A stretch of 64,000 bases of DNA from Thermoprotei archaeon. Lineage in GTDB: Archaea > Thermoproteota > Thermoprotei > Thermoproteales > B15-G16. This document shows, in pieces, positions 1-64,000 of the stretch. The DNA lies in contig QMRC01000001.1 in the NCBI GenBank assembly GCA_003649205.1, positions 1 to 64,000 of the forward strand, read 5' to 3'. The notes beneath the pieces were generated by a model, which saw only the letters and a list, made by a program, of their open reading frames with translations, searched no databases and was not told the DNA's origin. The position numbers and the translations under genes are program-made. Within the stretch, counting starts at the first letter, position 1, and each line of letters begins with the position of its first letter.

Positions 1-734
1 CTCCTTAACTCACGAATTCTCCTTCTAAGAGAATCTAGGTCAAGTTCACCCTCATAGTAACGCAGAACAAGCTCGAGCAATCTACGTTTCATAGGATGCA
101 CGGAGTACGCTACGAGATCTCTAATTATCTCTCTTCTCTCAAATGAAGTACCGGCTAGGTACACACTATAGTAGGTCTTCCACCCTCTCGAGACCTTTGA
201 TCTATCTACCTTAATGTAGTAGTTTATAGAGTGCTCTCGAAGCAGCTTTGTAAAGTCTTTAAGTAATCCCTCATCACAGGTTACGAGAAATCGAATCTTA
301 ACGCTATTACTCACCTCTATTCCTCCTTCTGCCTCAAGGCTGCGAATAAGATATCTCACGATCAGTTTTCCCCTCTTTCTCGTGAGGTCAAATACCCACT
401 CTGGTATTCTCTTAGCCCAAAGACGTCCAACATGTTGTTCACCATATGTCGTTGTCACGAGGAATCCGAAGTCTCGTGGTAATCTAAGTTGGTAGAAGTA
501 AGCTTCCCTCCCCTCCATATGGTATACAAACCTTCTCATGTCAGTATCTGGAAGTTTGGATGCATAATTCGTGAACAGAACCTCTATCCACTGTGCACTA
601 AATACGTTAGTAGTCCCAAATTCTAGGCAAAGCTTGTTACCTATTAACCCTCTATACGTCAAATCCGTCACCAGCAACGCCTGCAGTTCAATCAAGATGT
701 CAGCGTATTTTTGCAACAAGTCAACAAACTTCAA
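1..734 (-). CDS. LAGLIDADG homing-endonuclease-like protein (two-motif type), 3' end runs off the window
   Basis: Not in the ORF track. Manual translation from TTG at 734 is open to position 1: MKFVDLLQKYADILIELQALLVTDLTY...KRIPEWVFDL...RYLIRSLEAEGGI...HPMKRRLLE. It shows a degenerate motif 1 (ALLVTDL), the KRIPEW linker, motif 2 (SLEAEGG) and an HPxK tail typical of LAGLIDADG/intein-type endonucleases. Confidence 0.7.
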   Translation of the reverse strand, partial: MKFVDLLQKYADILIELQALLVTDLTYRGLIGNKLCLEFGTTNVFSAQWIEVLFTNYASKLPDTDMRRFVYHMEGREAYFYQLRLPRDFGFLVTTTYGEQHVGRLWAKRIPEWVFDLTRKRGKLIVRYLIRSLEAEGGIEVSNSVKIRFLVTCDEGLLKDFTKLLREHSINYYIKVDRSKVSRGWKTYYSVYLAGTSFERREIIRDLVAYSVHPMKRRLLELVLRYYEGELDLDSLRRRIRELR

Positions 735-761
735 ACCTCGACCCCCGCAAATTCCCTGTTA

Positions 762-801
762 CTTAAGCTGGGTGTAAAAAATCCGCGGTACCCAACTTAA
801 G
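762..801. repeat. Imperfect inverted repeat between the divergent LAGLIDADG ORF and tRNA-half promoters
   Basis: cttaagctgggt (762-773) and acccaacttaag (790-801) are 11/12 complementary. Confidence 0.6.
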
Positions 802-850
802 ACACTATTTAGGGACCCCCTTTCGATTTGAGAACGATCCCTAGAACGAG

Positions 851-866
851 GAAAAAGGTTAAAAAC
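851..866 (+). promoter_or_regulatory. Putative BRE/TATA promoter for the tRNA-Leu 3' half
   Basis: gaaaaaggTTAAAAAc lies about 27-30 nt upstream of the GC-rich leader at 893. Confidence 0.55.
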
Positions 867-912
867 TGAGAAGAAAAGACGAAGTCCAGAAAGCGGCCCC
901 GCCCCGCCGCAG

Positions 913-965
913 TTAGGACCCGCTGGCGTAGGCCTGCGTGGGTTCAAATCCCACCCCCCGCACCA
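913..965 (+). tRNA. tRNA-Leu(TAG) 3' half only (position 33 to CCA), preceded by a GC-rich leader at 893-912
   Basis: T-TAG-GA-CCCGC-TGGCGTAGGCCT-GCGTGGG-TTCAAAT-CCCAC-CCCCCGC-A-CCA gives anticodon, long variable arm, T arm and acceptor strand of an archaeal tRNA-Leu. No 5' half is found in the 890 nt upstream or immediately downstream. Confidence 0.85.
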
Positions 966-1019
966 ATTTCATACCTCCTCTCTACCCAGTAACGTACTTA
1001 GACTTGTAATTCCTGTCTG

Positions 1020-1610
1020 TTGATGAGTATGTTAAGACATCTGCTCATTCGTGCTCTAGCTAGCTTCATTGGTTTCTGCATGATTCTCTATGCATTTAGT
1101 TCTCAGTACGTTGTTGCTCTGACTCTCGGTTCTCTTCTGTATGCTCGGGGTTTGTTACTGAGGTTACGAGGTGTGCATCTAGGTCGTGTACAGAGGATTG
1201 TGCTTAGGGTACTTTGTTTTGTTGGTGTAGTGACCTCTGTACTAGCTACCTTAGGTTTTCTCACTGAGAATAGTTCTCTTAGTTGTGATGTATCCTGTCT
1301 GTGCTTCTGCGGGTACCCTCAGTATCACTGCTACTCCACGGCTATGGTATTGAGGGTTGTACCCTCCACCACCTTAGCTACTAGGTTACCTAGTATCGAG
1401 TTCCCTAAGGTAGGGATATCCCTCATTACGTTACCTCTAGTGATCTTCTCACTCGGCAGTATCGCTACCATCTTCACTCCCGCTCGCTACCTTCCTCTAG
1501 CGAAGGCCATCCTCCATGGTTTACCTACTCTCTTTGTGTTAGTAGAGACAAATACGTTCCTACCACTGATTTTGTGCTGCTTCGTGCTGTATTCATTACT
1601 ACCTCCTTAA
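1020..1610 (+). CDS. Hypothetical multi-pass membrane protein
   Basis: 196 aa with several hydrophobic segments and a Cys cluster; no recognised family. Confidence 0.5.
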   Translation: MMSMLRHLLIRALASFIGFCMILYAFSSQYVVALTLGSLLYARGLLLRLRGVHLGRVQRIVLRVLCFVGVVTSVLATLGFLTENSSLSCDVSCLCFCGYPQYHCYSTAMVLRVVPSTTLATRLPSIEFPKVGISLITLPLVIFSLGSIATIFTPARYLPLAKAILHGLPTLFVLVETNTFLPLILCCFVLYSLLPP

Positions 1611-1697
1611 TCATTGTCTTCTTACTCATTACGATCCATTAACGGGTAACGAATATCGCCTTGAAGGCACTATTATCGTCTAGATAGCAGTTCCTAG

Positions 1698-2966
1698 CTA
1701 CGAGCCTCCTCTCATAGTACGGACTATGTACAGTGCGGTCACTGCAAAGGGTACTACTGCAGCTAGTGTAGTGAGGATTAGCATGTAGAGTACGTCATCA
1801 ATGTACTTTTCCTTGATGTACTCCTTCCTCTGGATTATTGATGACTTCTGAGTGCTCACTACTTTGTGCTGTTGAGTGATACCTTTGCTCGTTATCGTGG
1901 TTTCTTGCTGAATTTGTTTCTGCGTTTTGGTAGGTGATTTGTTGAGTTTTTCTTGACTTACCTTGGTGTTTCTCTCAACTACTTTACCTAGTGTGGTTGG
2001 TGTAATTGATCTCCAGAGGTACTTTGTGGGTGGTCTAGCTAGTGTGAGTGTTACTGTAGTTTCATTAGTTGGTAATTCCTTGAGAGACATTAGGACTAAA
2101 CTACTGGTTATGTATGGTACTGTCGTTACCCTAGTGGTTACGTTACTTAATCTCCACCTCATTACTGCTACTATCGTAGTGGGTATTCTTGGAATTTCTG
2201 TAGTGAGGTTTATGGGCATCTTCACTACCTGAACTCTGGTGTGTGCTGTGAGTGGTATTGAGGATATTGTGATCCATAGCGTGGGTATGTACTTGATCGT
2301 GACTTCTCTACCACCTACGTACTTGAGGTGAATCATTATTTCGTAATTTGTCCAATTTAGTGATGTGGCTATGTCCTCAACGTCCCTACCGAGTAATTTC
2401 TTAAGTTTCTCTCTGAGTTCCTTGAGCAAGTGTGTCAATGCTGTTGCATTTACCTGTATCTGAATACTCAATCTCTTTCTTGGGTACTCTGTGATTGGTA
2501 TTAGCTTGACGCGTATGGTTAAGTCACTTGTTACGTTAAGCAGCAGTACCTGTAACTCGATTCCTGGGGTGTAGTGAATGGTGAAGTTACCTGCTCTATA
2601 GCTACTTCCTACAGGGATAACACTACCTATTTTCAGTGTCTTTACAGATGTGGTTTGGGTAGGTGTTTTTGCCTCGTATTTCAGTACCGTAAGTTCGTAC
2701 ATTCCGGTGGGTAGTGCTGCTGCTACTACAGGGTATTTCGAAGCTACTTGAAGTACGTATTCTCTCCACGATGGTGGGTACTTGGTATTAGCTAAGTCTC
2801 TAATTAGTACGATGTATGTACCTGTGGTATTTCCTTCCTCAATTACTATGTGAATCGTGTAGTAGGTACTTTGTTCTCTCACTAAGCTGTATGTATGGGG
2901 AGTTGTTGTTAGTAGTAGTGTCATGACTAGGACTAGGACTATGGTTCTGTACCTCAAATCCATCAC
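1698..2966 (-). CDS. Secreted, membrane-anchored Thr-rich surface protein
   Basis: N-terminal signal-like hydrophobic stretch, T/Q-rich linker, C-terminal TM helix followed by basic residues. Confidence 0.65.
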   Translation of the reverse strand: MMDLRYRTIVLVLVMTLLLTTTPHTYSLVREQSTYYTIHIVIEEGNTTGTYIVLIRDLANTKYPPSWREYVLQVASKYPVVAAALPTGMYELTVLKYEAKTPTQTTSVKTLKIGSVIPVGSSYRAGNFTIHYTPGIELQVLLLNVTSDLTIRVKLIPITEYPRKRLSIQIQVNATALTHLLKELREKLKKLLGRDVEDIATSLNWTNYEIMIHLKYVGGREVTIKYIPTLWITISSIPLTAHTRVQVVKMPINLTTEIPRIPTTIVAVMRWRLSNVTTRVTTVPYITSSLVLMSLKELPTNETTVTLTLARPPTKYLWRSITPTTLGKVVERNTKVSQEKLNKSPTKTQKQIQQETTITSKGITQQHKVVSTQKSSIIQRKEYIKEKYIDDVLYMLILTTLAAVVPFAVTALYIVRTMRGGS

Positions 2967-3023
2967 CTACTTCGATCTTCATATCTTGTCTCTCGTCAAG
3001 ATTTATATACTCGACCTAGTTTA

Positions 3024-3461
3024 GTGCATTTGGTGGGTATGAGTACTGTAGATAAGAGGTATTTGGAGCTACTGGATAGAGCACTTAGGATGTTACCACC
3101 TAGGACATCTAGTGGAAGGAGATTGGAGGGTATTCAACTTAAGGTGATTGTTGCTGGTAAGAGAACTATGATACAGAACTTCAAGGAGCTGTGCTCAATA
3201 CTAAATAGAGAGCCCTCACATGTAGCTAGGTTTCTACTTAGAGAACTCGCAGCTCCGGGCCACATCGAAGGTGATTCACTCATTATTCAGGGTGAATTCC
3301 CTAGACAGAGACTTATCGACATCTTGACTAGATACATTAAGAACTACGTGATCTGTCCTGTTTGTCAGGCGCCTGACACGATATTGGTTAAGGAGAAGAG
3401 AATGGTGTTCATGGTCTGTACTGCTTGTGGTGCTAAGAGCTCCGTAAAGCCTATGGCATAG
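3024..3461 (+). CDS. eif2b: Translation initiation factor aIF2 beta (likely start ATG 3039)
   Basis: YLELLDRA N-terminus, NFKELCSILNREPSH, CPVC...CTACGA zinc ribbon. Confidence 0.95.
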   Translation: MHLVGMSTVDKRYLELLDRALRMLPPRTSSGRRLEGIQLKVIVAGKRTMIQNFKELCSILNREPSHVARFLLRELAAPGHIEGDSLIIQGEFPRQRLIDILTRYIKNYVICPVCQAPDTILVKEKRMVFMVCTACGAKSSVKPMA

Positions 3462-3469
3462 GCGATTCT

Positions 3470-3781
3470 ATGGAGAGGAGGTTCTACGCAAAACTGCATA
3501 CCACAGGTGGGTACACGATACTAGCTGTCTGTGATAAGGATCTACTCGGTAAGAAGATTATTGATACGAAGAGGAAGTTAGTTGTGTACGTTGATCCTAG
3601 GTTCTATGGTGGTGAGGAGATAACCGAGTCTCAGCTCCTAAGGTTGATTGAGGAGGTTGATGTGGTTAATGCACTCGGTAGAGATACAGTAAACGTTATA
3701 CTGAGTAGGTATCCTCAGTACCGTGAGGCAATTATCTTGATCGGTGATGTACCGCACATACAGATCCTGAGGTTGGAGTAG
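3470..3781 (+). CDS. DUF424 family protein
   Basis: LAVCDKDLLGK...FYGGE...IGDVPHIQ; usual neighbour of NMD3/aIF2beta. Confidence 0.85.
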   Translation: MERRFYAKLHTTGGYTILAVCDKDLLGKKIIDTKRKLVVYVDPRFYGGEEITESQLLRLIEEVDVVNALGRDTVNVILSRYPQYREAIILIGDVPHIQILRLE

Positions 3782-4888
3782 ATGAGTACTGAGAGGTTCT
3801 GTGCTCTTTGCAATAAGACAGGTGTGAAGCTCATTGAGAATCTATGTGAGGAGTGCTATAGGAAGCTTCACCCACTAATTGAGGTTAGAGAAAAGGTGCT
3901 TAGAGTTCCGGTCTGTCGTGAATGCTTGAGCTATGTGTTTAGAGGTAGGTGGACTAAGGTCAAGTACTATAGATCTAGCGAGGAATTTCTACAGGAGGTC
4001 ATTAGTAAGTTCTTGGATCGTGCCATTCAGATTCGTGGAGAAGCTAAGGAGGTTAGGTTCACGGTAGAGAATCCTGAAGTACTTGACCTAAGTGATTTAT
4101 CTCACGTAGCTATTGATGTCATTGTCCAGGTACTTGGTAGGGTTCACCCAGCTATGGACTATTACTGGGAATCTGCTAGGTTTAAGCTACAGATAGTTCC
4201 TGAGATATGTCCAGTATGTCGTGCGGTAGCTCTAAAGAGGGAGAGAGCAATACTACAGATACGAGCAAAGGATAGAGCTTTAACAGCTGATGAAAAGAAG
4301 GAAATACTTAGTATAGTGAGTAGCTTTGTACAGCAACTTCTCAGGAGGGATAGAGAGGCTAGAATTGTTGAGGTTAGAGAGTCAGAGAACTACATCGACA
4401 TAATCTTCCCATCAGCTAGCGTCGTTCGTTCAGTAGCACATAACCTCCGTAAGCACTTTGTATGTGAGGTTCTTGAGACGCAGAAGGTGGTTGGTATGAG
4501 TAGTAGTGGTAGACCTGTGACAAAGGTTACTGTTAGGGTACTACTTCCTCCATTTAGAGAAGGTGATGTCGTAGTTGATAGAGGTAGTAGAGTACTGTAC
4601 GTGGTCTCTATACATGGGAGGAAGGTCAAGGCTCTAGATCTTGAGAGGCTAGATGTGGTGTCTCTTAGTAGAGATGAAGCTATGAACGTCACTAGAGTAG
4701 TCTCTAGAGAGAGCTTTAGCAAGGGCCTAGTGCTATCTGTTCAAGGTGCTTACGCTCAGGTACTCAGATATAGTGACTACAGGACCGTAGAGGTAGCTAT
4801 TTCTCGAAGTGATGTAGTTGAGCCGAAGAAGGAAGTACTTCTCGTGGAGGTAAACGGTAAGACATATATCATACCTCAGGTACTCTGA
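3782..4888 (+). CDS. nmd3: NMD3 family ribosome biogenesis protein
   Basis: Four CxxC pairs (CALC, CEEC, CREC, CPVC) and AILQIR motif. Confidence 0.9.
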   Translation: MSTERFCALCNKTGVKLIENLCEECYRKLHPLIEVREKVLRVPVCRECLSYVFRGRWTKVKYYRSSEEFLQEVISKFLDRAIQIRGEAKEVRFTVENPEVLDLSDLSHVAIDVIVQVLGRVHPAMDYYWESARFKLQIVPEICPVCRAVALKRERAILQIRAKDRALTADEKKEILSIVSSFVQQLLRRDREARIVEVRESENYIDIIFPSASVVRSVAHNLRKHFVCEVLETQKVVGMSSSGRPVTKVTVRVLLPPFREGDVVVDRGSRVLYVVSIHGRKVKALDLERLDVVSLSRDEAMNVTRVVSRESFSKGLVLSVQGAYAQVLRYSDYRTVEVAISRSDVVEPKKEVLLVEVNGKTYIIPQVL

Positions 4889-4905
4889 GCCTAGGTGGTG
4901 TCTTC

Positions 4906-5214
4906 ATGAGTGAAGTTAGGAGAATTAGGTTACCAGCTGAAGGTGAGATGCTGGGTAAGGTAATTCAGCTAGTTGGTGATGATAGAGCTAGAGTGTTCTG
5001 TGCAGATGGTAAGGTCAGAGTATGTAGGATACCAGGTAGGTACAGGAAGAGGATGTGGGTTAGAGAAGGGGATATTGTGCTAGTAGTCCCATGGGATTTC
5101 CAGCCAAATAGAGCAGATATTGTGCATAAGTACGAGAAGAACGAAGTTGATGAACTTAGGAAAGCAGGGTTCAGTGAAGTTTTAGATAAGCTTGAGAGGG
5201 AAGAGATAATCTAG
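4906..5214 (+). CDS. eif1a: Translation initiation factor aIF1A
   Basis: CADGKVRVCRIPGRYRKRMWVREGDIVLVVPWDFQ. Confidence 0.97.
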   Translation: MSEVRRIRLPAEGEMLGKVIQLVGDDRARVFCADGKVRVCRIPGRYRKRMWVREGDIVLVVPWDFQPNRADIVHKYEKNEVDELRKAGFSEVLDKLEREEII

Positions 5215-5218
5215 AGCC

Positions 5219-6025
5219 CTACTCTTCACTCTCACCAGCTTCCTCAAGGATCTCTCGATAGATCTCCTCTACATCGACATCGCTGAGGCCTAACTTCGTG
5301 AAAAATCTAGTTATGTTGGTGATGTCTCTCTTTAGAAACTCCTTAGCCAATGGGTGGTTGTTCTTGACAGCCGATCCCCAGTCAATGATTACTAGTTCGG
5401 TACCTGTATTCAGTACATTGTACTCGGATAGATCTGCGTGAACAATACCTCCATTGACATAAGCCTTCTTGACGTAGTCAATTATTGTCCAGTAGGCTTT
5501 CTCAATGTCTTCAGGAGGATAATCCTTAATCAGTGGAGCAGGGACTCCCCGTTTATCACCAAGCGATATGAACTCCATGACAAGAATATTCTCTAGAACG
5601 GCAACTGGTTTGGGAACACGAACACCTGCTTCATAAGCTAGCTTGAGATTTCTAAACTCCTTACTACACCAAGCACAGATTAGTTTCCTTGGATTTCTCT
5701 TAAGATCTTCAAACCTTGGATCACCCTCAATGTACTTGTACCTACCCTTAATGAAGTCAGCAGTCTCAACATAGAATATCTTGATAGCTAGATCCTCGCC
5801 ATTCGGTCCAATACCCCAAAAGACCTTGGCCTCCTTACCTTGAGCAACAGCACCACGAAGCTCCTTAATGATTCCCTTCCTCATTAACTTCTGAACATTG
5901 AGTAGGGTTCTGTGGTCAAATACTTCCTCAATAGCTTTGAATAAGTCCTCGTCCTTAATCTTGATCAGTCTCTTATCTACCTTAGTTCTCTCATAGTACT
6001 CAACCTCCCTGTCAATACCACTCAT
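5219..6025 (-). CDS. rio1: RIO1 atypical kinase
   Basis: GKEAKVF, WCSKEFRNL, IVHADLSEYN, IIDWG motifs. Confidence 0.95.
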   Translation of the reverse strand: MSGIDREVEYYERTKVDKRLIKIKDEDLFKAIEEVFDHRTLLNVQKLMRKGIIKELRGAVAQGKEAKVFWGIGPNGEDLAIKIFYVETADFIKGRYKYIEGDPRFEDLKRNPRKLICAWCSKEFRNLKLAYEAGVRVPKPVAVLENILVMEFISLGDKRGVPAPLIKDYPPEDIEKAYWTIIDYVKKAYVNGGIVHADLSEYNVLNTGTELVIIDWGSAVKNNHPLAKEFLKRDITNITRFFTKLGLSDVDVEEIYREILEEAGESEE

Positions 6026-6114
6026 ACCTCCTCACCCATAAATTTGCTATACGACTAATAGTTAGTATCGTTTTTAAACTCTCTTCAATGCTAGGTTAGT
6101 GGGTGTGGTAAGTA

Positions 6115-6747
6115 ATGTCAATGCCATTAACAGGTAGGATAGTTATTAACATACCCAAGGACAGGATTGGTGTCTTGATAGGTCCTGATGGAGTTACCAA
6201 GAGGAGAATTGAGAGGGAATTCCACGTAAAGCTCACAGTAAATAGTGAAACCGGTGAAGTAGCAATTGAACCTACTGAAGGTTGTTCACTACCTGACATA
6301 CTGAAGGCTAGAAAGGTCGTAGAGGCTATTGGCTACGGTTTCAATCCAGATATTGCTCTGAAGCTAAGGGAGGACGATGTATATCTCGAGGTTATTGACC
6401 TCAAGGAGTACTTCAGGAGGAGAGAGGACTTAGTTCGTGTTAAGGCTAGGATAATAGGTACTGAGGGTAAGGCTAGGAGAATGATTGAGGAGTTATCTAA
6501 TGCCCACATAGTCATCGGTGATAGGTACGTAGCTATACTCGGTACATATGAACAGGTGAGAATGGCTAGAGATGCTGTTATGAGACTCATTTCAGGCGCT
6601 CAGCACAGGACAGTATATGCTAGATTGAGGAGAATGAGAAGAGAACTCAAGAGACAGAAGTTCTGGGAAATGCTTGAGAAAGCTAAGGAAGCTGAGCTTT
6701 CCGAAGGCTTAGAGGAAGGAGAGAGCTTTGAAGAATCTGGTAGCTAA
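6115..6747 (+). CDS. KH-domain rRNA processing protein Dim2/Pno1
   Basis: RIGVLIGPDG and RIIGTEGKAR KH GxxG motifs; GAQHRTVY. Confidence 0.92.
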   Translation: MSMPLTGRIVINIPKDRIGVLIGPDGVTKRRIEREFHVKLTVNSETGEVAIEPTEGCSLPDILKARKVVEAIGYGFNPDIALKLREDDVYLEVIDLKEYFRRREDLVRVKARIIGTEGKARRMIEELSNAHIVIGDRYVAILGTYEQVRMARDAVMRLISGAQHRTVYARLRRMRRELKRQKFWEMLEKAKEAELSEGLEEGESFEESGS

Positions 6748-8708
6748 ATTCTCTCTAACTTCTCCAATCCAAGGATATCGAACACTATTCCCAACACCTT
6801 CTTAAACACGTACACTAGGCCAAGTCTAAAGATTCTCTGTGGTTCACTAGCCTGTAGAACAGGCACCCTCTCATAAAATGTATTAAATGTGAGACACAAC
6901 GAATTAGCGTAGTCAGCTATTACATCAACACGTAGGCTCCTCTCTGCTTCAGCAACAACATCTGGAAACTGACACAATTTGACAATTAATTCTCTCTCAC
7001 TAGGATCCATGCTCTCAGGAACCTGAATCGACTCGAGATCAGGTATTGACTCTACTCTCCTAAGTATGCCACATGCCCTAGCATAGCTATACTGAAGGAA
7101 TGGTCCACTATTCCTTGAGAAGTCTAGTACCTTACTCCAGTCAAAGGTAACGACCTTACTAGGTGAAACACATACGAATGCATAGCGTAGAGCTGCCTTA
7201 GCTACAGCTCTAGCAATGTTCTCCTTCTCACTATTGCTCAGATGTGGTTGTCTCTTATTGACTTCAGCAAGGCACCTCCTACGTAGCTCGTTAACGACCT
7301 CGTCCAAGGTCACATATCTACCTCTCCTACCTGACATCCGTATACCAGGTAATTGAACAAATTCATATGAGTAGTGAATTGTGTTCTTTGCATAATCACT
7401 GTAACCTAGTGCGTGAAGTAGGATTTTGAGATGCAGTTGTGCTAATCTCTGTTCACTAGATATGACGTTGATTACCTTATCAACACCGAACTTCCTGAAC
7501 TTCCACATCGTGTAGACAACATCTCTTGTTACGTAGAGTGTAGTGCCATCTCTCCTAGTTAACGTGACATCAGGTACCTCGCTCTCATCACTTATACCGA
7601 GTACCTTACTAACACCACTACACTTTAGGTACTCACTAGCTCTGAAGGTGAGTGCACCGTTCTTTACAACAGCAAAGGGTAGAGATGCCAACTTCTTAAC
7701 TACATCACGAACAGCACCAGACCAAACAGCAATATCACTCTCCCAATCCCATGAATCAAATTCAATACCTATCTCAGCTAATGTCTCCTTAAAACCTCTT
7801 AGACAGAGTTCACAGATCGACCTAACAAGCTTAACAGCTTCAGGATCACCAGCCTCATACCTCCTGTTGATCTCCATTATGGACGCTTCTGGATTAGGAT
7901 CAGACTTAATCAACTCCGTCAATCTATCAAATACATGAGGTAGCTTCTCCCTAAGCTCACCAGCAACCCCTAACCAGTCATCCAACTCCTTCAGAGTGAG
8001 CCTGTACTCATCCTCCTTACCCAAGTTCTTAAGTTCCTCAAGTTTCTTCTTCAGCTTAAGTAGCTCGACAATGCAGTTAACAGCAGCGTACACAAAACCA
8101 ACGTAGTGATCAGGTTTCCAACCTTCAGGTACCTCAAGTGATCCAAGTAACTTAAACCCATAAGCAACATAAGCAACCTGAAGACCACAATCATTAACGT
8201 AGAAGTGTCTCCTAACCTCATGACCACAGAACTTAAGTAACCTAGCTAATGTATCACCGAGAACAGCATTTCTCCCATGACCGAGATGAAGTGGGTGAAT
8301 AGGATTAGCACTAGTGTGCTCAATCAGTATCTTCATAGGCTTCAAATCAAGAGGCTTACCAAATGAATCACCGAGATCACGAACTAACTTAAAGAGCAAC
8401 CTAGCTATCTCACGCTCGTTAACCCAGATATTGAGGAAACCACGAACAAACTCAACAGACCTAACAAACCTAACTCTACCTTTCTTCGCACATTCCTCAA
8501 AGAACTCAACAAATTCTCTACCCAAATCATCGACAGAGCAATTACAAGCTCGAGCAACAGGGTGAAGAGGAATACAGAGATCACCCATACCCGGAGGAGC
8601 AATCTTGAACACTATAGGGTAATCAGAAGTGCCAAACCTAGACCTAGTAAACTCACGAAGAAGATCAACAACCTCGCTCCTCACCAAATCAAGAGGATAC
8701 CCACCCAC
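6744..8708 (-). CDS. argS: Arginine--tRNA ligase
   Basis: EHTSANPIHPLHLGHGRN (HIGH), RMSGRRG, LQYSYARACGIL. Confidence 0.97.
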   Translation of the reverse strand: MGGYPLDLVRSEVVDLLREFTRSRFGTSDYPIVFKIAPPGMGDLCIPLHPVARACNCSVDDLGREFVEFFEECAKKGRVRFVRSVEFVRGFLNIWVNEREIARLLFKLVRDLGDSFGKPLDLKPMKILIEHTSANPIHPLHLGHGRNAVLGDTLARLLKFCGHEVRRHFYVNDCGLQVAYVAYGFKLLGSLEVPEGWKPDHYVGFVYAAVNCIVELLKLKKKLEELKNLGKEDEYRLTLKELDDWLGVAGELREKLPHVFDRLTELIKSDPNPEASIMEINRRYEAGDPEAVKLVRSICELCLRGFKETLAEIGIEFDSWDWESDIAVWSGAVRDVVKKLASLPFAVVKNGALTFRASEYLKCSGVSKVLGISDESEVPDVTLTRRDGTTLYVTRDVVYTMWKFRKFGVDKVINVISSEQRLAQLHLKILLHALGYSDYAKNTIHYSYEFVQLPGIRMSGRRGRYVTLDEVVNELRRRCLAEVNKRQPHLSNSEKENIARAVAKAALRYAFVCVSPSKVVTFDWSKVLDFSRNSGPFLQYSYARACGILRRVESIPDLESIQVPESMDPSERELIVKLCQFPDVVAEAERSLRVDVIADYANSLCLTFNTFYERVPVLQASEPQRIFRLGLVYVFKKVLGIVFDILGLEKLERI

Positions 8709-8837
8709 TCAAATCACCGACCAAATATGGTGAAGAAAAAGCAACTAAAACTTAACCCCAACACCAGCAAAGACAGTATACAGGTAGAGAACTTGCAAAG
8801 TATAAAAATCGGTAAGGTGACGTAATAGTAGCGATGA

Positions 8838-8914
8838 GGCCCCGTCGTCTAGCCAGGAAGGATGCGGGTCTGCGGAACCCGTGGGCCCGGGTTCAAATCC
8901 CGGCGGGGCCGCCA
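8838..8914 (+). tRNA. tRNA-Arg(GCG), intronless, CCA encoded
   Basis: Full cloverleaf GGCCCCG...CGGGT-CT-GCG-GA-ACCCG...TTCAAAT...CGGGGCC-G-CCA; upstream TATA (gtataaaa); divergent from argS. Confidence 0.95.
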
Positions 8915-8924
8915 ATAAATCCTC

Positions 8925-9779
8925 CTAGTACCAGTACCTCCTCCTTACAACATAGACAACCCTAACTAAGGTCCTCATTAACCATAAGAGGAAGAGAAGC
9001 GTTAGGAATGACGATACGTAACCAAGCTTAATCCTACCACCTCCAACGATACTAACGTAAGCAACACCAAGGTACCTAGGCTCGATCTTGAGAGAAAGCG
9101 GTTCCTCCTCAATTTCATAAGCGAGTAACCTCCTACCTACGAACCTACTAGGTGTCCAACCAAAGGGATTGTTCCTACCTGTAGCTTCAACCCAAATCCA
9201 ACCACGTTCACCTCTAAAAGTCCAGATAACGTTAGCTCTCCTGTAATCAGGCAAATAGAGGAGAACAGCTGCGTGACCTGGAGCGAGGACTATAGCTACT
9301 CTGAAACCAGCTGCCTTATACATAACAGCTAGGAGAACAGCATAGTCCTCACAATCACCATACGCAATACCTCTCTCAAGTAGCTTCACAGCTAACTCAT
9401 CAGCGTTCTGAGCATACTCCCTAACACCAAATTGTTCACGATCAGCTAGGTAACGAATGTGATCTCTAACGAAGTAGAAGATAGCTTCAGCAAGACGATG
9501 CCTATCATGATACCTCTCAGCGAACTTCCTACCAAGTTCATAAGCGACATCACGGAACTTACCCAAGCTCTCGAACACTATGACAGGTCGAAAGGAATCC
9601 TCACAGATCTGAAAGAAACCATCTCTACCCCATGCCCTAGTCCTACAGATACCCCACTCATCGAAGATCTCACTACCAACCCTAGTGAACCTACGGGATG
9701 CAACACAGAAACAAAGAGGAAGTGAAGCGAGAACTATGAGGATAAGGAGCAAAGAGATACAGCGCCTCAGAATAATCAC
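8925..9779 (-). CDS. Membrane-anchored transglutaminase-like (Cys-His-acid) protein
   Basis: GDCEDYAVLL, GHAAV, WIWVEATG; N-terminal signal peptide and C-terminal TM with RRR tail. Confidence 0.8.
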   Translation of the reverse strand: MIILRRCISLLLILIVLASLPLCFCVASRRFTRVGSEIFDEWGICRTRAWGRDGFFQICEDSFRPVIVFESLGKFRDVAYELGRKFAERYHDRHRLAEAIFYFVRDHIRYLADREQFGVREYAQNADELAVKLLERGIAYGDCEDYAVLLAVMYKAAGFRVAIVLAPGHAAVLLYLPDYRRANVIWTFRGERGWIWVEATGRNNPFGWTPSRFVGRRLLAYEIEEEPLSLKIEPRYLGVAYVSIVGGGRIKLGYVSSFLTLLFLLWLMRTLVRVVYVVRRRYWY

Positions 9780-9784
9780 CTCAA

Positions 9785-10294
9785 CTAGATGGGCATAGCT
9801 AGAACAGCATGAACTATTAGACCGAAGAACACTAAGTAGCTAAAGACACATACACCAACAGCAATAGGATCCTTCTCGATGTTCATGAACGGTATCCTAG
9901 GTGTAAGCTTATCAGCTATGTAAAACATAGCGACACCAAGCAGTACACTGACAAAGAAGCAAATAGTCATGACGCACAACCTCCTAACATCAAAGATAAC
10001 CTCCAGAATTGGACCACCGAGAGCAGCCGGAGTCGTTAAGACACCATGTATGACGAGTCCCATGAAGATGAAGAGACCAGCAATAAAGAGACCAACCGAT
10101 ATAGGGTGCTCACCAACGAGCTCACGCTTTGGAATCTTTGGAATAAGTACATCCATCAACCGAATACCTAGAACAGCAAGGAAGGAACAGGTAAATACTA
10201 GAAACACAGCTCTAGCAATCCACACAAGAACAAGCAGGTAAAATGAAACCTCCGAAATAAATACCATAGAGCAAGCACCCAGCGTAACAGACAC
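9785..10294 (-). CDS. Small membrane protein with tandem DUF350-like repeats
   Basis: Internal repeat MDVLIPKIPKRELVGEHPISVG / ADKLTPRIPFMNIEKDPIAVG. Confidence 0.6.
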   Translation of the reverse strand: MSVTLGACSMVFISEVSFYLLVLVWIARAVFLVFTCSFLAVLGIRLMDVLIPKIPKRELVGEHPISVGLFIAGLFIFMGLVIHGVLTTPAALGGPILEVIFDVRRLCVMTICFFVSVLLGVAMFYIADKLTPRIPFMNIEKDPIAVGVCVFSYLVFFGLIVHAVLAMPI

Positions 10295-10639
10295 GTAACA
10301 ACAACATAAAACTAACTATGATTACAGTATAAGGAACTCACACAGCAGGGAATCCCTCAAGGAGGAATATACGATCAAGGGTAGAAGCAGTACCTGGTAT
10401 TTGAGGTCTATCTACTACGGATACTGCTTCAGACGTTGAGGCTTGGATGACTATACCTCATGTAGCTATCAAAGTAACAACACACAGTGGTAGGTTTAGA
10501 ATAACTGGGTTCCTAACTACACACATCTACGTAATGCCTGTAGGAACAGAGAGTTAAAGGATTCTTCTCTTACACAAAACTTCTCTTCCCTCCTTCTTAA
10601 TCATACTTCTTCGGAAAATGAATATATCACTGCTTGTAG

Positions 10640-11380
10640 ATGCAGGTATACATGAGCTATCAACCTGTTCACATACTAGCTAGACCTGAGGACATTGCAC
10701 CTAGAGTAGTTGCAGCGGGTGATCCTGCTAGAGTTGAGTTACTTGCTAAGTTACTCGAGGATCCTAGGTTAGTGAATACGAATAGAGGTTTCATAACGTA
10801 CACAGGTAAGTACCGAGGTACCTTGATTACCGTTGCTACTCACGGTATTGGTGGTCCTTCCGCCGCTATTGTGTTCGAAGAATTGGTCATGTTAGGTGCT
10901 AAGGTAATTGTTAGGTTCGGTACCGCTGGTGGACTCATACCTGAATTACATGTTGGTGATGTTGTTGTACCTACAGGTGCTCACTACAATCCAGGTGGTA
11001 CAATAGGTATGTACATTCCTGATGGAGTGGTATCTGCTGTACCTGACTTCGAGGTGACTAGGGTGCTCATTGATACGTTGAGAGGGCATGGTATTGAAGT
11101 CTACTTAGGTCCTGTAATTACGAGTGATGCATTCTATGCTGAAACCGAGGACTTCATCAAGAAGTGGGTCAGTAGAGGTGCTATTGCTGTTGAGATGGAG
11201 TGTGCAACTCTCTTCACGATAGGTCTCCTCAGAAAGGTTAAGACAGGTGCTGTGCTTGTGATAAGTGACAGCTTAGTGCATCCGGAGGAGCGTAGAATGA
11301 AAACAGCTGAGGAGCTTAAGGCTAGAGCACTTGAAGTCGGTAGAGCTGTACTAGATGCAGTGACGAGGGTTACGGTGTAA
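10640..11380 (+). CDS. Purine/uridine nucleoside phosphorylase (PNP_UDP, hexameric type)
   Basis: GDPARV, HGIGGPSAAI, RFGTAGG, SDAFY, VEMECA. Confidence 0.93.
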   Translation: MQVYMSYQPVHILARPEDIAPRVVAAGDPARVELLAKLLEDPRLVNTNRGFITYTGKYRGTLITVATHGIGGPSAAIVFEELVMLGAKVIVRFGTAGGLIPELHVGDVVVPTGAHYNPGGTIGMYIPDGVVSAVPDFEVTRVLIDTLRGHGIEVYLGPVITSDAFYAETEDFIKKWVSRGAIAVEMECATLFTIGLLRKVKTGAVLVISDSLVHPEERRMKTAEELKARALEVGRAVLDAVTRVTV

Positions 11381-11421
11381 GTTCTTTAAGTCACGAACCT
11401 ATACACTGTTTCTCGATTATT

Positions 11422-11470
11422 GTGATGATCGCTTCGCCCGACTGATTGATGATGTTGAGAGTAGTGCTGA
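11422..11470 (+). ncRNA. Box C/D sRNA
   Basis: C GTGATGA 11422, D' CTGA 11442, C' TTGATGA 11446, D CTGA 11467; 13-14 nt guides; intergenic. Confidence 0.85.
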
Positions 11471-11473
11471 TTA

Positions 11474-12094
11474 CTAGATTAGTGGTAGCTTTAGATGCAG
11501 CGATGATATCCTAGCTACCCTAGCTCTCAACTCAGCTACGGGATCAGTTGAGTTATCTACCCTAATCACTATTGGTCTTATACCTGGTTCAGTGTAGACT
11601 ATTGCTGCACTTCTATCCCCTCTAGCATCTCCACCAGCTTCGTGACCTACCTCAAGTGCTCTAAGTACTCTAGTTAGTGGGTGTAGTGCTGATGTTCTAA
11701 TCATTTCCTCAAACATCGCTTCAACAACTTCCTCACTAATTAGGCAATTACCACCACAAACAAAGTTTGGACCTACTCTAACATACTTGACATCTGGACA
11801 GTACCTACCTGTATGATGACCTGTATCTCCACGACATGAAGCTACGAGAACTTGTCTGTACTCTGGTTCTGGATCCGTCTTAAGTGCTTCCTCGATAGCT
11901 TTCTTACAGCTGTAACCTCTCTCGAGCAATGATAGTATCAGTGGGCCTAGAGCAACATTCGTGTAACCCTGTGTAGCTACTGCTCCCACACCCTCCTTTA
12001 CCCACGGTACTCTAGTCCCTACTGCTATACTTCCAGAGACTACACCGACAACAGCTACCCCTCTTGGAGTTGCTAGTACGATGGTATATGTCAT
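11474..12094 (-). CDS. DUF1028 Ntn-hydrolase-like protein
   Basis: N-terminal TYTIV, GAVATQ, EYRQ, GGDARGDRSAA. Confidence 0.85.
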   Translation of the reverse strand: MTYTIVLATPRGVAVVGVVSGSIAVGTRVPWVKEGVGAVATQGYTNVALGPLILSLLERGYSCKKAIEEALKTDPEPEYRQVLVASCRGDTGHHTGRYCPDVKYVRVGPNFVCGGNCLISEEVVEAMFEEMIRTSALHPLTRVLRALEVGHEAGGDARGDRSAAIVYTEPGIRPIVIRVDNSTDPVAELRARVARISSLHLKLPLI

Positions 12095-12118
12095 GGTACT
12101 CCGACTACTACATGAGTT

Positions 12119-12499
12119 TTAGGGTATATATGCTATTGCTTCTACCTCTATATCAGCATTGAGAGGTAGGTTAGGTACCTCAATGACCACTCTAGCTGGT
12201 GGTTTCTCTCTAAAGTACTCGCTGTATACTTTGTTGAATTCCTGAAACTTACTTATGTCCTTGAGGTATACAGTCACCTTAACCACATTATCTAGTGTCC
12301 CACCCGCAGCCTCTACAATAGCTTTAATATTCTCTAGAACTCTCCTAACCTTATCCTCAAAAGCTCCATCTACTAACTTACCTGTTGTAGGATCGATGGG
12401 TATTTGTCCTGATATGAAGAGAAAGTTACCTACCTTAACACCTTGACTATAGGGACCTACAGGTTTTGGTGCCTTACCCGTGTACACTACCTCCTTCAT
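12119..12499 (-). CDS. ridA: RidA enamine/imine deaminase
   Basis: [29 protein letters not shown]. Confidence 0.95.
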
Positions 12500-12508
12500 T
12501 TGATCACC

Positions 12509-13753
12509 TCAGAGTATTGATGCTCTGTAACCTAGTTTAGATATTTCTTGAAGAACTTCATCAACAATCGCTCTGGAGGGTGCTTCGAAGGTTATCGTGA
12601 CCACAGCTTCCATCGGCTTCAGCTCAGGTGTAGATCTGTCATGCTGAATGTCAATTATGTTCGCTCTAGCTCTAGCAAGTACTTGTAGTATTTCCTTCAG
12701 TGTACCGGGTACGTCAGGAAGTACAACCCTAATCCTCACAACACGTCCTAACTTAACAAGCTCTCTGTTTACTACCCTGAGAAGTGTAGTCATGTCAATG
12801 TTACCACCGCTAACCACAACAACTACCTTCCTCCCTTCAACCTGTACCTTACCGGAGAGAAGAGCAGCAACGCCAACAGCACCCGCACCCTCGACAACTA
12901 CCTTACACCTCTCGAGCAGGAAGAATATAGCTTCAGCTATCTCATCCTCAGAGACCAAGACAAAGTCATCAACCAACTCCCTAACGAGAGGAAGTGTTAA
13001 GGTACCTGGTTTCTTAACTACAATCCCATCAGCTAGACTAGCTCTGGCAGTGACCTCAATGAGCTTACCCGACCTCCATGAGAGAGCCATAGCAGGTGCT
13101 GCCTCAGCTTGAACACCAATCACCTTGATGCCCTTTCTCCTCATCTTGAGTGCGGTGGCTATACCTGATATCAAACCTCCTCCACCTACAGGTACTATCA
13201 CGACATCTACATCAGGTAGATCTTCAAGGATTTCGAGACCTATAGTGCCTTGACCAGCAATGACGTCGAGATCGTCATAGGGGTGTACGAATGCTCTACC
13301 CTCAGCTCTCGCTATCTCGAGAGCTTTCTCAACGGCTTCATCAACGATAGATCCGTGGAGTATGACCTCAGCACCGTAGTTTCTCGTAGCCTCTACCTTA
13401 GCTAGAGGTGCCGTATAGGGCATAACAATTTTAGCACTAACCCCTAACCTAGATGCTGAGTAAGCAACACCCTGTGCATGATTACCAGCTGAAGCGGCGA
13501 CGACCCCTCTCCTCTTCTCTTCATCGCTTAACCTCCATATCTTGTAGTATGCACCACGTACCTTAAATGAACCAGTCTTCTGAAGATTCTCCAACTTAAG
13601 GTACACAGAACACCTACACAACCTCGAGAGAGTAGTTGAGTAATCTAGTGGTGTCCTCCTAATGTCACCAGATCGCTCTAGAACATCCTTAGCCTCAAGT
13701 ACTCTAGAGTACACGGCACGAACTAGATCTGAGGTACTAGGTACATAGCTCAC
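12509..13753 (-). CDS. ilvA: Threonine ammonia-lyase (PLP) with C-terminal ACT domain
   Basis: LKLENLQKTGSFKVRGA, SAGNHAQG, VGGGGLISG, SGGNID. Confidence 0.93.
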   Translation of the reverse strand: MSYVPSTSDLVRAVYSRVLEAKDVLERSGDIRRTPLDYSTTLSRLCRCSVYLKLENLQKTGSFKVRGAYYKIWRLSDEEKRRGVVAASAGNHAQGVAYSASRLGVSAKIVMPYTAPLAKVEATRNYGAEVILHGSIVDEAVEKALEIARAEGRAFVHPYDDLDVIAGQGTIGLEILEDLPDVDVVIVPVGGGGLISGIATALKMRRKGIKVIGVQAEAAPAMALSWRSGKLIEVTARASLADGIVVKKPGTLTLPLVRELVDDFVLVSEDEIAEAIFFLLERCKVVVEGAGAVGVAALLSGKVQVEGRKVVVVVSGGNIDMTTLLRVVNRELVKLGRVVRIRVVLPDVPGTLKEILQVLARARANIIDIQHDRSTPELKPMEAVVTITFEAPSRAIVDEVLQEISKLGYRASIL

Positions 13754-13860
13754 GTAACCACCACATATGTTAACATCTAAATCTCTAAAATACCTTCGAG
13801 CTATAGGTCAAGTAGAGGAGATGACGTCTGGGTAGAACTAAGTTACTTCACCTACTAATC

Positions 13861-14703
13861 GTGATCACAGCACTGTCAGCACTAGCTACGTATGTACTAG
13901 CTACCATCACAACACCACACACAGTAACGACTGTACTCATACCATCACTAGCAATAGCAATACCGCTCATACTACGTGACCCTAACCTAGGTGGGGTTAA
14001 GAGACCAAGTACAGCTCTCGCACTAACCCTCTACACGCTCTTCATACTTGTAAGAGTACTCCAAGTAATGTACTACAAGTCACAAGGCTACCATAGCTAC
14101 ATGTTAGAGAAAACCTATGGATCATACCTACTACTCCTAGTAATCGCCCTATATTCACTAAATCGTAGTGTACTAGGTCTCGAAGGTATCTCTACCAAGA
14201 AATTAAGGTCATCGATCGTTGTCTGTAGCATCCTCATCACAGTGCACACTACAGTGGTACTGTACTCTGTTTTCAACATGAAGGACTTAGTAACCTACCT
14301 CTACCTAAACTCAAGCTACATACCGTACTACCTAGTAAATAGCTTCTTTGAGGAACTACTCTTTCGTGGATTCATCCTCACAGCACTAGCACAGAGAGTT
14401 AGTGAAGTGAATGCCGTCCTCATCCAAGCTACGCTATTCGGTATATGGCATGTACCTCATCACATAGTTGGTAGCTCAGCTATACCGTGTGTGATTCACG
14501 TGATATTTTCAATTGAGGTGGGTACTGTTCTTGGGATAGCTAGGTTACTTAGTAACAGTATACTCATCCCTATACTACTGCACACGTTCGTGAACTCCAT
14601 CCCAATACTCGTAACCGCATCACCAGCATTAGAGCTACTTCTCTACTCAATAGCTCCTATAGCTTCACTACTACTCTACGTACTCTACAAGTCTCGCATC
14701 TAG
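13861..14703 (+). CDS. CPBP/Abi (CAAX) intramembrane metalloprotease
   Basis: FFEELLFRG, LFGIWH, LHTFVN. Confidence 0.9.
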   Translation: MITALSALATYVLATITTPHTVTTVLIPSLAIAIPLILRDPNLGGVKRPSTALALTLYTLFILVRVLQVMYYKSQGYHSYMLEKTYGSYLLLLVIALYSLNRSVLGLEGISTKKLRSSIVVCSILITVHTTVVLYSVFNMKDLVTYLYLNSSYIPYYLVNSFFEELLFRGFILTALAQRVSEVNAVLIQATLFGIWHVPHHIVGSSAIPCVIHVIFSIEVGTVLGIARLLSNSILIPILLHTFVNSIPILVTASPALELLLYSIAPIASLLLYVLYKSRI

Positions 14704-15909
14704 AAACCACGTAATGTACTTCAAGTACTCAACAACATCACCACACACCACTACATGGTGATTACCGCTAAGCTCATCAATTACAGTCCTCGCATCGTGA
14801 CCAGGTACCTCACAAAGTAACTGTGTCCTACAGATATCACTAAACATAACCCCGCTCGCTACACCACGTACCTTCATAACATATACATCACTACTATCCT
14901 CATCAACTCTCACAAGAGTGTACGTACCTAACCCCAATCTACCTCCTACACTAATTGGTTTACCTGTTTCAAAGTGAGGTAGCAATACAGCATCCTCACA
15001 GAGGTTTAGAGCAATAGTACAGTGAGCTAAAGCAAGTAAGCCACCTCGAATACCACAGACATTACATACCCAACCTGGTCTACCAGTCAGCTCCGTAGCT
15101 ACCTTTACCGGAATATACGTAGTGAGATCACCTTCACAGAGCGCAGTACATCCTTCAGCTAGTAGTAGAGCAATTACGACACAGGGAGTTACCCCGAATT
15201 CATCAATGAAGTTAAAGCAGTCAATTGTTACAGCACCACATCTCCTCTCCTTCAGTAACTTAGTGATAGCTCGATAGTGTAGGTATAGTTCTCGAACTAT
15301 ATCACCACTAATGCCTTGAAGTTTAACAAACGTAGCGAGTCTAGTGCTGAATACTCTCGTACTCTCCTCATCTACATTAGATCTAACTTCACGAGCGAAA
15401 TCCAAGTACTCGTTAAGCTTCACCTTCACAACTTCAATACCTAAGCGCTCGAGTAGGGGTGGTTTCCTAGGTACTGAATCACCTATGTACAGCACCCTAT
15501 CGTGGTAACACGGTAGTAGTCCCTGCAGACCCCTACAGATACGTACCAGTGACTTAGCTACATCATCTACTGAGTTTGAGTGAAGGAGTAGACACATGTT
15601 CCTCAATCTGGACTTAAGTGTGAGTGCTGATGGTAGGCTATTGAGGCCGTAGTGAGCTACTGCAACTACCTTCCTCCTGGTTTTCTCAGCTAGATTCTGA
15701 GCTAATCTAGCTGTTCCTCCAGTTAATAGCAGTAGCAGTATTAGGTCGTATCCACGTACCTTCTCTAAGTTGATATCCTTCTCATCTAGTACCAATTGGT
15801 GGAATTCTATTCCTAGTTCTCGAAGTCTAGATTTAAAGAGGTGGAGAAGTTTTAGGTATGTGCTAGGATCATGTTTTCTAGATGCTATCGGTACCGCTAT
15901 TACCCTCAC
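14671..15909 (-). CDS. L-fucose/L-arabinose isomerase-like protein
   Basis: TGGT, IDCF, CEGD, AHCTI, HFETG, CRTQ, GNHHVV. Confidence 0.75.
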   Translation of the reverse strand: MRVIAVPIASRKHDPSTYLKLLHLFKSRLRELGIEFHQLVLDEKDINLEKVRGYDLILLLLLTGGTARLAQNLAEKTRRKVVAVAHYGLNSLPSALTLKSRLRNMCLLLHSNSVDDVAKSLVRICRGLQGLLPCYHDRVLYIGDSVPRKPPLLERLGIEVVKVKLNEYLDFAREVRSNVDEESTRVFSTRLATFVKLQGISGDIVRELYLHYRAITKLLKERRCGAVTIDCFNFIDEFGVTPCVVIALLLAEGCTALCEGDLTTYIPVKVATELTGRPGWVCNVCGIRGGLLALAHCTIALNLCEDAVLLPHFETGKPISVGGRLGLGTYTLVRVDEDSSDVYVMKVRGVASGVMFSDICRTQLLCEVPGHDARTVIDELSGNHHVVVCGDVVEYLKYITWFLDARLVEYVE

Positions 15910-15921
15910 TTAGGTACTCAC

Positions 15922-17004
15922 CTACTCTAGCGGTACTGACTTCACTGCTGATAGTAGTTCATTTAGATCGACTTCAGCAAATCCTATGAATGAGTCTGAT
16001 GCTCCATAGGTGATGAGGAGCTTATCTCCATACCTCTGTGCTCCACATGGGAATACTACGTATGGTCTATCCCCATACTTCTCATAAGGAGTCCTAGGCT
16101 CCATAATGTAGTACGGAGTCACACCAGAGATGACGAGGTTCCTACCATCGTACTTCAGTAATACGGCGAATACGCGATATACCTCGTCTAGACCCTTACC
16201 ATGAGCTAGAACTAGGTACTCATCCTCACTTACCCTAATTGGTGCTGTATTCCACCCAATTCTCTCTTCAAATTCAGCAGGTAATGCTAGTATGCAGTTT
16301 CTCTCAAGTGGTATTTCAGATACCTCTGTTGTTTGCATTGCAGATGCAAGTCTCTCCTTACTTACTTCCCCATACCATAGACTTGGTGGAAAGTTCTCTA
16401 AATGTGGTCTATGAAGTAGGAATACCTTGTCGGCTACCTGTAGGAGTACTGCATCTTTATTGCTTACAAGGTAGTTTCTCAGTGGCCATGGTAGTGTGAA
16501 GTACGCTACTTTACTCCACCTACGTATACCATCCTCTGAGATCGCTAATATGGGTACTGTTCTCTCTGTTCTCCTGTGACTGAAGTAGAAGCAGGTTCTA
16601 CCTGTGTAGACCATAGCTACCTGTCCATTGAGGTATTGTGCTCTAGGGTCTTCACAACCCCACATATCGGTTTTTGTATCTGGTCCAATGATTATCTCTG
16701 CTGGGTAGTGGCTATAGTTCACGTATCCCTCATATAGATCCTCTAGCTTGATCTCTAGGTAAGCTATCGCACTTACGTACTTGTAGTAACCTAGGATTAT
16801 TCTCGTATAGACCATTAGTTCCTCTCCTCTACTCAGTAGGAAGGATGCGTTGAATGCTGTTACTGGGAATCTTCTTGGGTAGTTTTTGAGGAATATTCTC
16901 TCTGGTGATAGTATTCCTAACCTCTTTGCCATATCTTTGGTTTCAGGCTTTCTAACTTCATTAACCTTCTTAGAGCAGTTAGCTATGTCGAGCATAGCAC
17001 ACAT
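15922..17004 (-). CDS. GH130 mannoside phosphorylase/glycosidase
   Basis: AFNAS, GCEDPR, NKDAVL, LHRP, VVFPCGA, YGASD. Confidence 0.88.
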   Translation of the reverse strand: MCAMLDIANCSKKVNEVRKPETKDMAKRLGILSPERIFLKNYPRRFPVTAFNASFLLSRGEELMVYTRIILGYYKYVSAIAYLEIKLEDLYEGYVNYSHYPAEIIIGPDTKTDMWGCEDPRAQYLNGQVAMVYTGRTCFYFSHRRTERTVPILAISEDGIRRWSKVAYFTLPWPLRNYLVSNKDAVLLQVADKVFLLHRPHLENFPPSLWYGEVSKERLASAMQTTEVSEIPLERNCILALPAEFEERIGWNTAPIRVSEDEYLVLAHGKGLDEVYRVFAVLLKYDGRNLVISGVTPYYIMEPRTPYEKYGDRPYVVFPCGAQRYGDKLLITYGASDSFIGFAEVDLNELLSAVKSVPLE

Positions 17005-17053
17005 ACCTATCTCACTAGTCCGCTATTAAGATTTAATAGTCTGTTGGTTTGTT

Positions 17054-18043
17054 GTGTACGCGATGGTGGTAGCTCGCTGCCATAGGTGTGGCGCATCCGC
17101 TGAAGTGTACTTACCCTACGCTAGGATGTGGTTTTGCTCACGTCACTTCACTGAGTACGTAGTTGATAGGGTTAGGTCTTCTCTCAAGAGATATGGTATG
17201 ATTAAGCTAGGAGATTCAGTATTGGTATGTGTTTCAGGTGGTAAGGATAGTATTACGTTGCTTGATGTTTTGTGGTGTTTAAGAGATGAGTTTTCTCTTG
17301 ATATTAAGGTTCTTCACGTAGATCTAGGTATTGGTGAGTACTCAGTTAAGTGTAGGGAAGTTATTGAGAAGGTTGCTGAGAGGTACGGTATTAGACCAAT
17401 GATTCTCTACGTTAAGCGTATTCTCGGTATGGATGTAGGTGCCATAGCTAGGAGAGTTAGGAGGAGTACGTGTAGTGTATGTGGTTTAGTTAAGAGGTAT
17501 CTCATAAACTACGTAGCTGATGTCCTAGATGTATCTGCTGTTGCTACTGGTCATACACTCGATGATTTGACTATGTACATACTGAAGCTATTTATCACGC
17601 AAGACCTTACTCAGCTAAGTAGGTTGAGGCCATATCTAGAGGGAGTTCCTGAAGTTGGCTTGAGAGCTAGGATTAAGCCGCTTTGCGAGATAAGTGAGTT
17701 TGAGACTAGTACCTACGTGAAGCTACTTGGTCTCCCACACGTAGTTGCTAAGTGTCCCTACATTAATCCAGAGAGTATAGACCTCAAGATAAAGGAATTT
17801 CTCACTAGTCTTGAAGATAGGTCGCCAGGTCTCAAGCTAAGTCTACTACGTAATTACCTGAGGAAGTTAGCCCCTATACTGATGCGGTATCTTGGTGAGG
17901 ACAAGGTCGGGATCAATAGGTGTCGAATATGTTCTCAAGCGACTAGTGGTGAAGTATGTAGTTTCTGTAGACTAATTTCTAAACTTGGTTTAGAGCCTGA
18001 AGAGGTATTGAGGAGGATACGTGAGGAGGTTCTCTCAAGCTAA
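17054..18043 (+). CDS. tRNA 2-thiolation enzyme, TtuA/NcsA family (PP-loop)
   Basis: SGGKDS, CSVCG, TGHTLDD, N- and C-terminal Zn fingers. Confidence 0.88.
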   Translation: MYAMVVARCHRCGASAEVYLPYARMWFCSRHFTEYVVDRVRSSLKRYGMIKLGDSVLVCVSGGKDSITLLDVLWCLRDEFSLDIKVLHVDLGIGEYSVKCREVIEKVAERYGIRPMILYVKRILGMDVGAIARRVRRSTCSVCGLVKRYLINYVADVLDVSAVATGHTLDDLTMYILKLFITQDLTQLSRLRPYLEGVPEVGLRARIKPLCEISEFETSTYVKLLGLPHVVAKCPYINPESIDLKIKEFLTSLEDRSPGLKLSLLRNYLRKLAPILMRYLGEDKVGINRCRICSQATSGEVCSFCRLISKLGLEPEEVLRRIREEVLSS

Positions 18044-18376
18044 TTTCTCCATGTGCTTTACCATCCTATCGAGAATTTCTCGAAATCTCTCACTGTCATT
18101 ACTCTTCATCACGTAGATGAACTCTGTGATACTAATTGTTATACCACATTCTCTCTCAATAGCTCTCACTATGGATTCTATAAAGAAGTCGGTAGTTCTC
18201 TCATCTCCTGCATTAAGAGTCTTCAGTACCTCATACACCTTCCTCGGTTCTTTGACCAATATCTCTGTTGGATCTCGACCTAGTAATCTCTTGAGGTGAA
18301 AGTAGAGTACAGAACCAAGGTTTGGCGCTACATAGTTCAACAATTTGAAGAAGAGTGAGTAGTGAGACATTTTCAA
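18035..18376 (-). CDS. Small hypothetical protein downstream of KaiC-like ATPase
   Basis: 113 aa helical protein, 8 nt from the KaiC-like gene. Confidence 0.6.
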   Translation of the reverse strand: MKMSHYSLFFKLLNYVAPNLGSVLYFHLKRLLGRDPTEILVKEPRKVYEVLKTLNAGDERTTDFFIESIVRAIERECGITISITEFIYVMKSNDSERFREILDRMVKHMEKLA

Positions 18377-18384
18377 TTCATCCT

Positions 18385-19713
18385 CTACTCAATAATTAGC
18401 TTACCATCAACTACCTTTATCTCGTAGGCACCAGTTTCGTGTCTAGATTTCTTTGCCTTCACTACACTAATCATTCTCCTAACTCTCTGGTTACTAAAGT
18501 CAAGCCACATAGCAATGACGTTATCTACTAGCGCTAAGAGAGGTAAGCTAAGTCCGGTCTCGATGTCCCATAGTAACGTAATAAATGAGGTAGCACCTAC
18601 ACTCCTAAGTAGCTTAATGATCTGTACGAGAGTACTATACCCCTCATTATCGTATGTGATGAGTACATGCTGTGCATTATCTAGAGCAATTCTCAATGGT
18701 TTAGTGTGGTCAATAACCTCACTAAGGTACTTCACGAGTTCTCGAGGTGTATACCTGTAGGTATCAACTGCGACAACTCTGAATCTCTCTTCAATGCTAG
18801 GTACATCAATACCATAGGTAGTCCTAACGTAACTCCATAAGTCCTCAGTAGACTCACCAAAGTCTATGTAAAGTACATTCTCACCGGCTCTAGCACCATG
18901 TATAAGAAAGTGCAGAGCAAGTAAGCTCTTCCCCACACCAGAAGGACCGAGAAGTAGCGTTACAGATCCTCTATACACTCCACCCCCAAGTACCTCATCC
19001 AACTTAGGTACACCAGTGGATACCCTCAGGGAAGTACCGCTATACACGCCTCTAAATGCGTGTGTGGTTAATAGCTCAATACCTCTACTTCCGAGAGTGA
19101 ATTCGTAACGTACCTTCTCAACAACCCTACCCCTAAACTTCTGCACCTTAAGGAACCTACGTACCCTATCTTCCCAATACTCCGTACTAAGCTCCAACAC
19201 AACGTCAGCTAGATACTGCTCGAAACCGAGTCCCGGTACTTCGGAGATGAAGATGGTAGTAGTACCAAGAGGTTTAAGTCCATACACAGTAAATACCTGT
19301 AATGCAGCTCTAGCCTCTCGCTCAGGTACACCAGCAGTTAGAGCAGTTACACTATCAATAACCAGCCTAGAAGCACGATACTCACCTAACTTCTCTAAAA
19401 TAGCTGCAAAGACCTCTTCAAGACACTTAACTTCACGAGGTATAGGTACGTGAATGTAGTAGAATAAGTTCTTCCTCTCAAGTTCCTTAAAGTTCATGCC
19501 CATACTAGCCATGTGCTCGAGAAACTCATCCCTCCTCTCATACGTACTCACGTAGAGACCTACCTCTCCCCTCAACGCTCCATGATATATGAACTGTGCT
19601 GCGAGAGTAGTCTTACCTGTACCTGAAGCACCTTTAATGAGAATTAGTGAACCTCTAGGAATAGCAGCAAAAAGATCATCTACAGTACGCACCTCTAAGG
19701 TATGAGAACACAT
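18385..19713 (-). CDS. Two-domain KaiC/RAD55-family ATPase
   Basis: Walker A GASGTGKT and GPSGVGKS, VIDS, STGVPKLDEVLGGG, KFRG. Confidence 0.9.
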   Translation of the reverse strand: MCSHTLEVRTVDDLFAAIPRGSLILIKGASGTGKTTLAAQFIYHGALRGEVGLYVSTYERRDEFLEHMASMGMNFKELERKNLFYYIHVPIPREVKCLEEVFAAILEKLGEYRASRLVIDSVTALTAGVPEREARAALQVFTVYGLKPLGTTTIFISEVPGLGFEQYLADVVLELSTEYWEDRVRRFLKVQKFRGRVVEKVRYEFTLGSRGIELLTTHAFRGVYSGTSLRVSTGVPKLDEVLGGGVYRGSVTLLLGPSGVGKSLLALHFLIHGARAGENVLYIDFGESTEDLWSYVRTTYGIDVPSIEERFRVVAVDTYRYTPRELVKYLSEVIDHTKPLRIALDNAQHVLITYDNEGYSTLVQIIKLLRSVGATSFITLLWDIETGLSLPLLALVDNVIAMWLDFSNQRVRRMISVVKAKKSRHETGAYEIKVVDGKLIIE

Positions 19714-19716
19714 TAA

Positions 19717-20364
19717 CTATTCCCTCACTAGACCATACCTACGCAGAACCTCAATGCATTTCCTAACAACTTCCTCGATAGGACCTGTAGCATCGACATC
19801 AACTAGAATACCCCTTTCCCTATAGTACTCAATGATAGGTCTCATCTGCTCTCTATACACCTCCAACCTACGCCTAATGACTTCAGGCCTATCATCCTCC
19901 CTCTGATACAGTTCACCACCACACACATCACACCTACCGGGAATCCTAGGTGGTCTGAACTTGACGTGATATATAGCACCACAATTCCTACATATCCTTC
20001 TACCACTCAACCTCTCAATGATAACCTCGTCAGGAGCTACGAAATTAAGCACCAGATCTATCTTCACAATCCTATCCAACTCAATAGCTTGTCTAAGAGT
20101 CCTTGGAAATCCATCTAGAATGAATCCTCTCTTACAGTCGTCCATAGACAACCTACGTCTAACAACCTCAATCACAACCTCATCAGGAACTAACTCACCA
20201 CGTTCAACATACTCCTTAACCAACCTACCGAGTTCTGAACCACGCTTAATCTCCTCACGAAAGATATCGCCGGTAGAGATGTGCGGAATACCATATCTCT
20301 TCGACAGCTCACTAGCATAAGAACCCTTGCCAATGCCAGGTGGCCCTATGAACACTAATCTCAT
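19717..20364 (-). CDS. adk: Adenylate kinase, bacterial long-lid type
   Basis: GPPGIGKG, HISTGD, LDGFPRT, CxxC...CxxC lid, QREDD. Confidence 0.95.
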   Translation of the reverse strand: MRLVFIGPPGIGKGSYASELSKRYGIPHISTGDIFREEIKRGSELGRLVKEYVERGELVPDEVVIEVVRRRLSMDDCKRGFILDGFPRTLRQAIELDRIVKIDLVLNFVAPDEVIIERLSGRRICRNCGAIYHVKFRPPRIPGRCDVCGGELYQREDDRPEVIRRRLEVYREQMRPIIEYYRERGILVDVDATGPIEEVVRKCIEVLRRYGLVRE

Positions 20365-20494
20365 GTGTAGCCTCTTTCAAGTCATCTCATAAAAGGTTTA
20401 CTCAGGACAAATTGAGGTCAAGTTCCATAGTTTGCACATTGAGAATCTACATAACTAACATATAGTCGACACGTGGAACTCTGTGTAGGGGAAA

Positions 20495-20890
20495 ATGAAG
20501 AGAACTCAACTACAGGTCATGATATCAGACATAGAGACCTGTATACCGCTCCTACTAAATCAAGTACGAAACGTTCGTAGTGTCCTCGTAGTAAGTGATG
20601 GAGAGAGCTTTGTAGCAACATCATTGAGAAGAGCTGGGGTAAATATGCTTGTGATTAGTAGTGATGCCAATACCTTGAAGGTAGAGCTTGACTTAGTTAA
20701 ACCAGGTATTGCAGTAATTGAAGTACCTGCTGAAGTTAGTAGGTGTAGGTTAAGTAATGTAGCTTACATAGTTAGAAGATTAATTGAGGAAGGAATATCG
20801 ACACTAGTCATCGGTAAGAAAGTACCTAGAGAGCTAGTTGATTTAGCCAACAAGGTTTTAGTCCTACATACAGGAAAGACTTATCCGTGA
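20495..20890 (+). CDS. Hypothetical alpha/beta protein
   Basis: 131 aa ORF with purine-rich upstream sequence; alternating alpha/beta pattern. Confidence 0.6.
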   Translation: MKRTQLQVMISDIETCIPLLLNQVRNVRSVLVVSDGESFVATSLRRAGVNMLVISSDANTLKVELDLVKPGIAVIEVPAEVSRCRLSNVAYIVRRLIEEGISTLVIGKKVPRELVDLANKVLVLHTGKTYP

Positions 20891-20899
20891 GGTGTCATC

Positions 20900-21247
20900 A
20901 TGAAGTTAGTTGAGCACTATGACTTCGGTACCATAGTGATAGGTGGTAGGAGATACTTTAGGGACCTCATAGTAACGCCAACTAGGATAATAGAGAATTG
21001 GTGGAGAAGAGAAGGTCATAGGGTGTGTCTTGAAGATATTCGTGATTTACTTAGTGAAGATATCGAGTACTTGGTCATAGGTACTGGCTACAGTGGTTTA
21101 GTTGAAGTTGATGAAGAGGTGGTTGAGGAATTTAATAAAAGAGGTGTTAAGGTAGTTATCAAGCCTTCTAGAGAAGCCATTGAGGAGTACAATAGACTGG
21201 TTAGAGACGGTAAGAAGGTTGCCTTAGCAATCCACCTAACGTGTTAG
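20900..21247 (+). CDS. Mth938-like (DUF498) protein
   Basis: FGTIVIGG, WWRREGH, VIGTG, AIHLTC. Confidence 0.92.
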   Translation: MKLVEHYDFGTIVIGGRRYFRDLIVTPTRIIENWWRREGHRVCLEDIRDLLSEDIEYLVIGTGYSGLVEVDEEVVEEFNKRGVKVVIKPSREAIEEYNRLVRDGKKVALAIHLTC

Positions 21248-21292
21248 CTAGGTACTTAAATGACTTGTTAAACTCGCTCTTGGTGATTCGCT

Positions 21293-21697
21293 TTGAGCAA
21301 GCCTAATGTTGAGGGAAAGGTTGAGGAAACTAAGAGGGTTAAGAAGCGTAGAGAGAGGTGGTCGTGGGAAATCTTTGTTGGGTGTATGTTTGTCGGTATT
21401 GGGTTAGGTATTCTCGTTGGTGAGACCGGTGCATTTACAATGTTTGGTATGGGAATTGGCTTCATCCTAGCATCTCTCATCAGATTTGAGAGAGCAAAGT
21501 TCGTAATTACAGTACCTAGATCAGTTGGTAGCGCAGTCGTCATTGCTATAGGGCTTCTCCTCATACTACTTGGTCTAAATCTCATGGGTGTTGTGACCAT
21601 AGAGATTACTAAGCTAGTAGCTGGTTTCGTACTCATCCTACTTGGAGCGGCAGTGATGTTGATTGGTCTGAGAATCTCAGGAATTAGAATTGAGTAG
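21293..21697 (+). CDS. Small membrane protein
   Basis: About four Gly-rich TM helices (FVGCMFVGIGLG...GMGIG). Confidence 0.7.
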   Translation: MSKPNVEGKVEETKRVKKRRERWSWEIFVGCMFVGIGLGILVGETGAFTMFGMGIGFILASLIRFERAKFVITVPRSVGSAVVIAIGLLLILLGLNLMGVVTIEITKLVAGFVLILLGAAVMLIGLRISGIRIE

Positions 21698-21710
21698 AGG
21701 AGATAGTGCT

Positions 21711-21817
21711 TGGCGGCCCCGCCGGGATTTGAACCCGGGACCTGCGGCTTAGGAGGCATTCGGTACCGAGGTATGAGGCCCCGGTATCGCCGCCCTTCCA
21801 GGCTAGGCCACGGGGCC
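21711..21817 (-). tRNA. tRNA-Arg(CCT) with 30-nt non-canonical intron at 29/30 (21758-21787)
   Basis: Removing ATACCGGGGCCTCATACCTCGGTACCGAAT restores GCGGC-CT-CCT-AA-GCCGC. The intron forms a relaxed BHB with an 8-bp h' stem. CCA is encoded. Confidence 0.92.
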
Positions 21818-21925
21818 TATCCTCGCTAATCATCTACTATGGGGTTTTTGTTCTTTTCCCTTAGTTCTCCATTGTTTGGACTTACCTTTATTTACCTTTA
21901 CTGAGGGTCACGTTTTGGTGGTACA

Positions 21926-23566
21926 GTGATTTCTCGGAAGCTTCTAATTGCGATTATTCTCGTAATAATTCCTGTTACAGTGATTGGTCTGTACCTATCA
22001 TGTAAGGCTACTAGTGTTAGTGAGGAAATCATACCGAAGGTACCTACTTATGAGGTTACGAACTACATTGCTCTACTCAAGATCGTAGGCTCCATTGCTA
22101 ATGAGACACAGGTATGGGATTTACTGACTAAGATAAGGTTCCTCAAGTCCTGTGAAGAGGTTAAGGGTGTTGTACTGTACATTGACTCTCCTGGTGGTGT
22201 TGCTGCGTATGTTCAGGAGATATACCTAGCAATTAGGGACTTAGATAGCTGTAAACCTGTTGTTGCTTACGTTAGCTCAATGGCTCTCTCAGGTGGGTAC
22301 CACATTGCTGTTGCTGCGAGGAAGATTATTGTTGCTCCTGCGTCAATGATCGGTAATGTAGGTGTTATTGGTTTCGTTCCTCCAAAACCAACACCGAGAG
22401 TAGATGTCCTTGAGACAGGGCCACTGAAGCAAACTGGGTTAACTAGGAGCTCAGTTGTTGAAGCTATAAAGAAGCTACTTGATGAGTTCGTTAATGCCGT
22501 AGTGAGTTCACGAAGAGTAACTATACCGATTACGGAGCTTGCTAGTGGGAGAATATTCATTGGTCTAGATGCTGTTGAGTATGGACTGGCAGACATGGTT
22601 GGTTCGATATTTGATGCTGTGGAGGAAGCAGCGAAATTAGCAGGTGTCACAGAGTACAGAGTTGTATCGTGTGAGGAACTCATGGAGAAAGTGCAGACAG
22701 AAAGGGTAGAGGATCAGTGTGAGGAGATCTCTACTGACATCATTAAGTCAATCAGACAAGCACTAGATAGAGGGCACGTAATGTTCTACATCTATGTACC
22801 ACCGAGTAGAGTACATGAACTAGGTACTGAATTGGTTGCTACAGAAGGTCTAGATGTAGTCTCAACTAAGTACAGTTGGAGAAGCAGTTCAGAAGGGAAG
22901 ACTGTAGTCATAGATCTAGCACATACCACCTCCCTATACCTAGATGAGGTAGAGCCTCTCATAAAGTATCTACTCAGTAACAACGTTACAGTACTGTACC
23001 TACTCAATACCAAGTACATAGATACCATACTCGAGAAAGCACAGGCATACATCGTACTAGCTCCAACAAAGGTCTATAGCTACGATGAGGTTGTTAAGTT
23101 GAGGAGATTTGTTGAGAAAGGAGGAAAGCTACTCCTAGTAGCTGATCCAGAGCGAGGTAACACACTAGCAATAAACACTCTAGCATCAACGTTCAAGATA
23201 CAGTTTAGTACAGGCTACCTATACATACCACCATACAGCATTGAGAATCAGACAAATTACCGAGATGTAATTGGTGAGGTAGCTCAAGAACACGAGATCA
23301 CTAAGGGTATTACCAAACTACTCCTCCACACAGCAACCTACATACAGCTAGGTACAGACTACATACCCCTAATCAAGGTAAGCGCCTACTCAACAACCAA
23401 CTGGAAGAGAGGTGAGTACGTAGTCATGGCAGTATCGAAGAACGGTAGAGTAGTAGCTCTAGCAGACTTATCACCACTAGAAACCGCATACGTAAGTGAA
23501 TTCGATAACGAGAAACTACTACAGAACGTAGTGAAGTTCCTAATGAGTAATGAGGCAAAGACTTAA
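21926..23566 (+). CDS. S49 (SppA-like) peptidase fused to a C-terminal GATase1/DUF4350-like domain
   Basis: TM anchor, IDSPGG, ALSGGY, GPLK, GRIFIG; C-terminal VIDLAH...FVEKGGKLLLVAD...FDNEKLLQN. Confidence 0.8.
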   Translation: MISRKLLIAIILVIIPVTVIGLYLSCKATSVSEEIIPKVPTYEVTNYIALLKIVGSIANETQVWDLLTKIRFLKSCEEVKGVVLYIDSPGGVAAYVQEIYLAIRDLDSCKPVVAYVSSMALSGGYHIAVAARKIIVAPASMIGNVGVIGFVPPKPTPRVDVLETGPLKQTGLTRSSVVEAIKKLLDEFVNAVVSSRRVTIPITELASGRIFIGLDAVEYGLADMVGSIFDAVEEAAKLAGVTEYRVVSCEELMEKVQTERVEDQCEEISTDIIKSIRQALDRGHVMFYIYVPPSRVHELGTELVATEGLDVVSTKYSWRSSSEGKTVVIDLAHTTSLYLDEVEPLIKYLLSNNVTVLYLLNTKYIDTILEKAQAYIVLAPTKVYSYDEVVKLRRFVEKGGKLLLVADPERGNTLAINTLASTFKIQFSTGYLYIPPYSIENQTNYRDVIGEVAQEHEITKGITKLLLHTATYIQLGTDYIPLIKVSAYSTTNWKRGEYVVMAVSKNGRVVALADLSPLETAYVSEFDNEKLLQNVVKFLMSNEAKT

Positions 23567-23609
23567 TAACCCACAAGACACAGTTCAGAACCGCCCGAGA
23601 GGGGGGAAT

Positions 23610-23738
23610 CCCGGTACCCCGGCCATAGCCGGCGGGTCCCACCCGGTCTCATACCGAACCCGGAAGTTAAACCGCCGGCCGCCGTCGGGAGTACTGGGGT
23701 CCGCGAGGCCCCGGGAAACCGCGGTGCTGGGGGCCGGG
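23610..23738 (+). rRNA. rrf: 5S rRNA (stand-alone; ends approximate)
   Basis: GGCCATAGC...CACCCGGTCTCATACCGAACCCGGAAGTTAA...GTACTGGGGTCCGCGAGGCCCCGGGAAAC...TGCTG are archaeal 5S conserved elements. TATA (acttaataa) at about 23561-23569. Confidence 0.95.
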
Positions 23739-23860
23739 CTCTAGCCCTCTCGGGCTCTAAATCAAACTCCTAACTGCTTCTTCCACTAACTCCTCCTGTA
23801 CGTCACTGCTGTAGGTGTTGACGTAAACTTTAAGATATACACACTTGTTGACACTTTAGA

Positions 23861-23954
23861 GCCCCGGTAGCTCAGCCTGGTTAGAGCGCCGTCCTGGTAA
23901 TGTCGGCAGCCAGATAGACGGAGGTCCCGGGTTCAAATCCCGGCCGGGGCTCCA
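23861..23954 (+). tRNA. tRNA-Thr(GGT) with 16-nt canonical 37/38 intron (23900-23915)
   Basis: CCGTC-CT-GGT-A|ATGTCGGCAGCCAGAT|A-GACGG; CTGG/CCAG central helix; CCA encoded. Confidence 0.93.
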
Positions 23955-23975
23955 TCCCCAATACTTGTCTCGCAG

Positions 23976-24566
23976 CTACTGAATGGGTACGTAGGTATGT
24001 AGACTTCTCCTCTTGGTTCCTCGTCTATGTACGTATTGCTCAAGTAGGTATGTGAGGGTTATTGCTGAAGTATTGAGTATTACGGTCTGTAGTAGCAGTA
24101 TTGTTAATGGCACTGTTCTATAGCCTAGTACCCTAGCTAGGTAACCTGTAGCCTTATTGATCAACCAAGGGAATTCCTGCGGTGGTGCCTTCAGCTGTAT
24201 TACGAAGTAGAGTATATCCTCTAGACCTGATGCTAGCTGAACCTCTGCTAGAAACATCGTCTCGAGGATAGGTAGTAGCCTCAAATTCGCTTCCAACACC
24301 TTACTAGCAATGTAGACGAACATGAGTATTGTCGGTGGTAAGAATGCTAGTACTGTGTGCCAGTACACGAGACACCTATCTAAGTGGGTATACTCTAGGT
24401 AGGTCATGCACATCGCTGATTGTGGTAATTTCTTAAGTGTAAGTACGACAGTTCTCTTAGCAACGTACTCAACAACAACTACGTCTAGAGCTGTCACAAC
24501 TAATGTAACAGCTACAGCTGATGCTGTTAAGCGAAGTACCTTAACTACACTTCTCTCTTTTCTCAT
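23976..24566 (-). CDS. Hypothetical membrane protein
   Basis: About four TM segments; GLEDILYF...FPWL motif. Confidence 0.6.
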   Translation of the reverse strand: MRKERSVVKVLRLTASAVAVTLVVTALDVVVVEYVAKRTVVLTLKKLPQSAMCMTYLEYTHLDRCLVYWHTVLAFLPPTILMFVYIASKVLEANLRLLPILETMFLAEVQLASGLEDILYFVIQLKAPPQEFPWLINKATGYLARVLGYRTVPLTILLLQTVILNTSAITLTYLLEQYVHRRGTKRRSLHTYVPIQ

Positions 24567-24621
24567 CTCATGTGGGGAAAAGTGGGAAATTCATTATCTC
24601 AGTTAACTCAGGTCATCTCAA

Positions 24622-25950
24622 CTATATGGTACCCATTTCCCAAGACTTCAGATACCTCTCTTGCTCGGGTGTCAATGTATCTATCTCAACACCTAAACAC
24701 TCTAACTTTAACCTAGCAACCAGCTCATCAATCTCCGCAGGAACTCTATACACATCAGGTCTCATCTCCTTACCATGCTCAACAAGGTACCTTACGGATA
24801 GTGCTTGGTTCGCGAATGACATATCCATTACCTCACTTGGATGACCTTCAGCACAGACCAAGTTCACTAACCTACCCTCACCAAGTAGATACAGTCTCTT
24901 ACCATTCTTGAGTCTATACTCAACTACGTTAGGTCTAATTTCCCTCTTCTCAATAGCTAGCTCCTCGAGATCAGGTATCCACACCTCGACATTGAAGTGA
25001 CCTGCATTACACAGTATTGCCCCATCCTTCATCTTCTCCATATGTTCCTTCCTAATCACCTTGATGTTGCCAGTAGCCGTAATGAAGACGTCACCGATCT
25101 CAGCTGCTTTAGACATTGGCATGACTTCAAAGCCATCGTAGAGTGCTTCCAGTGCTCTAATTGGATTGACTTCAGTCACTATGACCCTAGCACCCATACC
25201 CCTAGCTCTCATAGCTATACCTCTACCAACCCAACCGTAACCAGCTACAACAACTACCTTACCTGCAAGTAGTATGTTCGTAGCTCTGAGAATACCATCT
25301 ATTGTGCTCTGGCCTGTACCGTACCTATTATCAAAGAGGTACTTCGTGTACGCATCATTAACAGCTATTATCGGGTACCTGAGCATACCTGCCCTCGCCA
25401 TTGCTCTAAGCCTAGTGACACCTGTTGTAGTCTCCTCTGTTCCACCCCTTACCTTGGAGATGAGCTTCTCGAAGTCTAGCTCACCAGTCACCTTCTTAGC
25501 TATTTCCGTTTCCATAGTTTTCTCACCACGAGCGAGTTTGTGTAGTGTCGTCACTAGATCAGCACCATCATCTATGGTTACATCAGGTTCAGCAGATATC
25601 ACATGAGCAATAGCTGAGTAGTACTCCTCAGTACTCATCCCTCTCCAAGCAAATACGTGAATACCATCCTCAACAAGTGCAGCAGCTACCTCGTCCTGAG
25701 TAGAGAGTGGATTGGATGCACATAGGTAGACCTCAGCGCCACCAGCCTTCAACGTCCTAACTAACACTGCTGTTTCCTTAGTGACGTGTAGACAAGCACC
25801 AACAGTAATACCCTTCAGCGGTTTCTCCTTCTCAAACATCTCCCTTATCCTCAGCAGTACAGGCATGTGCCTCTCAGCCCACTCAATCTGCAACCTACCT
25901 CTACTAGCTAAGCTCAGGTCCTTAACCCAGTACTCACGAACCATGCTCAC
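24622..25950 (-). CDS. ahcY: S-adenosylhomocysteine hydrolase
   Basis: [44 protein letters not shown]. Confidence 0.98.
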
Positions 25951-26079
25951 ACCGAGGAAGTGAGTACTGAACTCAACCTTATTAAATGTGCTAACTACGT
26001 ATGGTAAGCTCCTTAAACACTTGCTAAAGACAGGTATGAGGTAGGAAAGGAGGAGACTACAGCTTTGCAGAGCTGGGTG

Positions 26080-26898
26080 TTAGAGGAATGCGTACCTAAG
26101 TACCTCTTCACACTTACAGTGTCTCTCTCTTGGTATCTTCGGAATGACTTCGTATAGTAGCTTCTTTGCCTTTTCAACGTTCTCCTTCATAACTCTAACA
26201 ACTTCTTCAGCTGTTACGATTCTCTCAGCCCAAATATCGTAGTCTGTGACCATGCATATAGATACGTAGCACATACCTAGCTCTCTAGCTAGATTTATCT
26301 CAGGTACCAACGTCATACCGATTATGTCGCACTTGAAGACTTCCTTCCATATCCTAGACTCAGCTAGGGTCGAGAACCTAGGTCCCTCAATGCATATGTA
26401 GGTCCCTCTCTCGTGTATCGTTATCCCAAGTGCTCTTGCTGTCTCTAGAACTATCTTCCTTAACTCAGGACAGAAGGGCTCAAGACCAATCTGTACGTGA
26501 GCTACAACAGGTCCCTCATAGAACGTGTAGTCTCTTCTCTTAGTCATATCGATGAACTGATCTGGTAGAACGAAGTCACCTGGTTTGTAGTCCTCTCTAA
26601 GTGATCCAACAGCTGAAACAGCAACAATCCTCTTAACACCTAGCTGATGTAGAGCCCAGATATTTGCTCTGTAATTTACCCTATGTGGAGGCACTCTATG
26701 ACCTCTACCATGTCTCGGTAAGAACGCTACTCTCTTCCCTCTAACAGTTCCAATGATGATGTTGTCACTGGGTAAACCCCAAGGTGTGTACACCTTGACC
26801 TCAGTAACCTCCTCGAAGATACCTGGATCGTACAGTCCTGAACCACCGATAATACCTACCTCAGGTCTCTCCTTAACCTCAGGAACCGTAACAACCAT
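26080..26898 (-). CDS. mtnP: S-methyl-5'-thioadenosine phosphorylase
   Basis: IIGGSG, PRHGRGH, EGPRFST, GMT, VTDYD. Confidence 0.95.
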
Positions 26899-26947
26899 TC
26901 AATCACCGAGAACAACTCTGAGATAGACATAGCTTTAAAGATTTAGC

Positions 26948-26996
26948 TCAGCAGTATCGGGAATCCTCATCAATCAGATTCAAAGGACCTCATCAC
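26948..26996 (-). ncRNA. Box C/D sRNA
   Basis: Minus strand GTGATGA-ggtcctttgaat-CTGA-TTGATGA-ggattcccgatactg-CTGA. Confidence 0.85.
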
Positions 26997-27032
26997 CACA
27001 ATTAATTACAGAAACAAACACACCTAAATAAC

Positions 27033-27425
27033 TTGGTGAACGACATGAGAATGAGCATCTACGAATTCCCAAACACATACCAACTATACGTAATAGTAGA
27101 GCTAACAACAGAGAACGAGAAGACAACACTAGACAACTACCTATCAAACACCAGTACACTAGAGAAGAAACTACAGAACTTTATGAAGAGCATAGATGCT
27201 AGGTACTGGAAGGTAGCACATGGAGTAGCTCACTTCGACAAAGAACTACCCTACACCTACATAGAGTTCGAGGTAGAAACCAACTACACAACCTACCGCA
27301 TAGAACTCCTACCATCATCCATAACACTAGTAACCAACTCCACACCACATGAAGCAGTTAAGGTACTCGAACAACTTCTAGAACACGTACTGAACATTGA
27401 GTTCACCTCAGCAAAAAGCCAATAG
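27033..27425 (+). CDS. Hypothetical protein
   Basis: 130 aa; RBS-like ggtga upstream of internal ATG (about 27045). Confidence 0.55.
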   Translation: MVNDMRMSIYEFPNTYQLYVIVELTTENEKTTLDNYLSNTSTLEKKLQNFMKSIDARYWKVAHGVAHFDKELPYTYIEFEVETNYTTYRIELLPSSITLVTNSTPHEAVKVLEQLLEHVLNIEFTSAKSQ

Positions 27426-28602
27426 GCAACAACACGTACTGAGTAACAGCAATAGACAGAGGGACAAAGTAGGGATCAAGAGACCAGAGAACAGAACCAA
27501 CAACAGGAGCAACACTCTGAGCAACAACACTCAACCCATAAGCAACACCATACGTAGTAGCCCTCCTCTCAACAGGACTCAACTTAGCGACGTACACCAT
27601 GTAGGCAGTCGAGAGGATAGCAGAGAAGAAAGGAGTAGGAACAAGCAAGTAAACACACTCAAACAAACCAAGCAAACTAAAGTAAGTGAACAAACTCATC
27701 AACAAACCCAAAGCAAAAAGAGCAAACAAAACACAGAACCTAACACCAAGTAAATCAACTAAGTAACCAGCAACAGGTTGACTAAAAGCAGCAACCAACA
27801 ACATAGCAGTATAGAGCACACCCAACACACTAAAACCAAGGTGAAGAAACCTATCTAAGTAAATCGGGAGATAGACAGCTGATAGAGAACTTGAGAAACT
27901 AGCAAAGAAGATAAACAGAAGCAAGTACACCAAACCAGGTAACCTAGCAACCTCACGAAGATACCTAACAAATGAAGAAGGAGAGCAGAGACTAAGAACG
28001 CAGCTACCAGACCTCAATCTAGTCTCAACAAGACCAAGACGAGCAATAACAGCAGCAACAGCAAGGATAGAACTCAGCAGATACATGTAGAGAAGACCCT
28101 TAGCAACGAGGTAACCAGCAATAAAAGAGCTAACAGCCATACCGAGAAAAGTCGAGAGAGAAACCAGAGAAAACACCCTACCACGATACCTAGGGTGAAC
28201 AGACTCAGCAACGAGAGAAGAGTACGGAGAAGAAACAACACCAACACCAACGTACAGAAGCACCAGAGAAGCAACCACAACAGCGAGACCAACCCAGAAC
28301 TCCATCAAGAGAAGACAACAACTCAAAGCGATAACACACGTACCAACAACAATGAGCAACCTCCTACCAACAACATCAGAGAAGTAACCACCAACCAAAG
28401 AAGCAAGAGCAGATAGCAGTAGAGCAACAGCAAAGAAGTAACCAACAACCTCAGCACCAAACAACCTAGAGAGAGCAACCTGAAAATACCACTGCCTAAG
28501 ATAACCAATCGACACACTCAAAACGAAAGAAGACAATAAGACAATCACCACATTCCTCAACAACACAGAACCAAAACCATAATCAACATTTGTAGAAGAC
28601 AT
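27403..28602 (-). CDS. MFS transporter
   Basis: Motif A GYFSDVVGRR and GYLVDLLG; about 12 TM helices. Confidence 0.9.
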   Translation of the reverse strand: MSSTNVDYGFGSVLLRNVVIVLLSSFVLSVSIGYLRQWYFQVALSRLFGAEVVGYFFAVALLLSALASLVGGYFSDVVGRRLLIVVGTCVIALSCCLLLMEFWVGLAVVVASLVLLYVGVGVVSSPYSSLVAESVHPRYRGRVFSLVSLSTFLGMAVSSFIAGYLVAKGLLYMYLLSSILAVAAVIARLGLVETRLRSGSCVLSLCSPSSFVRYLREVARLPGLVYLLLFIFFASFSSSLSAVYLPIYLDRFLHLGFSVLGVLYTAMLLVAAFSQPVAGYLVDLLGVRFCVLFALFALGLLMSLFTYFSLLGLFECVYLLVPTPFFSAILSTAYMVYVAKLSPVERRATTYGVAYGLSVVAQSVAPVVGSVLWSLDPYFVPLSIAVTQYVLLPIGFLLR

Positions 28603-28760
28603 ACAAACACACAGAGCAAAAGCAAATATAAATCAGTACACCACCAAACTCAACAAAAACAATGCACAGAAACGACGAAACATACCAAAAACAGAACAGG
28701 AGGTAACAACCAAAGAAACACAGAGTAGAGTAGTATCAAAACTCTGGAAAACAAGTAGAC

Positions 28761-28809
28761 GTGATGAAGCAACTAAGGGCTGAAGCATGATCAGGCAGCA
28801 CATCGCTGA
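28761..28809 (+). ncRNA. Box C/D sRNA
   Basis: GTGATGA-agcaactaaggg-CTGA-agc-ATGATCA-ggcagcacatcg-CTGA. Confidence 0.85.
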
Positions 28810-28854
28810 ATTATAGAACAGGATATGAATACCCAACAACACAACACAGAGACA

Positions 28855-28915
28855 GCGGGATGACTGACCTTAGGGGCACTGAAAGATGAAGAACCGCAAA
28901 CCGGAAACTGACCGC
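28855..28915 (+). ncRNA. Box C/D sRNA
   Basis: GGGATGA 28857, D' CTGA 28879, C' ATGAAGA 28886, D CTGA 28908; terminal gcgg/ccgc stem. Confidence 0.75.
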
Positions 28916-28917
28916 AA

Positions 28918-28966
28918 TCAGAACCGAGGTCCAACATCATTACTCAGATCTGGGTAACCCTCATCA
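28918..28966 (-). ncRNA. Box C/D sRNA
   Basis: Minus strand GTGATGA-gggttacccagat-CTGA-gta-ATGATGT-tggacctcggtt-CTGA. Confidence 0.8.
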
Positions 28967-29037
28967 CGAGAAAACGAACAACCAAGAAAACATGTGTAAA
29001 CTCTACTGAAATTGGCGCTCTTAGAATGAGTAAATGA

Positions 29038-29111
<74 letters not shown>

Positions 29112-29187
29112 TCTTTACTCCGTTCACTGTGTCTATGTGTGGTGATTATTAAGGTTTCCTTTATTCTTGGTGTTGTTGTGTTCTTAC

Positions 29188-29589
29188 CTATACTGTCTTG
29201 AGTAGTTCCTCTATGTCTTGTATGTACTTGTGTACCTTCTTCATCTCTATCTCTAGTTGTTCTATGTCGATTATTCCTTCATAGAAGGTTTCTCCGTGTA
29301 GTATCCTGAATCTTGCCATGTACCTATCCAGTAGTCCTAGTTGCTCTATTGTGGTGTTTTTCTTCTCTAGTTCTCTGAGGAGTTTTCTTCTTTCGTAGTG
29401 ACTTGTTGGTACTTTTCCTGTGTAGTGGAGTATGAGTGCGTTTGTTGCTTGTACTATTGCGTTCCAGGCTTTTTCTGCTGCATCTCTCATCTCTAGTGTA
29501 TCATTTTTCTGTATTGCTTCTGTGAGTTCTTTCTCTGCTCTCTTGAGTAGTTCTCTAGCTTCTTGAAGTAGTTCACGTACTTTAGACAT
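29188..29589 (-). CDS. PaREP1/HEPN family protein
   Basis: RDAAEKAWNA, SHYERR, RILHGETFYEG. Confidence 0.85.
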   Translation of the reverse strand: MSKVRELLQEARELLKRAEKELTEAIQKNDTLEMRDAAEKAWNAIVQATNALILHYTGKVPTSHYERRKLLRELEKKNTTIEQLGLLDRYMARFRILHGETFYEGIIDIEQLEIEMKKVHKYIQDIEELLKTV

Positions 29590-29712
29590 GGTTCTCCCTA
29601 TGTGTGGTGTATGGGGTTACGCTTTTATGTCCTATCTGTACTATGTCGTTTGCCCACCTGAGTACCGGGTTTGTTTCCTGGTTTCGGTGAGGGTGGGTGT
29701 CAGCCCCCCTAG

Positions 29713-30150
29713 TCAATCACTTTTCCTCTGTCTCATTACTTCGTATAGTGCCATTGCTACTACTGTCACGACGTTGTAGCTCATTCCCTGTACTCTACAC
29801 GGTATCTTAACTACCTTTGCTCTAGGTAGCTTACCTACTTCTTCTCTTGGTATTCCGTAGTCTTCTGCTCCTACTACTATAGCTATGTTTCCTGTCTTTG
29901 GTATCTCTACTTCGTGTAGGTACTGTGTTCCGTAGGTCTCTAGTACTATGTATGTGGTGTCTCGTCCTAGTTGCTTCGGTAGTTCTCCTAGGTCTCTGAT
30001 TACCTTGATGTTCCTGAGCTGTGTTGTGGTGTAGGTTGCTCTTGGTCTCTCTACTACTATGAGTTCTCCACCTACTTCACTTACTAGTTTCGCTACGTCG
30101 ATAATGTTTTTGAGGTTTTTTGGGTGGTACATTACTACGTGGAGTGTCAT
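29713..30150 (-). CDS. Minimal SPOUT (SpoU/TrmH-like) RNA methyltransferase
   Basis: HPKNLKN, VVGAEDYGIP, KIP...SYNVVTVVAMALYE. Confidence 0.88.
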   Translation of the reverse strand: MTLHVVMYHPKNLKNIIDVAKLVSEVGGELIVVERPRATYTTTQLRNIKVIRDLGELPKQLGRDTTYIVLETYGTQYLHEVEIPKTGNIAIVVGAEDYGIPREEVGKLPRAKVVKIPCRVQGMSYNVVTVVAMALYEVMRQRKSD

Positions 30151-30152
30151 GT

Positions 30153-31061
30153 ATGAGGGTCCTCCTGCTCTTTCCTACTGAGGATTTTGATGTTGCTTCT
30201 GTTCTTAGGTTTCTCTATGCTTGTGTTGGTGTTGAGGGTTTTGATGTGTTTGTTCTCGGTTGTGTTGATGTTAGGCGTGTTCTTAGGTATAGTCGTGTTC
30301 CTGTTAGTGTGTTGGTTAAGAGGCTTCACGTCATTGATGAGTCTGGTGTTCGTGAGGTTCTTGGGTCTAGTCGTGTCTGTGGTGTTGTTGATCCTCGTTC
30401 AGGTACTAGGGTTTGGTCTGTGAATCGTGTTCCAGATACCTTGGTCATAGACTACGTTGGTTCTTGGTCTAGGTTTAGGGGTTTCTGTGGTGGTGAGGTT
30501 GTGCTTATTTCTTCTCTTGGTTCTTCGTTGTTAACCTATGAGGGTATTTGTGTGTTGTATGAGTTCTTCGTTAGGAGGGGTTCTTGGTCTTGTGCTCCTG
30601 CTATGGATGTTGTTCCTAGCGACTTGCTGAAGCAGGTTTGCTACGTAGCTAGTAAGGTTGTTGAGGCTATTGAGTTTGTTGATAACTTCTATGTTGTTGC
30701 TCCTTCGACTTTGGTTTCTGTTCTCCGTAATGTCTATGCTAGGTTTGGTTATGTTCTTGAACTTCGTGAGACGGGTATTAAGTTCGATCACGTACGTGGT
30801 TTTGCTGTGTGTAGGTACGTGGTTGATGTGTATAGGAGTAGGGATTTAAGCTATGTAACGACTCTCGTCATGGAGCAGCGTGGTAATGAGCTTAAGGTGT
30901 ATCTACCTCGTGGGGTTGGTGAGTTTGCTGAGGTTGTTCTCACTATTGATTTTGAGAGGAGGTTAGTTCACGTGTGTAGGGGGTTAGTTATTGGTCGTGA
31001 GGTCTCTCTTGAGGAGTTAAGTACTTCTTTCACGTCATTTCTCGAGGGGTCTCCTCTGTGA
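30153..31061 (+). CDS. Hypothetical protein; N-terminal half resembles a degenerate SPOUT domain
   Basis: In-frame ATG at 30153 (ORF track starts at 30120); MRVLLLFP...DVASVLR...VVLISSLGSSLLTYEGICVLYEFFVRR. Confidence 0.6.
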   Translation: MRVLLLFPTEDFDVASVLRFLYACVGVEGFDVFVLGCVDVRRVLRYSRVPVSVLVKRLHVIDESGVREVLGSSRVCGVVDPRSGTRVWSVNRVPDTLVIDYVGSWSRFRGFCGGEVVLISSLGSSLLTYEGICVLYEFFVRRGSWSCAPAMDVVPSDLLKQVCYVASKVVEAIEFVDNFYVVAPSTLVSVLRNVYARFGYVLELRETGIKFDHVRGFAVCRYVVDVYRSRDLSYVTTLVMEQRGNELKVYLPRGVGEFAEVVLTIDFERRLVHVCRGLVIGREVSLEELSTSFTSFLEGSPL

Positions 31062-31774
31062 TCTATGTAGGTACCTCTGGTTGGGTCTATGACTGGAATA
31101 GGGATGGTACTCTCGAGTGGTATGTTAGGTACAGTGGTTTTAATGCTGTTGAGGTGAATATGAGTTTCTACAGGGTTCCTAGACGGAGACTTGTTGAGAG
31201 GTGGGTTAGGGTTGGTTCATCACTTAGGTGGTCTGTGAAGGTGAATAGAGTCATTACTCACTTCTGTAGGTTGAGTGAGAAAGCTCTTGAGCATTGGAGG
31301 AGGTTTCGTGAGGTGTTTAGACCTCTTGAGGATAGTGGATTACTTGATTTCTACCTTCTTCAGTTACCTCCGAGTTACGTACCTTCTCCTGAGTATGTTA
31401 GGAGGTTGGTTAAGTTTGTTGAGGAGGTTAATCTGGGTCCTAAGTTAGCTATTGAGTTTAGGTGTGTTGCTTGGTTTAAGGGGGATTACGTGAGGTTGCT
31501 TGGTGACTACGGTGTTACTTGGGTTTCTGTTGATGCTCCTGATCTACCACGAGTGATCTACACTTCAAATGGTATTGTGTACGTTAGGATGCATGGTAGA
31601 GCTATGTGGTATACCTATCGGTATAGTAGGGATGAGCTTGAGGAAGTTGCTAAGAACATAGCTTCGGTCAGACCTAGGAAGGTCTATGTGTTTTTCAACA
31701 ATGATCACGATATGCTCGATAATGGTCGTGAGATGATGTTGATACTGCAGAGCATGGTGAAGAGAGGTACCTAG
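31058..31774 (+). CDS. DUF72 (YecE) family protein
   Basis: YVGTSGW, VEVNMSFY, LQLPPS, EFR, YVRMHG, FFNND. Confidence 0.93.
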   Translation: MIYVGTSGWVYDWNRDGTLEWYVRYSGFNAVEVNMSFYRVPRRRLVERWVRVGSSLRWSVKVNRVITHFCRLSEKALEHWRRFREVFRPLEDSGLLDFYLLQLPPSYVPSPEYVRRLVKFVEEVNLGPKLAIEFRCVAWFKGDYVRLLGDYGVTWVSVDAPDLPRVIYTSNGIVYVRMHGRAMWYTYRYSRDELEEVAKNIASVRPRKVYVFFNNDHDMLDNGREMMLILQSMVKRGT

Positions 31775-31782
31775 GTCTCAGT

Positions 31783-32226
31783 TCAAAAGATCCTGAATTC
31801 AGGTAGTCCCTCTGTTGCCTTTGCTGTTACTAGGTCACTAGCTATCTCTACCGTGTACTTGAGCTTTGCCATGTACGTGATCTCATTGGTATCCTCACTA
31901 ACCGGTGTTAGAGGAATCTCTATCCTCGCTGTAGCACTACCCCTTACCTCACCTTCCTTAACGAGATTCCACACGAGATTAGCAATAACCTTACCCTCCT
32001 CGACCTTGATGTCCCACCTCTTGTCACCAGGTTCAAGACCGTAGTCACTAGCCATCACCTTAACCAGCTGGAGGAAATTATTCCCACTTTCGTCAAGCGT
32101 GATCGTTAGACCTGCTTCTCTAGGCCATCTCTGCAACTTAGCTACTCTCTTATCCTCAGGAACCTTCTTGCTTATCTTGATCTCTGCCTCTAGCTCTCTC
32201 TCGTAGATCTTCGTCAAGGTACTCAT
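31783..32226 (-). CDS. Hypothetical protein
   Basis: 147 aa; strong RBS (gggtga) and upstream TATA; charged beta-rich sequence. Confidence 0.75.
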   Translation of the reverse strand: MSTLTKIYERELEAEIKISKKVPEDKRVAKLQRWPREAGLTITLDESGNNFLQLVKVMASDYGLEPGDKRWDIKVEEGKVIANLVWNLVKEGEVRGSATARIEIPLTPVSEDTNEITYMAKLKYTVEIASDLVTAKATEGLPEFRIF

Positions 32227-32334
32227 TCACTCACCCGCAAACTACAACGTCACAGAACCTATATTTCAATTACTCTCCAAGATGGAACAACGTAGCAAGG
32301 TATATAGTTGACTAAGATTAGTCTAGGTTGAGCG

Positions 32335-32385
32335 ATGAAGAATGCCGTGGCCCCTGAATAGATGAGGAAGTTCTGGGGTTACTGA
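32335..32385 (+). ncRNA. Box C/D sRNA with own promoter
   Basis: ATGAAGA-atgccgtggccc-CTGA-atag-ATGAGGA-agttctggggtta-CTGA; TATA aaggtatatag about 32297-32307. Confidence 0.8.
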
Positions 32386-32529
32386 GCTAACCTCTCTAAT
32401 CACAGCGAATAACCTATGAAGTATCATTTACTAGTGGTACATCCGGACTTAGAGCAGGAATTTTAAGGGGCAGAAGAAATATATAGCATACGGACAATTA
32501 AGGAACATCCTCATAACCTGGATAATTAT

Positions 32530-34473
32530 GTGTTAGGGTCACTAAATAGGTTCGTAACTATGACTCTTCGGGGATTTCAAGTGAGTGAGAAATTAATTGA
32601 GAAATGGGTAAGTGAGTACCTAGCTGAGAGTGTGTGGGAGGTTAGAGAGAACGCTAACGTGAATAGAAGCTACACAGCACTCATGAGCTACGTAGTTGAG
32701 AAAGCAATGAGAGCGCTGATACCGAAGTACTTCCCAGAGAAGGCCGTTAAGCTACACCTAGATGGCTGGATACACATACATAAACTACCCCACAGCCTAT
32801 TCATACCGTACTGCGCAGGTTGGTCAACAGAGAGAATACTGAGAATGGGACTCAAAACACCTAGCATAAGCGCTAAACCAGCAAAGCACGCAGATGTGCT
32901 CGTTGATCACCTAGTGAACTTCCTCTACTGCATAGCACAAGAGTGGACAGGTGCACAAGCTCTCTCAGCAATAGACCTCTACCTAGCACCATTTGCAGAA
33001 CACGATAGGTTAGACTACAAGAGGGTTAAGCAGTGTGTTCAGAGATTCATCTATGACCTCAACTTCACAGGCAGACTAGGTATGCAGACACCATTCACAA
33101 ACGTCATGCTGACCTGTGGAGCGATTGAGGAATACATGGATCTACCAGCTATTGTCGGTGGTGAAGTAGTTGGTACTCTAGGTGACTATTATCATAGAGT
33201 ACCTGAAGTAGTCAAGGCCTTTTGTGAGGTGTATCTGGAAGGTGATGCAACTGGTAGACCCTTCACATTCCCAATACCGACAGTACCTGTTACACCTGAC
33301 TTCTGGAAGTTCCCTGAGATGGATATGATCTGGTTAGCAACTGCTAGGAGGGGTAGCTTCTACTTCCTAAATGGTTACAGCATTGATGTAGCACAGCTAT
33401 TCTCAATGTGTTGTAGACTGGTCATTAACACAGCTAAGGTGGTTCATAAGAACAGTTACAGAGAGAAGCTAGAGGAGATCGAGGGTGAATTATTCAAAAT
33501 GAAGCACATACCGAGAGGAGTGTGGGCTATCCCCGATGCTACAGGTAGCATCGGTGTTGTGACGATAAACCTAGCTAGGATAGCTATGGAAGCTGTTAAG
33601 AGAGGCGATGAGAAGTATGTCTTCGACATACTACAGGACCTATTCAGGGTGGCTAGGGAGTGCTTGATGACTATGAGGAGGAGGTACGAGAAGAGTCTTG
33701 AGTCAGGCCTCATGCCGATGACTAGGATGTACCTTGGACACTTCATGAATCACTACAATACGATAGGTTTCGTAGCACTACCTGAGTTCAGTAGCATACT
33801 ACTCCAGAGACCTAGGTTGTGGTATATTGAGGACCCACGTGGAGCTAAGGAGGTTTGCAAGCTATATAGATCCGTGCTAGAGTTTGCGAATAAGATTTGT
33901 GAAGAGTTTGAGAGCGAGGACGGTGTTCTGTACAATATAGAGTTAGTACCTGCTGAGTCCGCTGCATATAGATTAGCTAGGTTAGACTACGAGAAGTACC
34001 CAGAGTTCAGAAGCTATATACCTGTTGAAGCACCTTTCGGTAGTGAGGGTGAGAAGGTACCCTTCTACAGTAGCCTCATAACACCGAGTTACAGTACGTG
34101 GGATCTGAGACTACAGCTAGAGGTTGAGTCCGAGATACAGCCACTATTCACTGGTGGCGTAATGAAGCACATATTCCTAGGTACAAAGCTAGAGGTTGAG
34201 CAGGTACGTAGATTTGTTGAGAATATCTGTAAGACAACGAGGATCGTGTACTTTAGCTTGACACCAGTTATGAGTGTGTGTCAGAAGTGTGGTTGGTGGG
34301 ATATTGGTATCTACGCAAGGTGTCCAAGGTGTGGTAATGAGATGATTGACGTGTATAGTAGGATAGTAGGGTATTACAGACCTGTGAAGTTGTGGAACGT
34401 AGGTAGGAAGGCAGAGTTCAAGAGCAGGAGACACCTAAGGGAAGAGGATGTAGAGAAGGTTGTCTTAATGTGA
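32530..34473 (+). CDS. nrdD: Class III anaerobic ribonucleoside-triphosphate reductase (no ATP cone)
   Basis: PYCAG, FTFPIPT, SMCCRL, GSIGVVTINL, PAESAAYRLA, CxxC...CxxC, YSRIVGYY glycyl-radical motif. Confidence 0.95.
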   Translation: MLGSLNRFVTMTLRGFQVSEKLIEKWVSEYLAESVWEVRENANVNRSYTALMSYVVEKAMRALIPKYFPEKAVKLHLDGWIHIHKLPHSLFIPYCAGWSTERILRMGLKTPSISAKPAKHADVLVDHLVNFLYCIAQEWTGAQALSAIDLYLAPFAEHDRLDYKRVKQCVQRFIYDLNFTGRLGMQTPFTNVMLTCGAIEEYMDLPAIVGGEVVGTLGDYYHRVPEVVKAFCEVYLEGDATGRPFTFPIPTVPVTPDFWKFPEMDMIWLATARRGSFYFLNGYSIDVAQLFSMCCRLVINTAKVVHKNSYREKLEEIEGELFKMKHIPRGVWAIPDATGSIGVVTINLARIAMEAVKRGDEKYVFDILQDLFRVARECLMTMRRRYEKSLESGLMPMTRMYLGHFMNHYNTIGFVALPEFSSILLQRPRLWYIEDPRGAKEVCKLYRSVLEFANKICEEFESEDGVLYNIELVPAESAAYRLARLDYEKYPEFRSYIPVEAPFGSEGEKVPFYSSLITPSYSTWDLRLQLEVESEIQPLFTGGVMKHIFLGTKLEVEQVRRFVENICKTTRIVYFSLTPVMSVCQKCGWWDIGIYARCPRCGNEMIDVYSRIVGYYRPVKLWNVGRKAEFKSRRHLREEDVEKVVLM

Positions 34474-35733
34474 CCTAGCTCTAGACAATGTGGTTACGTG
34501 TACAGCACATGATACACATGGATCGTAGCTTCTAACCGTTGTCAGTACTGTCTTCTTAATTTCCTCAACAGATTTCCCTGTAGCTAATTCCTTGACTGTC
34601 CTCTCGATGCTACCTAAGTTTATCACTGTTGGTGTGATGACATTGCACCTACTCACCACTTGGTTCCTTACGGTGTATTCATGGAGGAGTATACCTCTTG
34701 GTGCTTCTACGACCGCAAATCCAACTCCCTCATCTCTCTTAGGTTGCTCAATTATTGACCTACCGGCAATGTCCATTATCTGTGGTAGTTCTTGAGCTAC
34801 TCTATTGAGATGCTCTATCACCTCTATTACCTGTGCCACTAAATTCATAGTTATGTAGTCTTTGAGATCTCTTCGCAAATTCATAACCTCCTTCTTAGCT
34901 GGCTCACATAGTAGATTCCTTTCATTTGTGAGTAATCTAGCAAAAGCACCTACACTACACGGCTCTCCGTCTAGGAAGCAGAACTTTGCTGTTGAGTAAT
35001 CTCTAGCTTCTTCCCTGAGTATGAGACGTACCTTACTCACATCAATTTCCTCGCTTGCATTCACTGTGGGAATTCCTTCCACGACTGAGTACCTATGACT
35101 TTTCAGAGCCATGAACTTGCCATACCTAGAGACCTTGGGTATACCTCTCATGGCATCTAGTAGCTTCCTCAGTAGCTCCTCGTATCTACGACATAAATCC
35201 CTCACTTTCTTGAGTAGGTTCTCTAGTACACTTCTCCTCGGAATGTGGTATGCTCCACCAACCGCTAGAGTGACAGGGTGAACCCTATTACCGAATAGAG
35301 TTTCTGCTACAGTAGCTACCTCGCTACGCAGTATAATCACGTCTCGAAGTAGCTCACGGTACTTAGCTACATCCTGTATCACGTCTGGTAGCATCATCGC
35401 TATATGAATTAGATGGCTATCAATGTGATTTAGTCTAAGTGCTACATCTCTCAGTATCTTAACCTCCTCACGTACTTCAATACCAAGTGCTCTCTCTATC
35501 GCAAGTACTGAGCACACCGTATGTGCGTAACCACATATACCACAGATCCTACTGGTGACACTAGGTACGTACCTGTACTTCAGTCCTGTAACGACCTTCT
35601 CAATTAACCTAATGCCCTCGAGAGCAGCTACCCTAACATCTTTGACAACACCCTTCTCATCGGTAAATAGCTCTACCTCGAGATGACCCTCAACTCTCGG
35701 AATCTCAAGTGCTCTCAACCTAACACTATCCAC
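34465..35733 (-). CDS. hydA: Group 3b [NiFe] hydrogenase large subunit
   Basis: RVEGH, RICGIC, EAPRG, DPCVSCAVH plus a C-terminal extension. Confidence 0.93.
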   Translation of the reverse strand: MDSVRLRALEIPRVEGHLEVELFTDEKGVVKDVRVAALEGIRLIEKVVTGLKYRYVPSVTSRICGICGYAHTVCSVLAIERALGIEVREEVKILRDVALRLNHIDSHLIHIAMMLPDVIQDVAKYRELLRDVIILRSEVATVAETLFGNRVHPVTLAVGGAYHIPRRSVLENLLKKVRDLCRRYEELLRKLLDAMRGIPKVSRYGKFMALKSHRYSVVEGIPTVNASEEIDVSKVRLILREEARDYSTAKFCFLDGEPCSVGAFARLLTNERNLLCEPAKKEVMNLRRDLKDYITMNLVAQVIEVIEHLNRVAQELPQIMDIAGRSIIEQPKRDEGVGFAVVEAPRGILLHEYTVRNQVVSRCNVITPTVINLGSIERTVKELATGKSVEEIKKTVLTTVRSYDPCVSCAVHVTTLSRARSH

Positions 35734-36514
35734 TATCTAACACCTCAGTAACCTTTGCTCGAAGACTAGAGAATGTCTGGAATATACTCATTAACTTCTT
35801 AATGGTTACAGAATCAAGCAGATTCTTTTCCTTTAAAATGTTGATGTACTCCCTAATTCTAAGCTCAGGAGCTGGACCCCTACAACCTAGACAGGGAGCA
35901 CCAACTCTAGGACACCTAGCTTCGCAACCACCTCTCGTCAATGGACCAAGACACAGTACTCCTTTTTCAAGTAAACACACCATACCTCGTGCTTTGCACT
36001 CGAAGCATACTGTATGTTCACAGAGCTTAAACTCCTTACCTAGAATCAGTGATGTAAGGAGCTTTTGAAGCTCAGATTTGGGTGGTGGACAACCAGGTAC
36101 TACGTACGAAACCTTAACAAGTTCGGTAATTGGCTTAGCCTCTGGCGGTGGCAACCTCCTTAACTTAGGTAAAGTTCCTTGATATACCTCACGAGTAATC
36201 TGCTGTAAGTTCTCAAACGTTAAACATGACTGCGATACACCACCTAGCACAGCACATGAACCTAAAGCTACGACGTACTGAGCCTTCTCACTAGCACTCT
36301 TAAGCAACTCGTAGTCACGTTCACTAGCTACAGCACCCTCAACTATCAGTACATCCACCTTGCTGGGTTCAGCATCCATGATTAACCTACAGTACTCAAG
36401 CTCCAGGTAATTCAGTAAACCTGGCGTCGTTAGGAGAACGTCGAGTAACTCATTAACGCAGCCTTCACAACCTGTCAAGCTAAGTATACCTAGCCTCAAC
36501 TTCTTCATACTCAT
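35726..36514 (-). CDS. hydD: Group 3b hydrogenase small subunit (delta)
   Basis: CEGC, EGAV, GSCA, PGCPP, C-terminal Cys cluster. Confidence 0.92.
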   Translation of the reverse strand: MSMKKLRLGILSLTGCEGCVNELLDVLLTTPGLLNYLELEYCRLIMDAEPSKVDVLIVEGAVASERDYELLKSASEKAQYVVALGSCAVLGGVSQSCLTFENLQQITREVYQGTLPKLRRLPPPEAKPITELVKVSYVVPGCPPPKSELQKLLTSLILGKEFKLCEHTVCFECKARGMVCLLEKGVLCLGPLTRGGCEARCPRVGAPCLGCRGPAPELRIREYINILKEKNLLDSVTIKKLMSIFQTFSSLRAKVTEVLDSG

Positions 36515-37368
36515 CTAATATCCTCCTCACGAATTTCACTAAGGGCAAATACAGGGCCATCCAGACAGACGTACTTACCGTTAGATAGCATGCAGTGACC
36601 ACACTTACCAATACCACACTGCATCTTCCACTCAAGTGAGAGGTAGATCCTATTCCTACTGATGCCTAGCGACAGTAGCTTCGGTATTGATACCCTCATC
36701 ATTATTGGTGGACCACAGACACAAGCAACAGTATGTGGTCCTCTTGGTGTAGGTACCTTATCGAGTAGCTGTGTAACAACACCAACAAATCCTCTCCAAG
36801 TTTCATCAGGTTTATCAACTGTTAAGTACACGTCAATGTACTTACTCCAGTAATCTAGGTCATACCTTCTGGGTATTAGTCTTGGTTCTCTACTACCGTA
36901 GAGGAGTACTACATCTCTAAACTCGTGTCTGTGCTCACAAATGTAGTGTAGGAGGCTCGACACAGCGAAGAGTCCTGTACCACCTGCTAGTACTATAACA
37001 TTCATGTCGTAGAAGTTCTCAATTGGAAAACCCTTACCTAGTGGTGCTCTCACACCAACGATGTCTCCAGGTTTTAGTGCGTGTATTGCTCTCGTAACAG
37101 TTCCAACAGCTCTCACTGAGACCTCAAAGTGCTCACTACTCCTAGATGGTGAGGAAGCTATTGCGAAGGGCGCCTCACCATAGCCAAATACTGAAACCTC
37201 AGCGAATTGACCTGGTCTAAAGCTAAATCTTCTCTGCTCTTCTTCATCGATGTACCTTAGCTTGAGAGTCTTGATATCTGGAGTCTCCTCAATTACATCT
37301 AGCACCTTAGCTAGCTTAGGTACGTAAGGACTTAAGAACTTCAATACCAACCACCTCACTAAGTACAT
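36511..37368 (-). CDS. hydG: Hydrogenase gamma subunit (FAD/NAD(P), 2Fe-2S)
   Basis: PGQF, GEAPF, AGGTG, CGPP, MQCGIGKCGHC, CLDGPVF. Confidence 0.92.
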   Translation of the reverse strand: MYLVRWLVLKFLSPYVPKLAKVLDVIEETPDIKTLKLRYIDEEEQRRFSFRPGQFAEVSVFGYGEAPFAIASSPSRSSEHFEVSVRAVGTVTRAIHALKPGDIVGVRAPLGKGFPIENFYDMNVIVLAGGTGLFAVSSLLHYICEHRHEFRDVVLLYGSREPRLIPRRYDLDYWSKYIDVYLTVDKPDETWRGFVGVVTQLLDKVPTPRGPHTVACVCGPPIMMRVSIPKLLSLGISRNRIYLSLEWKMQCGIGKCGHCMLSNGKYVCLDGPVFALSEIREEDIR

Positions 37369-38347
37369 CTAGTGGAGATATTGCTGCTGGGCACACAATA
37401 GCACACCTACTACAACCAACACAACCAAATACACCGTACTTCCTCCACATGAATACGAACTTATGGTAGTACCTATGCTTAAACCTCTCAGTAGGATCAG
37501 CTCTAGCTACTCTACCACCTGCAACCATTGTGAAGTACCTGAAGATACAGGGATCCCACTTCCTAACTCTAGTACACTTGAAGGGTACTAACGACAGTAC
37601 TCTATCCTCAATCTCAAAGCAGTGACAAGTTGGGCAGACAGCTAGACAGGAACCACAAATCATGCACTTCTCTGCGAACTTACTCCACACATCAGCACCG
37701 TACTTCTGATCAAGAATACGCACAAGCTCTTCAGCAGCTTTTGGATTAGGACCTGTAGACTCCACTATTGTCTCCTCAATAACTTCCTTCTCAATACCAT
37801 CAATGACCTCTCTACCTCTAGCACTACCTACCTTAACTAAGTACTCACCCTCTCTAGGCACTATCCATAGATCGTACGTACCGTACCACGGCTTATCACA
37901 CGCTAGTACATCGCAGAAGCACTTATCACTTGGCTTCTCTGCACAGCTCAGAACTATTATGAGGGCACGTCGTCTCCGCTCAAGGTAGTGTACATCTCTT
38001 GGTTCGGTACTGTGTACACTATCTAAGACTGCTATAGCATTGCAGTCACATGGATGTATGCAGAAGAACGCATTCTTTCTCTCATCTATTACTGGTGTAA
38101 CTCTTTCGATCTCGTATGGTGTGGGTCCTTCACATGTGAAGAGTGGTTCTTCATTTGGTTGTAGGAAGTACCTTGGTGATGGGTACACTATACCTGCATC
38201 TAAAGTAACATCTCTACCTGTTGTTACCTCTGTCATAACTGTTCCCTGAGGTTCCTCTATTGTCGGTGCTATGACTATGTAGCCCTTGCTAACTAGGTCA
38301 TCAACTAATCTACGTAGGTTACCCTCTCTAACCCTATAGACCTTCAT
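37316..38347 (-). CDS. hydB: Hydrogenase beta subunit (4Fe-4S)
   Basis: HPCD, CFC, CMICGSCLAVCPTCHC, CVGCSRCAIVCP. Confidence 0.9.
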   Translation of the reverse strand: MKVYRVREGNLRRLVDDLVSKGYIVIAPTIEEPQGTVMTEVTTGRDVTLDAGIVYPSPRYFLQPNEEPLFTCEGPTPYEIERVTPVIDERKNAFFCIHPCDCNAIAVLDSVHSTEPRDVHYLERRRRALIIVLSCAEKPSDKCFCDVLACDKPWYGTYDLWIVPREGEYLVKVGSARGREVIDGIEKEVIEETIVESTGPNPKAAEELVRILDQKYGADVWSKFAEKCMICGSCLAVCPTCHCFEIEDRVLSLVPFKCTRVRKWDPCIFRYFTMVAGGRVARADPTERFKHRYYHKFVFMWRKYGVFGCVGCSRCAIVCPAAISPLDVLSEVVGIEVLKSLRT

Positions 38348-38529
38348 GGTGTGTCGAAACTCCTTTTCCGTAGCTCTTGAGATTACTGGGGGCTATACTG
38401 GGTAATGGTATTTATCAATTATAGTCGTCCATGATAACCTCGTAGCTGTGGTATTGTCTTGGAAGTTGCTCTAGGGGGTAAACCCATGAAGTAGTGTAAT
38501 ATTGTTGTGTGGTATCTCTGTTGTGAACT

Positions 38530-41073
38530 ATGTCGAGGCTCAAGATATATCTCCTCGGTCATAGCCACATAGATGTTGCTTGGCTATGGTCCACTAATGA
38601 GACTAAGGTTGTCTGTCATGATACATTTCTCAACGTCATTAAGCTTATGGAGAGGTTCCCTGATTTCAAGTATGCTCAGAGCACAGCGCTGTACTATAGG
38701 TGGATTGAAGAGCAGTACCCTGAACTACTTGAGAGGATTAGGAAGTTGATTAATAGAGGTCAGTGGGAGGTTGTTGGTGGTTCTTGGGTTGAATGTGATT
38801 GTATTGTCGTCTCTGGTGAGTCGTTAGTCAGACAGTTCGTCTATGGTAAGAAGTACCTTAGAGAGAAGCTCGGTGTAGACGTTGAGGTTGCTTGGTTTCC
38901 TGATTCCTTCGGATTTCCATCTATATTACCTCAGATACTTAAGAAGTGTGGTATTAAGTACTTCTTCACACAGAAGCTCAACTGGAACGACATTGTCCTC
39001 TACCCCTACAATGCGTTTTGGTGGGAAAGCAGTGATGGTTCTAGAGTCCTCGTATACAATCCACTGCTGTGGTTTTGGACTAGGTTGTGGGATATGGATC
39101 TCTGGCGTACATTCATTAACTTATCACTTGCAAGGCAGGAACTTAGTGAGCTACTACTACTGTACGGCTATGGTGATCATGGTGGTGGCCCTACTAGCGA
39201 TATGGTTCAGTACGTACTTGAGAAACTACCTTCAGAACTGAGTAAGCTTGGTGTTGTTGAGACTTCTCACATTCGAGCAATCGACTACTTCCGCATGCTG
39301 GAAGAGAGCTACGGTGCAACTCTACCCACCTATAGAGGTGAGCTATATCTTCAGTTCCATAGAGGAGTATTTTCTTCTCAAGTTAAGGTAAAGGAGTTAA
39401 TTAAGAGATGCGAGTACTTACTTGAGGTTCTCGAGAAGTTATACACCATTAGGTACCTCGTAACGAATAGGGTCTACAGTAGGGAGGAGGTTCAGAAACT
39501 CTGGTTAGAGCTGTTGACTGCGCAGTTCCATGATGTTGCATCCGGTACTCTATCTGAAACTCCGTACTGGGAATTTAGGAGATCTCTGGAGCATCTTGAA
39601 AAGGAGCTTCACAATAAGGTTTGTGAAGTATTGCTCGAGTTAGTTGCTAGATCTCTGAAGTCAGGTAATGTAACTACTCTCGTGGTATTCAATCCAGTAC
39701 CTAGGTGTAGGAGAGTTTACGTATACGTACCCTCAGGATACGGTCTTCAATCAGTAAGAGATATCGTGAGTAGTGAAGCTCTAGATCTAGTTGCTGTAGA
39801 TGTGCATGGGTTTGAGATTGCTGCTATTCCACTTACAGAGCTGAGGAACCTAGATGTCCACACTGATCTACGAGTTATGGAAAATGAGAGGGAGGTTGCT
39901 CTCGAAAATAGCTACGTTAGAATCACCGTAGATAGGCTTAGTGGTAGAGTTAAGCAGCTCTATAGCAAGGTACTAGGTTTTGAGTACTTAGCTGGTAGAG
40001 GTATTAGGTTGGAGCTATATGACGATAAACCTACCTTGGGTAGAGCTACCATTGGTACTGTCGAGAAGTTCGTGGATTACTACTACGATTGCTGGGAGGT
40101 CTATGCTCTTCAGAGTACTGATGGTGTGAAGTTTGTAGAGCTAAATAATCCACTTAGAGTGGAGGTTATTGAGAGAGGTCCTCTAAGAGCTACTGTCTTG
40201 GTGGAGTACGAGTACCGTGATGAGTCTGGTAACGAAGCACACGTAAGGCACTACATAAGGCTCTACAGCAATGAGCCATGGATAGAAGGGGTTCTCGATA
40301 TTGATTGGAAGTGTTGCCACAAGATGCTTAAGCTGTGTCTTGACCTAAGCTTCTGGTCTGAGTACGTTAGAGTTGGTGAGCCATACGGATCGGTATTGAG
40401 GAGGAATCCAGCTTCACCATACTCAACACTATACGATAGAGCTAAGTGGGAAGCACCATTCAACACGTGGATTGACTATAGTGATGGTGAGAAGGGACTA
40501 GCAGTAATCTGTGGTACCAGATTCAGCTATGATCTGATGGTACAAACCCTCAGATTGACCATATTGAGAGCACCTCGATATCCACCAGATGGATGGAGAA
40601 CACCATGGACTAAGGAGGTACTTGAGGCACAGAAGGTAGTTGAGCAAGAGAGGCACATAGTTACGTACTACCTGTACCCACATAGAGGTAACTACGAAGA
40701 AGGGGAAGTACCTACAGTAGCTGAAAACCTAACAAAAGAACCAATCACATACCTATACCCAGGAACAGGGAAGGCTCTCAGGCTTACTACACTCAAAGTA
40801 GAACCCACCATGATACAGGTACCTGCACTAAAGCTCTCCGAAAGCAGAGACACGATTACAGTTAGACTAGTCAATCCCTACGAGCATGAAATTGATGTAG
40901 AGATCGAGCTCCTAAACCACGACATCGCATTAGTAAATGCTAGAGAACTCAATCTACTTGAAGAACCAATAGAAGAAATCAAGGACCTAGCAAGAGATAG
41001 AGTACGTACAACGCTCATCAAGCATGAGATCAAGACGATTGAATTAGAGGTACAGCATAAGGAAAGAACCTAA
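38530..41073 (+). CDS. GH38 alpha-mannosidase
   Basis: HSHIDVAWLW, WFPDSFG, GYGDHGGGP, GELYLQFHRG, QFHD. Confidence 0.95.
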   Translation: MSRLKIYLLGHSHIDVAWLWSTNETKVVCHDTFLNVIKLMERFPDFKYAQSTALYYRWIEEQYPELLERIRKLINRGQWEVVGGSWVECDCIVVSGESLVRQFVYGKKYLREKLGVDVEVAWFPDSFGFPSILPQILKKCGIKYFFTQKLNWNDIVLYPYNAFWWESSDGSRVLVYNPLLWFWTRLWDMDLWRTFINLSLARQELSELLLLYGYGDHGGGPTSDMVQYVLEKLPSELSKLGVVETSHIRAIDYFRMLEESYGATLPTYRGELYLQFHRGVFSSQVKVKELIKRCEYLLEVLEKLYTIRYLVTNRVYSREEVQKLWLELLTAQFHDVASGTLSETPYWEFRRSLEHLEKELHNKVCEVLLELVARSLKSGNVTTLVVFNPVPRCRRVYVYVPSGYGLQSVRDIVSSEALDLVAVDVHGFEIAAIPLTELRNLDVHTDLRVMENEREVALENSYVRITVDRLSGRVKQLYSKVLGFEYLAGRGIRLELYDDKPTLGRATIGTVEKFVDYYYDCWEVYALQSTDGVKFVELNNPLRVEVIERGPLRATVLVEYEYRDESGNEAHVRHYIRLYSNEPWIEGVLDIDWKCCHKMLKLCLDLSFWSEYVRVGEPYGSVLRRNPASPYSTLYDRAKWEAPFNTWIDYSDGEKGLAVICGTRFSYDLMVQTLRLTILRAPRYPPDGWRTPWTKEVLEAQKVVEQERHIVTYYLYPHRGNYEEGEVPTVAENLTKEPITYLYPGTGKALRLTTLKVEPTMIQVPALKLSESRDTITVRLVNPYEHEIDVEIELLNHDIALVNARELNLLEEPIEEIKDLARDRVRTTLIKHEIKTIELEVQHKERT

Positions 41074-41137
41074 GAGCAAAGTTTATTAGATTAAACATGA
41101 CTCGGTTAGGTAGATCAAGCTTATGGGGTAGACAGGT

Positions 41138-41329
41138 ATGCCAAGCCATGGATCACTAACAAAGGCGGGAAAGGTGAGGAACGCAACACCCAAGATACCA
41201 CCGAAACCAAAGAAGAATCTAAGTCCAAGGAGGAGAAACAAACGCAACTACAAGAGGAGAATAGTAGTACCAACAGCACTGGGTACAGGACCAACGACGG
41301 CGGGAACAGTGATGCCTGCAAGATCTTAA
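41138..41329 (+). CDS. rps30e: 30S ribosomal protein S30e
   Basis: [19 protein letters not shown]. Confidence 0.97.
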
Positions 41330-41353
41330 GCACGCCACTTTTCCTCCCTCAAT

Positions 41354-42460
41354 TCAGTACCTAAACCTCCGATATCTAATGGATAGGTACAGTACTACGG
41401 CAGCGAGGCAAAATACAACTACTGAAATTAGCAAGACATTATTCACATCTGAACTCACTCCTACGGTTAAGAGCACGATGAAACCAGCAATGCCATAGGC
41501 ACAGTAGTACCTAGACATGGCAATAGCCTGATTCACAGCTCCATAAACTCTGGAGAGTAAGGTAAATGCAGATACCTCGAAGAACGTACTTAGAGGGATA
41601 AGCCATAGCAGTAGAGCTGCTAGAGGGTAGGTATACCAGATTACGAGAGTTACAGCTGTTAGAGCGAGGTAGCTAAGTATCGTGAGTTCGAGTACGTACG
41701 CAGAACCATACCTATCAACGAAGTAACCAGCAATAGGCCTCACAATGCTTAAGAGCAGAGGTGGAAGACCTGAGTAAACTACGCAGTACAGTACTGGATC
41801 CGGTACAATGTACCTAAGTATCCTAGCATAACCACACCACAGCAACTCACTACCAGCAAGACCAAGCACCAGTACTAGAGTTAACTCACCACGTAAAGCA
41901 ACAACACTACGTAGAGTACATCTGGAGTAACGTACCCTAACTCTCTTAGTCGCGTAGAGTAGCAGTAGAGACGCTATTAAATTGAGCACTGTAATCAGCA
42001 TCACAGTACCCTGAAAACCAAGTAGTCTCAGCAAGAAACCACCAATGAAACCAGCAATAGAGTACCCTAGCACGTAGCTCACAGTTACCTTAGCGTAAAT
42101 AAGTCCGCGACCACCAGATAGGTGGAAGCATATAGCGAAGCATGTAGCGAACAAAACAACTCCACCTAGAGAGGCAGGTGCAGCGAACAAGTAACCGTAC
42201 TCAATACCTATAGCTAACAACCCTACCTCAAATACCTGTAGAATTGAAACCAATCCCAGAAACCAGTACCCTAGCTTCTCACCGAGGTAACATATCACTG
42301 GTGTAATGACTAGCGGTATTAATTCAGCTACTGAGTACCTTAGTATAAGCGTCATTGAGTTAGCTAAGTACCTAGTTAGGAAGAAGTAGAGAGACCATGA
42401 AGATGACGATAGTAGTAGCGAGATGGCTAGTATGGCGTAGATACTTCTCACCAACTTCAT
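41354..42460 (-). CDS. MFS-like transporter
   Basis: About 11-12 TM helices; GYFVDRYG motif A. Confidence 0.75.
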   Translation of the reverse strand: MKLVRSIYAILAISLLLSSSSWSLYFFLTRYLANSMTLILRYSVAELIPLVITPVICYLGEKLGYWFLGLVSILQVFEVGLLAIGIEYGYLFAAPASLGGVVLFATCFAICFHLSGGRGLIYAKVTVSYVLGYSIAGFIGGFLLRLLGFQGTVMLITVLNLIASLLLLYATKRVRVRYSRCTLRSVVALRGELTLVLVLGLAGSELLWCGYARILRYIVPDPVLYCVVYSGLPPLLLSIVRPIAGYFVDRYGSAYVLELTILSYLALTAVTLVIWYTYPLAALLLWLIPLSTFFEVSAFTLLSRVYGAVNQAIAMSRYYCAYGIAGFIVLLTVGVSSDVNNVLLISVVVFCLAAVVLYLSIRYRRFRY

Positions 42461-42489
42461 GATTTCCCGAACATGTCACGTGTATCGAC

Positions 42490-43179
42490 TTATGAACATT
42501 GCCTATAGTCTTCACTCGCTCTCGCTCTAGCATATGGGCAGAGAGTGAGTAGTGGGCAATTACTGCACTGTGGATCTCTTGCTCTGCAAATCTCTCTACC
42601 AAACTCTATGAGTGCTAGATGCGCTCTAGCCATTAGTAGGTAGTCTCCACCAATAGCTTCCTCTAGAATCCTCCTTGTTTGTTCATAGCTTCCATCCGAT
42701 ACACCTAGCCTACGACATATCCTAGCTATGTGGGTATCCACTGGCATTACAGGTCTCTTAGCGTAGAAGAGAAGCACTATATCGGCAGTTTTCTTACCGA
42801 CACCTGGTAACTCCATTAGCAACTTCCTAGCTACATCCGTAGGTAGGTCCTTGATGAAGTCTAATCTACCTCCAAATCTTTCAACAACCACCTTAGATAA
42901 CTCAACTATATTTCTTGCACGAATGTACTGCATACCTGCTGGTTTAACAGCCTCAGCCACTTCCTCAACACTAGCTCTTGCTAGGTAATTTGGTACTAAT
43001 TTGAACTTCGACGTTAAGTTCCTAAATGCTCTTTCTGCATTCCTAGCTGTGGTATTTTGAGATAGTATTGCCTCTATCAAGAGCTCAAATACGTCATCAC
43101 TGAACTCAGGTTCTGGAGAGTACATAGCTAGTACTGTCCTTACCAGCTTCCTTGCCTTATCTACAACCTCCTCACTCAT
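42490..43179 (-). CDS. nth: Endonuclease III (HhH-GPD, 4Fe-4S)
   Basis: ILSQNT, LPGVGKKTA, PVDTH, C-x6-C-x2-C-x5-C. Confidence 0.92.
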   Translation of the reverse strand: MSEEVVDKARKLVRTVLAMYSPEPEFSDDVFELLIEAILSQNTTARNAERAFRNLTSKFKLVPNYLARASVEEVAEAVKPAGMQYIRARNIVELSKVVVERFGGRLDFIKDLPTDVARKLLMELPGVGKKTADIVLLFYAKRPVMPVDTHIARICRRLGVSDGSYEQTRRILEEAIGGDYLLMARAHLALIEFGREICRARDPQCSNCPLLTLCPYARARASEDYRQCS

Positions 43180-43271
43180 CGAGCAACTTCACCTCACAAC
43201 CTCACTTCACCTATGTACAACATAGGGTAATACCTAAGTTCTATGTGTTCCTTAAGTCTGTGGGTTAGAGC

Positions 43272-43820
43272 ATGCTACGTGAGTACTTAATACTGAGTCG
43301 TGGTGGTCAAGGTGGTGTCACTGCCTCTAGGATACTAGCTCATGCTGCTGCTATAGAGGGTAAGTACTCACAGGCTATGCCTGAGTTCGGTGCTGAGAGG
43401 AGGGGTGCTATTGTTAGAAGTTACCTCAGGATATCTGATAAACCAATTAGAGTGCACTCAGTGGTTAAGAGAGCTGATGCTGTTGCGGTTTTCAGTTCTA
43501 AGGTCCTCAATTTAGTTGATGTAGCTAAGTACTGTAAGGAAGGAGCAGCCGTAATAGTTAACTCAGCAACCGAGAGGAGAGTTAGCACATTTAAGACGTA
43601 CGTAATCAATGCCACTAAGATAGCTACTGACCTAGGTCTCGTCGTAGCTGGGTGGCCTGTCGTGAATACAGCCATGGCGGGAGCTATGGCGAGAGTACTC
43701 GAAATATGTTCGTTGGATACTCTGTTAACCGTAATGGAGAATTACTTCAGTGGCAAGATCTTAGAATTGAACCGTGAAGCAGCTAAGCTAGCTTGGTCTA
43801 GCGTTAGGGAGGTTGGTTAA
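43272..43820 (+). CDS. porC: 2-oxoacid:ferredoxin oxidoreductase gamma subunit
   Basis: RGGQGGVTA, FGAERRGA, VNTAMAG. Confidence 0.92.
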   Translation: MLREYLILSRGGQGGVTASRILAHAAAIEGKYSQAMPEFGAERRGAIVRSYLRISDKPIRVHSVVKRADAVAVFSSKVLNLVDVAKYCKEGAAVIVNSATERRVSTFKTYVINATKIATDLGLVVAGWPVVNTAMAGAMARVLEICSLDTLLTVMENYFSGKILELNREAAKLAWSSVREVG

Positions 43821-44124
43821 TGTAATGACTAGTGAAGTACCTATTGATGTGAGTAGGGAAATAGCTAGAGTAAATGAGCTACTTCTCTCAAAACCTTCAC
43901 CAGGTGCAGCGGGTAGGACAGGTACATGGAGACTTATGAAACCTGTACTCGATAGTAGTAAGTGTGTTAAGTGTGGTCTCTGTTGGCTCTACTGTCCTGA
44001 TGAAGTTATTGAATGGAGTCCAGGAACTGAACCAAGAATAGACTACGACTACTGTAAGGGTTGTGGTATCTGTGCTAGTGTTTGTCCAAAGGGTGCTATT
44101 ACCATGGTGATAGAGGGTGAGTAG
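43813..44124 (+). CDS. porD: 2-oxoacid:ferredoxin oxidoreductase delta subunit
   Basis: TGTWR, two CxxCxxCxxxCP motifs. Confidence 0.92.
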   Translation: MVNVMTSEVPIDVSREIARVNELLLSKPSPGAAGRTGTWRLMKPVLDSSKCVKCGLCWLYCPDEVIEWSPGTEPRIDYDYCKGCGICASVCPKGAITMVIEGE

Positions 44125-44126
44125 CT

Positions 44127-45305
44127 ATGAGGAAGGTACTTACAGGTAACTATGCTGTTGCTGAAGCTGTTAAGCTAGCTAGAGCAAAGGTCATAGCAGC
44201 TTACCCGATAACACCACAGACAACAATCGTTGAGAAGCTTGCTGAGATGATTGAGAGAGGTGAGCTAGATGCTGAGTACATCAGAGTTGAGTCAGAGCAC
44301 TCAGCACTAGCGGCTATCTACGGAGCTGCGCTAGGTGGTGCTAGGGTCTTCACAGCTACTTCTAGCCATGGTTTGCTGTACATGTACGAGATGTTGTGGT
44401 GGGTTGCCTACGGTAGGGTACCACTTGTGATGGCGGTTGTAACGAGGGCTATTGGGCCTCCGTGGAATATACACTCAGATCACCAAGACATACTTACTGT
44501 CAGGGATTCAGGTTGGTTAATTGCTATGGCTGAGAACGTACAGGAGGCATTTGATTTGACGTTACAAGCCTTTAAGATTAGTGAGGATGAGAGAGCTCTC
44601 CTACCGGTGGTGATTGGTTTAGATGCGTTCACAGTTAGTCACACAGCTGAACCTGTTGAGGTTCCTGAACAGAAGGTCGTTGATGATTGGTTACCACCTA
44701 GGAGACCTCTACCGTATGTACTTGAGCCTGGTAAGGTATTTGCTGTTGGTAATCTAGGTCCTGATGAGGTGTCTATGGAGCTTAGGTGGTTGATGTGGAG
44801 AGCTATGGAGAGGAGTAGGGAGGTTATTAGGGAGGTTGATAGAGAGTTCGGTAAGGTATTTGGTAGGTCTTATGGTGGTCTCGTTGAGTGTTATAGGACT
44901 GAGAGTGCGAAGTACATTGTCGTTACTTGGGGTGCTTGGTCAGGTGATGTTAAGGAAGCAGTTGATATTCTTCGTGAGAAAGGTGTTGATATTGGTTTGG
45001 TTAGGATTAGGTTCGTGAGGCCATTCCCTGTTGAGGAACTGAGAGCTGTGTGCTCGTCAGCTAGGGCTGTCTTGGTGGTTGATAGAGCTGTTTCGCTTGG
45101 CTTGAGGGGTGTGCTGGGTATTGAGGTTGAAGCTGTACTAGGGTCTAAGGTACCGATCAAGAACGTTATTGCTGGTCTCGGTGGTGTTGATGTTGGGTAT
45201 GATGACTTCGTTAGGATAATGGAGGGTTTTGTTCATGAATTTGAGAGTGGACTTACGGATCGTTGGGTAAAGTCAAGTTGGTACATGCCGTGGATAAAAG
45301 GATAG
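44127..45305 (+). CDS. porA: 2-oxoacid:ferredoxin oxidoreductase alpha subunit
   Basis: AYPITPQT, ESEHSA, TATSSHGL. Confidence 0.94.
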   Translation: MRKVLTGNYAVAEAVKLARAKVIAAYPITPQTTIVEKLAEMIERGELDAEYIRVESEHSALAAIYGAALGGARVFTATSSHGLLYMYEMLWWVAYGRVPLVMAVVTRAIGPPWNIHSDHQDILTVRDSGWLIAMAENVQEAFDLTLQAFKISEDERALLPVVIGLDAFTVSHTAEPVEVPEQKVVDDWLPPRRPLPYVLEPGKVFAVGNLGPDEVSMELRWLMWRAMERSREVIREVDREFGKVFGRSYGGLVECYRTESAKYIVVTWGAWSGDVKEAVDILREKGVDIGLVRIRFVRPFPVEELRAVCSSARAVLVVDRAVSLGLRGVLGIEVEAVLGSKVPIKNVIAGLGGVDVGYDDFVRIMEGFVHEFESGLTDRWVKSSWYMPWIKG

Positions 45306-46222
45306 GAGGTGAGTCTCGTCTGTCCCTTGCTGAGTTAGTCAAGGGTCCGAAGGGAGTTCTTCCTGGTAATCCTGCTTGTATGGGTTGTCCACATAATCTA
45401 GGACTTAAGATACTTGGTAGGGTTCTCGGTGATAGAGCTATATTGGTTGTGCCTGCTGGTTGTACATCGATTATCTCTGGCGTATATCCTAGGGAAGGAA
45501 TTAACATGCCGATAGTTCACGTGCCATTTGCCTCAGCTGCTGCTGTTGCATCTGGTCTTTCAAGGGCTCTCAAGATAGCTGGTAAGGATGGTATTGTTGT
45601 TGTTTGGTCTGGTGATGGTGGTGCAGCTGACATTGGTTTCGCTACATTAAGCGGTGCAGCTGTTAGGGATGAGAATATCCTTGTCATTGTGAGTGATAAC
45701 GAGGCATACATGAATACTGGCATCCAGGCAAGTGGAACAACATTTTGGAGAGCGAGAACAACGACGACACCTATCTATGGCAAGACTGAGGAGCGCAAGG
45801 ACCTAGCATTGATAATGCTAGTGCATAGAGTACCGTACGTAGCTACAGCTAGTGTAGGTTACCCTCTTGACTTTGCCCAGAAACTGAAGAGAGCGGCATC
45901 CATTAGAGGATTTAAATTCATTCATCTACATAGCCCGTGTCCACCTGGTTGGAGGTTTGACCCCAGCAAGACTATTGAGGTAGCTAAACTAGCTGTTGAA
46001 ACAGGGGCATGGATTCTCTGGGAGTACTGCAGTGGAAAGTTCACGATAAGTCCACTCAGTAGACCGTACATGGATAAGGCACGGAGGAAGCCAATTAAGG
46101 AATACCTAAGACTTCAAGGTCGTTTCGCACACTTAACTGATCGAGATATTGAGGAAATTGAGCGTAAAGTAGATGAGCAGTGTAGGTTCTTCCTTGAGCT
46201 AGAGAAGATTCTCAGTAAGTAG
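45263..46222 (+). CDS. porB: 2-oxoacid:ferredoxin oxidoreductase beta subunit (true start possibly CTG 45320)
   Basis: ACMGC, GDGG TPP motif, DNEAYMNTGIQ, SPCPPGW. Confidence 0.93.
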   Translation: MGKVKLVHAVDKRIGGESRLSLAELVKGPKGVLPGNPACMGCPHNLGLKILGRVLGDRAILVVPAGCTSIISGVYPREGINMPIVHVPFASAAAVASGLSRALKIAGKDGIVVVWSGDGGAADIGFATLSGAAVRDENILVIVSDNEAYMNTGIQASGTTFWRARTTTTPIYGKTEERKDLALIMLVHRVPYVATASVGYPLDFAQKLKRAASIRGFKFIHLHSPCPPGWRFDPSKTIEVAKLAVETGAWILWEYCSGKFTISPLSRPYMDKARRKPIKEYLRLQGRFAHLTDRDIEEIERKVDEQCRFFLELEKILSK

Positions 46223-46309
46223 TTCTTTACAATTAAGTGCTTCACTGGTGTGGAGTTACAGTAATTAATTAGGTTCTCGCCCCTTCTTACAGTTCGTGGT
46301 GTTTTTCCT

Positions 46310-47671
46310 ATGTCATTTAATGAGTACGGTAGCTACTCAGACGATGTTAAGAAGCTGCTGAAGGGTATTGATGCTAGAGTATTTGATAAGGTTAGAGTCC
46401 ACCTCAAGTCAGGTCAAGTACTTGAAGGTCTTGTGTTGCCGAGACCTGAGTACGGATCTCTTGACTGTCTCGTTATCAAGCTAGATAATGGCTACAACGT
46501 CGGTATTCACATTAATAATATTGAGAGAATTGAGCTCGTAGCTAAGGGTGTGGAAGCAGTTATTAAGTATCCTCCACCACCCAGTAAGGTAGCTGAGTTA
46601 CCTAAGGTAGCTGTTCTCGGTACTGGTGGTACCATACTATCGAAGGTTGACTATGTATCAGGTGCGGTGTACCCAACGTTCTCTGCTGAAGACATATACG
46701 GTATGGTACCTGAGCTACAGGACCTAGCAAATCTCGATATTGAGATGGTGTTCTCGATTTTTAGCGAGGACATGACGCCGCAGCACTGGGAGAAGTTAGC
46801 TCAAGTTATTGAGAGAAAGTTCAGGAATGGTTGTAGAGGTATAGTAGTATTCCATGGTACAGATACCATGGGTTACTCAGCTGCTGCTATGGCTTTTGCA
46901 GTGAGAAATGCTCCAGGGCCAGTAGTCTTCGTCGGTGCTCAGAGATCAAGTGATAGACCATCTACAGATGCTGTCATGAACGTGATATGTGCTGTCACAG
47001 TTGCTGTGAAAGCACCCTTTGCAGAGTCAGTTGTGTGTATGCACGGTGAGTCAGGTGATACCTATGCTCTAGTTCATAGAGGTGTTCGAGTTAGGAAGAT
47101 GCATACGAGTAGGAGAGATGCATTTAGATCAATAAACGACATCCCACTAGCTAAGGTTGAGGGTAGTGAGATAGTGGTCATTAATAGGAAGTACATTCCG
47201 AGATCTAAGTCAATCGATGACATGATTTGCATGCCAAAGTTCGACAATAAGACCGTACTACTCAAGTTCTATCCCGGTATGCAGCCAGATATCATAGACT
47301 ACCTCGTTGACAAGGGTTATCACGGAATTGTGCTTGAGGGTACTGGTCTAGGTCATGTTGGTCAGCAATTGCTGAAGTCTATTAGGAGAGCAATTGAGAT
47401 GGGGATACCTGTTGTAATGACGTCTCAATGCCTCTATGGTAGGATAAACATGAATGTGTATAGGAGGGGTGTTGAACTACTTAAGATGGGTGTCATACCG
47501 GGGCACGATATGTTACCTGAGACAGCATACGTCAAGTTGTCTTGGGTGCTAGCTCAGACACGTGACCTAGATGAGGTTAGAAAGCTCATGACTGCACCTA
47601 TAGTATACGAGATCAATCCGACGACGAGTTACGTAACCTATCCACAGGTGTACCAGGAGGTGACTATGTGA
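46310..47671 (+). CDS. gatD: Glu-tRNA(Gln) amidotransferase subunit D
   Basis: KLDNGYNVG, TGGTI, HGTDTM, QRSSDRPS. Confidence 0.97.
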   Translation: MSFNEYGSYSDDVKKLLKGIDARVFDKVRVHLKSGQVLEGLVLPRPEYGSLDCLVIKLDNGYNVGIHINNIERIELVAKGVEAVIKYPPPPSKVAELPKVAVLGTGGTILSKVDYVSGAVYPTFSAEDIYGMVPELQDLANLDIEMVFSIFSEDMTPQHWEKLAQVIERKFRNGCRGIVVFHGTDTMGYSAAAMAFAVRNAPGPVVFVGAQRSSDRPSTDAVMNVICAVTVAVKAPFAESVVCMHGESGDTYALVHRGVRVRKMHTSRRDAFRSINDIPLAKVEGSEIVVINRKYIPRSKSIDDMICMPKFDNKTVLLKFYPGMQPDIIDYLVDKGYHGIVLEGTGLGHVGQQLLKSIRRAIEMGIPVVMTSQCLYGRINMNVYRRGVELLKMGVIPGHDMLPETAYVKLSWVLAQTRDLDEVRKLMTAPIVYEINPTTSYVTYPQVYQEVTM

Positions 47672-49584
47672 GGATCGATTACGAGAAACTTGGTCTAAAG
47701 GTTGGTCTTGAATTTCATAGACAGCTAGATACGGGTAGGAAGCTATTCTGTGAATGCCCTCCAATACTTAGAAATGACCCTCCAGACATTGTCATTAGGA
47801 GGGTGCTAAGACCATCACTTAGCGAACTAGGTAGAGTTGACCCAGCTGCTGTTTGGGAGTTCAGAAAGAAGAGAGTATTCATATACGAAGCATACAGCGA
47901 CACTACTTGTCTCGTTGAACTCGATGAGGAGCCCCCTCACGATATGGATCCTGAATCGCTTAAGGTAGTTATTGCTGTAGCTAAGAGATTGAAGTCAAGG
48001 GTACTCGATGAGATACATACGATGAGGAAGATAGTTATTGATGGTTCTAACACAACAGGTTTCCAGAGAACAGCACTCGTAGCTATAGGTGGTGAAGTTG
48101 ACGTCTATGGACTTAAGGTACCTATTCAGACTATCTGTCTTGAGGAAGATGCTGCACGTAAGATAAGAGAGAGCGAGTACGAGGTAGTGTATCGCCTAGA
48201 TAGGTTCGGTATTCCACTTATTGAGATAGCTACAGGACCTGTAATGAGGACACCTGAGCAAGTTTACGAGGTAGCTAAGTACATTGGTGTGCTGCTGAAG
48301 CTAACAGGTAAGGTGAAGAGAGGTATTGGATCCATAAGGCAAGACCTAAACATATCGATCGTGGGTGGCGCTAGGGTAGAGATCAAGGGTGTTCAAGAGC
48401 TTGAGCTACTACCCAAGATAGTTGAGTACGAGGTACTGAGACAACTGAACCTAATCAAGATTACGCGGGAACTCAGGAATAGAGGTGCTAGAGAAGAGGA
48501 CTATACATTGAGCAACGTTGTAGACGTGACATCGATCTTCCAGAACACTAAGTGCAGAGTGATAAGGAAAGCTCTTGAGAAGGGAGGTGTAGTATTAGCT
48601 CTTAAGTTACCAAAACTAAGGAAATTGTTGGGTTACGAAATTCAACCTGGTAGGAGATTTGCTACCGAGCTAGCTGATAGAGCACGAGTCTGGGCTGGTG
48701 TTAAAGGTCTGTTCCACTGTGATGAACTACCAGCATACGGAATATCTTCAGATGAAGTTCGTTCAGTCGAGGAGAAGCTAGGTATTGGACCACATGACGG
48801 ATACATCCTGATAGCAGGTAACCCAATTGACGTAGAGGAGGCCTTCAAGGTAATAATTGAGCGAGTTAGAGAAGCAATATACGGTATTCCTGAGGAGACT
48901 AGAGCAGCTAATCCAGATGGTACAACGCACTTCATGAGACCAAGACCAGGAGCAGCTAGAATGTACCCAGAGACAGATGTTCGCCCTGTATATATAACGA
49001 TCGAATTTGAGAAGGAAGCGGAGAAGTACATACCTGAGTACCCAGATGAGCTTCTCGAGAGGCTAACTAAGGAATTAAACCTACCGAGAGAACTAGCTGA
49101 GCCGTTACTAGATTCACCACACCTATACCTTTTCGAGAGGATAGTCAAGAAGCTAGGTATCAACCCAGTACTCGTAGCATCAGTACTAGTCAATACGCTA
49201 CGGTACCTAAAGAGGGAGGGAATACCAGTAGACAACATCAGTGATTACGCTCTATTTGAGGTATTTAGGTTAGTTAGAGAAGGTGAGATATCTAAGGAAG
49301 CTGTACCAGAGATATTGAAGTACTTAGCTCAGAACCCATCATCATCAGTTAAGGAAGCTATCGAAAAGCTTGGATTGAGGAAAGTGAAGTTAAGCGAGTT
49401 AGTTAAGGATATCGATGCTATTGTAGAGGAGTACAGGAACTTAATACTTGAGAGGGGTGAACGAGCAATCTCCACCCTAATGGGTGTGCTCATGAAGAAG
49501 TACCGTGGTAGAGTAGATGGTAAAGTTGTGTATGAATTACTTCATGAGAGAGTAAGAAAGGTACTAGAGGAGAAAGGTGTGTAG
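47668..49584 (+). CDS. gatE: Glu-tRNA(Gln) amidotransferase subunit E
   Basis: GLKVGLEFHRQL, IDGSNTTGFQRT, RPRPGAARMYPETD. Confidence 0.97.
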   Translation: MRIDYEKLGLKVGLEFHRQLDTGRKLFCECPPILRNDPPDIVIRRVLRPSLSELGRVDPAAVWEFRKKRVFIYEAYSDTTCLVELDEEPPHDMDPESLKVVIAVAKRLKSRVLDEIHTMRKIVIDGSNTTGFQRTALVAIGGEVDVYGLKVPIQTICLEEDAARKIRESEYEVVYRLDRFGIPLIEIATGPVMRTPEQVYEVAKYIGVLLKLTGKVKRGIGSIRQDLNISIVGGARVEIKGVQELELLPKIVEYEVLRQLNLIKITRELRNRGAREEDYTLSNVVDVTSIFQNTKCRVIRKALEKGGVVLALKLPKLRKLLGYEIQPGRRFATELADRARVWAGVKGLFHCDELPAYGISSDEVRSVEEKLGIGPHDGYILIAGNPIDVEEAFKVIIERVREAIYGIPEETRAANPDGTTHFMRPRPGAARMYPETDVRPVYITIEFEKEAEKYIPEYPDELLERLTKELNLPRELAEPLLDSPHLYLFERIVKKLGINPVLVASVLVNTLRYLKREGIPVDNISDYALFEVFRLVREGEISKEAVPEILKYLAQNPSSSVKEAIEKLGLRKVKLSELVKDIDAIVEEYRNLILERGERAISTLMGVLMKKYRGRVDGKVVYELLHERVRKVLEEKGV

Positions 49585-49648
49585 CGAGTTAGAAATGTTT
49601 TTAAAAGTAGCTCTAGACTTGTGTTGTTAGATGATGTGAGGTGATACA

Positions 49649-50863
49649 ATGAGTAAACCTGATATCGTGTACATAGTTGAGACAGTTGGTGGAGTACTAG
49701 CTGTTGATGAGAATGGTCAAGTGATTGAGAAAGTACCCTTTGAACGTGATCCAGATAAGATAGCAGATAAGTTCATGGCACTTGAAGGTGGAGATCTAAT
49801 CGATGAAGTAAAGGAGTTATGTAGGAGGCTGAGAGAGAAAGGTATTAAGACCATAGTTGTTGAAGATGAGGAAATAGCCAGAAGAATAGCATCTAACTTC
49901 CCAGGTCTTGAAGTAAGGGTAGAGAAACCAAGTAGAGGAGGTACAATCGTTAGAAAAGACCCAACCAAGTACGCACCGGAGTTCGGTCTATCACCTGAAG
50001 AATTCCGAAAGTTACTCTTCGAAGCAACAGTTATAGAAACTAGGAAGAAGGTTAGGAAAGCAGCAGAGAAGAGAGACCTATTCATCGCACAGGCAATATC
50101 TGCAATCGACGACATAGACAAGACACTAAACCTATTCTCATCAAGATTAAGGGAGTGGTATAGCCTACACTTCCCAGAGCTAAATGACATGGTTAGAGAT
50201 CACGAAGACTTCGTCAGATTAGTCTATGAGCTAGGTCATAGATCAAACTTCAGTAAGGAGAAGCTAACGAAACTAGGTATACCACCAGCAAGAGCTGAGA
50301 GAATAGCAGAGGCAGCAAAGAAGAGCATGGGTGCAGAGATGACAGACTTCGACCTTGGACCTATCAAGCTAGTTGCAGGTATTACACTACAGCTATTTGA
50401 CATAAGGAGGAAGCTAGCAAGTTACATAGACGAAGCAATGAAGGAAGTAGCACCAAACATCAGAGAGCTAGTTGGACCACTACTAGGTGCTAGATTGATC
50501 AAGCTAGCAGGAGGACTAATGAAGTTAGCTATGTTACCAGCAAGTACCATACAGGTACTAGGTGCTGAGAAGGCACTCTTCAGAGCATTGAGAACAGGAG
50601 GTAAACCACCAAAGCACGGAGTAATCTTCCAGTTCCCAGCTATCTTCAGATCACCAAGATGGCAGAGAGGTAAGATCGCTAGAGCACTAGCAGCAAAGTT
50701 AGCTATAGCAGCTAGAGTAGATGCATTCACAGGACAATTCATAGCACCAAAGCTCAAGGAGGATCTAATGAAGAGAATCGAAGAGATCAAGAGACTATAT
50801 GCAAAACCACCACCGAGAAAACCAGAAGCAAGACCAACAAGGAGACCAACCAGAAGGAGATAA
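49649..50863 (+). CDS. nop5: Nop5 (Nop56/58) box C/D RNP protein
   Basis: REWYSLHFPEL, IQVLGAEKALF, PPKHGVIF. Confidence 0.97.
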   Translation: MSKPDIVYIVETVGGVLAVDENGQVIEKVPFERDPDKIADKFMALEGGDLIDEVKELCRRLREKGIKTIVVEDEEIARRIASNFPGLEVRVEKPSRGGTIVRKDPTKYAPEFGLSPEEFRKLLFEATVIETRKKVRKAAEKRDLFIAQAISAIDDIDKTLNLFSSRLREWYSLHFPELNDMVRDHEDFVRLVYELGHRSNFSKEKLTKLGIPPARAERIAEAAKKSMGAEMTDFDLGPIKLVAGITLQLFDIRRKLASYIDEAMKEVAPNIRELVGPLLGARLIKLAGGLMKLAMLPASTIQVLGAEKALFRALRTGGKPPKHGVIFQFPAIFRSPRWQRGKIARALAAKLAIAARVDAFTGQFIAPKLKEDLMKRIEEIKRLYAKPPPRKPEARPTRRPTRRR

Positions 50864-50964
50864 CCAAATACCCATCCTTTCCACCTCATCCCTTTACCAC
50901 ATACACTAGAGTTAGACCAAAAGTTTAAACTCCGTACACAAAGTGAGAAATGTGGTGAAGTAAT

Positions 50965-51681
50965 ATGTCAAGTCTGATAAAGCCTGTTGAGGTTAGACCT
51001 CACGAGAAGTTTGAGGGTATTTACTGGGTTAAGTTCGAGGATGGTTCTGAGAAGTTAGCAACAAAGAACCTAACACCTGGTAAGAGAGTGTATGGTGAGC
51101 AATTAGTTGTTTGGGAAGGTGAGGAGTACAGAATATGGAATCCGTACAGGAGCAAGCTAGCAGCAGCAATACTGAAGGGTCTACAGGTAATGCCAATTAA
51201 GAGAGGGATGAAGATACTGTACCTAGGTGCTGCATCAGGTACAACCTCAAGCCACATATCTGATATCGTAGGACCTGAAGGAGTGGTATACGCGGTTGAG
51301 TTCTCACCAAGAGTATTTAGGGAGTTCATGGAGAAGTGTATTGACCAGGGAAGAACAAACATGATACCAATACTAGCTGATGCTAGGTACCCATGGCAGT
51401 ACAGACACATTGTGGAGGAAGTAGATCTGGTATACATCGACATTGCACAGCCATTCCAAGCAAAGATACTAGCTGACAACGCTGACTTCTTCCTAAAGAG
51501 CGGTGGATGGGTAATGCAAGCAATTAAGGCAATGAGCATTGACGTCACAAGAGAACCTTCAGAAACGTACAAGCAGGAGATTGAGCATTTAAAGCAGAGA
51601 GGCTACGAGATACTAGATCAAGTACACCTAGAGCCATATGATGTAGCTCATGCCTTCATAGTGGGTAAGAGAGTTAAGTAG
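50965..51681 (+). CDS. flpA: Fibrillarin 2'-O-methyltransferase
   Basis: [30 protein letters not shown]. Confidence 0.97.
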
Positions 51682-51732
51682 TCAAAGTAACCACTGCTAC
51701 ACAATATCTTAAACTAAATGTTTTTATTTTAA

Positions 51733-52698
51733 TTGACAAAGGTTTTAACCAGCATGGAGCACGAATTAATAATTAATGTAGTTCAAGTCCTGCGTAAAAC
51801 AAGTGATGAGGTAAGTGCTATAAGTTCATCACATCGCAAGTACTCATTCAATGTAGTTGCTAAGAATGTCAAGGGTAAGAACTTAGTACTCTCAGTAACT
51901 GCTGATGTTGACAGAGTTAGTAAGAGAGCTGTTAAGGATCTCGTAGTCCTATCATACACAACTAAGTCAGTACCTCTAATCGTCAGTAATAAGTGTAAGG
52001 GTAAGGAGCTTGCTGAAGGTGTTGTATACAAGAGGTTCGGTATCTATACAATAAACTTTGAGACGTTTAAAGATATGCTAGAGGAAGAGAAGTATCCTCA
52101 GTTCTATTCCGAGAAGGGAGGTATCTACGTTAGAATTAAGGGTAGGGTACTTAGGCAATTGAGAGAGAAGTACAATCTCTCACTCGGTGAAGTAGCTAGA
52201 TCAATAGGCTTAACCAGGAAAGCAATATACGAGTACGAGAGGGATAGCATGGATGCTTCTGCTGCTGTTGCCCAGAAGCTAATTGAGTTATTTGGTGAGG
52301 AAATTATTGAGGAGATAAATCCAATGGAGTGGAATATCAGTAAGGAAGAACTTCATAGATTGATCGATGAGAATAGGGAGATTAGTAAGCTGAGTAAGAG
52401 TGTTAGAGAGGTATTTCCCGAAGACGACTATGAGTTGTATGAACTTTACCGGTGTCCCTTTGATGCTGTTGCACATAGTAAGCACGAGAACATATTTCTT
52501 AAGGTAATCTACAGCAGAGAAGGTAGGAGGATTCAGAGAGGAGATATTAGTGAGGTTACTGTAATAGGTGAAGTCGCTAGAGTTCTAGACGCGAAACTAG
52601 CTTTCTTAGTTCCTGATAGGAATACCTACGAGTTAGTTAGAGATGCTATACCTAGTGATGTTGAGTGTGAGATACTGACTAGCAGTGAGAAGAGGTGA
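51733..52698 (+). CDS. Archaeal HTH transcriptional regulator (COG1395-like); likely start ATG 51754
   Basis: VVYKRFGI, GGIYVRI, Cro-type HTH LSLGEVARSIGLTRKAIYEYE, PFDAVA. Confidence 0.85.
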   Translation: MTKVLTSMEHELIINVVQVLRKTSDEVSAISSSHRKYSFNVVAKNVKGKNLVLSVTADVDRVSKRAVKDLVVLSYTTKSVPLIVSNKCKGKELAEGVVYKRFGIYTINFETFKDMLEEEKYPQFYSEKGGIYVRIKGRVLRQLREKYNLSLGEVARSIGLTRKAIYEYERDSMDASAAVAQKLIELFGEEIIEEINPMEWNISKEELHRLIDENREISKLSKSVREVFPEDDYELYELYRCPFDAVAHSKHENIFLKVIYSREGRRIQRGDISEVTVIGEVARVLDAKLAFLVPDRNTYELVRDAIPSDVECEILTSSEKR

Positions 52699-52704
52699 CG
52701 TGAG

Positions 52705-53253
52705 ATACCAATCAAGGTCTTGATAACAGGGAGGCCTGGAATTGGTAAGACCACAGCTATTAAGAAGGTAGCTGACTTACTTAGGACGAGAGGAGTTAAG
52801 GTAGGTGGTATGATAACTCTCGAAGTTAGGGAAAGAGGTAGGAGAGTTGGATTTAAGATAGTTGACTTAGCTACAGGTCGTGAAGGAGTTCTAGCGTGGG
52901 TAGGTTCCTCCGGAGGACCACGCGTTGGTAAGTATGTAGTCAATCTTAGGGATCTAGAGGATGTAGGTGTGAGAGCAATCTTAGATGCTATCGAGTTTGC
53001 TGAAGTTGTGTTCTGTGATGAGATTGGCCCCATGGAGTTGCACTCAGATAAGTTTAAGGAAGCAATTGAAAGAGCTTTGGCATCAGATAAGCAATTTGTA
53101 GGTACCATACATATCAGGGCAGATCGTGATCCATTCTGTAGGTACCTAAAGGAGAGGTACAGACTTAAGATCATCGAGTTAACTCTAGCAAATAGGGACC
53201 GTATACCGCTAGAGATAAGTTCCGAAATTCTTAGGGTACTTGGAAGGACATGA
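52705..53253 (+). CDS. THEP1-family NTPase (start probably upstream of TTG 52720, e.g. ATA 52705)
   Basis: ITGRPGIGKTT, RVGKYVV, DEIGPMEL. Confidence 0.92.
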   Translation: MPIKVLITGRPGIGKTTAIKKVADLLRTRGVKVGGMITLEVRERGRRVGFKIVDLATGREGVLAWVGSSGGPRVGKYVVNLRDLEDVGVRAILDAIEFAEVVFCDEIGPMELHSDKFKEAIERALASDKQFVGTIHIRADRDPFCRYLKERYRLKIIELTLANRDRIPLEISSEILRVLGRT

Positions 53254-54482
53254 GTGAGTTAGAGTTTGCGGTAGTAGAGCTTGAGAAGCTTCTCGGTGTT
53301 AATTTAGTTAAGATCACTGAGGGGCTTGTTGAGTTGTTTATACCTGATCTCTCGAAGTTTAGTGATGGTAGGAGAATTGAGCCTTGTTGGGCCCCTGTCT
53401 TCTACAATCCTAGAATGGTGATGAATCGTGATATCTCAGTTCTAGCAATATCGTACTTCGCTAAGTTGAAGAAAAGGAACATAACCGTGTGTGAACCTCT
53501 ATCAGCTACTGGTGTTAGGGGTTTAAGGTATGCTAAGGAAGTACCTAGTGTTGAGAAGGTTGTTCTAAATGACATTGACTTTAGAGCGTACAAGCTGATT
53601 CTACTCAATACAAAGGTAAATAATCTAGAGGATAAAGTTGAGGTTCACAATGAGGATGCGAACATTCTACTACATACATACACTAAGCGTGGTGAGAGAT
53701 TTGATGTAGTTGACATTGACCCCTTTGGTAGCCCAGTACCGTTTACAGATGCCGCTATTAGAGCAGTGAGAGGTAGAGGATTACTGTGTTTAACAGCTAC
53801 AGACTTAGCGCCTCTCCTCGGTGTTTACCCAAAGGCGTGTTTGAGGAAGTATGGAGCAATTCCTCTTAGAACGGATTTTTCTCCGGAGATTGGTGTTAGG
53901 ATAATGTTGGGGTACTTGGCTAGAGAAGCAGCAAAGCATGAGCTAGGTATCAAACCTCTTCTAGCGTATATACGTCAGCACTATATGAGGGTCTTTGTCG
54001 AGATACTGACGGGAGCATCTAGTAGTAATAAAGCGCTTCAGGAACTTGGTTACTTACTCTTTTGTAGGAGTTGTCTGTGGAGAGCGCTCGAGAAAGGTCA
54101 CGTACCTAGAACTCTAGTATGTCCTAACTGCGGTAGTAAGTTGGAGGTAGCGGGGCCTCTCTGGTGTGGCCCCATATTTGATAGGGATTTCGTACGTGGT
54201 CTTCTTGCTGATTACGAGAGTAGAGCTTACATGCGGAAGAAGGAGTTAACGAAGTTTCTCTCTACAATAGTGAGTGAGGTAGAGGTTAATGAAGTATTTT
54301 ACACAACTAGTGAGCTAGCTAGTAGGTACAGAGTTCAGGAACCTAGCGTTAGCGATGTTGTTGAGAAACTTAGAGAACTAGGTTATAAAGCATGTAGAAC
54401 TCATTTCTCAAGTAAGGGATTTCGAACAGATGCTCCTCTTGATGTAGTTAGTAAGATTGTGAGAGAGCTATCTCCTAAATGA
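53250..54482 (+). CDS. trm1: tRNA (guanine-26-N2)-dimethyltransferase
   Basis: VFYNPRM, ATGVRGLRY, DIDPFGSP, GPLW. Confidence 0.96.
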   Translation: MSELEFAVVELEKLLGVNLVKITEGLVELFIPDLSKFSDGRRIEPCWAPVFYNPRMVMNRDISVLAISYFAKLKKRNITVCEPLSATGVRGLRYAKEVPSVEKVVLNDIDFRAYKLILLNTKVNNLEDKVEVHNEDANILLHTYTKRGERFDVVDIDPFGSPVPFTDAAIRAVRGRGLLCLTATDLAPLLGVYPKACLRKYGAIPLRTDFSPEIGVRIMLGYLAREAAKHELGIKPLLAYIRQHYMRVFVEILTGASSSNKALQELGYLLFCRSCLWRALEKGHVPRTLVCPNCGSKLEVAGPLWCGPIFDRDFVRGLLADYESRAYMRKKELTKFLSTIVSEVEVNEVFYTTSELASRYRVQEPSVSDVVEKLRELGYKACRTHFSSKGFRTDAPLDVVSKIVRELSPK

Positions 54483-55524
54483 AATCTTCATTCCAAGGTA
54501 TCTCGACTCTCATACCTTTCTCAGCAGATTTCAGTGCATACACTATGCACTTAAGTGCTATGTAACCTACAACACCACTAGTTAGAGGCTCCTTACCGCT
54601 CTTCACGCACTCAATGAAGTGTTTGAGCTCGACTAGTAGAGGTTCATTGTGTGATCCAAGTAATAGTCGCTCCTCACTAATTTCCTTGCTCTGATACGTG
54701 AGCACTAGTGACGTGTAGTCACTATTTGATGTGTAGCTAGCTATACCCTTCTCCTTAACAACTCGTTGAAGCATGTAATCCACAGTGATAACGTAGTTCA
54801 TTGTCTGAATCTCCATTAATCTCCTCTTCATTGTCTGAGAACATAACCAACTAGCTCTCAACTGCGCAACAGTACCTGAAGGATATGTATAGTTAGCAAT
54901 AATATCTACCTCATAGGGGAAGTTACTGACGTACCTTGTCTTAGCTACCACCTCTCTCGGTAATTCATTCAGTACATAGTTACAGATATCAATGTCGTGT
55001 ACTAAGAGATCATGTGCGACACCTAGGTTTAGAGTATACACTGGATTGAAGGGGCCAGGACCGATTCTCACACTATATATGTTGACTACTTCTTCACCCT
55101 CACTTCTCAACCTGGATAGTATGTTAAGTAGGTGACTTACAACCGGCTCAAACCTAACGATATGTCCCACCATTAGTACCCTACCTAGTTTCTTAGCTTC
55201 GAGAACTAGCTCACGAGCTTCCTCGATCGTTGTTGCAATTGGCTTCTCAACAAAGACGTGAGAGTGAGGTAGGAGTTTCTTGACCACTACGTAGTGGTAC
55301 TTCGTGGGGACAGCTACTACGTATGCATCGTACTTGCTGTGTCTAATTTCATCAATACTACCATACACCTCATTAACTAGGTACCTCTTTGCTAATTCCT
55401 TAGCTCTTGAGATATCTATATCACAGATAGCTAGATCCTCGATATCTCCCTGATCCCTCAACCTAGCTAGAACACGAATGATGTTTCTACCCCACCTACC
55501 GACACCAATACAGCAGATTCTCAT
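54475..55524 (-). CDS. Gfo/Idh/MocA oxidoreductase (likely start ATG 55524)
   Basis: IGVGRWG, VEKP, VGHIVRF, DLLVHDID. Confidence 0.9.
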   Translation of the reverse strand: MRICCIGVGRWGRNIIRVLARLRDQGDIEDLAICDIDISRAKELAKRYLVNEVYGSIDEIRHSKYDAYVVAVPTKYHYVVVKKLLPHSHVFVEKPIATTIEEARELVLEAKKLGRVLMVGHIVRFEPVVSHLLNILSRLRSEGEEVVNIYSVRIGPGPFNPVYTLNLGVAHDLLVHDIDICNYVLNELPREVVAKTRYVSNFPYEVDIIANYTYPSGTVAQLRASWLCSQTMKRRLMEIQTMNYVITVDYMLQRVVKEKGIASYTSNSDYTSLVLTYQSKEISEERLLLGSHNEPLLVELKHFIECVKSGKEPLTSGVVGYIALKCIVYALKSAEKGMRVEIPWNEDFI

Positions 55525-55591
55525 ACCTACCGTCCTCGAGTAAGTTTGGTAGCAGGTATATATCAGTGAGCACCCTCTACTATGCGAGACT

Positions 55592-56155
55592 ATGAAGTTA
55601 GTACTCTTAACTGGTTTACCAGGATCTGGTAAGAGCTTAGTTGCTAAGCTACTTAGTGAGTACCTGAGAGCACCTACCGTAAACATGGGTGATGTTGTTA
55701 GAGAGGAGGCTAGGAGACGCGGATTACCTGAATCCAGAGAGGTATTGTCAAATATAGCGATTGAGCTGAGGAAGAACTATGGTAGTGACGCTATTGCCAA
55801 GCTAACGTACGAGTACTGGCTGAGGAAGCTCGAAGGTAGAGCAGAGGTAGTTATTGTTGATGGTGTTAGGAGTTGGGATGAAGTCAACTACTTTAAGCAA
55901 CGTTTCGGTGACGTTCTCGTAGTTGCTGTTCACGCGTCTCCTAGAACAAGATTCAGAAGGCTCAGGGAACGTGGTAGAAGCGATGATCCTAGATCCTGGA
56001 TCGAGTTTGTTAAGCGAGACCTTGCTGAGCTGAGTATGGGTGTTGGTACCGTAATTGCTCTTGCTGACTACGTTATTACTAATGAGAAAAACTCTTTGAC
56101 TGAGCTTGAATCTAAGGTACGCGAATTAGCGGAGTTGATTAAGCATGAGAGTTGA
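55592..56155 (+). CDS. UPF0200 / dephospho-CoA-kinase-like nucleotide kinase
   Basis: TGLPGSGKS, MGDVVRE, DGVRS, RGRSDD. Confidence 0.88.
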   Translation: MKLVLLTGLPGSGKSLVAKLLSEYLRAPTVNMGDVVREEARRRGLPESREVLSNIAIELRKNYGSDAIAKLTYEYWLRKLEGRAEVVIVDGVRSWDEVNYFKQRFGDVLVVAVHASPRTRFRRLRERGRSDDPRSWIEFVKRDLAELSMGVGTVIALADYVITNEKNSLTELESKVRELAELIKHES

Positions 56156-56582
56156 GGTCTGGGTCGAGCTACGTGATACAGAGGATAGGGATAAGGTATT
56201 ACGTGCTCTAAATAATGTCTTCACGCCTAGAGAGGTTAGAGAAGAGGTTATTGAGGGTAGGAAGTATGTTGTAGCTAGAGGTGAAGGCTCGCACTGCTTA
56301 CTTAAGCTATATAAGTTAATTCGCGAAGAGGAGATACACGACGCAGCAAGAGAAAACATCAGGAGAGGTATACGTGGTAATACAATTATCTTCCACCTAA
56401 ATAAGCAAGCAGCATACAGTGGATTAGCTGTGTTCTGTACTGTACCTCATAAGGAAAGTCCTCTCGGGCCTATAACATTCATCGTTACCTGTAGTGATCC
56501 TAGGAGATTTCTCGACTGGATAGCACCGAAGACATTCCGAGGGCAAGTAGTGTACGAAGCTAAGCCACCTGATGATCCTTAA
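56145..56582 (+). CDS. UPF0201/DUF54 RNA-binding protein
   Basis: TEDRDKV, DAAR, LNKQAA, SPLGPI, WIAPKT. Confidence 0.9.
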   Translation: MRVEVWVELRDTEDRDKVLRALNNVFTPREVREEVIEGRKYVVARGEGSHCLLKLYKLIREEEIHDAARENIRRGIRGNTIIFHLNKQAAYSGLAVFCTVPHKESPLGPITFIVTCSDPRRFLDWIAPKTFRGQVVYEAKPPDDP

Positions 56583-56608
56583 CTACGATCGCGAATATCT
56601 ACTGAAAT

Positions 56609-57538
56609 TTACTCGTGATCGATCTTAATCCAATCCATGTCCTTTGGTAAGTACACATTACTGAATTCTTCTTCAGCTTCTTTGAGTAGGTGCCCTTCCT
56701 GCTCGGTATACCTAGGACTTATGTGGAAGAGTATCAGTGACCTAACTCCTGCTTCTTTTGCTACCCAAGCTGCCTCTCTAGCTGTTGAGTGCATGCTCTC
56801 AATAGCTTTATCTCTATCTCTATCCATGAAGGTTGCCTCATGGATTAGTATATCAGCTCCCTTAGCTAACTTAATGAGTTTCTCACATGGTCTAGTATCA
56901 CCACTATAGACAAGCTTCAGACCTCTCCTAGGCTCATCACATACATCGCGTGGATGGACAACTATACCATTAGGAAGTACAACACTCTGACCACTCTGAA
57001 GTAATTTCCAGTACCTAACCGGTACACCTAATGCTCTTGCTCTCTCAGGGTGGAAAGTACCCGGTAGCTCCTTTTCCTCAATAGCGAAGGCATAGGTTGT
57101 TATTGAGTGTTCAACTCTAACAGCCTTTACACAGTACCTACCGAAGTCTAGAACTTCAACCTCGTTCTTCAGTTCCTTAATTAGGAGCCTATACCCTCTC
57201 TCAGAGTGCGACTTTGAACTTGCTTGAGAGCGCTTCAAGATCGTATCCATAATCTCAGCAATACCTTCAGGGCCAATTACCAAGAGTTCTCTTGTTCTAC
57301 CTGAGAGTGCTAGTGTTTGAAGGAAACCAAAGAGGCCAAAGTAATGATCACCATGGAGGTGTGAGATCAAGATCTTCATTTCCTTATTGACACCGAACCC
57401 TATCCTAAGGTACCTGTACTGCATACCCTCTCCGCAATCGAGAATCAATACTTCACTTCCCCACCTAATAGCTATGGAGGGTAATGCTCTTGTAGATGTA
57501 GGCATACCTGATCCAGTACCTAGAAATACGAGATCCAC
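56609..57538 (-). CDS. rnz: Ribonuclease Z
   Basis: FLGTGSG, DCGEG, SHLHGDH, YSGDT, HEATF, HISPRY. Confidence 0.96.
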   Translation of the reverse strand: MDLVFLGTGSGMPTSTRALPSIAIRWGSEVLILDCGEGMQYRYLRIGFGVNKEMKILISHLHGDHYFGLFGFLQTLALSGRTRELLVIGPEGIAEIMDTILKRSQASSKSHSERGYRLLIKELKNEVEVLDFGRYCVKAVRVEHSITTYAFAIEEKELPGTFHPERARALGVPVRYWKLLQSGQSVVLPNGIVVHPRDVCDEPRRGLKLVYSGDTRPCEKLIKLAKGADILIHEATFMDRDRDKAIESMHSTAREAAWVAKEAGVRSLILFHISPRYTEQEGHLLKEAEEEFSNVYLPKDMDWIKIDHE

Positions 57539-57539
57539 A

Positions 57540-58625
57540 CTACTTCACCTTCCTCACAACCTCAACAATCCTAGTCAGTGAACTATGTACACGCATACTA
57601 TGTTTCTCAACTACTGCAAATCCGTGATCTCTCAAGTAATCACTAACATCAATCCACGAGGGGTGGGCAAAGCACATGTACTTCCCCCTCTTCAACACCA
57701 TAGAAGAGCACTCAATGAACTTCCTAAGAAGCTCCTCAAGAGGAGTTTTCTTAGTGCTAGCTGCCCTACCGTAAGGAGGATCAGTTGCTATAGCATCGAC
57801 ACACTCATGTCTAAAACCTAGCCTCCTTGCGTCACCAAGTACAACACCAATAGACTTAACCGAGTAGTACTCAGTATTCACAGCAGACCCCCTAACCATG
57901 AACTCATCAATATCAACACCAACACACTCGCAACCAATTAAACCAGCCTCGACAAGTATACCTCCAACACCACAGAAAGGATCGAGAACTACACCACCTC
58001 TAGGTGCTCTCGCTAAATTAACGAAAAGTCTTGATGTGTACGCATCTAAGCTACTTGGGTGAAATACAGGTCTTCTTCTTGGTCTTCTCTCCTGAAAAGA
58101 ACCTCTATTAACTTCGCGTAGAACCCTACCTATGATAGCTCTATTACCTGTAACAATACAGACAATAACTTCATCGGGGTTACGTACATCAACCTTAGCA
58201 CATCCACATACCCTCTTCAGGATGGTAGCACCCATACTCTTCTCAACCTGGTACTTACTCAATCCTGCACCATAGGTCTTTACTCTAATCAACCTACACA
58301 CAAAGGACTTGCCTTTAAGGAAGGACCAATCAACGCTATCTACCGCTGCAACGATATCACTGAGAGCAACTCCCTCAACAGCAGCAAGTTCCTCACAGAT
58401 AAGCTTTGTCATCGACAATCGTGTAGCAATTACATCAACATCTAGATTCCTGACCTCAAGTCTAAGTACTTGATCAAGTACATCAACAACTTTATACTCA
58501 ATACCTTCAGTCTCTAAAGTAGCTACAAATTCAGCTCTGGGTAGAGACTCATGCTCACCAGAGAGCAATGCAAATAATCTCTTCCAAATCATACCCACAT
58601 CGACATAGGAGAAGAAACTTATCAA
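57540..58625 (-). CDS. THUMP-domain tRNA m2G10 methyltransferase (Trm11/TrmG10)
   Basis: LSGEH, DPFCGVGG, TDPPYG, VHSSLTR. Confidence 0.9.
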   Translation of the reverse strand: MISFFSYVDVGMIWKRLFALLSGEHESLPRAEFVATLETEGIEYKVVDVLDQVLRLEVRNLDVDVIATRLSMTKLICEELAAVEGVALSDIVAAVDSVDWSFLKGKSFVCRLIRVKTYGAGLSKYQVEKSMGATILKRVCGCAKVDVRNPDEVIVCIVTGNRAIIGRVLREVNRGSFQERRPRRRPVFHPSSLDAYTSRLFVNLARAPRGGVVLDPFCGVGGILVEAGLIGCECVGVDIDEFMVRGSAVNTEYYSVKSIGVVLGDARRLGFRHECVDAIATDPPYGRAASTKKTPLEELLRKFIECSSMVLKRGKYMCFAHPSWIDVSDYLRDHGFAVVEKHSMRVHSSLTRIVEVVRKVK

Positions 58626-58641
58626 CCGTACTCACGAGGGA

Positions 58642-59739
58642 TTAGCTTGTCCTCAGTATCTGTTGAATTCTCTTCATGCTCCATGAAGATAAGAGAACTG
58701 TGTACAGCGAGAGGAGTATGTAGGCAATAGCTAGTATAGGTGAACCAGTACCTAATACAATCCTCGATATTTCTGTCAGTACCCACCTAAGTGGTACAAA
58801 TGCAGGAACCATCATGAGCAGTCTACGGTATAGCACACCTCTTGCCTCAAAGTGCTCAAGTATGAAGACTACCATAACTATTATCACAAGCACTATAATC
58901 ACATCGACAACATATGCGAATCCAACCGTAGCAACGAGTACAGTAATTGGTGTTGAAGGATTGGGAGCTTTTGCAGCGCTAAGCGTTGATGATAGGATCA
59001 ATAGAGCGAACAGCGAAACCGTCGTAGTTAGAGGATACTTACCGAAAGTATTTCGAAGTACTTTCCTCAGTACTTCACCTAAGTTAAAGGCTACCCACAA
59101 CATAGCTAAACCTATCAAAGCAACTATCGCAGTACCTACAATCCTGAGCACTATCATAGGTATCCACTGTGCAACGGCATAAAGTAGTAGCAAGACCCCA
59201 GGAATACCGAGAGCATACCTTCTATACGCAGGCTCTTCTATCAGTTTCTTGAGATAGTACTTCAGCAAAACAACACTCTCCTCAACACCTCTAGATTGCT
59301 TAACTATTATCCTCCTAACAACTACATAGCGAACTCTAGATTGTAGCAGTGGTAACACCTTCTCATCCGTAGGACTATCACAGACCAGTACGATGGTATC
59401 AGCACCTACCCTACTAAGTACGTGATCTACCTCTGCCTCTAGCTTGAGATCAGATGCTACACTTTCTTCCGGTAGTCCAGTTACGAGAGCGATCTCCACT
59501 CTATCTCTTCCTATGGATGCAGCTAGTGAGTCGTAGATCTGAATAGCGGCGAATAGTGCATTAACATCAGCATCATCCGGAGCACGTAGTGCATACTCAG
59601 TAGCAACCTTAACTAACTGATCTCTTCCAGTAAGTGGTGTACGGACACCCAGCTTCGAACCTACATCATTGTCCCTATCCACACAGAGAACCAATACCTT
59701 ACTTGAGTGCCTTAGCGCTTCGTACACAGTAAACCCCAA
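58642..59739 (-). CDS. DUF373 membrane protein
   Basis: VLCVDRDNDVG, DADVNA, VKQS, C-terminal TM helices. Confidence 0.88.
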   Translation of the reverse strand: MGFTVYEALRHSSKVLVLCVDRDNDVGSKLGVRTPLTGRDQLVKVATEYALRAPDDADVNALFAAIQIYDSLAASIGRDRVEIALVTGLPEESVASDLKLEAEVDHVLSRVGADTIVLVCDSPTDEKVLPLLQSRVRYVVVRRIIVKQSRGVEESVVLLKYYLKKLIEEPAYRRYALGIPGVLLLLYAVAQWIPMIVLRIVGTAIVALIGLAMLWVAFNLGEVLRKVLRNTFGKYPLTTTVSLFALLILSSTLSAAKAPNPSTPITVLVATVGFAYVVDVIIVLVIIVMVVFILEHFEARGVLYRRLLMMVPAFVPLRWVLTEISRIVLGTGSPILAIAYILLSLYTVLLSSWSMKRIQQILRTS

Positions 59740-59775
59740 TTAGAGACCGAAGTTCTGCATATTAACGCTATCGAA

Positions 59776-60720
59776 CTACTTCGGGTATTCCAGTAGACCA
59801 GCTTCGTACAGTATCTTAAGCTCCTCAAGAGATACTCTCTCACCACGCTTATACTTCTCATAGATCTTGAGGGCTCTCTCCATGAGGGCACCTCTCCTCT
59901 CTGAAAGCTTCTTAGCTATAATCTCAGCTTTCTTCATCAGCTTCAGTCTTCTCAATTCTTCCTCAAGCTCCTGAATTCTAGCTCTAATACTCCTCGATTG
60001 CTCAGCTAGCTCACTCAATCTCTTCTTAAGATTATCTCTCCTGCTCTTTAACCGCTCTAGCTCAGTTACGAGAGAAGAGATTTCCTCCTTCAACTGCTTA
60101 ATCCTCTCCTTACAGGGGAGTATCTTCATCTCGTACGTATCCTGCATCTTAGCTCTAAGCTCATCGAATTCCCTAGCCAGCTCATTGTACTTCCTCCTTA
60201 GTTCATCAATTGTCTTCTGTAAGTTCTTCGTCTTAGTAATCACCTTGAACTGAAATTCAAGCTCAGCAATCTTCTTCAATATCTCCTTTTCCCACTCAAG
60301 ATTTGTGGGGGCAGTTTCGTAAGCCCACTCAAGTTTCTCGAGCAGTTCAAGGACTTTGCTCTCGTCTTGTTCACGACCTCTAATATGGGGTAAGAGCGCT
60401 CTTAAGTGATCTTTGAGTACACGAATGTACTCCCTACATCTAGCTAGTTCCTGCCTAATTTCGTTCCTTTTACCTCTTAAAGACCTAAGTTCCTGAATAG
60501 CTAGATCTCTCTCATTTCTCAAACTTTGAAGAACTTGTTTCTTCTCACGAATCCTTACACGAATAGAATTCAGCTCCTCAACAACTCTAGCTAATTCAGC
60601 TCTAACCTCGTTACGTTCAATCTGGCATCTCTCAAGCTCTTCACGAAGCTTCTTCAATTGCTCCATCACTTCACTGATCTTCTTATCGATGTCACTTGTA
60701 CCTACTGACATCAAAGTCAC
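59776..60720 (-). CDS. Archaeal long coiled-coil protein (COG1340-like)
   Basis: Continuous heptads; LEWAYET, EKYKRGERVSLEEL. Confidence 0.85.
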   Translation of the reverse strand: MTLMSVGTSDIDKKISEVMEQLKKLREELERCQIERNEVRAELARVVEELNSIRVRIREKKQVLQSLRNERDLAIQELRSLRGKRNEIRQELARCREYIRVLKDHLRALLPHIRGREQDESKVLELLEKLEWAYETAPTNLEWEKEILKKIAELEFQFKVITKTKNLQKTIDELRRKYNELAREFDELRAKMQDTYEMKILPCKERIKQLKEEISSLVTELERLKSRRDNLKKRLSELAEQSRSIRARIQELEEELRRLKLMKKAEIIAKKLSERRGALMERALKIYEKYKRGERVSLEELKILYEAGLLEYPK

Positions 60721-60775
60721 ACTCTCCCTACCATAGGGCTTTAGTGCTCTTTTAATGTTACGTCATGTCACTACA

Positions 60776-61543
60776 CTAGGGTAGAGTTACGTAATCTTCA
60801 CCACCAACATAGATCTGCTGCAGAACAGCATAGAGGGAGTCAATACCTTCACCGGTCTTCGCAGATACAGGCAATACTCTAGTCATACTCCAGACCTTAC
60901 TCAGTAAGGAGCAGACGTCTCTAGAGATCTCACGCTCAAATCCGCTATGTTCAAGTTCAATCCTGCTATAGAGCTCATCTACGTTCTCAGCCCATTCACA
61001 AATCTCATCAACTACCTTCCTCTCCACCAAGTCTATCTTTGTCAATACATTTAGCTGAGGTCTCTGCAGTCTATAGTAGCAGGATAGGGACAACAACATA
61101 GCCGATACGAAGGATGCTGGTCTTGAGGCAAAAACTACATCAAAGAGAAATAGTACAGCAGCTCTCTCAGCACTTAAGGTATTGACTATGTGTGGTCCAA
61201 CAGCTCTAAACACAAATAACTCGATTTGACCTGGAGTATCAACAAGCACGTACCCCGGTCTCAAATCATTTATCTCACGCTGTATTTCCTCTGCATTCAA
61301 AGCGATGTAGTCTGCAGCAGCTATGATAGCTGCATTAGGACCTAGGTTGTACTCCTCCATTAACTTCCTAGCTGTTACGTACTCCCTAACATCAACATCA
61401 GGAGTATAGGGTAGCCACTCAGCAGCAGGATCGAGATTCACGATTATAGTATCCATATCGTGCTCTATTAACCAATTGTAGAGTGCGGCAACTAAGGTCG
61501 ATTTCCCAGAACCTGCTGGTCCAACAACAAATACAGTGAACAT
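60776..61543 (-). CDS. GPN-loop GTPase
   Basis: GPAGSGKS, NLDPA, LGPN, DTPGQIE, TKID. Confidence 0.95.
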   Translation of the reverse strand: MFTVFVVGPAGSGKSTLVAALYNWLIEHDMDTIIVNLDPAAEWLPYTPDVDVREYVTARKLMEEYNLGPNAAIIAAADYIALNAEEIQREINDLRPGYVLVDTPGQIELFVFRAVGPHIVNTLSAERAAVLFLFDVVFASRPASFVSAMLLSLSCYYRLQRPQLNVLTKIDLVERKVVDEICEWAENVDELYSRIELEHSGFEREISRDVCSLLSKVWSMTRVLPVSAKTGEGIDSLYAVLQQIYVGGEDYVTLP

Positions 61544-61814
61544 TTACTCACCATTAACCACTGGCACAGTGAGTTAATAGACTTTATCACTAGAGCTGTA
61601 ACTGAGACACCTCCTCGAGCATCTCAAGGTATATCGACTCCGCAATAACATCACTCACGAACTTCATTACAAGTACCTGTCTTTGATTTGAACCCTTACT
61701 CATCATCGAGCTAAGAACCCTGTATCACACTATTATAGGTGGTGGGACTAGTCTGGACACTTCAAGTGCATATAGCGTAGGGGTGAGAGAGTTAAGCAAA
61801 TGTTTATTGTCGAA

Positions 61815-62120
61815 CTATTCTCTTGATCTCCTACGTTTCTCAACTAATTTTTCAGCAATAAGCTTAAGTAGTTGATACTTTCCAGCAACTTTCTTAACGA
61901 GAACATACCCTCCATACTCCTCCCACCACACAGAGGGATAGTGCTTACCTCGTACAATCTCTGGCTCAAGACCTAGCTCACGAGCTACCTCAGCAATCTC
62001 ATCAGCTCTAGGATTCTCAACAGCTAGTGACTTAGGTACCTTCCTACCTAGGCTTCTAGGTAGTCTTGAGTCGAAGTAAACGGGCCACACTACTACCTTA
62101 CCTTCACTCTTCGGTATCAT
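61815..62120 (-). CDS. srp19: Signal recognition particle 19 kDa protein
   Basis: VVWPVYFDS...GRKVPK...YPSVWW. Confidence 0.93.
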   Translation of the reverse strand: MIPKSEGKVVVWPVYFDSRLPRSLGRKVPKSLAVENPRADEIAEVARELGLEPEIVRGKHYPSVWWEEYGGYVLVKKVAGKYQLLKLIAEKLVEKRRRSRE

Positions 62121-62215
62121 CGGTATTACCTCGCGATAATATCACAATTTTGTGAGGTTAAAGTTCTTTAGTCGTGACTAAATTAATATCTTGATTGAAA
62201 TCATAGTACTAAAGC

Positions 62216-62518
62216 TTGGAGGGTCTTTTCTTGTCACTTAGGAAGATTGGTCATATAATCCACTACTCTAGGAGTAAGAAGCTAATAGCTAGGCTCACTA
62301 TGTTCGTACCTCCACCAATCACGGTTTTCGACTTCAAGATGAAGAGGATAGGTACGTTAGTTGATGTTTTTGGTCCTGTTGATAGACCTTATGGATCCAT
62401 AAAGCCTGAACCTTCGTTAAGTAATCCAGATCAGTACGTTGATGTAGACATCTATGTTAGGGTCTATGATCTAGAGAGGAGAAGGGGGCGAGGTGTAGGT
62501 GAGAAAAGAGGTAAGTAA
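62216..62518 (+). CDS. gar1: H/ACA RNP protein Gar1
   Basis: IGTLVDVFGPVDRPY. Confidence 0.9.
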   Translation: MEGLFLSLRKIGHIIHYSRSKKLIARLTMFVPPPITVFDFKMKRIGTLVDVFGPVDRPYGSIKPEPSLSNPDQYVDVDIYVRVYDLERRRGRGVGEKRGK

Positions 62519-63440
62519 GGGCGGTACAGAGCTACTATCCAACGGTATTATCTGTCCGTACTGTGGTAAACCAACTGTTGTTAGGGACTATACGAGAGCA
62601 TGTTTAGTCTGTCGAAATTGTGGTGCTGTTGTTGATGAGAATCTACCTGATCTAGGTCCTGAATGGAGAGCATACACACCTCAGCAGTTTATGGAGAGAG
62701 CTAGAACAGGAGCACCTGAAACACCACTCCTACCTGATAAAGGTCTTCCAACGATAATACCCACTGTTCGTAAGGATGCACAGGGTAGAGAGCTAAGTCC
62801 AGAGAAGTATAGGCTCGTTAGGAAGTTAATCAAGATACAGAAGCGATTGAAGACTAGTTCTGAGCGAAATCTAACGATTGCCCTAGCTGAGATAACGAGA
62901 ATGGGTACAGTACTTGGACTACCACGTGTTGTTGTCCTTGAAGCTTCTGTCATGTATAGAGAAGCCATTAAGAGGGGTTTAGCTAAGGGAAGGTCTATTG
63001 AGGCGCTTGCAGCAGCATGTGTATACGCTGCCTGTAGGAGGTACAAGGTACCTAGATCACTTGAGGAGATAGCAGTACATGCCAAGATAGATCGAAAGAT
63101 CATAGCTAAGTGCTATAGACTGATCATCAAGGAGGTACTGGGTAAGGTACCATCTACCTCCGCTAGAGAGTACATACCTAGACTAGCTAAGACACTTAAG
63201 TTACCACCAGAGGTCCAGAGAGAGGCCATATCCATAATAGAGAAGGCATATGAGGTGGGTATAACAGCAGGTAAAACACCTATCGGATTGGCAGCTGCTG
63301 CACTCTACATAGCTTCTGTTCTCCTGAATTCAAAGAGGACTCAAAAGGAGATTGCTGTTGCTGCTGGCGTAACTGAGGTAACTATTAGGAATAGGTATAA
63401 AGAACTCCTGAATAAACTCGACATAGTTGTGTACGTCTAG
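62499..63440 (+). CDS. tfb: Transcription initiation factor TFB
   Basis: CPYC...CRNCG ribbon, GPEWR, GRS, TQKEIAVAAGVTEVTIRNRYKEL. Confidence 0.97.
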   Translation: MRKEVSKGGTELLSNGIICPYCGKPTVVRDYTRACLVCRNCGAVVDENLPDLGPEWRAYTPQQFMERARTGAPETPLLPDKGLPTIIPTVRKDAQGRELSPEKYRLVRKLIKIQKRLKTSSERNLTIALAEITRMGTVLGLPRVVVLEASVMYREAIKRGLAKGRSIEALAAACVYAACRRYKVPRSLEEIAVHAKIDRKIIAKCYRLIIKEVLGKVPSTSAREYIPRLAKTLKLPPEVQREAISIIEKAYEVGITAGKTPIGLAAAALYIASVLLNSKRTQKEIAVAAGVTEVTIRNRYKELLNKLDIVVYV

Positions 63441-63460
63441 CTACCTACCGGTGACAGAAG

Positions 63461-63871
63461 ATGGACACTCTAACACCAATTGAGGAGCGATTACTCAGAG
63501 AGATCGCCAAAGCTGGAAAGGAAGGAGTTATCCAGATGGAGTTATGGAGGAAGCTAGGTATTGATAGTAGAGAGGGTTCGAAAATCCTTGCTAGACTTGA
63601 GAAGAAAGGCTTCATTAAGCGTGAACCGATTAAGGTGAATGGTAGGAGAACATACAGAGTCTACGTTGTGAAAGGTCTTGAGTTAGTTACCGAGAAAGCA
63701 CCAACAATTGAAGTAGTACAACTCCCCACCGAGCTAGAATTCCTGCTTGAGGTACCTTGTTTTACTTGTCCTCAACTCCATGTGTGCGGCAGCTTGAGAG
63801 GTGTTAATCCTGAAAATTGTCCTAAGTTAACTGCTTGGCTTCTCTCTAAGGTGCGTGAGGGATATGAGTAG
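63461..63871 (+). CDS. TFE-beta / RPC34(39)-like wHTH plus Fe-S protein
   Basis: Winged helix (IQMELWRKLG...LEKKGFIKRE) plus PCFTC...C...NPENC...W; downstream of tfb, as known for crenarchaeal TFE-beta. Confidence 0.85.
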   Translation: MDTLTPIEERLLREIAKAGKEGVIQMELWRKLGIDSREGSKILARLEKKGFIKREPIKVNGRRTYRVYVVKGLELVTEKAPTIEVVQLPTELEFLLEVPCFTCPQLHVCGSLRGVNPENCPKLTAWLLSKVREGYE

Positions 63872-64000
63872 TCGATTGAGGACCTTTATTGCTGTTGATA
63901 TTGAGGATCCTCAAATTCTCGATAAGTTAATGGAGTTGGAGAAGAGGATTGTTGATACTGGTGCTGATGTGAAGCTAGTTGAACGAGAGAACCTACACAT
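63864..64000 (+). CDS. thpR: 2H RNA 2',3'-cyclic phosphodiesterase (2'-5' RNA ligase), partial
   Basis: Manual translation MSSRLRTFIAVDIEDP...DVKLVERENLH(I), running into the first HxT motif. Confidence 0.88.
   Translation, partial: MSSRLRTFIAVDIEDPQILDKLMELEKRIVDTGADVKLVERENLH

Follow-up and report, generated by a model that had tools for sequence, protein, structure and literature searches.

Since their discovery, split tRNA genes have been debated as either relics of an ancient two-piece tRNA or recent accidents. The work on split tRNAs in Caldivirga and on intron transposition in Thermoproteales is reportedly that of Fujishima et al. from 2009 and 2010. Caldivirga maquilingensis harbors split and tri-split tRNAs, and transposition of tRNA introns was described in Thermoproteales; the Caldivirga halves are dispersed, and the accessible part of the source implicates no protein gene and leaves the mechanism of intron movement open (PMC10714607). 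Split tRNAs with neighbouring halves were described for tRNA-Asp of Aeropyrum pernix and Thermosphaera aggregans and for tRNA-Lys of Staphylothermus (Chan, Cozen and Lowe, 2011, PMC3218864). As far as the available text goes, the spacer in A. pernix is 121 nt long, the Staphylothermus halves are separated by five host genes, the tRNAs are split at 37/38, and no endonuclease gene is mentioned (PMC3218864). 'Viral or other mobile elements' were proposed in that text, the element itself being left unnamed (Chan et al., 2011, PMC3218864). In Caldiarchaeum subterraneum, an insertion of 1.8 kb separates the 5' fragment of a tRNA from the remainder of its gene, and the excerpt seen ascribes this disruption, at a locus that is heterogeneous in the population, to a mobile element with a recombinase and six genome copies (Sugahara et al., 2012, PMC3293823). 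Bulge-helix-bulge (BHB) introns of rRNA genes occur in archaeal hyperthermophiles and are, according to the portions consulted, processed by the tRNA splicing endonuclease (PMC4496867, PMC8598171). All 39 archaeal group I introns reported in the available part of another source reside in rRNA genes (PMC6125680).

The locus described here lies in a 2.07-Mb genome, the assembly of which is 93.8% complete. The window, i.e. the whole stretch of 64,000 nt that was analysed, begins at a contig end, as its position 1 is base 1 of contig C1. The features of its first 965 nt are the following.

1..734, minus strand: LAGLIDADG-type endonuclease gene (ORF list, Pfam, homologues, AlphaFold, Foldseek and strain differences).
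761..768, minus strand: TATA-like box GCTTAAGT, 27-34 nt upstream of the TTG start of the ORF (read from the sequence).
708..712, plus strand: the sole plus-strand run of at least five T within 1-900 (sequence scan).
851..866, plus strand: promoter-like element of the 3' half, a purine-rich stretch followed by GGTTAAAAAC (comparison with tRNA promoters).
893..912, plus strand: leader of 20 nt, of which 893-910 is an 18-nt run of G and C only (genome-wide run count).
913..962, plus strand: 3' exon of tRNA-Leu(UAG) (alignment by eye; partial Rfam tRNA match at 922-962).
963..965, plus strand: genomically encoded CCA end (sequence; CCA is also encoded by the other tRNA-Leu genes of the genome).

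No paper was found in the literature that describes an endonuclease gene beside a split tRNA half in this manner. Bacterial group I introns in tRNA genes carry homing endonuclease genes, for example in Synechocystis tRNA-fMet, and here as well an endonuclease gene would be located in the intervening sequence of a tRNA anticodon loop; however, the bacterial introns are self-splicing ribozymes. The predicted protein shares the monomeric two-domain LAGLIDADG fold of about 200-250 residues with the enzymes of archaeal rRNA BHB introns (I-DmoI, I-Tsp061I, I-PorI), and both are found in archaeal hyperthermophile hosts, in intervening sequences of stable RNAs processed by the tRNA splicing endonuclease, as stated in the accessible parts of PMC4496867 and PMC8598171. 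Here, in contrast, the host is a tRNA, the ORF runs antisense and carries a promoter-like box of its own, and the 3' exon likewise has a separate promoter-like element. As in the neighbouring-half tRNAs, judged by the available text of PMC3218864, the halves would be transcribed separately and lie close to each other, the leader would form the splice helix and the split looks recent against the intact genes of relatives, but it is located at 32/33. With Caldivirga, in the text of PMC10714607 at hand, the locus shares the archaeal order and leaders that resemble introns at the same position in relatives. Like the Caldiarchaeum locus as portrayed in the excerpt of PMC3293823, it may be population-heterogeneous, and the tRNA disruption is tentatively ascribed to a mobile element, here a single-copy LAGLIDADG gene and not a recombinase.

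The tRNA half noticed in the original prediction proved to be the promoter-bearing 3' half of tRNA-Leu(UAG), as judged by alignment and promoter comparison. An alignment to the genome's four complete tRNA-Leu genes and to the intact tRNA-Leu(TAG) of three relatives shows that the piece corresponds to nucleotides 33-73 plus CCA; it comprises U33, the TAG anticodon (914-916), the anticodon stem's 3' strand, a long variable arm, the T arm, the acceptor stem's 3' strand and the discriminator A. Positions 913-965 share 98% identity with the 3' part of the complete tRNA-Leu(GAG). The piece is not called by ARAGORN (0 genes in 1-5000), and its Rfam tRNA score of 20.2 bits stays under the 29-bit gathering score, as half a molecule would. 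The complete tRNA-Leu genes identified by ARAGORN have the anticodons CAG, TAA, CAA and GAG, and neither ARAGORN nor Rfam detected an intact tRNA-Leu(TAG) in the 93.8%-complete assembly. An extra ARAGORN 'AAG' call on contig C4 does not have the long variable arm. CTA is the top leucine codon (34.2 per 1000 in 426 long open frames); tRNA-Leu(UAG) is the sole leucine tRNA able to read CUA, and the cell needs it.

The G/C-only run at 893-910 is the longest in the genome. At least 14 nt are reached by 15 such runs genome-wide, including the leader; 13 of the other 14 are located in tRNA gene stems or, in one case identified by eye, at an rRNA-like contig end, and the remaining one lies in an unidentified repeat. 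Among the differences listed for a variant strain, none falls within 893-944, versus 13 in the 158-nt spacer. Across 40 tRNA genes of this genome, TATA-like hexamers cluster at -44 to -32 within the 60 nt upstream. The promoter-like element at 851..866 precedes the leader by about 27-42 nt, agrees with them in form and distance and might thus act as the tRNA-type promoter of the 3' half. A scan for sigma-70 promoters and terminators, which is of a bacterial type and ill-suited to archaea, yielded nothing. Leader positions 907-910 (CCGC; -6 to -3) are complementary in 4/4 positions to nt 27-30 (GCGG) of the 5' piece described below and, checked by hand, sit exactly two bases before the junction, which is the register of the BHB central helix; at the visible 3' junction, no outer helix of the kind found in a strict BHB motif is apparent. 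The leader end also resembles the 3' ends of the short introns that relatives possess at the same 32/33 site in other Leu tRNAs. The complement of the leader, as expected in a trailer, was not found as an exact 12-16-mer in the genome besides the leader site, nor with up to 3 mismatches in this genome (G000) or in G001, a genome of the same genus that is 71% complete. The 24-nt leader-exon junction had no match in metagenome contigs.

A 5' half of tRNA-Leu just left of the window had been considered, and a matching piece was found: it starts where contig C10 runs out at its 3' end, on the plus strand, and is thus oriented as expected if C10 precedes the window, whose own 3' piece is likewise plus-strand and begins 0.9 kb into C1, counted from the 5' end. 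The C10 piece reads GCGGGGG...GCGGG, as does an orthologue of 96% identity that lies at the end of G001:C141. This acceptor strand pairs in 7/7 and the anticodon-stem strand in 5/5 positions with the window piece, and no complete Leu gene of the genome fits both stems. By motif evidence, the 5' piece too has a purine-rich and TATA-like element at tRNA-gene distance. In G001 the 5' piece is present, and the ORF and leader were not found. We infer that the C10 and C1 pieces are adjacent in the genome; as a rough estimate, about 1.5% of random placements would give such a layout. Synteny in relatives gave no guidance on this: flanking genes were not shared within 1.5 kb of the tRNA-Leu genes at six loci of relatives, and the orthologues of the C10 and C1 flanking genes lie far apart in five relatives.

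The minus-strand ORF with two LAGLIDADG-like motifs, proposed to run from 734 to beyond the window edge, was confirmed as 734..3, with a TTG start at 734-732 and 244 codons; it is still open at the window edge and, because the contig end cuts it, misses its C-terminal end. Motif 1 (LQALLVTDLT, acidic D24) covers residues 17-26 and motif 2 (IRSLEAEGG, acidic E136) residues 130-138. From the ORF start to the first leader base (893) we measured 158 nt, close to the roughly 160 nt given before; ORF and tRNA piece are on opposite strands and, as read from the sequence, would be transcribed divergently, back-to-back. The TATA-like box at 761..768 seems to resemble the tRNA promoters of the genome and would yield a leaderless mRNA. 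By tblastn, the ORF is single-copy. The structure that had been suggested for it held up: the AlphaFold model (mean pLDDT 91.9, pTM 0.89) contains an alpha-beta-beta-alpha-beta-beta-alpha unit twice, which is the two-domain LAGLIDADG topology, with D24 placed after helix 3-22 and E136 after helix 123-135. Foldseek matched the model to 117 PDB chains at E<=1e-3, and the best approximately 40 of these 117 all have the LAGLIDADG fold (endonucleases, one maturase and, at rank 28, WhiA); the best matches were PI-SceI, E-DreI, I-SceI, I-Tsp061I and I-DmoI, each with probability 1.00, at a sequence identity of just 11-16% to the solved enzymes. The suggested family profile fell short for the ORF itself (Pfam LAGLIDADG_3, E=0.011, 16.4 bits, cut-off 22.5 bits), and a profile search against PDB sequences returned no LAGLIDADG match and three irrelevant ones (E about 0.3). 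When 1.84 billion representatives were searched with a profile, there were 5 matches, among them P0003 (E=1.8e-7 against the ORF profile); P0003 and P0005 (E=7.1e-4) pass LAGLIDADG_3 with 41.9 and 39.2 bits, respectively, and P0002, the only close homologue, is 45% identical to the ORF. No match was obtained with P0002 in the genome contig collection or with the ORF-family alignment in metagenome contigs; a second family alignment run on genome contigs returned only an intein of an Aenigmatarchaeota MAG and a doubtful 28-residue match, and the genome of P0002 was absent among the 401 genomes searched at phylum level. Its homologue, its structural model and the strain differences given below mark the single-copy ORF as a real gene for a two-domain LAGLIDADG protein rather than a chance open frame.

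D24 is invariant in 3/3 sequences, and position 136 is E in the ORF or D in the homologues; we take these positions to be the metal-binding, catalytic acidic residues of the LAGLIDADG helices. In comparison with variant strains from other samples, 11 of 12 listed ORF differences are synonymous (15 further differences beyond those listed occur over 1-1500), and the ORF is under purifying selection. A degenerate nuclease acting as regulator or maturase, which had been considered as an option, is disfavoured because the acidic residues are conserved and the gene is under purifying selection. To our knowledge, BHB splicing does not need a maturase. The product is presumably a live homing endonuclease with nuclease activity.

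Overall, the earlier interpretation is partly supported. The explanation that we hold to be probable, by a modest degree, is a functional split (or giant-intron) tRNA gene, the intervening DNA of which carries a live homing endonuclease gene. The 5' piece, with its own promoter, would supply nt 1-32, and the 3' piece (913-965) would be expressed from its own tRNA-type promoter (851-866) with the 20-nt G+C leader (893-912). The leader would pair with the last bases of the 5' exon as well as with a predicted complementary trailer, building a bulge-helix-bulge junction at 32/33 that may be cut by a two-subunit splicing endonuclease, two paralogues of which are present in the genome, and joined by a putative RNA ligase RtcB. 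The DNA between the pieces would be the free-standing two-domain LAGLIDADG gene, antisense to the tRNA and divergent from its 3' half.

Alternatively, the tRNA could be truly split with halves far apart, as in Nanoarchaeum or Caldivirga, and the endonuclease gene might merely dock by tRNAs and be uninvolved, which we consider rather unlikely. Five of the seven PF14528 non-intein ORFs of this genome are no more than about 0.9 kb away from a tRNA gene or piece, and three of these five (one on C14, two on C2) are beside, not inside, complete tRNA genes; the homologues in relatives G026 and G108 also abut complete tRNA genes. This agrees with docking, as does the fact that the C10-C1 junction had to be deduced, since the window opens at a contig end and the public contigs stop at the same base. 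As the window starts at C1 base 1, the DNA to its left is absent from the assembly, and the ORF stop, the trailer and the remainder of the 5' exon all lie outside it; among Logan contigs of the likely source run and three other runs, none reaches past position 1, the longest beginning at 1 (run X1) or 83 (run X2), and no RNA run was listed as containing this stretch. However, the two pieces occupy mutually compatible contig ends, and a contig break inside the ORF, 0.9 kb from the half, fits one hard-to-assemble locus. Moreover, the two halves of the initiator tRNA in the same genome are neighbours, 1792 nt (1.8 kb) apart; their trailer and leader are complementary over 15 bp, a second promoter-like box is present, and LAGLIDADG-like ORFs lie within the spacer and around it. 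Among relatives, distant homologues of the ORF lie inside or against tRNA genes in 4/5 loci, and the possibility that they are unlinked from any tRNA was thereby not borne out.

It is improbable, in our view, that the pieces are joined by a single, very long BHB intron with a length of at least about 1 kb, cis-spliced and transcribed from the 5' promoter through the antisense ORF, with the box before the leader unused or just the divergent partner of the ORF promoter. The halves would be colinear if C10 precedes C1, and introns of such length do exist: in relative G020, tRNA-Thr(CGU) and tRNA-Phe(GAA) have introns of approximately 0.8 and 1.4 kb with LAGLIDADG ORFs, and ARAGORN can read them as single genes. 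By contrast, the long 'introns' called by ARAGORN in tRNA-Trp (2001 nt) and tRNA-Asp (400 nt) were rejected as spurious, as they span ordinary protein genes. The ORF profile matches the G020 intron ORFs weakly (E 1e-4 to 1e-5 per genome); direct BLASTP gave no match, and the two are linked only via P0003. Against a single long precursor, the box before the leader matches tRNA promoters in form and distance. The ORFs in known rRNA BHB introns and in the G020 tRNA introns are in sense orientation, whereas here the ORF runs antisense, so that any long transcript of the sense strand would clash with its expression. Oligo-T stretches stop archaeal RNA polymerase, and the T5 run at 708-712, on the sense strand ahead of the leader, might end transcripts that come in from the left and thus speaks against a single long precursor.

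Integrating elements are known to leave behind duplicated 3' parts of tRNA genes, beginning close to the anticodon loop. The 3' piece could thus be an attachment-site leftover; tRNA-Leu(UAG) would then be intact at the C10 end and the LAGLIDADG gene would be cargo of the element, but this is the reading to which we give the least credence. A tRNA-Thr 3' piece is present at about C9:18600 beside an integrase-like ORF (N-terminal domain, identified by eye), and the C10-end gene could be complete because just 17 nt (G000) or 34 nt (G001) of it are visible. The tRNA-Thr piece, however, is without leader, promoter or BHB match, whereas the window piece combines a genome-unique 18-nt G/C-only leader, a tRNA-type promoter at the right distance and a 4/4 match in BHB register to the 5' exon, and the break of the G001 contig falls directly after nt 31, which is the exon border. 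The remaining copies of 913-965 belong to complete Leu genes, no bounding direct repeat was seen, and neither integrase families nor a recombinase were detected in 10 flanking ORFs (9 kb rightward and the last 3.9 kb of C10), the genes adjoining the locus being of housekeeping type by family search. A self-splicing intron was rejected, as Rfam gave no group I or group II intron match in 1-3000.

Returning to a split gene with an endonuclease gene between its halves, its most likely history would be the entry of a homing-endonuclease cassette into the 32/33 intron site of a once continuous gene. Because the cassette was antisense and long, co-transcription may have failed and the 3' part may have come to rely on a second promoter, leaving the gene split into two halves that lie side by side; that the cassette caused the split is what we infer from this arrangement. 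That a live endonuclease gene turned a continuous or short-intron tRNA-Leu(UAG) into two independent neighbouring halves, and did so recently, with alleles with and without the cassette coexisting in populations, is proposed tentatively, as a possible course of events. In three samples, the contig depth of ORF and leader is about 36-55% of the flank just downstream, and in run X2 the summed depth over ORF positions 301-400 reaches 50-57 versus 69-78; these ratios are a hint only because strain variants split contig depth. The endonuclease-bearing introns of tRNA-Thr and tRNA-Phe in G020 are homologous and share the same position (26/27), which points in the same direction of endonuclease-driven tRNA splitting and intron spread.

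In summary, this locus suggests that tRNA genes can be fragmented by selfish endonuclease genes. The endonuclease gene, intact and under selection, adjoins, and probably sits between, the halves of an indispensable tRNA, and the predicted target of the enzyme is the continuous form of the tRNA-Leu(UAG) gene. The locus is therefore a concrete, testable candidate for the mobile element suspected behind recent tRNA splits. Together with the initiator-tRNA locus and the two long introns of G020, it suggests how tRNA introns may pass from gene to gene in Thermoproteales. The range of 11-129 nt for archaeal tRNA introns, quoted in the available text of PMC3218864, would need revision. Such genes are missed by tRNA finders and annotation pipelines, and in this case the tRNA for the top leucine codon went uncalled. 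If a live endonuclease gene did split this tRNA gene recently, homing endonucleases would be a hitherto unrecognised driver of split tRNA genes and of the intergenic spread of tRNA introns in Thermoproteales.

The assembly from which the window is taken (G000) is a bin of 2.07 Mb in 31 contigs with 43% G+C and 93.8% completeness, and the window is the initial 64 kb of its contig C1. At the start of the window, a tRNA 3' half lies beside a divergent ORF:

734 to 3, minus strand: LAGLIDADG ORF with a TTG start at 734, open at the contig end, 244 codons visible
Residues 17-26 and 130-138 of the ORF, minus strand: motif 1 and motif 2 of the original prediction, both found
851-866, plus strand: promoter-like element of the 3' piece, a purine-rich stretch followed by GGTTAAAAAC
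893-912, plus strand: leader of 20 nt, 18 nt of them G or C only
50 nt after the leader, plus strand: tRNA 3' exon, nucleotides 33-73 of a class II tRNA, anticodon TAG
963-965, plus strand: encoded CCA, read from the sequence

The original prediction had described an ORF with two LAGLIDADG motifs about 160 nt from the leader of a tRNA half, and this observation holds, with 158 nt between the ORF start and the leader and the tRNA elements on the plus strand. ARAGORN called no tRNA at the 3' piece, and an Rfam scan of positions 1-3000 returned nothing besides a partial tRNA match there (20.2 bits against a gathering score of 29 bits). Just right of the tRNA half, 1020-1610 (plus strand) encodes a hydrophobic protein of 196 aa and 1698-2966 (minus strand) a protein of 422 aa with many N-x-T/S sites, neither of which belongs to a Pfam family.

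The ORF encodes a LAGLIDADG protein. The Pfam result is not decisive by itself: LAGLIDADG_3, the model proposed as a check by the original prediction, matched at E=0.011 and 16.4 bits, under the cut-off of 22.5, and the homologues P0003 (41.9 bits) and P0005 (39.2 bits) from a profile search lie above it. The protein is rare, as a search of 5.8 billion clustered proteins returned only the ORF itself and P0002 (237 aa, 45% identity to the ORF over residues 6-224), and a profile of these two gave 5 matches in total, P0003 and P0005 among them, in 1.84 billion representatives. Structure prediction, the second check proposed, was clear. In the AlphaFold model (five-sequence alignment, mean pLDDT 91.9, pTM 0.89), the ORF folds as a two-domain LAGLIDADG protein in which the alpha-beta-beta-alpha-beta-beta-alpha unit is present twice, and Foldseek matched it to 117 PDB chains at E<=1e-3, the best being PI-SceI, E-DreI, I-SceI, I-Tsp061I, bI3 maturase and I-DmoI. 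A sequence-profile search of the PDB with the ORF found nothing relevant. D24 (end of the first central helix) does not vary across the three closest sequences, and E136 (end of the second) is aligned to D in the homologues; these are the metal-binding positions of the LAGLIDADG family. P0002 ends two residues past window residue 224, therefore the missing C-terminal part of the ORF is likely small. The ORF is single-copy in G000. In other samples, a variant strain has contigs over 83-944, and 11 of the 12 listed differences within the ORF are synonymous third-position changes (15 more differences occur over 1-1500 beyond those listed); thus, the ORF is under purifying selection and is no decaying relic.

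Complete tRNA-Leu genes in G000 carry the anticodons CAG, TAA, CAA and GAG, and none with TAG was found in this 93.8% complete bin. Of all leucine codons, CTA is used most (34.2 per 1000, counted in 426 open frames at least 400 codons long), therefore tRNA-Leu(UAG) must be made. An ARAGORN call of 'Leu(AAG)' at G000:C4:26137-26304 (L032) was dismissed as a mis-call, given its Met-type acceptor stem and the lack of a long variable arm. The L032 tRNA, interrupted by at least two intervening sequences and 168 nt in all, reaches just 17.5 bits in Rfam. Contig C10 terminates in the initial 17 nt of a tRNA-Leu with a tRNA-type promoter ahead of it; in the same-genus genome G001, the orthologue (96% identity across 810 nt) continues to nucleotide 31, after which that contig folds back on itself. 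This 5' piece pairs with the window 3' piece at 7/7 positions of the acceptor stem and 5/5 of the anticodon stem, and each complete Leu gene matches just one of the two stems. By these pairings, the two pieces belong together. Since three relatives (G002, G022 and G034) possess an uninterrupted tRNA-Leu(TAG), the split would be derived.

Both pieces are on the plus strand, the 5' piece at the 3' end of C10 and the 3' piece 0.9 kb from the 5' end of C1, as would be expected if C10 precedes C1; by a rough estimate, such a layout would arise in about 1.5% of random placements. A trailer complementary to the leader is found nowhere in G000 or G001, which fits a location in the gap between the contigs. 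No public contig bridges this gap, the contig of the likely source run over 1-369 stops at base 1, and in other families of the order, synteny is too poorly preserved to link C10 and C1. That the halves are adjacent, with the ORF between them, is presumed and is the weak point of the reading. The second promoter and a run of five T on the tRNA strand (708-712) favour two transcripts over one long precursor. The flanking genes are housekeeping genes and include no integrase: aIF2-beta, NMD3, RIO kinase, a KH protein and ArgRS lie on the right, and C10 contributes a Clp1-type P-loop protein as well as an HD protein. The Clp1-type gene (polynucleotide kinase family; L031 1777-3084, G000:C10) lies 0.8 kb upstream of the 5' piece, probably by coincidence. 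DNA identity of G001 to the ORF at 1698-2966 is only 72%, compared with 96% at the C10 end.

Several signs favour an expressed and spliced 3' piece over a remnant. The 18-nt G/C-only run of the leader is the longest in G000. G000 has 15 such runs of at least 14 nt. Apart from the leader, 13 of them belong to tRNA gene stems or, for a single run judged by eye, to an rRNA-like contig end, and one is part of an unidentified repeat. In the 60 nt upstream of 40 G000 tRNA genes, TATA-like hexamers cluster at -44 to -32 with purines before them, and the element ahead of the leader agrees with them in form and distance. The junction is at 32/33, where other Leu isoacceptors of relatives have short introns, the 3' ends of which resemble the leader end. 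With the standard bulge-helix-bulge (BHB) register placed by hand on the junction, leader positions -6 to -3 (CCGC, 907-910) pair 4/4 with exon nucleotides 27-30 (GCGG), followed by a 3-nt bulge containing the splice site; the short intron of tRNA-Leu(CAG) in the related genome G020 shows 3/4 pairs and a 5-bp inner helix in this register. G000 encodes two splicing-endonuclease paralogues, and according to PMC5829648, cleavage of non-canonical introns is tied to a two-subunit splicing endonuclease. Among the variant-strain differences listed, 13 fall in the 158-nt spacer and none in 893-944, a weak sign of function because the stretch is short. In contrast, a tRNA-Thr(CGU) 3' fragment at G000:C9 about 18540-18620 (L033) has neither G+C leader nor promoter, and looks like an attachment-site remnant of an integrated element. 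This fragment adjoins an ORF resembling, by eye, a phage-integrase N-terminal domain.

LAGLIDADG genes are also associated with tRNA genes elsewhere. A class-wide search of 120 genomes with a three-sequence profile gave matches at 5 loci in 3 genomes other than G000. Two matches in G020 lie within tRNA genes, identified by comparison with G000 tRNAs (ARAGORN mis-called both as Pro):

L039 (G020:C2), 1165-2038: tRNA-Thr(CGU), intron of about 0.8 kb at about 26/27
L035 (G020:C11), 777-2262: tRNA-Phe(GAA), intron of about 1.4 kb at about 26/27

Both introns have homologous starts, are closed by 11-12-bp terminal helices and are mostly filled by a sense LAGLIDADG ORF; the Phe copy has an in-frame TAA upstream. 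The matches in G026 and G108 abut complete tRNA genes, and a third G020 paralogue (G020:C4; L038) has no tRNA in view. Similarity of the window ORF to the ORFs of the 5 loci is weak (E of 1e-4 to 1e-5); direct BLASTP between them gave no match and they are linked only through P0003. A PF14528 search of G000 gave 10 matches at E<=1. Without two matches that share an intein-like frame of 1194 codons and one (E=0.34) in a frame of 819 codons, 7 ORFs remain, and 5 of them have a tRNA gene or piece within about 0.9 kb. G000 has a family of two-motif LAGLIDADG ORFs of 350-400 aa (C14:276-1487, C2:158476-159693, C2:247752-248804, C15:42096-43286 and C6:87920-88966), of which three neighbour tRNA genes (tRNA-His, tRNA-Ser and tRNA-Val) at distances of 56-220 nt. 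A long G+C hairpin precedes the copy on C15 as well as the one on C6, and these two share the upstream element GGGGTGGGGGACAAGGGACTTCA. Three other G000 contigs have repeated or inverted ends. C17 (22.6 kb) has ends that are reverse complements, and C21 (10.4 kb, 39% G+C) has one sequence of approximately 40 nt at both its start and its end, as expected of a circular element. C3 has two overlapping tRNA-His genes within a palindrome at 145645-145784 and inverted copies at its ends, possibly an assembly artefact.

A second tRNA gene in two pieces is present in G000 240 kb away, outside the window. The initiator tRNA-Met (G000:C1:303869-305737, L030) consists of two colinear pieces 1792 nt apart, with a trailer and leader complementary over a perfect 15 bp and a second TATA-like box. 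Between the pieces are three sense ORFs, one with a LAGLIDADG-like motif, and both flanks carry more LAGLIDADG-type ORFs, one at Pfam E=1e-5. Among the flanking ORFs, one is a frameshifted pair (L030 14-645), and another, of 387 aa, lies immediately upstream of the 5' half.

In the full-text literature, searched mostly without subscription journals, we found no report of an archaeal tRNA intron with a LAGLIDADG gene, or of such a gene lying between tRNA halves. Published archaeal tRNA introns measure 11-129 nt, and split tRNAs with neighbouring halves and an origin from 'viral or other mobile elements' are described (PMC3218864), as are a recombinase element at tRNA-Thr (PMC3293823), endonuclease genes in rRNA BHB introns (PMC4496867, PMC8598171), archaeal group I introns, 39/39 of them in rRNA genes (PMC6125680), and a summary of tri-split tRNAs and intron transposition (PMC10714607). 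Potentially, the two tRNA-Leu(UAG) halves are transcribed separately, each from its own promoter, and the leader would pair with a trailer lying in the gap, allowing BHB splicing at 32/33. The original prediction proposed either an endonuclease-carrying intron or an endonuclease cassette that split the tRNA; a 3' half with a promoter-like element and a matching 5' piece were indeed found, and the cassette may have caused the split. By analogy, the initiator tRNA locus and the G020 introns make a split gene with the ORF between its halves plausible. The LAGLIDADG protein, the 3' half and the requirement for this tRNA are established; adjacency of the halves, splicing and cleavage by the enzyme are presumed. 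Most likely, this is a functional split tRNA-Leu(UAG) gene with, in its intervening DNA, a live LAGLIDADG homing endonuclease gene that is divergently transcribed.

Follow-up and report, generated by a model that had tools for sequence, protein, structure and literature searches.

We report on a locus near the start of contig QMRC01000001.1 (GCA_003649205.1; C1 below) of a Thermoprotei archaeon of the order Thermoproteales, the first 64,000 nt of which were analysed and are referred to as the window. Behind a promoter-like box and a leader made up of G and C only, the window holds the 3' half of a tRNA-Leu(UAG) gene, and upstream of these, on the opposite strand, an open reading frame that we call ORF-U (Table 1). 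Specifically, the exon reads TTAGGA-CCCGC-(15-nt variable arm)-GTGGG-TTCAAAT-CCCAC-CCCCCGC-A-CCA, i.e. positions 33-76 of a class II tRNA-Leu with the anticodon TAG, and directly 5' of U33 stand GCGGCCCCGCCCCG, CCGC and AG, in that order. The perfect U33-to-CCA portion and the leader, on which the original prediction of a split (trans-spliced) tRNA was built, are thus confirmed by the sequence.

Table 1. Features at the start of the window, numbered from its first nucleotide
Feature	Position	Strand	Basis or remark
ORF-U, two-domain LAGLIDADG homing-endonuclease-like gene	3..734	-	Foldseek on AlphaFold model
Divergent intergenic spacer, ORF-U to promoter box	735..854	.	Sequence read
Archaeal BRE/TATA-like promoter box AAGGTTAAAAAC, predicted for the 3' half transcript	855..866	+	Matrix score 10.6 bits
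G/C-only leader, putative strand of outer helix h' in the splicing motif, with the trailer of the 5' half as predicted partner	893..906	+	Within the longest G/C run of the assembly
CCGC, putative 3' strand of the 4-bp central helix	907..910	+	Complementary to exon positions 27-30 (GCGG)
Three-base bulge A-G|U, inferred 3' splice site 912/913	911..913	+	Introns of relatives end at the same place
tRNA-Leu(UAG) 3' exon	913..965	+	Positions 33-76 with encoded CCA

ARAGORN called three tRNAs in the window and Rfam, at the gathering score, gave four matches, none of them at 913-965; the Rfam tRNA model aligned in part (922-962) with a sub-threshold score of 20.2 bits (cut-off 29). The leader together with CCGC forms an 18-nt run (893-910), which is the longest uninterrupted G/C run in the 2,066,741-nt assembly, where 17 runs of at least 13 nt are present. 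Thirteen of the other 16 lie in tRNA genes or fragments, one in 5S rRNA and one between CRISPR-like repeats. One further run sits in a stretch that we read as 23S rRNA.

For the annotation of promoters we used a matrix derived from the upstream regions of 45 tRNAs in the same genome; a scan for bacterial promoters and terminators was set aside as unsuited to archaea. The box before the 3' half exceeds 84% of the leave-one-out scores of the tRNA genes, and 0.18% of 5000 random windows score at least as high. It is placed at -38 relative to the leader start (893), and 30 of the 45 tRNA genes hold their box at -36 to -44. The TATA box that had been noted for a stand-alone 3' half is present as a box of the tRNA type. 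The occurrence of both the G/C run and the promoter box at a tRNA half is beyond chance.

The elements next to the exon fit the 3' side, to which the view is limited, of a bulge-helix-bulge motif, with the CCGC strand set against bases 27-30 and followed by A-G|U. The same geometry, h'-CCGC-A(G)|U, is shared by the cis introns that interrupt Leu(CAG) and Leu(GAG) genes of order-level relatives at 32/33, at all three intron-bearing loci read (L002, L005 and L012), which have CCGC at the same position (CCGA in one) and end in A-T|T, A-T|T and A-A|T. At 11 other loci the relatives have uninterrupted Leu(TAG) genes. The agreement with the three introns bears out the CCGC-AG|T geometry originally read as a 32/33 splice site, and from these alignments we infer a 3' splice site between 912 and 913.

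The original prediction missed that the gene upstream is LAGLIDADG homing-endonuclease-like, which changes the likely origin of the tRNA half. ORF-U starts 159 nt from the leader and reads away from the tRNA half; its frame is open to the contig start, where the 3' end runs off. With 16.4 bits against a cut-off of 22.5 (E = 0.011), the match to the Pfam family LAGLIDADG_3 is weak. For the AlphaFold model (mean pLDDT 81.9), Foldseek against the PDB gave 20 matches at E ≤ 0.001, and the top ones listed are almost all LAGLIDADG enzymes, including PI-SceI (2.5e-5), E-DreI, I-OnuI, bI3 maturase, PI-PfuI, I-DmoI and I-SceI. As judged from this model, ORF-U has the LAGLIDADG homing-endonuclease fold. 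Moreover, in our reading of alignment A1 both motifs end in acidic residues, D24 and E136 (the latter D in P0002); P0002, with 45% identity, is the one homologue among 5.8 billion proteins. ORF-U was found in no genome other than the source among 62 genomes of the order, 120 of the class and 401 of the phylum (the source being counted in each), nor did these genomes include the contig of P0002; a query of genome contigs with the ORF-U alignment returned 108 pattern matches, none of them a relative. By these sequence searches the distribution of ORF-U is sporadic.

A 5' half is absent from the window, as noted originally: a 26-nt D-arm word of all Leu genes gave, at up to four mismatches, seven matches, all within intact Leu or Ser genes. 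A permuted tRNA gene was rejected, there being no 5' half downstream, D-arm words in intact genes only, and a protein-coding neighbourhood from 966 onward. In the assembly as a whole, all searches for a 5' half or a trailer yielded only the end of contig C10, which terminates in GCGGGGGTGCCCGAGCC (60892-60908), i.e. 17 nt of a Leu 5' half. The acceptor strand of the latter is the complement of CCCCCGC in the orphan 3' half, and a promoter-like box (7.3 bits) lies upstream at -49, each half thus having, in silico, a separate box. The orthologous contig of a same-genus genome, that of a sister species (94% identity over 1510 nt), extends this 5' half to ...AAAGGGGGCGGGC, about position 32, and ARAGORN called the in-silico join of the sister species' 5' half and the 3' half of the window as tRNA-Leu(tag) of 88 nt. 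The predicted exon end, GCGGGC, is found in the 5' half of the sister species, as is GCGG, the partner of CCGC in the leader; since the sister contig closes with 20 nt that copy its own start in fold-back orientation, this 5' half is secure only to G27. No contig of the same-genus genome matches 966-2592 of the window.

The complementary trailer that the original prediction placed behind the 5' half, CGGGGCGGGGCCGC, was not found in the whole assembly, where the contig end of C10 cuts the 5' half after 17 nt. Specifically, searches of the assembly with the reverse complement of the 20-nt leader (≤4 mismatches), a 14-mer (≤2) and all 10-mers gave no trailer, and a G:U-tolerant 14-mer (≤2 mismatches) gave 87 matches, none of them behind a Leu-like 5' part. 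In public metagenome contigs, neither the junction 26-mer nor a 25-mer from the C10 end had a match. The check for an intact tRNA-Leu(TAG) gene proposed earlier also gave none in the assembly (bin 93.8% complete, 4.2% contamination), Leu(TAG) being the only Leu isoacceptor without an intact gene. CTA is the most used Leu codon in 275 long frames (4247 of 14188, 29.9%), and a working Leu(UAG) tRNA must therefore exist.

With respect to the arrangement of the two halves, the 5' half reads outward at the end of C10 and the 3' half lies 912 nt into C1, the strands being compatible. This makes one locus with approximately 1 kb or more between the halves at least as likely as dispersed halves. The genes around the intact Leu(TAG) of four relatives are distributed over scattered contigs in the source genome. 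In five relatives, the orthologues of genes from the C10 end and from the C1 start lie far apart, and this comparison, in which two of four queries had no match, is uninformative on adjacency.

Taken together, we consider it probable that 855-965 represents the separately transcribed 3' half of a tRNA-Leu(UAG) gene that a kb-sized insertion, probably a mobile one, disrupted at 32/33, and that the halves are joined by EndA and RtcB. The break would fall at the 32/33 boundary, a site of short introns in Leu genes of related genera, and the interrupting DNA would comprise at least 0.9 kb with the divergently oriented LAGLIDADG homing-endonuclease-like gene and, at its end, the G/C-only leader; that ORF-U is on the strand opposite to the tRNA half counts against this explanation. 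Transcription from the box would start a few bases before 893, the leader would pair with the complementary trailer of the 5' half beginning at the C10 end, and CCGC would pair with exon bases 27-30 such that A-G|U is left as a three-base bulge. A two-subunit splicing endonuclease would then cut both bulges and RtcB would join C32 to U33. Two genes of the EndA family (PF01974) were identified, at C1:212095-212352 and C5:54768-55022, with scores of 106.9 and 75.6 bits and 193 and 181 aa in their open frames, together with a single RtcB gene (611.8 bits) at C14:36239-37546. In this scheme, we infer the trailer, its pairing, cleavage, expression, and past or present mobility of the insertion. As to the trans-spliced tRNA proposed originally, the stand-alone 3' half with its own promoter stands, whereas the trailer was not found in the assembly and trans splicing is a candidate mechanism.

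An intron of >900 nt had been named as an alternative, and the contig ends are compatible with one locus. Cis splicing of one very long intron, with the 5' exon, approximately 1 kb or more carrying the antisense endonuclease gene, and the 3' exon in one precursor, and with the box at 855-866 serving the region of ORF-U or nothing, is in our view improbable. Cis splicing is known for archaeal rRNA introns that carry endonuclease genes (PMC4496867), and the strands and ends of C10 and C1 are compatible with a colinear locus of this kind. A precedent in the same genome, and a point in favour of the disrupted gene, is the initiator tRNA (G000:C1:303869-305737), which has a 1792-nt insertion at 37/38. 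The ends of this insertion are a perfect 15-nt inverted pair (GGCGGTCGCGGCGGC / GCCGCCGCGACCGCC) with a spacing of exactly 4 + 3 nt on both sides, and the gene is uninterrupted at the same locus in the sister species. Its halves, 1.8 kb apart on one strand, would suit a long cis intron; however, behind the 5' half with its trailer there is a T-run, and the 3' leader has a TATA-like box (5.0 bits) before it. Likewise, the box of the Leu gene stands at tRNA-promoter distance from the leader start and outscores most of the tRNA boxes in the genome. Moreover, as far as the survey of 90 archaeal genomes is set out in PMC3218864, only one tRNA intron >100 nt was present and was reinterpreted as two adjacent transcripts. 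For the two-transcript gene that we prefer, two halves approximately 1 kb apart at one locus, as in the initiator tRNA, are on balance favoured over dispersed halves. Two of the frames in the initiator-tRNA insertion have weak, sub-threshold Pfam matches (E = 0.03-0.08), and the third has no match and returned only itself in a homologue search. A single-sequence model of an insertion frame was poor (pLDDT 62.2), the Atlas gave no named family, and BLASTP showed no similarity between the frames and ORF-U; a LAGLIDADG-like motif that had been seen by eye was dropped since Pfam, homologue search, model, Atlas and BLASTP gave it no support.

Attachment-site duplications by integrative elements in archaeal tRNA genes leave an orphan 3' tRNA part that starts in the anticodon loop, where attachment cores often begin. 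Such an origin of the Leu fragment, also mentioned in the original prediction, appears improbable. It would mean that an element targeting tRNA-Leu(UAG) duplicated the 3' part, that the intact gene (the C10 end plus the copy) lies at the other end of the element, and that 913-965 is a silent leftover with element DNA upstream. The orphan does start in the anticodon loop, a drop in depth upstream (see below) fits an element in part of the population, and partial tRNA fragments from integrations are described for Aeropyrum and Thermosphaera (PMC3218864). A fragment of this type is also present on contig C9, in the form of a 69-nt exact inverted repeat that spans position 32 to the 3' end of Thr(CGT) and a further 24 nt, yet it is without a G/C leader and without a promoter (2.0 bits, a score that 35% of random windows reach). 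In contrast, an attachment remnant fails to explain jointly, for the Leu fragment, the 18-nt G/C run abutting U33, the intron geometry of CCGC-AG and the strong promoter at -38, and the assembly has no second copy of the 3' half, direct or inverted. Furthermore, no integrase is near: the 912 nt upstream hold the LAGLIDADG-like gene, and the 8 kb downstream encode eIF-2 beta, DUF424, NMD3, eIF-1A, RIO1, a KH protein, ArgRS and two frames without matches. The only Phage_integrase matches in the assembly are at C9:66260-67180 and C6:47867-48328. An intact tRNA-Leu(TAG) gene combined with an integrase-bearing element had been named as the finding that would speak for this origin; the assembly lacks the gene and the assembled flanks lack the element, which weakens the attachment-site alternative to the low probability given above.

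The depth of the contigs upstream and downstream of the tRNA half differs (X1, approximately 7 vs 19.2; X2, 38.5 vs 69.3; X5, 5.4 vs 13.9), where depth is one figure per contig, a poor measure that cannot rank the parts of a gene. One possible reason for the drop is that the ORF-U/leader segment is confined to a fraction of the population; another is that two paths were joined during assembly via a shared 53-nt sequence. This tRNA sequence is common to many organisms (bin depth 44,912). None of the contigs from four runs extends past window position 1, and no RNA run is among those listed for this stretch. A third explanation, unlikely without being far-fetched, is a minority allele or a chimeric join: the ORF-U/leader segment would come from a sub-population or a close relative, the dominant genome would have an uninterrupted Leu(UAG), and the first approximately 940 nt of C1 would have been attached via the shared tRNA sequence. 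An uninterrupted gene made up of the C10 end and the 3' half is possible. In X1, 1-946 has approximately 2.5- to 2.8-fold less depth than the 15-kb contig reaching from 940 onward, and the ratios for X2 and X5 are similar. Divergence in X2 and X5 is lower upstream than downstream (3.2% and 1.4-5% vs approximately 11-12%), and each of the two assemblies is interrupted within this tRNA. For Caldiarchaeum, variation within a population has been documented at a disrupted tRNA locus (PMC3293823). Against this, the depths are the single per-contig figures referred to above, no intact-junction contig was identified as belonging to the source organism, and the leader|exon junction is present in two studies. 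The second of these is represented by a run (record 12, 382-944) from a strain with 18 substitutions and 3 indels, all in 382-892 (10 substitutions and three one-base indels in 735-892) and none in 893-944. The conservation of the leader is weak evidence, approximately 1.6 changes being expected in its 20 nt at the intergenic rate. The minority-allele explanation overlaps with the disrupted gene that we favour, since the disrupted allele would still be real and just not the only gene of the population.

Split tRNA genes were reportedly found in Nanoarchaeum equitans by Randau in 2005, and split and tri-split genes in Caldivirga maquilingensis by Fujishima in 2009. As PMC4033280 describes them, these genes resemble the one proposed here in that the halves are separately transcribed, the break points are at intron positions of related species, and a G/C-rich leader-trailer pair, a relaxed bulge-helix-bulge and a two-subunit endonuclease are involved; unlike here, the halves are dispersed genome-wide and many tRNAs are affected. 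[quoted passage not shown] They also have a perfect 13-nt trans pairing and a bulge-helix-bulge (PMC3218864), both of them putative for the present gene. The gene studied here differs in that it is of class II (Leu), is broken at 32/33 and has a LAGLIDADG-like gene in or beside the intervening DNA.

The archaeal rRNA introns of the I-DmoI type, as they appear in PMC4496867, resemble the proposed insertion in being kb-sized, bounded by a bulge-helix-bulge, inserted in a stable-RNA gene of Thermoproteales-like archaea, equipped with a one- or two-motif LAGLIDADG gene, and patchy among close relatives. The differences here are the tRNA host, the antisense orientation of the endonuclease-like gene and the promoter before the 3' exon, the 5' boundary lying outside the assembly. 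[quoted passage not shown] The 'hybrid' Leu(TAA) genes, which as far as PMC7080975 describes them are computational recombinations of other tRNAs, were rejected as a comparable case.

Since 2005 it has been argued whether split tRNA genes are ancestral two-piece relics or recent products of mobile DNA (PMC4033280, PMC4390854, PMC3218864). The present locus may show how archaeal tRNA genes become split, and it would allow the recent, mobile-element route to be tested in a single organism. What stands out is the intron position common to relatives, the neighbour with a homing-endonuclease fold, and a second tRNA with both insertion ends that is intact in the sister species. We tentatively propose, with somewhat less than even confidence, that kb-sized mobile bulge-helix-bulge introns invaded tRNA genes of this uncultured Thermoproteales lineage (Leu(UAG) at 32/33 and the initiator at 37/38), and that, by carrying protein genes (at least one LAGLIDADG) and an internal promoter, they converted a gene in one step to a two-transcript split gene. 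This would have been recent, given that the sister species, and perhaps part of the population, keeps the intact gene; the evidence from the sister species concerns the initiator tRNA, the 3' side of its Leu(UAG) lying outside its assembly.

If true, this would be the first case of a split tRNA of class II, and homing-endonuclease introns would for the first time be linked to the origin of split tRNA genes. The part of a 2015 review that treats class II tRNAs states that no split example is known among them (PMC4390854), in agreement with the original prediction, in which no tRNA-Leu example was known. The lack of such examples is used there to support a recent evolution of class II tRNAs, an argument that the present gene would remove. 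In the largely open-access literature that was searched, we found no report of a split class II tRNA and none of an endonuclease gene in an archaeal tRNA intron. Finally, the tRNA for the commonest Leu codon was missed by both tRNA finders that were run, and tRNA counts for metagenome-derived genomes may therefore be too low. Two other ARAGORN calls, a 'tRNA-Trp' with a 2001-nt intron and a 'tRNA-Asp' on contig C7, are false calls inside coding sequence.

The original observation is confirmed. At 913-965 the window contains an orphan tRNA-Leu 3' portion, preceded by a G/C leader: U33, TAG, G37 and A38 lead into the CCCGC strand of the stem, a variable arm of 15 nt and a perfect T arm, after which come the CCCCCGC acceptor strand, A73 and an encoded CCA. 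This 3' half lies only 912 nt from the contig end; it was not called by ARAGORN (three tRNAs called in the window) and gave no Rfam match at the gathering score (four matches in the window), while 922-962 gave a partial sub-threshold match to the Rfam tRNA model (20.2 bits vs a cut-off of 29). The window forms the opening 64 kb of contig C1 in a bin (G000) of 31 contigs and 2,066,741 nt, with 4.2% contamination. With introns allowed, ARAGORN predicted tRNA-Leu genes for the anticodons CAG, TAA, CAA and GAG and made a further, dubious multi-intron call, and in keeping with the original prediction of an orphan no intact tRNA-Leu(TAG) gene was called in this 93.8% complete assembly. Since leucine is encoded most often by CTA (4247 of the 14188 Leu codons counted in 275 long frames), a functional tRNA-Leu(UAG) must, as judged from codon usage, exist in the organism. 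We consider it rather probable that the orphan belongs to a disrupted tRNA-Leu(UAG) gene as its functional 3' half, predicted to be processed like a split tRNA.

Coordinates of features at the tRNA-Leu(UAG) 3' half and of the interrupted initiator tRNA gene
Feature	Position	Strand	Remark
ORF-U frame	3-734	minus	starts 159 nt from leader, runs off contig start
Promoter-like box AAGGTTAAAAAC	855-866	+	10.6 bits on G000 tRNA promoter matrix
Leader GCGGCCCCGCCCCG	893-906	+	directly upstream of CCGC
CCGC	907-910	+	between leader and AG
AG	911-912	+	abuts U33 at 913
tRNA-Leu(TAG) 3' portion	913-965	+	class II, positions 33-76, read from sequence
Initiator tRNA-Met	G000:C1:303869-305737		interrupted at 37/38 by 1792 nt, outside window

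No G/C run elsewhere in the assembly is as long as the uninterrupted 18 bases at 893-910. The 16 other G/C runs of at least 13 nt are located in tRNA genes or fragments (13), 5S rRNA (one), presumed 23S rRNA (one) and between CRISPR-like repeats (one), and runs of such length are markers of structured RNA in this 43% G+C genome. Repeats (…GAATCTTGATTAGAAGAATTGAAAG…) around a G/C-rich spacer at G000:C1:270480-270620 look like a CRISPR array. For promoter prediction, a 12-nt matrix was built on the upstream regions of 45 G000 tRNA genes (consensus AAATATAAAAAC). The box upstream of the leader outscores 84% of the tRNA genes' leave-one-out scores, and its score is reached by only 0.18% of 5000 random windows. 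It sits 38 nt upstream of the leader start, rather than of the exon; in 30 of the 45 tRNA genes the box has this position when counted from the mature 5' end. With the spacing counted from the leader start, it looks as if transcription begins just upstream of 893, and the suggestion that the 3' half has its own promoter is thus supported in silico.

Uninterrupted Leu(TAG) genes are present at 11 of the 20 loci fetched from order-level relatives; at three others (L002, L005 and L012) a Leu(CAG) or Leu(GAG) gene has a short intron at 32/33. All three introns end with an inner-helix strand, four bases (CCGA, CCGC and CCGC, respectively) complementary or near-complementary to exon 27-30, and two bases (AT, AT and AA) before U33; on the 5' side G31-Y32/A (slash, break point) represents the other bulge. 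The leader in the window ends ...GCCCCG-CCGC-AG/T, i.e. with the same layout, and the half bulge-helix-bulge originally read into it is correct as geometry.

As to the separate 5' half of the original prediction, no complement of the leader was found elsewhere in the G000 assembly. The terminus of contig C10, GCGGGGGTGCCCGAGCC, corresponds to the initial 17 nt of a candidate Leu-type 5' half. Its acceptor strand exactly complements CCCCCGC of the orphan, a promoter-like box is located upstream, and the intact Leu(CAA) gene on the same contig is a separate one, 46 kb off. In the same-genus sister species (G001) the contig orthologous to C10 (94% identity over 1510 nt) extends 33 nt beyond, ...CCAGGTCAAAGGGGGCGGGC, and provides GCGGGC, i.e. 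the GCGGG anticodon-stem strand and C32 required by the orphan. Joining 35 nt of 5' half to window 913-965 in silico gives 88 nt called as tRNA-Leu(tag) by ARAGORN. However, the final 20 nt of the G001 contig (C141, L035) fold back on an earlier stretch near the tRNA start, of which they are the reverse complement, and the G001 5' half can be trusted only as far as G27. The fold-back is joined at CGGGC, at position 32 of the Leu half; it represents either a snap-back chimera or an assembler tip, and may lie at the 32/33 junction by coincidence. The C10 + strand reads outward through the 5' half and the C1 + strand inward to the 3' half, and therefore the C10 end and the C1 start could directly adjoin. 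We somewhat favour a single locus with a ~1 kb insertion over dispersed halves; that the Leu(UAG) locus is spliced purely in cis appears quite unlikely to us. As splicing machinery, G000 encodes two EndA-family proteins and a single RtcB. At ~0.8 kb from the Leu 5' half it also encodes a CLP1-type polynucleotide kinase P-loop protein (G000:C10:58776-60083; L034 1877-3184, minus strand; PF16575, E 8e-36). In other organisms, RNA 5' ends are acted on by kinases of the Clp1 family during tRNA splicing; the closeness seen here may be due to chance.

The insertion in the initiator tRNA gene of the same genome starts A-GGCGGTCGCGGCGGC and ends GCCGCCGCGACCGCC-GTAG-AG. These ends form a perfect G/C-rich 15-nt inverted pair, separated from the stems on either side by exactly four plus three bases. 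The 5' trailer is followed by a T-run, the 3' leader has a TATA-like box upstream, and the insertion contains three frames on the tRNA strand. In G001, where the gene is spanned by two overlapping contig ends, the initiator tRNA is uninterrupted and has the same flank upstream, and downstream similarity to G000 returns ~1 kb on. Given the uninterrupted G001 gene and the splice-type ends in G000, we infer that a kb-sized insertion with predicted splice-competent ends was gained in the initiator tRNA after the two species diverged.

ORF-U, the upstream neighbour of the 3' half, is as judged from its AlphaFold model (mean pLDDT 81.9, from a two-sequence alignment) a putative LAGLIDADG endonuclease-like gene. 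Its LAGLIDADG_3 Pfam match is weak (E 0.011, below cut-off); Foldseek gave 20 PDB matches at E <= 0.001, and the top matches listed are almost all LAGLIDADG enzymes (PI-SceI, E-DreI, I-OnuI, bI3 maturase, PI-PfuI, I-DmoI and I-SceI). The family is rare, with one homologue (45% identity) in 5.8 billion proteins; of 62 genomes of the order, 120 of the class and 401 of the phylum searched (each number including the window's own genome), no other carries it. Downstream of the 3' half is a housekeeping block (eIF-2 beta, DUF424, NMD3, eIF-1A, RIO1, a KH protein and ArgRS) that contains no integrase. The 3' half might instead be an attachment-site remnant of an integrated element; integration-type fragments do occur in G000, since an orphan Thr(CGT) 3' fragment on C9 is one arm of an exact inverted repeat, but unlike the Leu half it has neither a G/C leader nor a promoter (2.0 bits), and we regard such a remnant as decidedly improbable.

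In three runs, contig depth (a poor measure) drops 2- to 3-fold from the downstream to the upstream side of the 3' half, and the upstream stretch diverges less between samples than the downstream part. This drop could mean, as a hint only, that the ORF-U/leader segment is present in part of the population, as for a homing element; an intact Leu(UAG) allele co-existing there is a possibility that we hold tentatively, and it is compatible with a disrupted gene. The drop could also reflect an assembler join of two paths through tRNA sequence common to many organisms. The leader-exon junction is present in a contig of a second study, with 18 substitutions and three indels, all outside 893-944.

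The closest known cases are the 'recently split' tRNAs of Desulfurococcales, with halves adjacent or 4.5 kb apart and a promoter before a G/C-rich leader, for which the authors suspected a mobile-element origin (PMC3218864). As for the Leu(UAG) half, Caldivirga and Nanoarchaeum split tRNAs are noted to break at the intron position of relatives (PMC4033280). A 2015 review gives class II tRNAs as being without any known split case (PMC4390854), and LAGLIDADG endonuclease genes are otherwise known in archaeal rRNA introns (PMC4496867). A split class II tRNA, and a tRNA half associated with a LAGLIDADG endonuclease-like gene, would if true be new; no report of a split class II tRNA or of a LAGLIDADG gene with a split tRNA was found in the incomplete body of literature covered.

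Among other G000 tRNA genes, ARAGORN with introns allowed predicted a 30-nt intron near 32/33 in tRNA-Arg(CCT) (window 21711-21817, minus) and a 16-nt intron in tRNA-Thr(GGT) (window 23861-23954, plus; four-base anticodon reported without the intron option). A multi-intron tRNA (C4:26137-26304) was mislabelled Leu(aag) by ARAGORN, C5:35752-35827 is an Asn-like tRNA of low score (29.2 bits) and C14:1-52 a truncated second tRNA-His at the contig start. No Trp(CCA), Tyr(GTA) or Val(CAC) tRNA genes were found in the G000 assembly, and further hidden or disrupted tRNA genes are therefore likely. The 69-nt C9 repeat (arms approximately 18534-18602 and 22139-22207, ~3.5 kb apart) contains tRNA-Thr(CGT) from position 32 to the 3' end plus 24 nt downstream; no integrase match was found between its arms, and the repeat resembles a relic left by integration or inversion at a tRNA gene. 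C3 (291,428 nt) matches its own reverse complement exactly from end to end, with the pivot in tRNA-His, and is therefore an inverted-duplicate assembly artefact, which inflates genome size and duplicates tRNA calls. Finally, C17 has 123-nt inverted ends, and C21 (10,442 nt, 39% G+C) carries a direct terminal repeat of 39 nt, as expected of a circular element.

Follow-up and report, generated by a model that had tools for sequence, protein, structure and literature searches.

Bulge-helix-bulge (BHB) processing is established for the precursors of archaeal 16S rRNA and 23S rRNA, for tRNA introns and for the permuted SRP RNA of Thermoproteus. The formation of archaeal 5S rRNA ends is, to our knowledge, poorly known and differs between lineages. 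In the available parts of the respective papers, 5S maturation is assigned to tRNase Z in H. volcanii (PMC7714728), to cuts at an A/U-rich motif in M. maripaludis (PMC10515664) and to FAU-1 in the Thermococcales (PMC7758197).

The SRP RNA of Thermoproteus tenax is the nearest precedent for the locus described here. According to the accessible text of PMC4731332, a 23-nt leader and a trailer form a BHB in this RNA, and cleavage of this BHB by a recombinant heterotetrameric endonuclease and joining of the ends give a stable circular RNA that is functional. For ribosomal RNA, BHB excision and circularisation are described for 16S and 23S, "but not 5S rRNAs", in the accessible text of PMC12918454. 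Circular 5S has been seen at a low level by circRNA-seq in S. solfataricus, S. acidocaldarius, H. salinarum and P. abyssi (PMC3326292; PMC12558985; P. abyssi as cited in 10.64898/2026.03.23.713588; each source as far as it was available). The available sections describe the S. solfataricus circles as low-level and not validated by RT-PCR, with their role left open (PMC3326292), and those of H. salinarum as having variable ends, for which degradation was suggested (PMC12558985). A 2026 preprint states, in its accessible part, that 5S circles, if confirmed, would form "in absence of BHB motifs" (10.64898/2026.03.23.713588). An earlier, sequence-only reading of the present locus had held that BHB processing is not the standard description for 5S; this agrees with PMC12918454 and the preprint, the available text of which names 16S and 23S only. 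No further report of a BHB at 5S or of a circular pre-5S was found in the literature searched, the coverage of which leaves out most subscription journals.

Here, we describe a 5S rRNA gene from a Thermoprotei archaeon that is bracketed by a canonical BHB. It was found in a 64,000-nt stretch of DNA, which was analysed as a whole and is called the window in the following.

Results

The window contains a single Rfam match to 5S rRNA (RF00001, positions 23615-23735 on the + strand, E = 3e-15), which covers model positions 1-120 and scores 79.6 bits (full model) against a curated gathering threshold of 38. It is the only 5S gene in the entire assembly (2.07 Mb, 31 contigs), and no 16S gene was found in these 31 contigs. 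Upstream of the 5S lies an S49-peptidase/NfeD-like gene (21926-23566, assigned by Pfam), and its stop codon overlaps a TATA-like box, cttaataa (23562-23569, + strand), that was read from the sequence. G23593 is 24 nt past the last base of this box. From this spacing, we infer that cttaataa is the TATA-like box of a stand-alone 5S unit. The sequence-only reading had placed the transcription start at the beginning of the stem, that is, at G23593, and the spacing makes this plausible.

Most 5S genes of two sister families have no leader, and helix I starts 20-24 nt after their TATA box. In these genes, helix I opens with a 5-6-bp extension that corresponds to the inner helix of the window described below. 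By homology with them, the mature 5S should extend from about 23609-23610 to about 23738-23739. On the 3' side, the sequence has no T run between the 5S and the trailer, and none after the trailer before about 23789. Because no T run separates the 5S from the trailer, the trailer is probably transcribed, with transcription reading through it.

Two open reading frames overlie the 5S gene, one of 64 aa on the + strand (23550-23744) and one of 72 aa on the - strand (23424-23642). They are not likely to be real genes and can be regarded as mechanical ORFs on a G+C-rich RNA gene. Independent public contigs match 23514-23664 and 23641-23948 with 0 differences. The 5S region is also covered by DNA contigs of other strains or species from four sequencing runs; one such contig (run X4) is 92.6% alike and ends at 23609. 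Elsewhere in the same assembly, contig C3 (291,428 bases) is its own reverse complement with 0 mismatches, and the hinge is at a tRNA-like sequence near 145.7 kb. This perfect palindrome is almost certainly an assembly artefact that doubles every feature on C3.

The sequences flanking the 5S gene pair with each other, and the coordinates that the sequence-only reading had given for the helices and bulges are all correct (all elements are on the + strand). The outer helix, h, is made of ten Watson-Crick pairs between GCCCGAGAGG (23593-23602), the first base of which is the predicted transcription start, and CCTCTCGGGC (23746-23755). The central helix, H, has four pairs (G-U, G-C, G-U and G-C) between GGGG (23603-23606) and CTCT (23739-23742). 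Two bulges of 3 nt each, AAT (23607-23609) on the 5' side and AGC (23743-23745) on the 3' side, flank the central helix. The inner helix, h', pairs CCCGG (23610-23614) with CCGGG (23734-23738) and is an outer extension of 5S helix I, with U23615-G23733 as a possible sixth pair. CCCGG is the counterpart of the first five to six 5S bases in those relatives in which the promoter sits directly in front. The strands run in the order h-H-B-h' (5') and h'-H-B-h (3'), which is the right order for a BHB and matches that of the neighbouring tRNA intron. With a central helix of exactly 4 bp, 3-nt bulges on opposite strands and helices flanking on both sides, the structure corresponds to the hBHBh' type as defined in the available text of PMC4731332.

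Three units of 8 nt make up the trailer, GGGCTCTA / GCCCTCTC / GGGCTCTA (23736-23759, + strand). The first and the last (23736-43 and 23752-59) are exact direct repeats of each other, which hints at an origin by local duplication. A mobile element or repeat was ruled out, as the outer-helix 11-mer GCCCGAGAGGG and its complement have a single occurrence in the genome. A K-turn was likewise ruled out, since the pairs that follow the bulge are Watson-Crick C-G and not sheared G-A. The idea of the 5S as an intron of a host RNA was rejected because, counted from the predicted start, just 16 nt would be left for the 5' "exon".

A tRNA gene (23861-23954, + strand) is located 100 nt downstream of the 5S. 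It has a 16-nt intron (23900-23915) at position 37/38, with the BHB CCGTC-CTGG-taa / CCAG-ata-GACGG. By eye, the gene encodes tRNA-Thr with anticodon GGT, which ARAGORN misreads as a 4-base anticodon. A separate TATA-like box, ctttaagata, precedes the gene by about 26 nt. Only cuts after the second base of each bulge leave a 7-nt anticodon loop in this tRNA, and we therefore took this as the cut rule. The cuts that had been proposed for the 5S before this comparison, AA/T and AG/C, obey the same rule; they correspond to 23608/23609 and 23744/23745. Cleavage at these positions would excise a 136-nt pre-5S (23609-23744, + strand), with the junction G23744-U23609 if the ends are ligated. The predicted 5' cut is at most one base from the 5' end expected from relatives, and the predicted 3' cut is 5-6 nt beyond the expected mature end (CUCUAG).

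The 5S stretch is unusually stable, with a fold z of -3.6 (0 of 200 shuffles were as stable). The energy of the leader-trailer duplex is -28.2 kcal/mol, which ranks second among 202 5S loci with a median of -5.35. We scanned both strands of the whole genome for the 3-4-3 geometry with spans of up to 300 nt. The strict scan (outer helix >= 8, inner >= 4) resulted in 578 matches, nearly all of which were A/U- or G-U-rich. A scan with looser helices gave 36,884 matches, and 56 were left when at least eight G-C and at most three G-U pairs were demanded. The top two have 18 and 15 G-C pairs, and the third, a tRNA T-arm, has 12. The 5S motif is the one with 15 G-C pairs and is thus the second-best GC-rich BHB in the 2.07-Mb genome.

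Once the helices are given, the 3-4-3 register is expected by chance in about 2% of cases with uniform bases and in 5.7% when the two 7-nt linkers are shuffled; the register is weaker evidence than the helix itself. The unconstrained MFE structure of the 5S stretch adopts a neighbouring register, with an 11-bp outer helix followed by 3 bp. The competing pair, G23603-C23745, extends the outer helix and leaves a 2-nt bulge. In the nearest-neighbour model, the BHB fold is above the MFE by 4.1 kcal/mol for the 5S, 1.9 kcal/mol for the tRNA intron and 2.2 kcal/mol for the twin unit described below. The gap of 4.1 kcal/mol counts mildly, not decisively, against the BHB reading.

The best BHB of the genome belongs to a second unit at C1:356182-356331, on the same contig and about 292 kb beyond the window. 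This twin unit reads GGGGCCGGTA-CACG-aag-CCCGTGGGC ... GCCCACGGG-CGTG-agt-TACCGGCCCT: the central helix is CACG/CGTG, the bulges are AAG and AGT, and the outer and inner helices measure 10 bp and 9 bp. The first paired base follows the end of a TATA-like tttatttt by 24 nt. The enclosed RNA is approximately 120 nt long and structured (fold z = -5.9), and no Rfam match at E <= 1 was found for it. SRP RNA was ruled out as its identity, as the SRP RNA is intact and collinear elsewhere in the genome. The RNase P type T model gave weak matches only, on a contig other than that of the twin unit. Two of the 62 genomes of the order have the twin unit, namely the source genome and the same-genus genome G001, at 95% identity. 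Between these two, the helices are identical and the promoter region is almost so, with two changes just before the helix; one substitution is found in the 3' bulge. A C/D-box-like sRNA, below the Rfam threshold, lies directly 3' of the twin unit (L129:650-704, where the twin unit is L129:483-632).

That one cassette of promoter, 10-bp helix and BHB is shared by two unrelated RNA genes makes the enzyme reading likelier than coincidence. The genome contains two genes of the tRNA-intron endonuclease family PF01974, in the regions C1:212095-212352 and C5:54768-55022 (ORFs of 193 and 181 aa; scores of 106.9 and 75.6 bits), and one RtcB gene (PF01139, 611.8 bits). The presence of two PF01974 genes fits a heterotetrameric crenarchaeal endonuclease, with the subunit roles deduced from gene number. 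For this type of splicing endonuclease, the most relaxed BHB recognition is reported in the accessible text of Plagens et al. (PMC4731332).

The comparison with relatives covered 205 5S loci (30 from the order, 13 from pattern scans, 74 more from the order and class, and 90 from a phylum sample). Across these 205 loci of class and phylum, the best enclosing BHB is that of the window, and an equivalent motif was not found in any other locus. When a loose BHB test was applied (outer >= 3, inner >= 4, adjoining helix I), 6 of 201 loci passed, versus 1.67 +/- 1.3 after flank shuffling (maximum of 6 in 200 shuffles). Four of these six are the window and three members of a sister genus, g4. The full motif was seen in one metagenome-assembled genome. 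No 5S was found in the same-genus genome G001 (71% complete), in which the homologue of the downstream gene is on a 1.6-kb contig without a 5S. Scans with a 23-nt 5S word retrieved five loci from genome contigs and eight from metagenome contigs; all are from other lineages, and none has a leader-trailer helix. Neither these scans nor the genomes of the order yielded another 5S of the same family.

All 13 genomes of g4 have a 4-bp helix and a 3-nt 5' bulge at the exact position of those in the window. The bulge is AAA in 12 of them and ATA in one. The flanks read (G/A-rich 4-mer)-AAA-CCGAGG on the 5' side and CCTCGG-(4-mer)-A/T-rich on the 3' side. The 4-bp helix is 92% paired with compensatory changes, and one of its pairs occurs as GC (7), AU (2), CG (1) and GU (1). 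In the alignment, pairing amounts to 99% for the inner helix and 100% for helix I, and the covariation score is higher than in 500 of 500 shuffles and in every slid control. With 44% of its pairs formed, the outer helix is at chance level. The sequence-only reading had proposed covariation of the flanks in relatives as a check; in g4, the central and inner helices covary, and the outer helix does not go along with them. As the TATA box precedes the 4-mer by 22-23 nt, transcription in g4 probably begins at the 4-mer, that is, at the central helix.

Two closely related g4 loci (L112 and L113) have a GGG insert on the 3' side, between the inner and the 4-bp terminal helices; in these 2 of 13 genomes, the AAA bulge becomes a 3x3 internal loop. 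In another g4 genome (L029), the leader is longer and the hBHBh' is complete, its outer helix being GGG/CCC. Judged by sequence comparison, what the window and g4 have in common is the central helix, the 5' bulge and helix I. This common part could be a relaxed substrate with one bulge, or it could be just a bulged extension of helix I.

Long leader-trailer helices can exist for other reasons, as is evident from L215, a locus of another family (G196:C12, 5S at 14922-15042). Its 20-bp unbroken leader-trailer helix has no bulges and, with -32.5 kcal/mol, is the strongest of 202; in its sister genome (L216), the helix is only about 8 bp. BHB-like matches in helix I of L089, L090, L141 and L160 were rejected, as they result from register sliding within a continuous helix that contains G-U pairs. 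The candidates in L154 and L207 were also rejected; they are A/U- or G-U-rich and absent from sister genomes. The 5S of L104 (G013:C1, 1600268-1600388) lies between the arms of a perfect inverted repeat of 10 bp, GAGAGGCCTT/AAGGCCTCTC. We discarded this repeat as a BHB-type stem, since its 5' arm is between the TATA and the expected start and its 3' arm is missing in the sister genome L125. In families f21 and f27 of the phylum sample, the 5S matches measure 137-139 nt versus about 120 and have lower scores (for example, G153:C18:6894-7030, G188:C20:5645-5783, G132:C5:32217-32355 and G209:C15:12358-12496). These 5S genes may carry inserts.

Discussion

On balance, we lean towards a pathway in which the approximately 163-nt 5S transcript is cut at the bulges by EndA and closed by RtcB to a 136-nt ring, which is then opened and trimmed. 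A primary transcript of approximately 163 nt would start at or beside G23593. Its 17-nt leader and 17-nt trailer would pair to form the canonical hBHBh' at the base of helix I, and the two-subunit splicing endonuclease would cut after the second base in each bulge (23608/23609 and 23744/23745). RtcB would join the ends to give the 136-nt circular pre-5S and would also join the leader to the trailer, with a small hairpin as the by-product. In the ligated ring, helix I would be closed by the 7-nt loop CUCUAGU. The extra CUCUAG would either be trimmed after the ring is reopened or be kept in the loop that closes helix I. That the stem is an EndA substrate had been proposed by the sequence-only reading. 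The anatomy fits this proposal in every testable respect, and two EndA-family genes, an RtcB gene, the twin unit, the precedent of the T. tenax SRP RNA and the covarying central helix with its 5' bulge in g4 speak for it; the part that does not carry over is the outer helix, which is not conserved in g4. Points against it are the occurrence of the motif in a single genome, the gap of 4.1 kcal/mol to the MFE, the 2-6% chance of the register, the BHB-free helix of L215 and a 3' cut 5-6 nt beyond the expected mature end.

The main, though less likely, alternative is that the flanks extend helix I as a lineage-specific clamp at high temperature and are never cut by EndA. The ends would be kept in a mature RNA of approximately 160 nt or nibbled by exonucleases, and the bulges would be irregularities or protein contacts. 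The sister genus g4 is in line with this, as it conserves a terminal 4-bp helix and one 5' bulge at the predicted start without the outer helix. So are the unbroken 20-bp extension of L215, which also begins near the predicted start, the MFE of the window's RNA, which is not in the BHB register, and the helix I extensions of relatives, which already range from 5 to 10 bp. However, a clamp is expected to be a perfect helix, and what we see instead is a 3-nt bulge on each strand, with exactly 4 bp between the two and in the orientation of the enzyme. The same design recurs in a second, unrelated RNA gene, the twin unit. A 5S of 163 nt would also be unusual, given that 200 of the 205 loci are without a comparable extension.

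It is quite unlikely that the stem serves the processing by a nuclease other than EndA (for example, an RNase E/G-like enzyme of the FAU-1/RNase W type, or 3' trimming, as others have proposed for archaeal pre-5S elsewhere) and resembles a BHB incidentally. This would leave the perfect BHB of the twin unit unexplained. Known archaeal 5S maturation does rely on other enzymes, namely tRNase Z, cuts at A/U-rich motifs and FAU-1, but these systems act on A/U-rich or tRNA-like flanks, whereas the 5S flanks here are G+C-rich and helical, with no such element visible. A by-product of chance or assembly, that is, an 8-nt duplication that happens to complement the leader and has no role and is perhaps untranscribed, would agree with the exact GGGCTCTA repeat in the trailer of three 8-nt units and with at least one artefactual contig (the palindromic C3) in the same assembly, but it is very improbable in view of the independent public contigs over 23514-23664 and 23641-23948 with 0 differences, the 10-bp perfect helix and register, which are very unlikely by chance, and the lack of a terminator-like T run ahead of the trailer.

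The EndA/RtcB pathway can be taken one step further. The 5S might stay circular in the ribosome as the working molecule, with helix I capped by CUCUAGU, and the cassette might be a general route to circular stable RNAs in this lineage, with the twin unit as the second example. We consider this extended version unlikely; if true, it would make the 5S rRNA proof against heat and exonucleases.

A BHB around a whole 5S, as identified here by computation in one uncultured lineage, would add a fresh variant to a mechanism that is already known. Reports of faint 5S circles go back to 2011 and name no mechanism; a 5S with a canonical BHB offers one exact, testable junction. The BHB-bracketed 5S would extend the "excise and circularise" route of EndA and RtcB to the third rRNA, and it is relevant to the recent observation that 23S rRNA can remain circular in ribosomes. 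Together, the 5S, the twin unit and the Thermoproteus SRP RNA suggest that, in archaea of the Thermoproteales type, the machinery of tRNA splicing serves as a general means of producing circular stable RNAs.

The locus can be placed next to four described situations. The predicted ring and the 5S circles reported earlier both span the whole 5S; no BHB is reported for the earlier circles in the available text of those papers, whereas the motif in the window is defined and predicts one exact junction. The neighbouring tRNA intron (23900-23915) has the same motif and cut rule, and the excised part is expected to circularise in both. In the tRNA, the flanks become the product and the excised part is thrown away, whereas in the 5S, the excised part would be functional and the flanks waste. 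In the 16S/23S route, as here, a leader-trailer helix surrounds the whole rRNA with the BHB a few bases outside the mature ends, and EndA and RtcB are proposed to act in both, with later trimming or reopening. The 16S/23S stem is part of an operon precursor, however, whereas the 5S stem would belong to a monocistronic 163-nt transcript. The SRP RNA genes of T. tenax and T. uzoniensis are, like the 5S, stand-alone non-tRNA genes of the same broad lineage with a BHB formed by leader and trailer (PMC4731332, as far as its text was available). In these SRP RNA genes, the sequence order is circularly permuted and ligation is required for function to be restored, according to the same part of that source; the 5S, in contrast, is collinear, and a circle is not needed to put its sequence in order.
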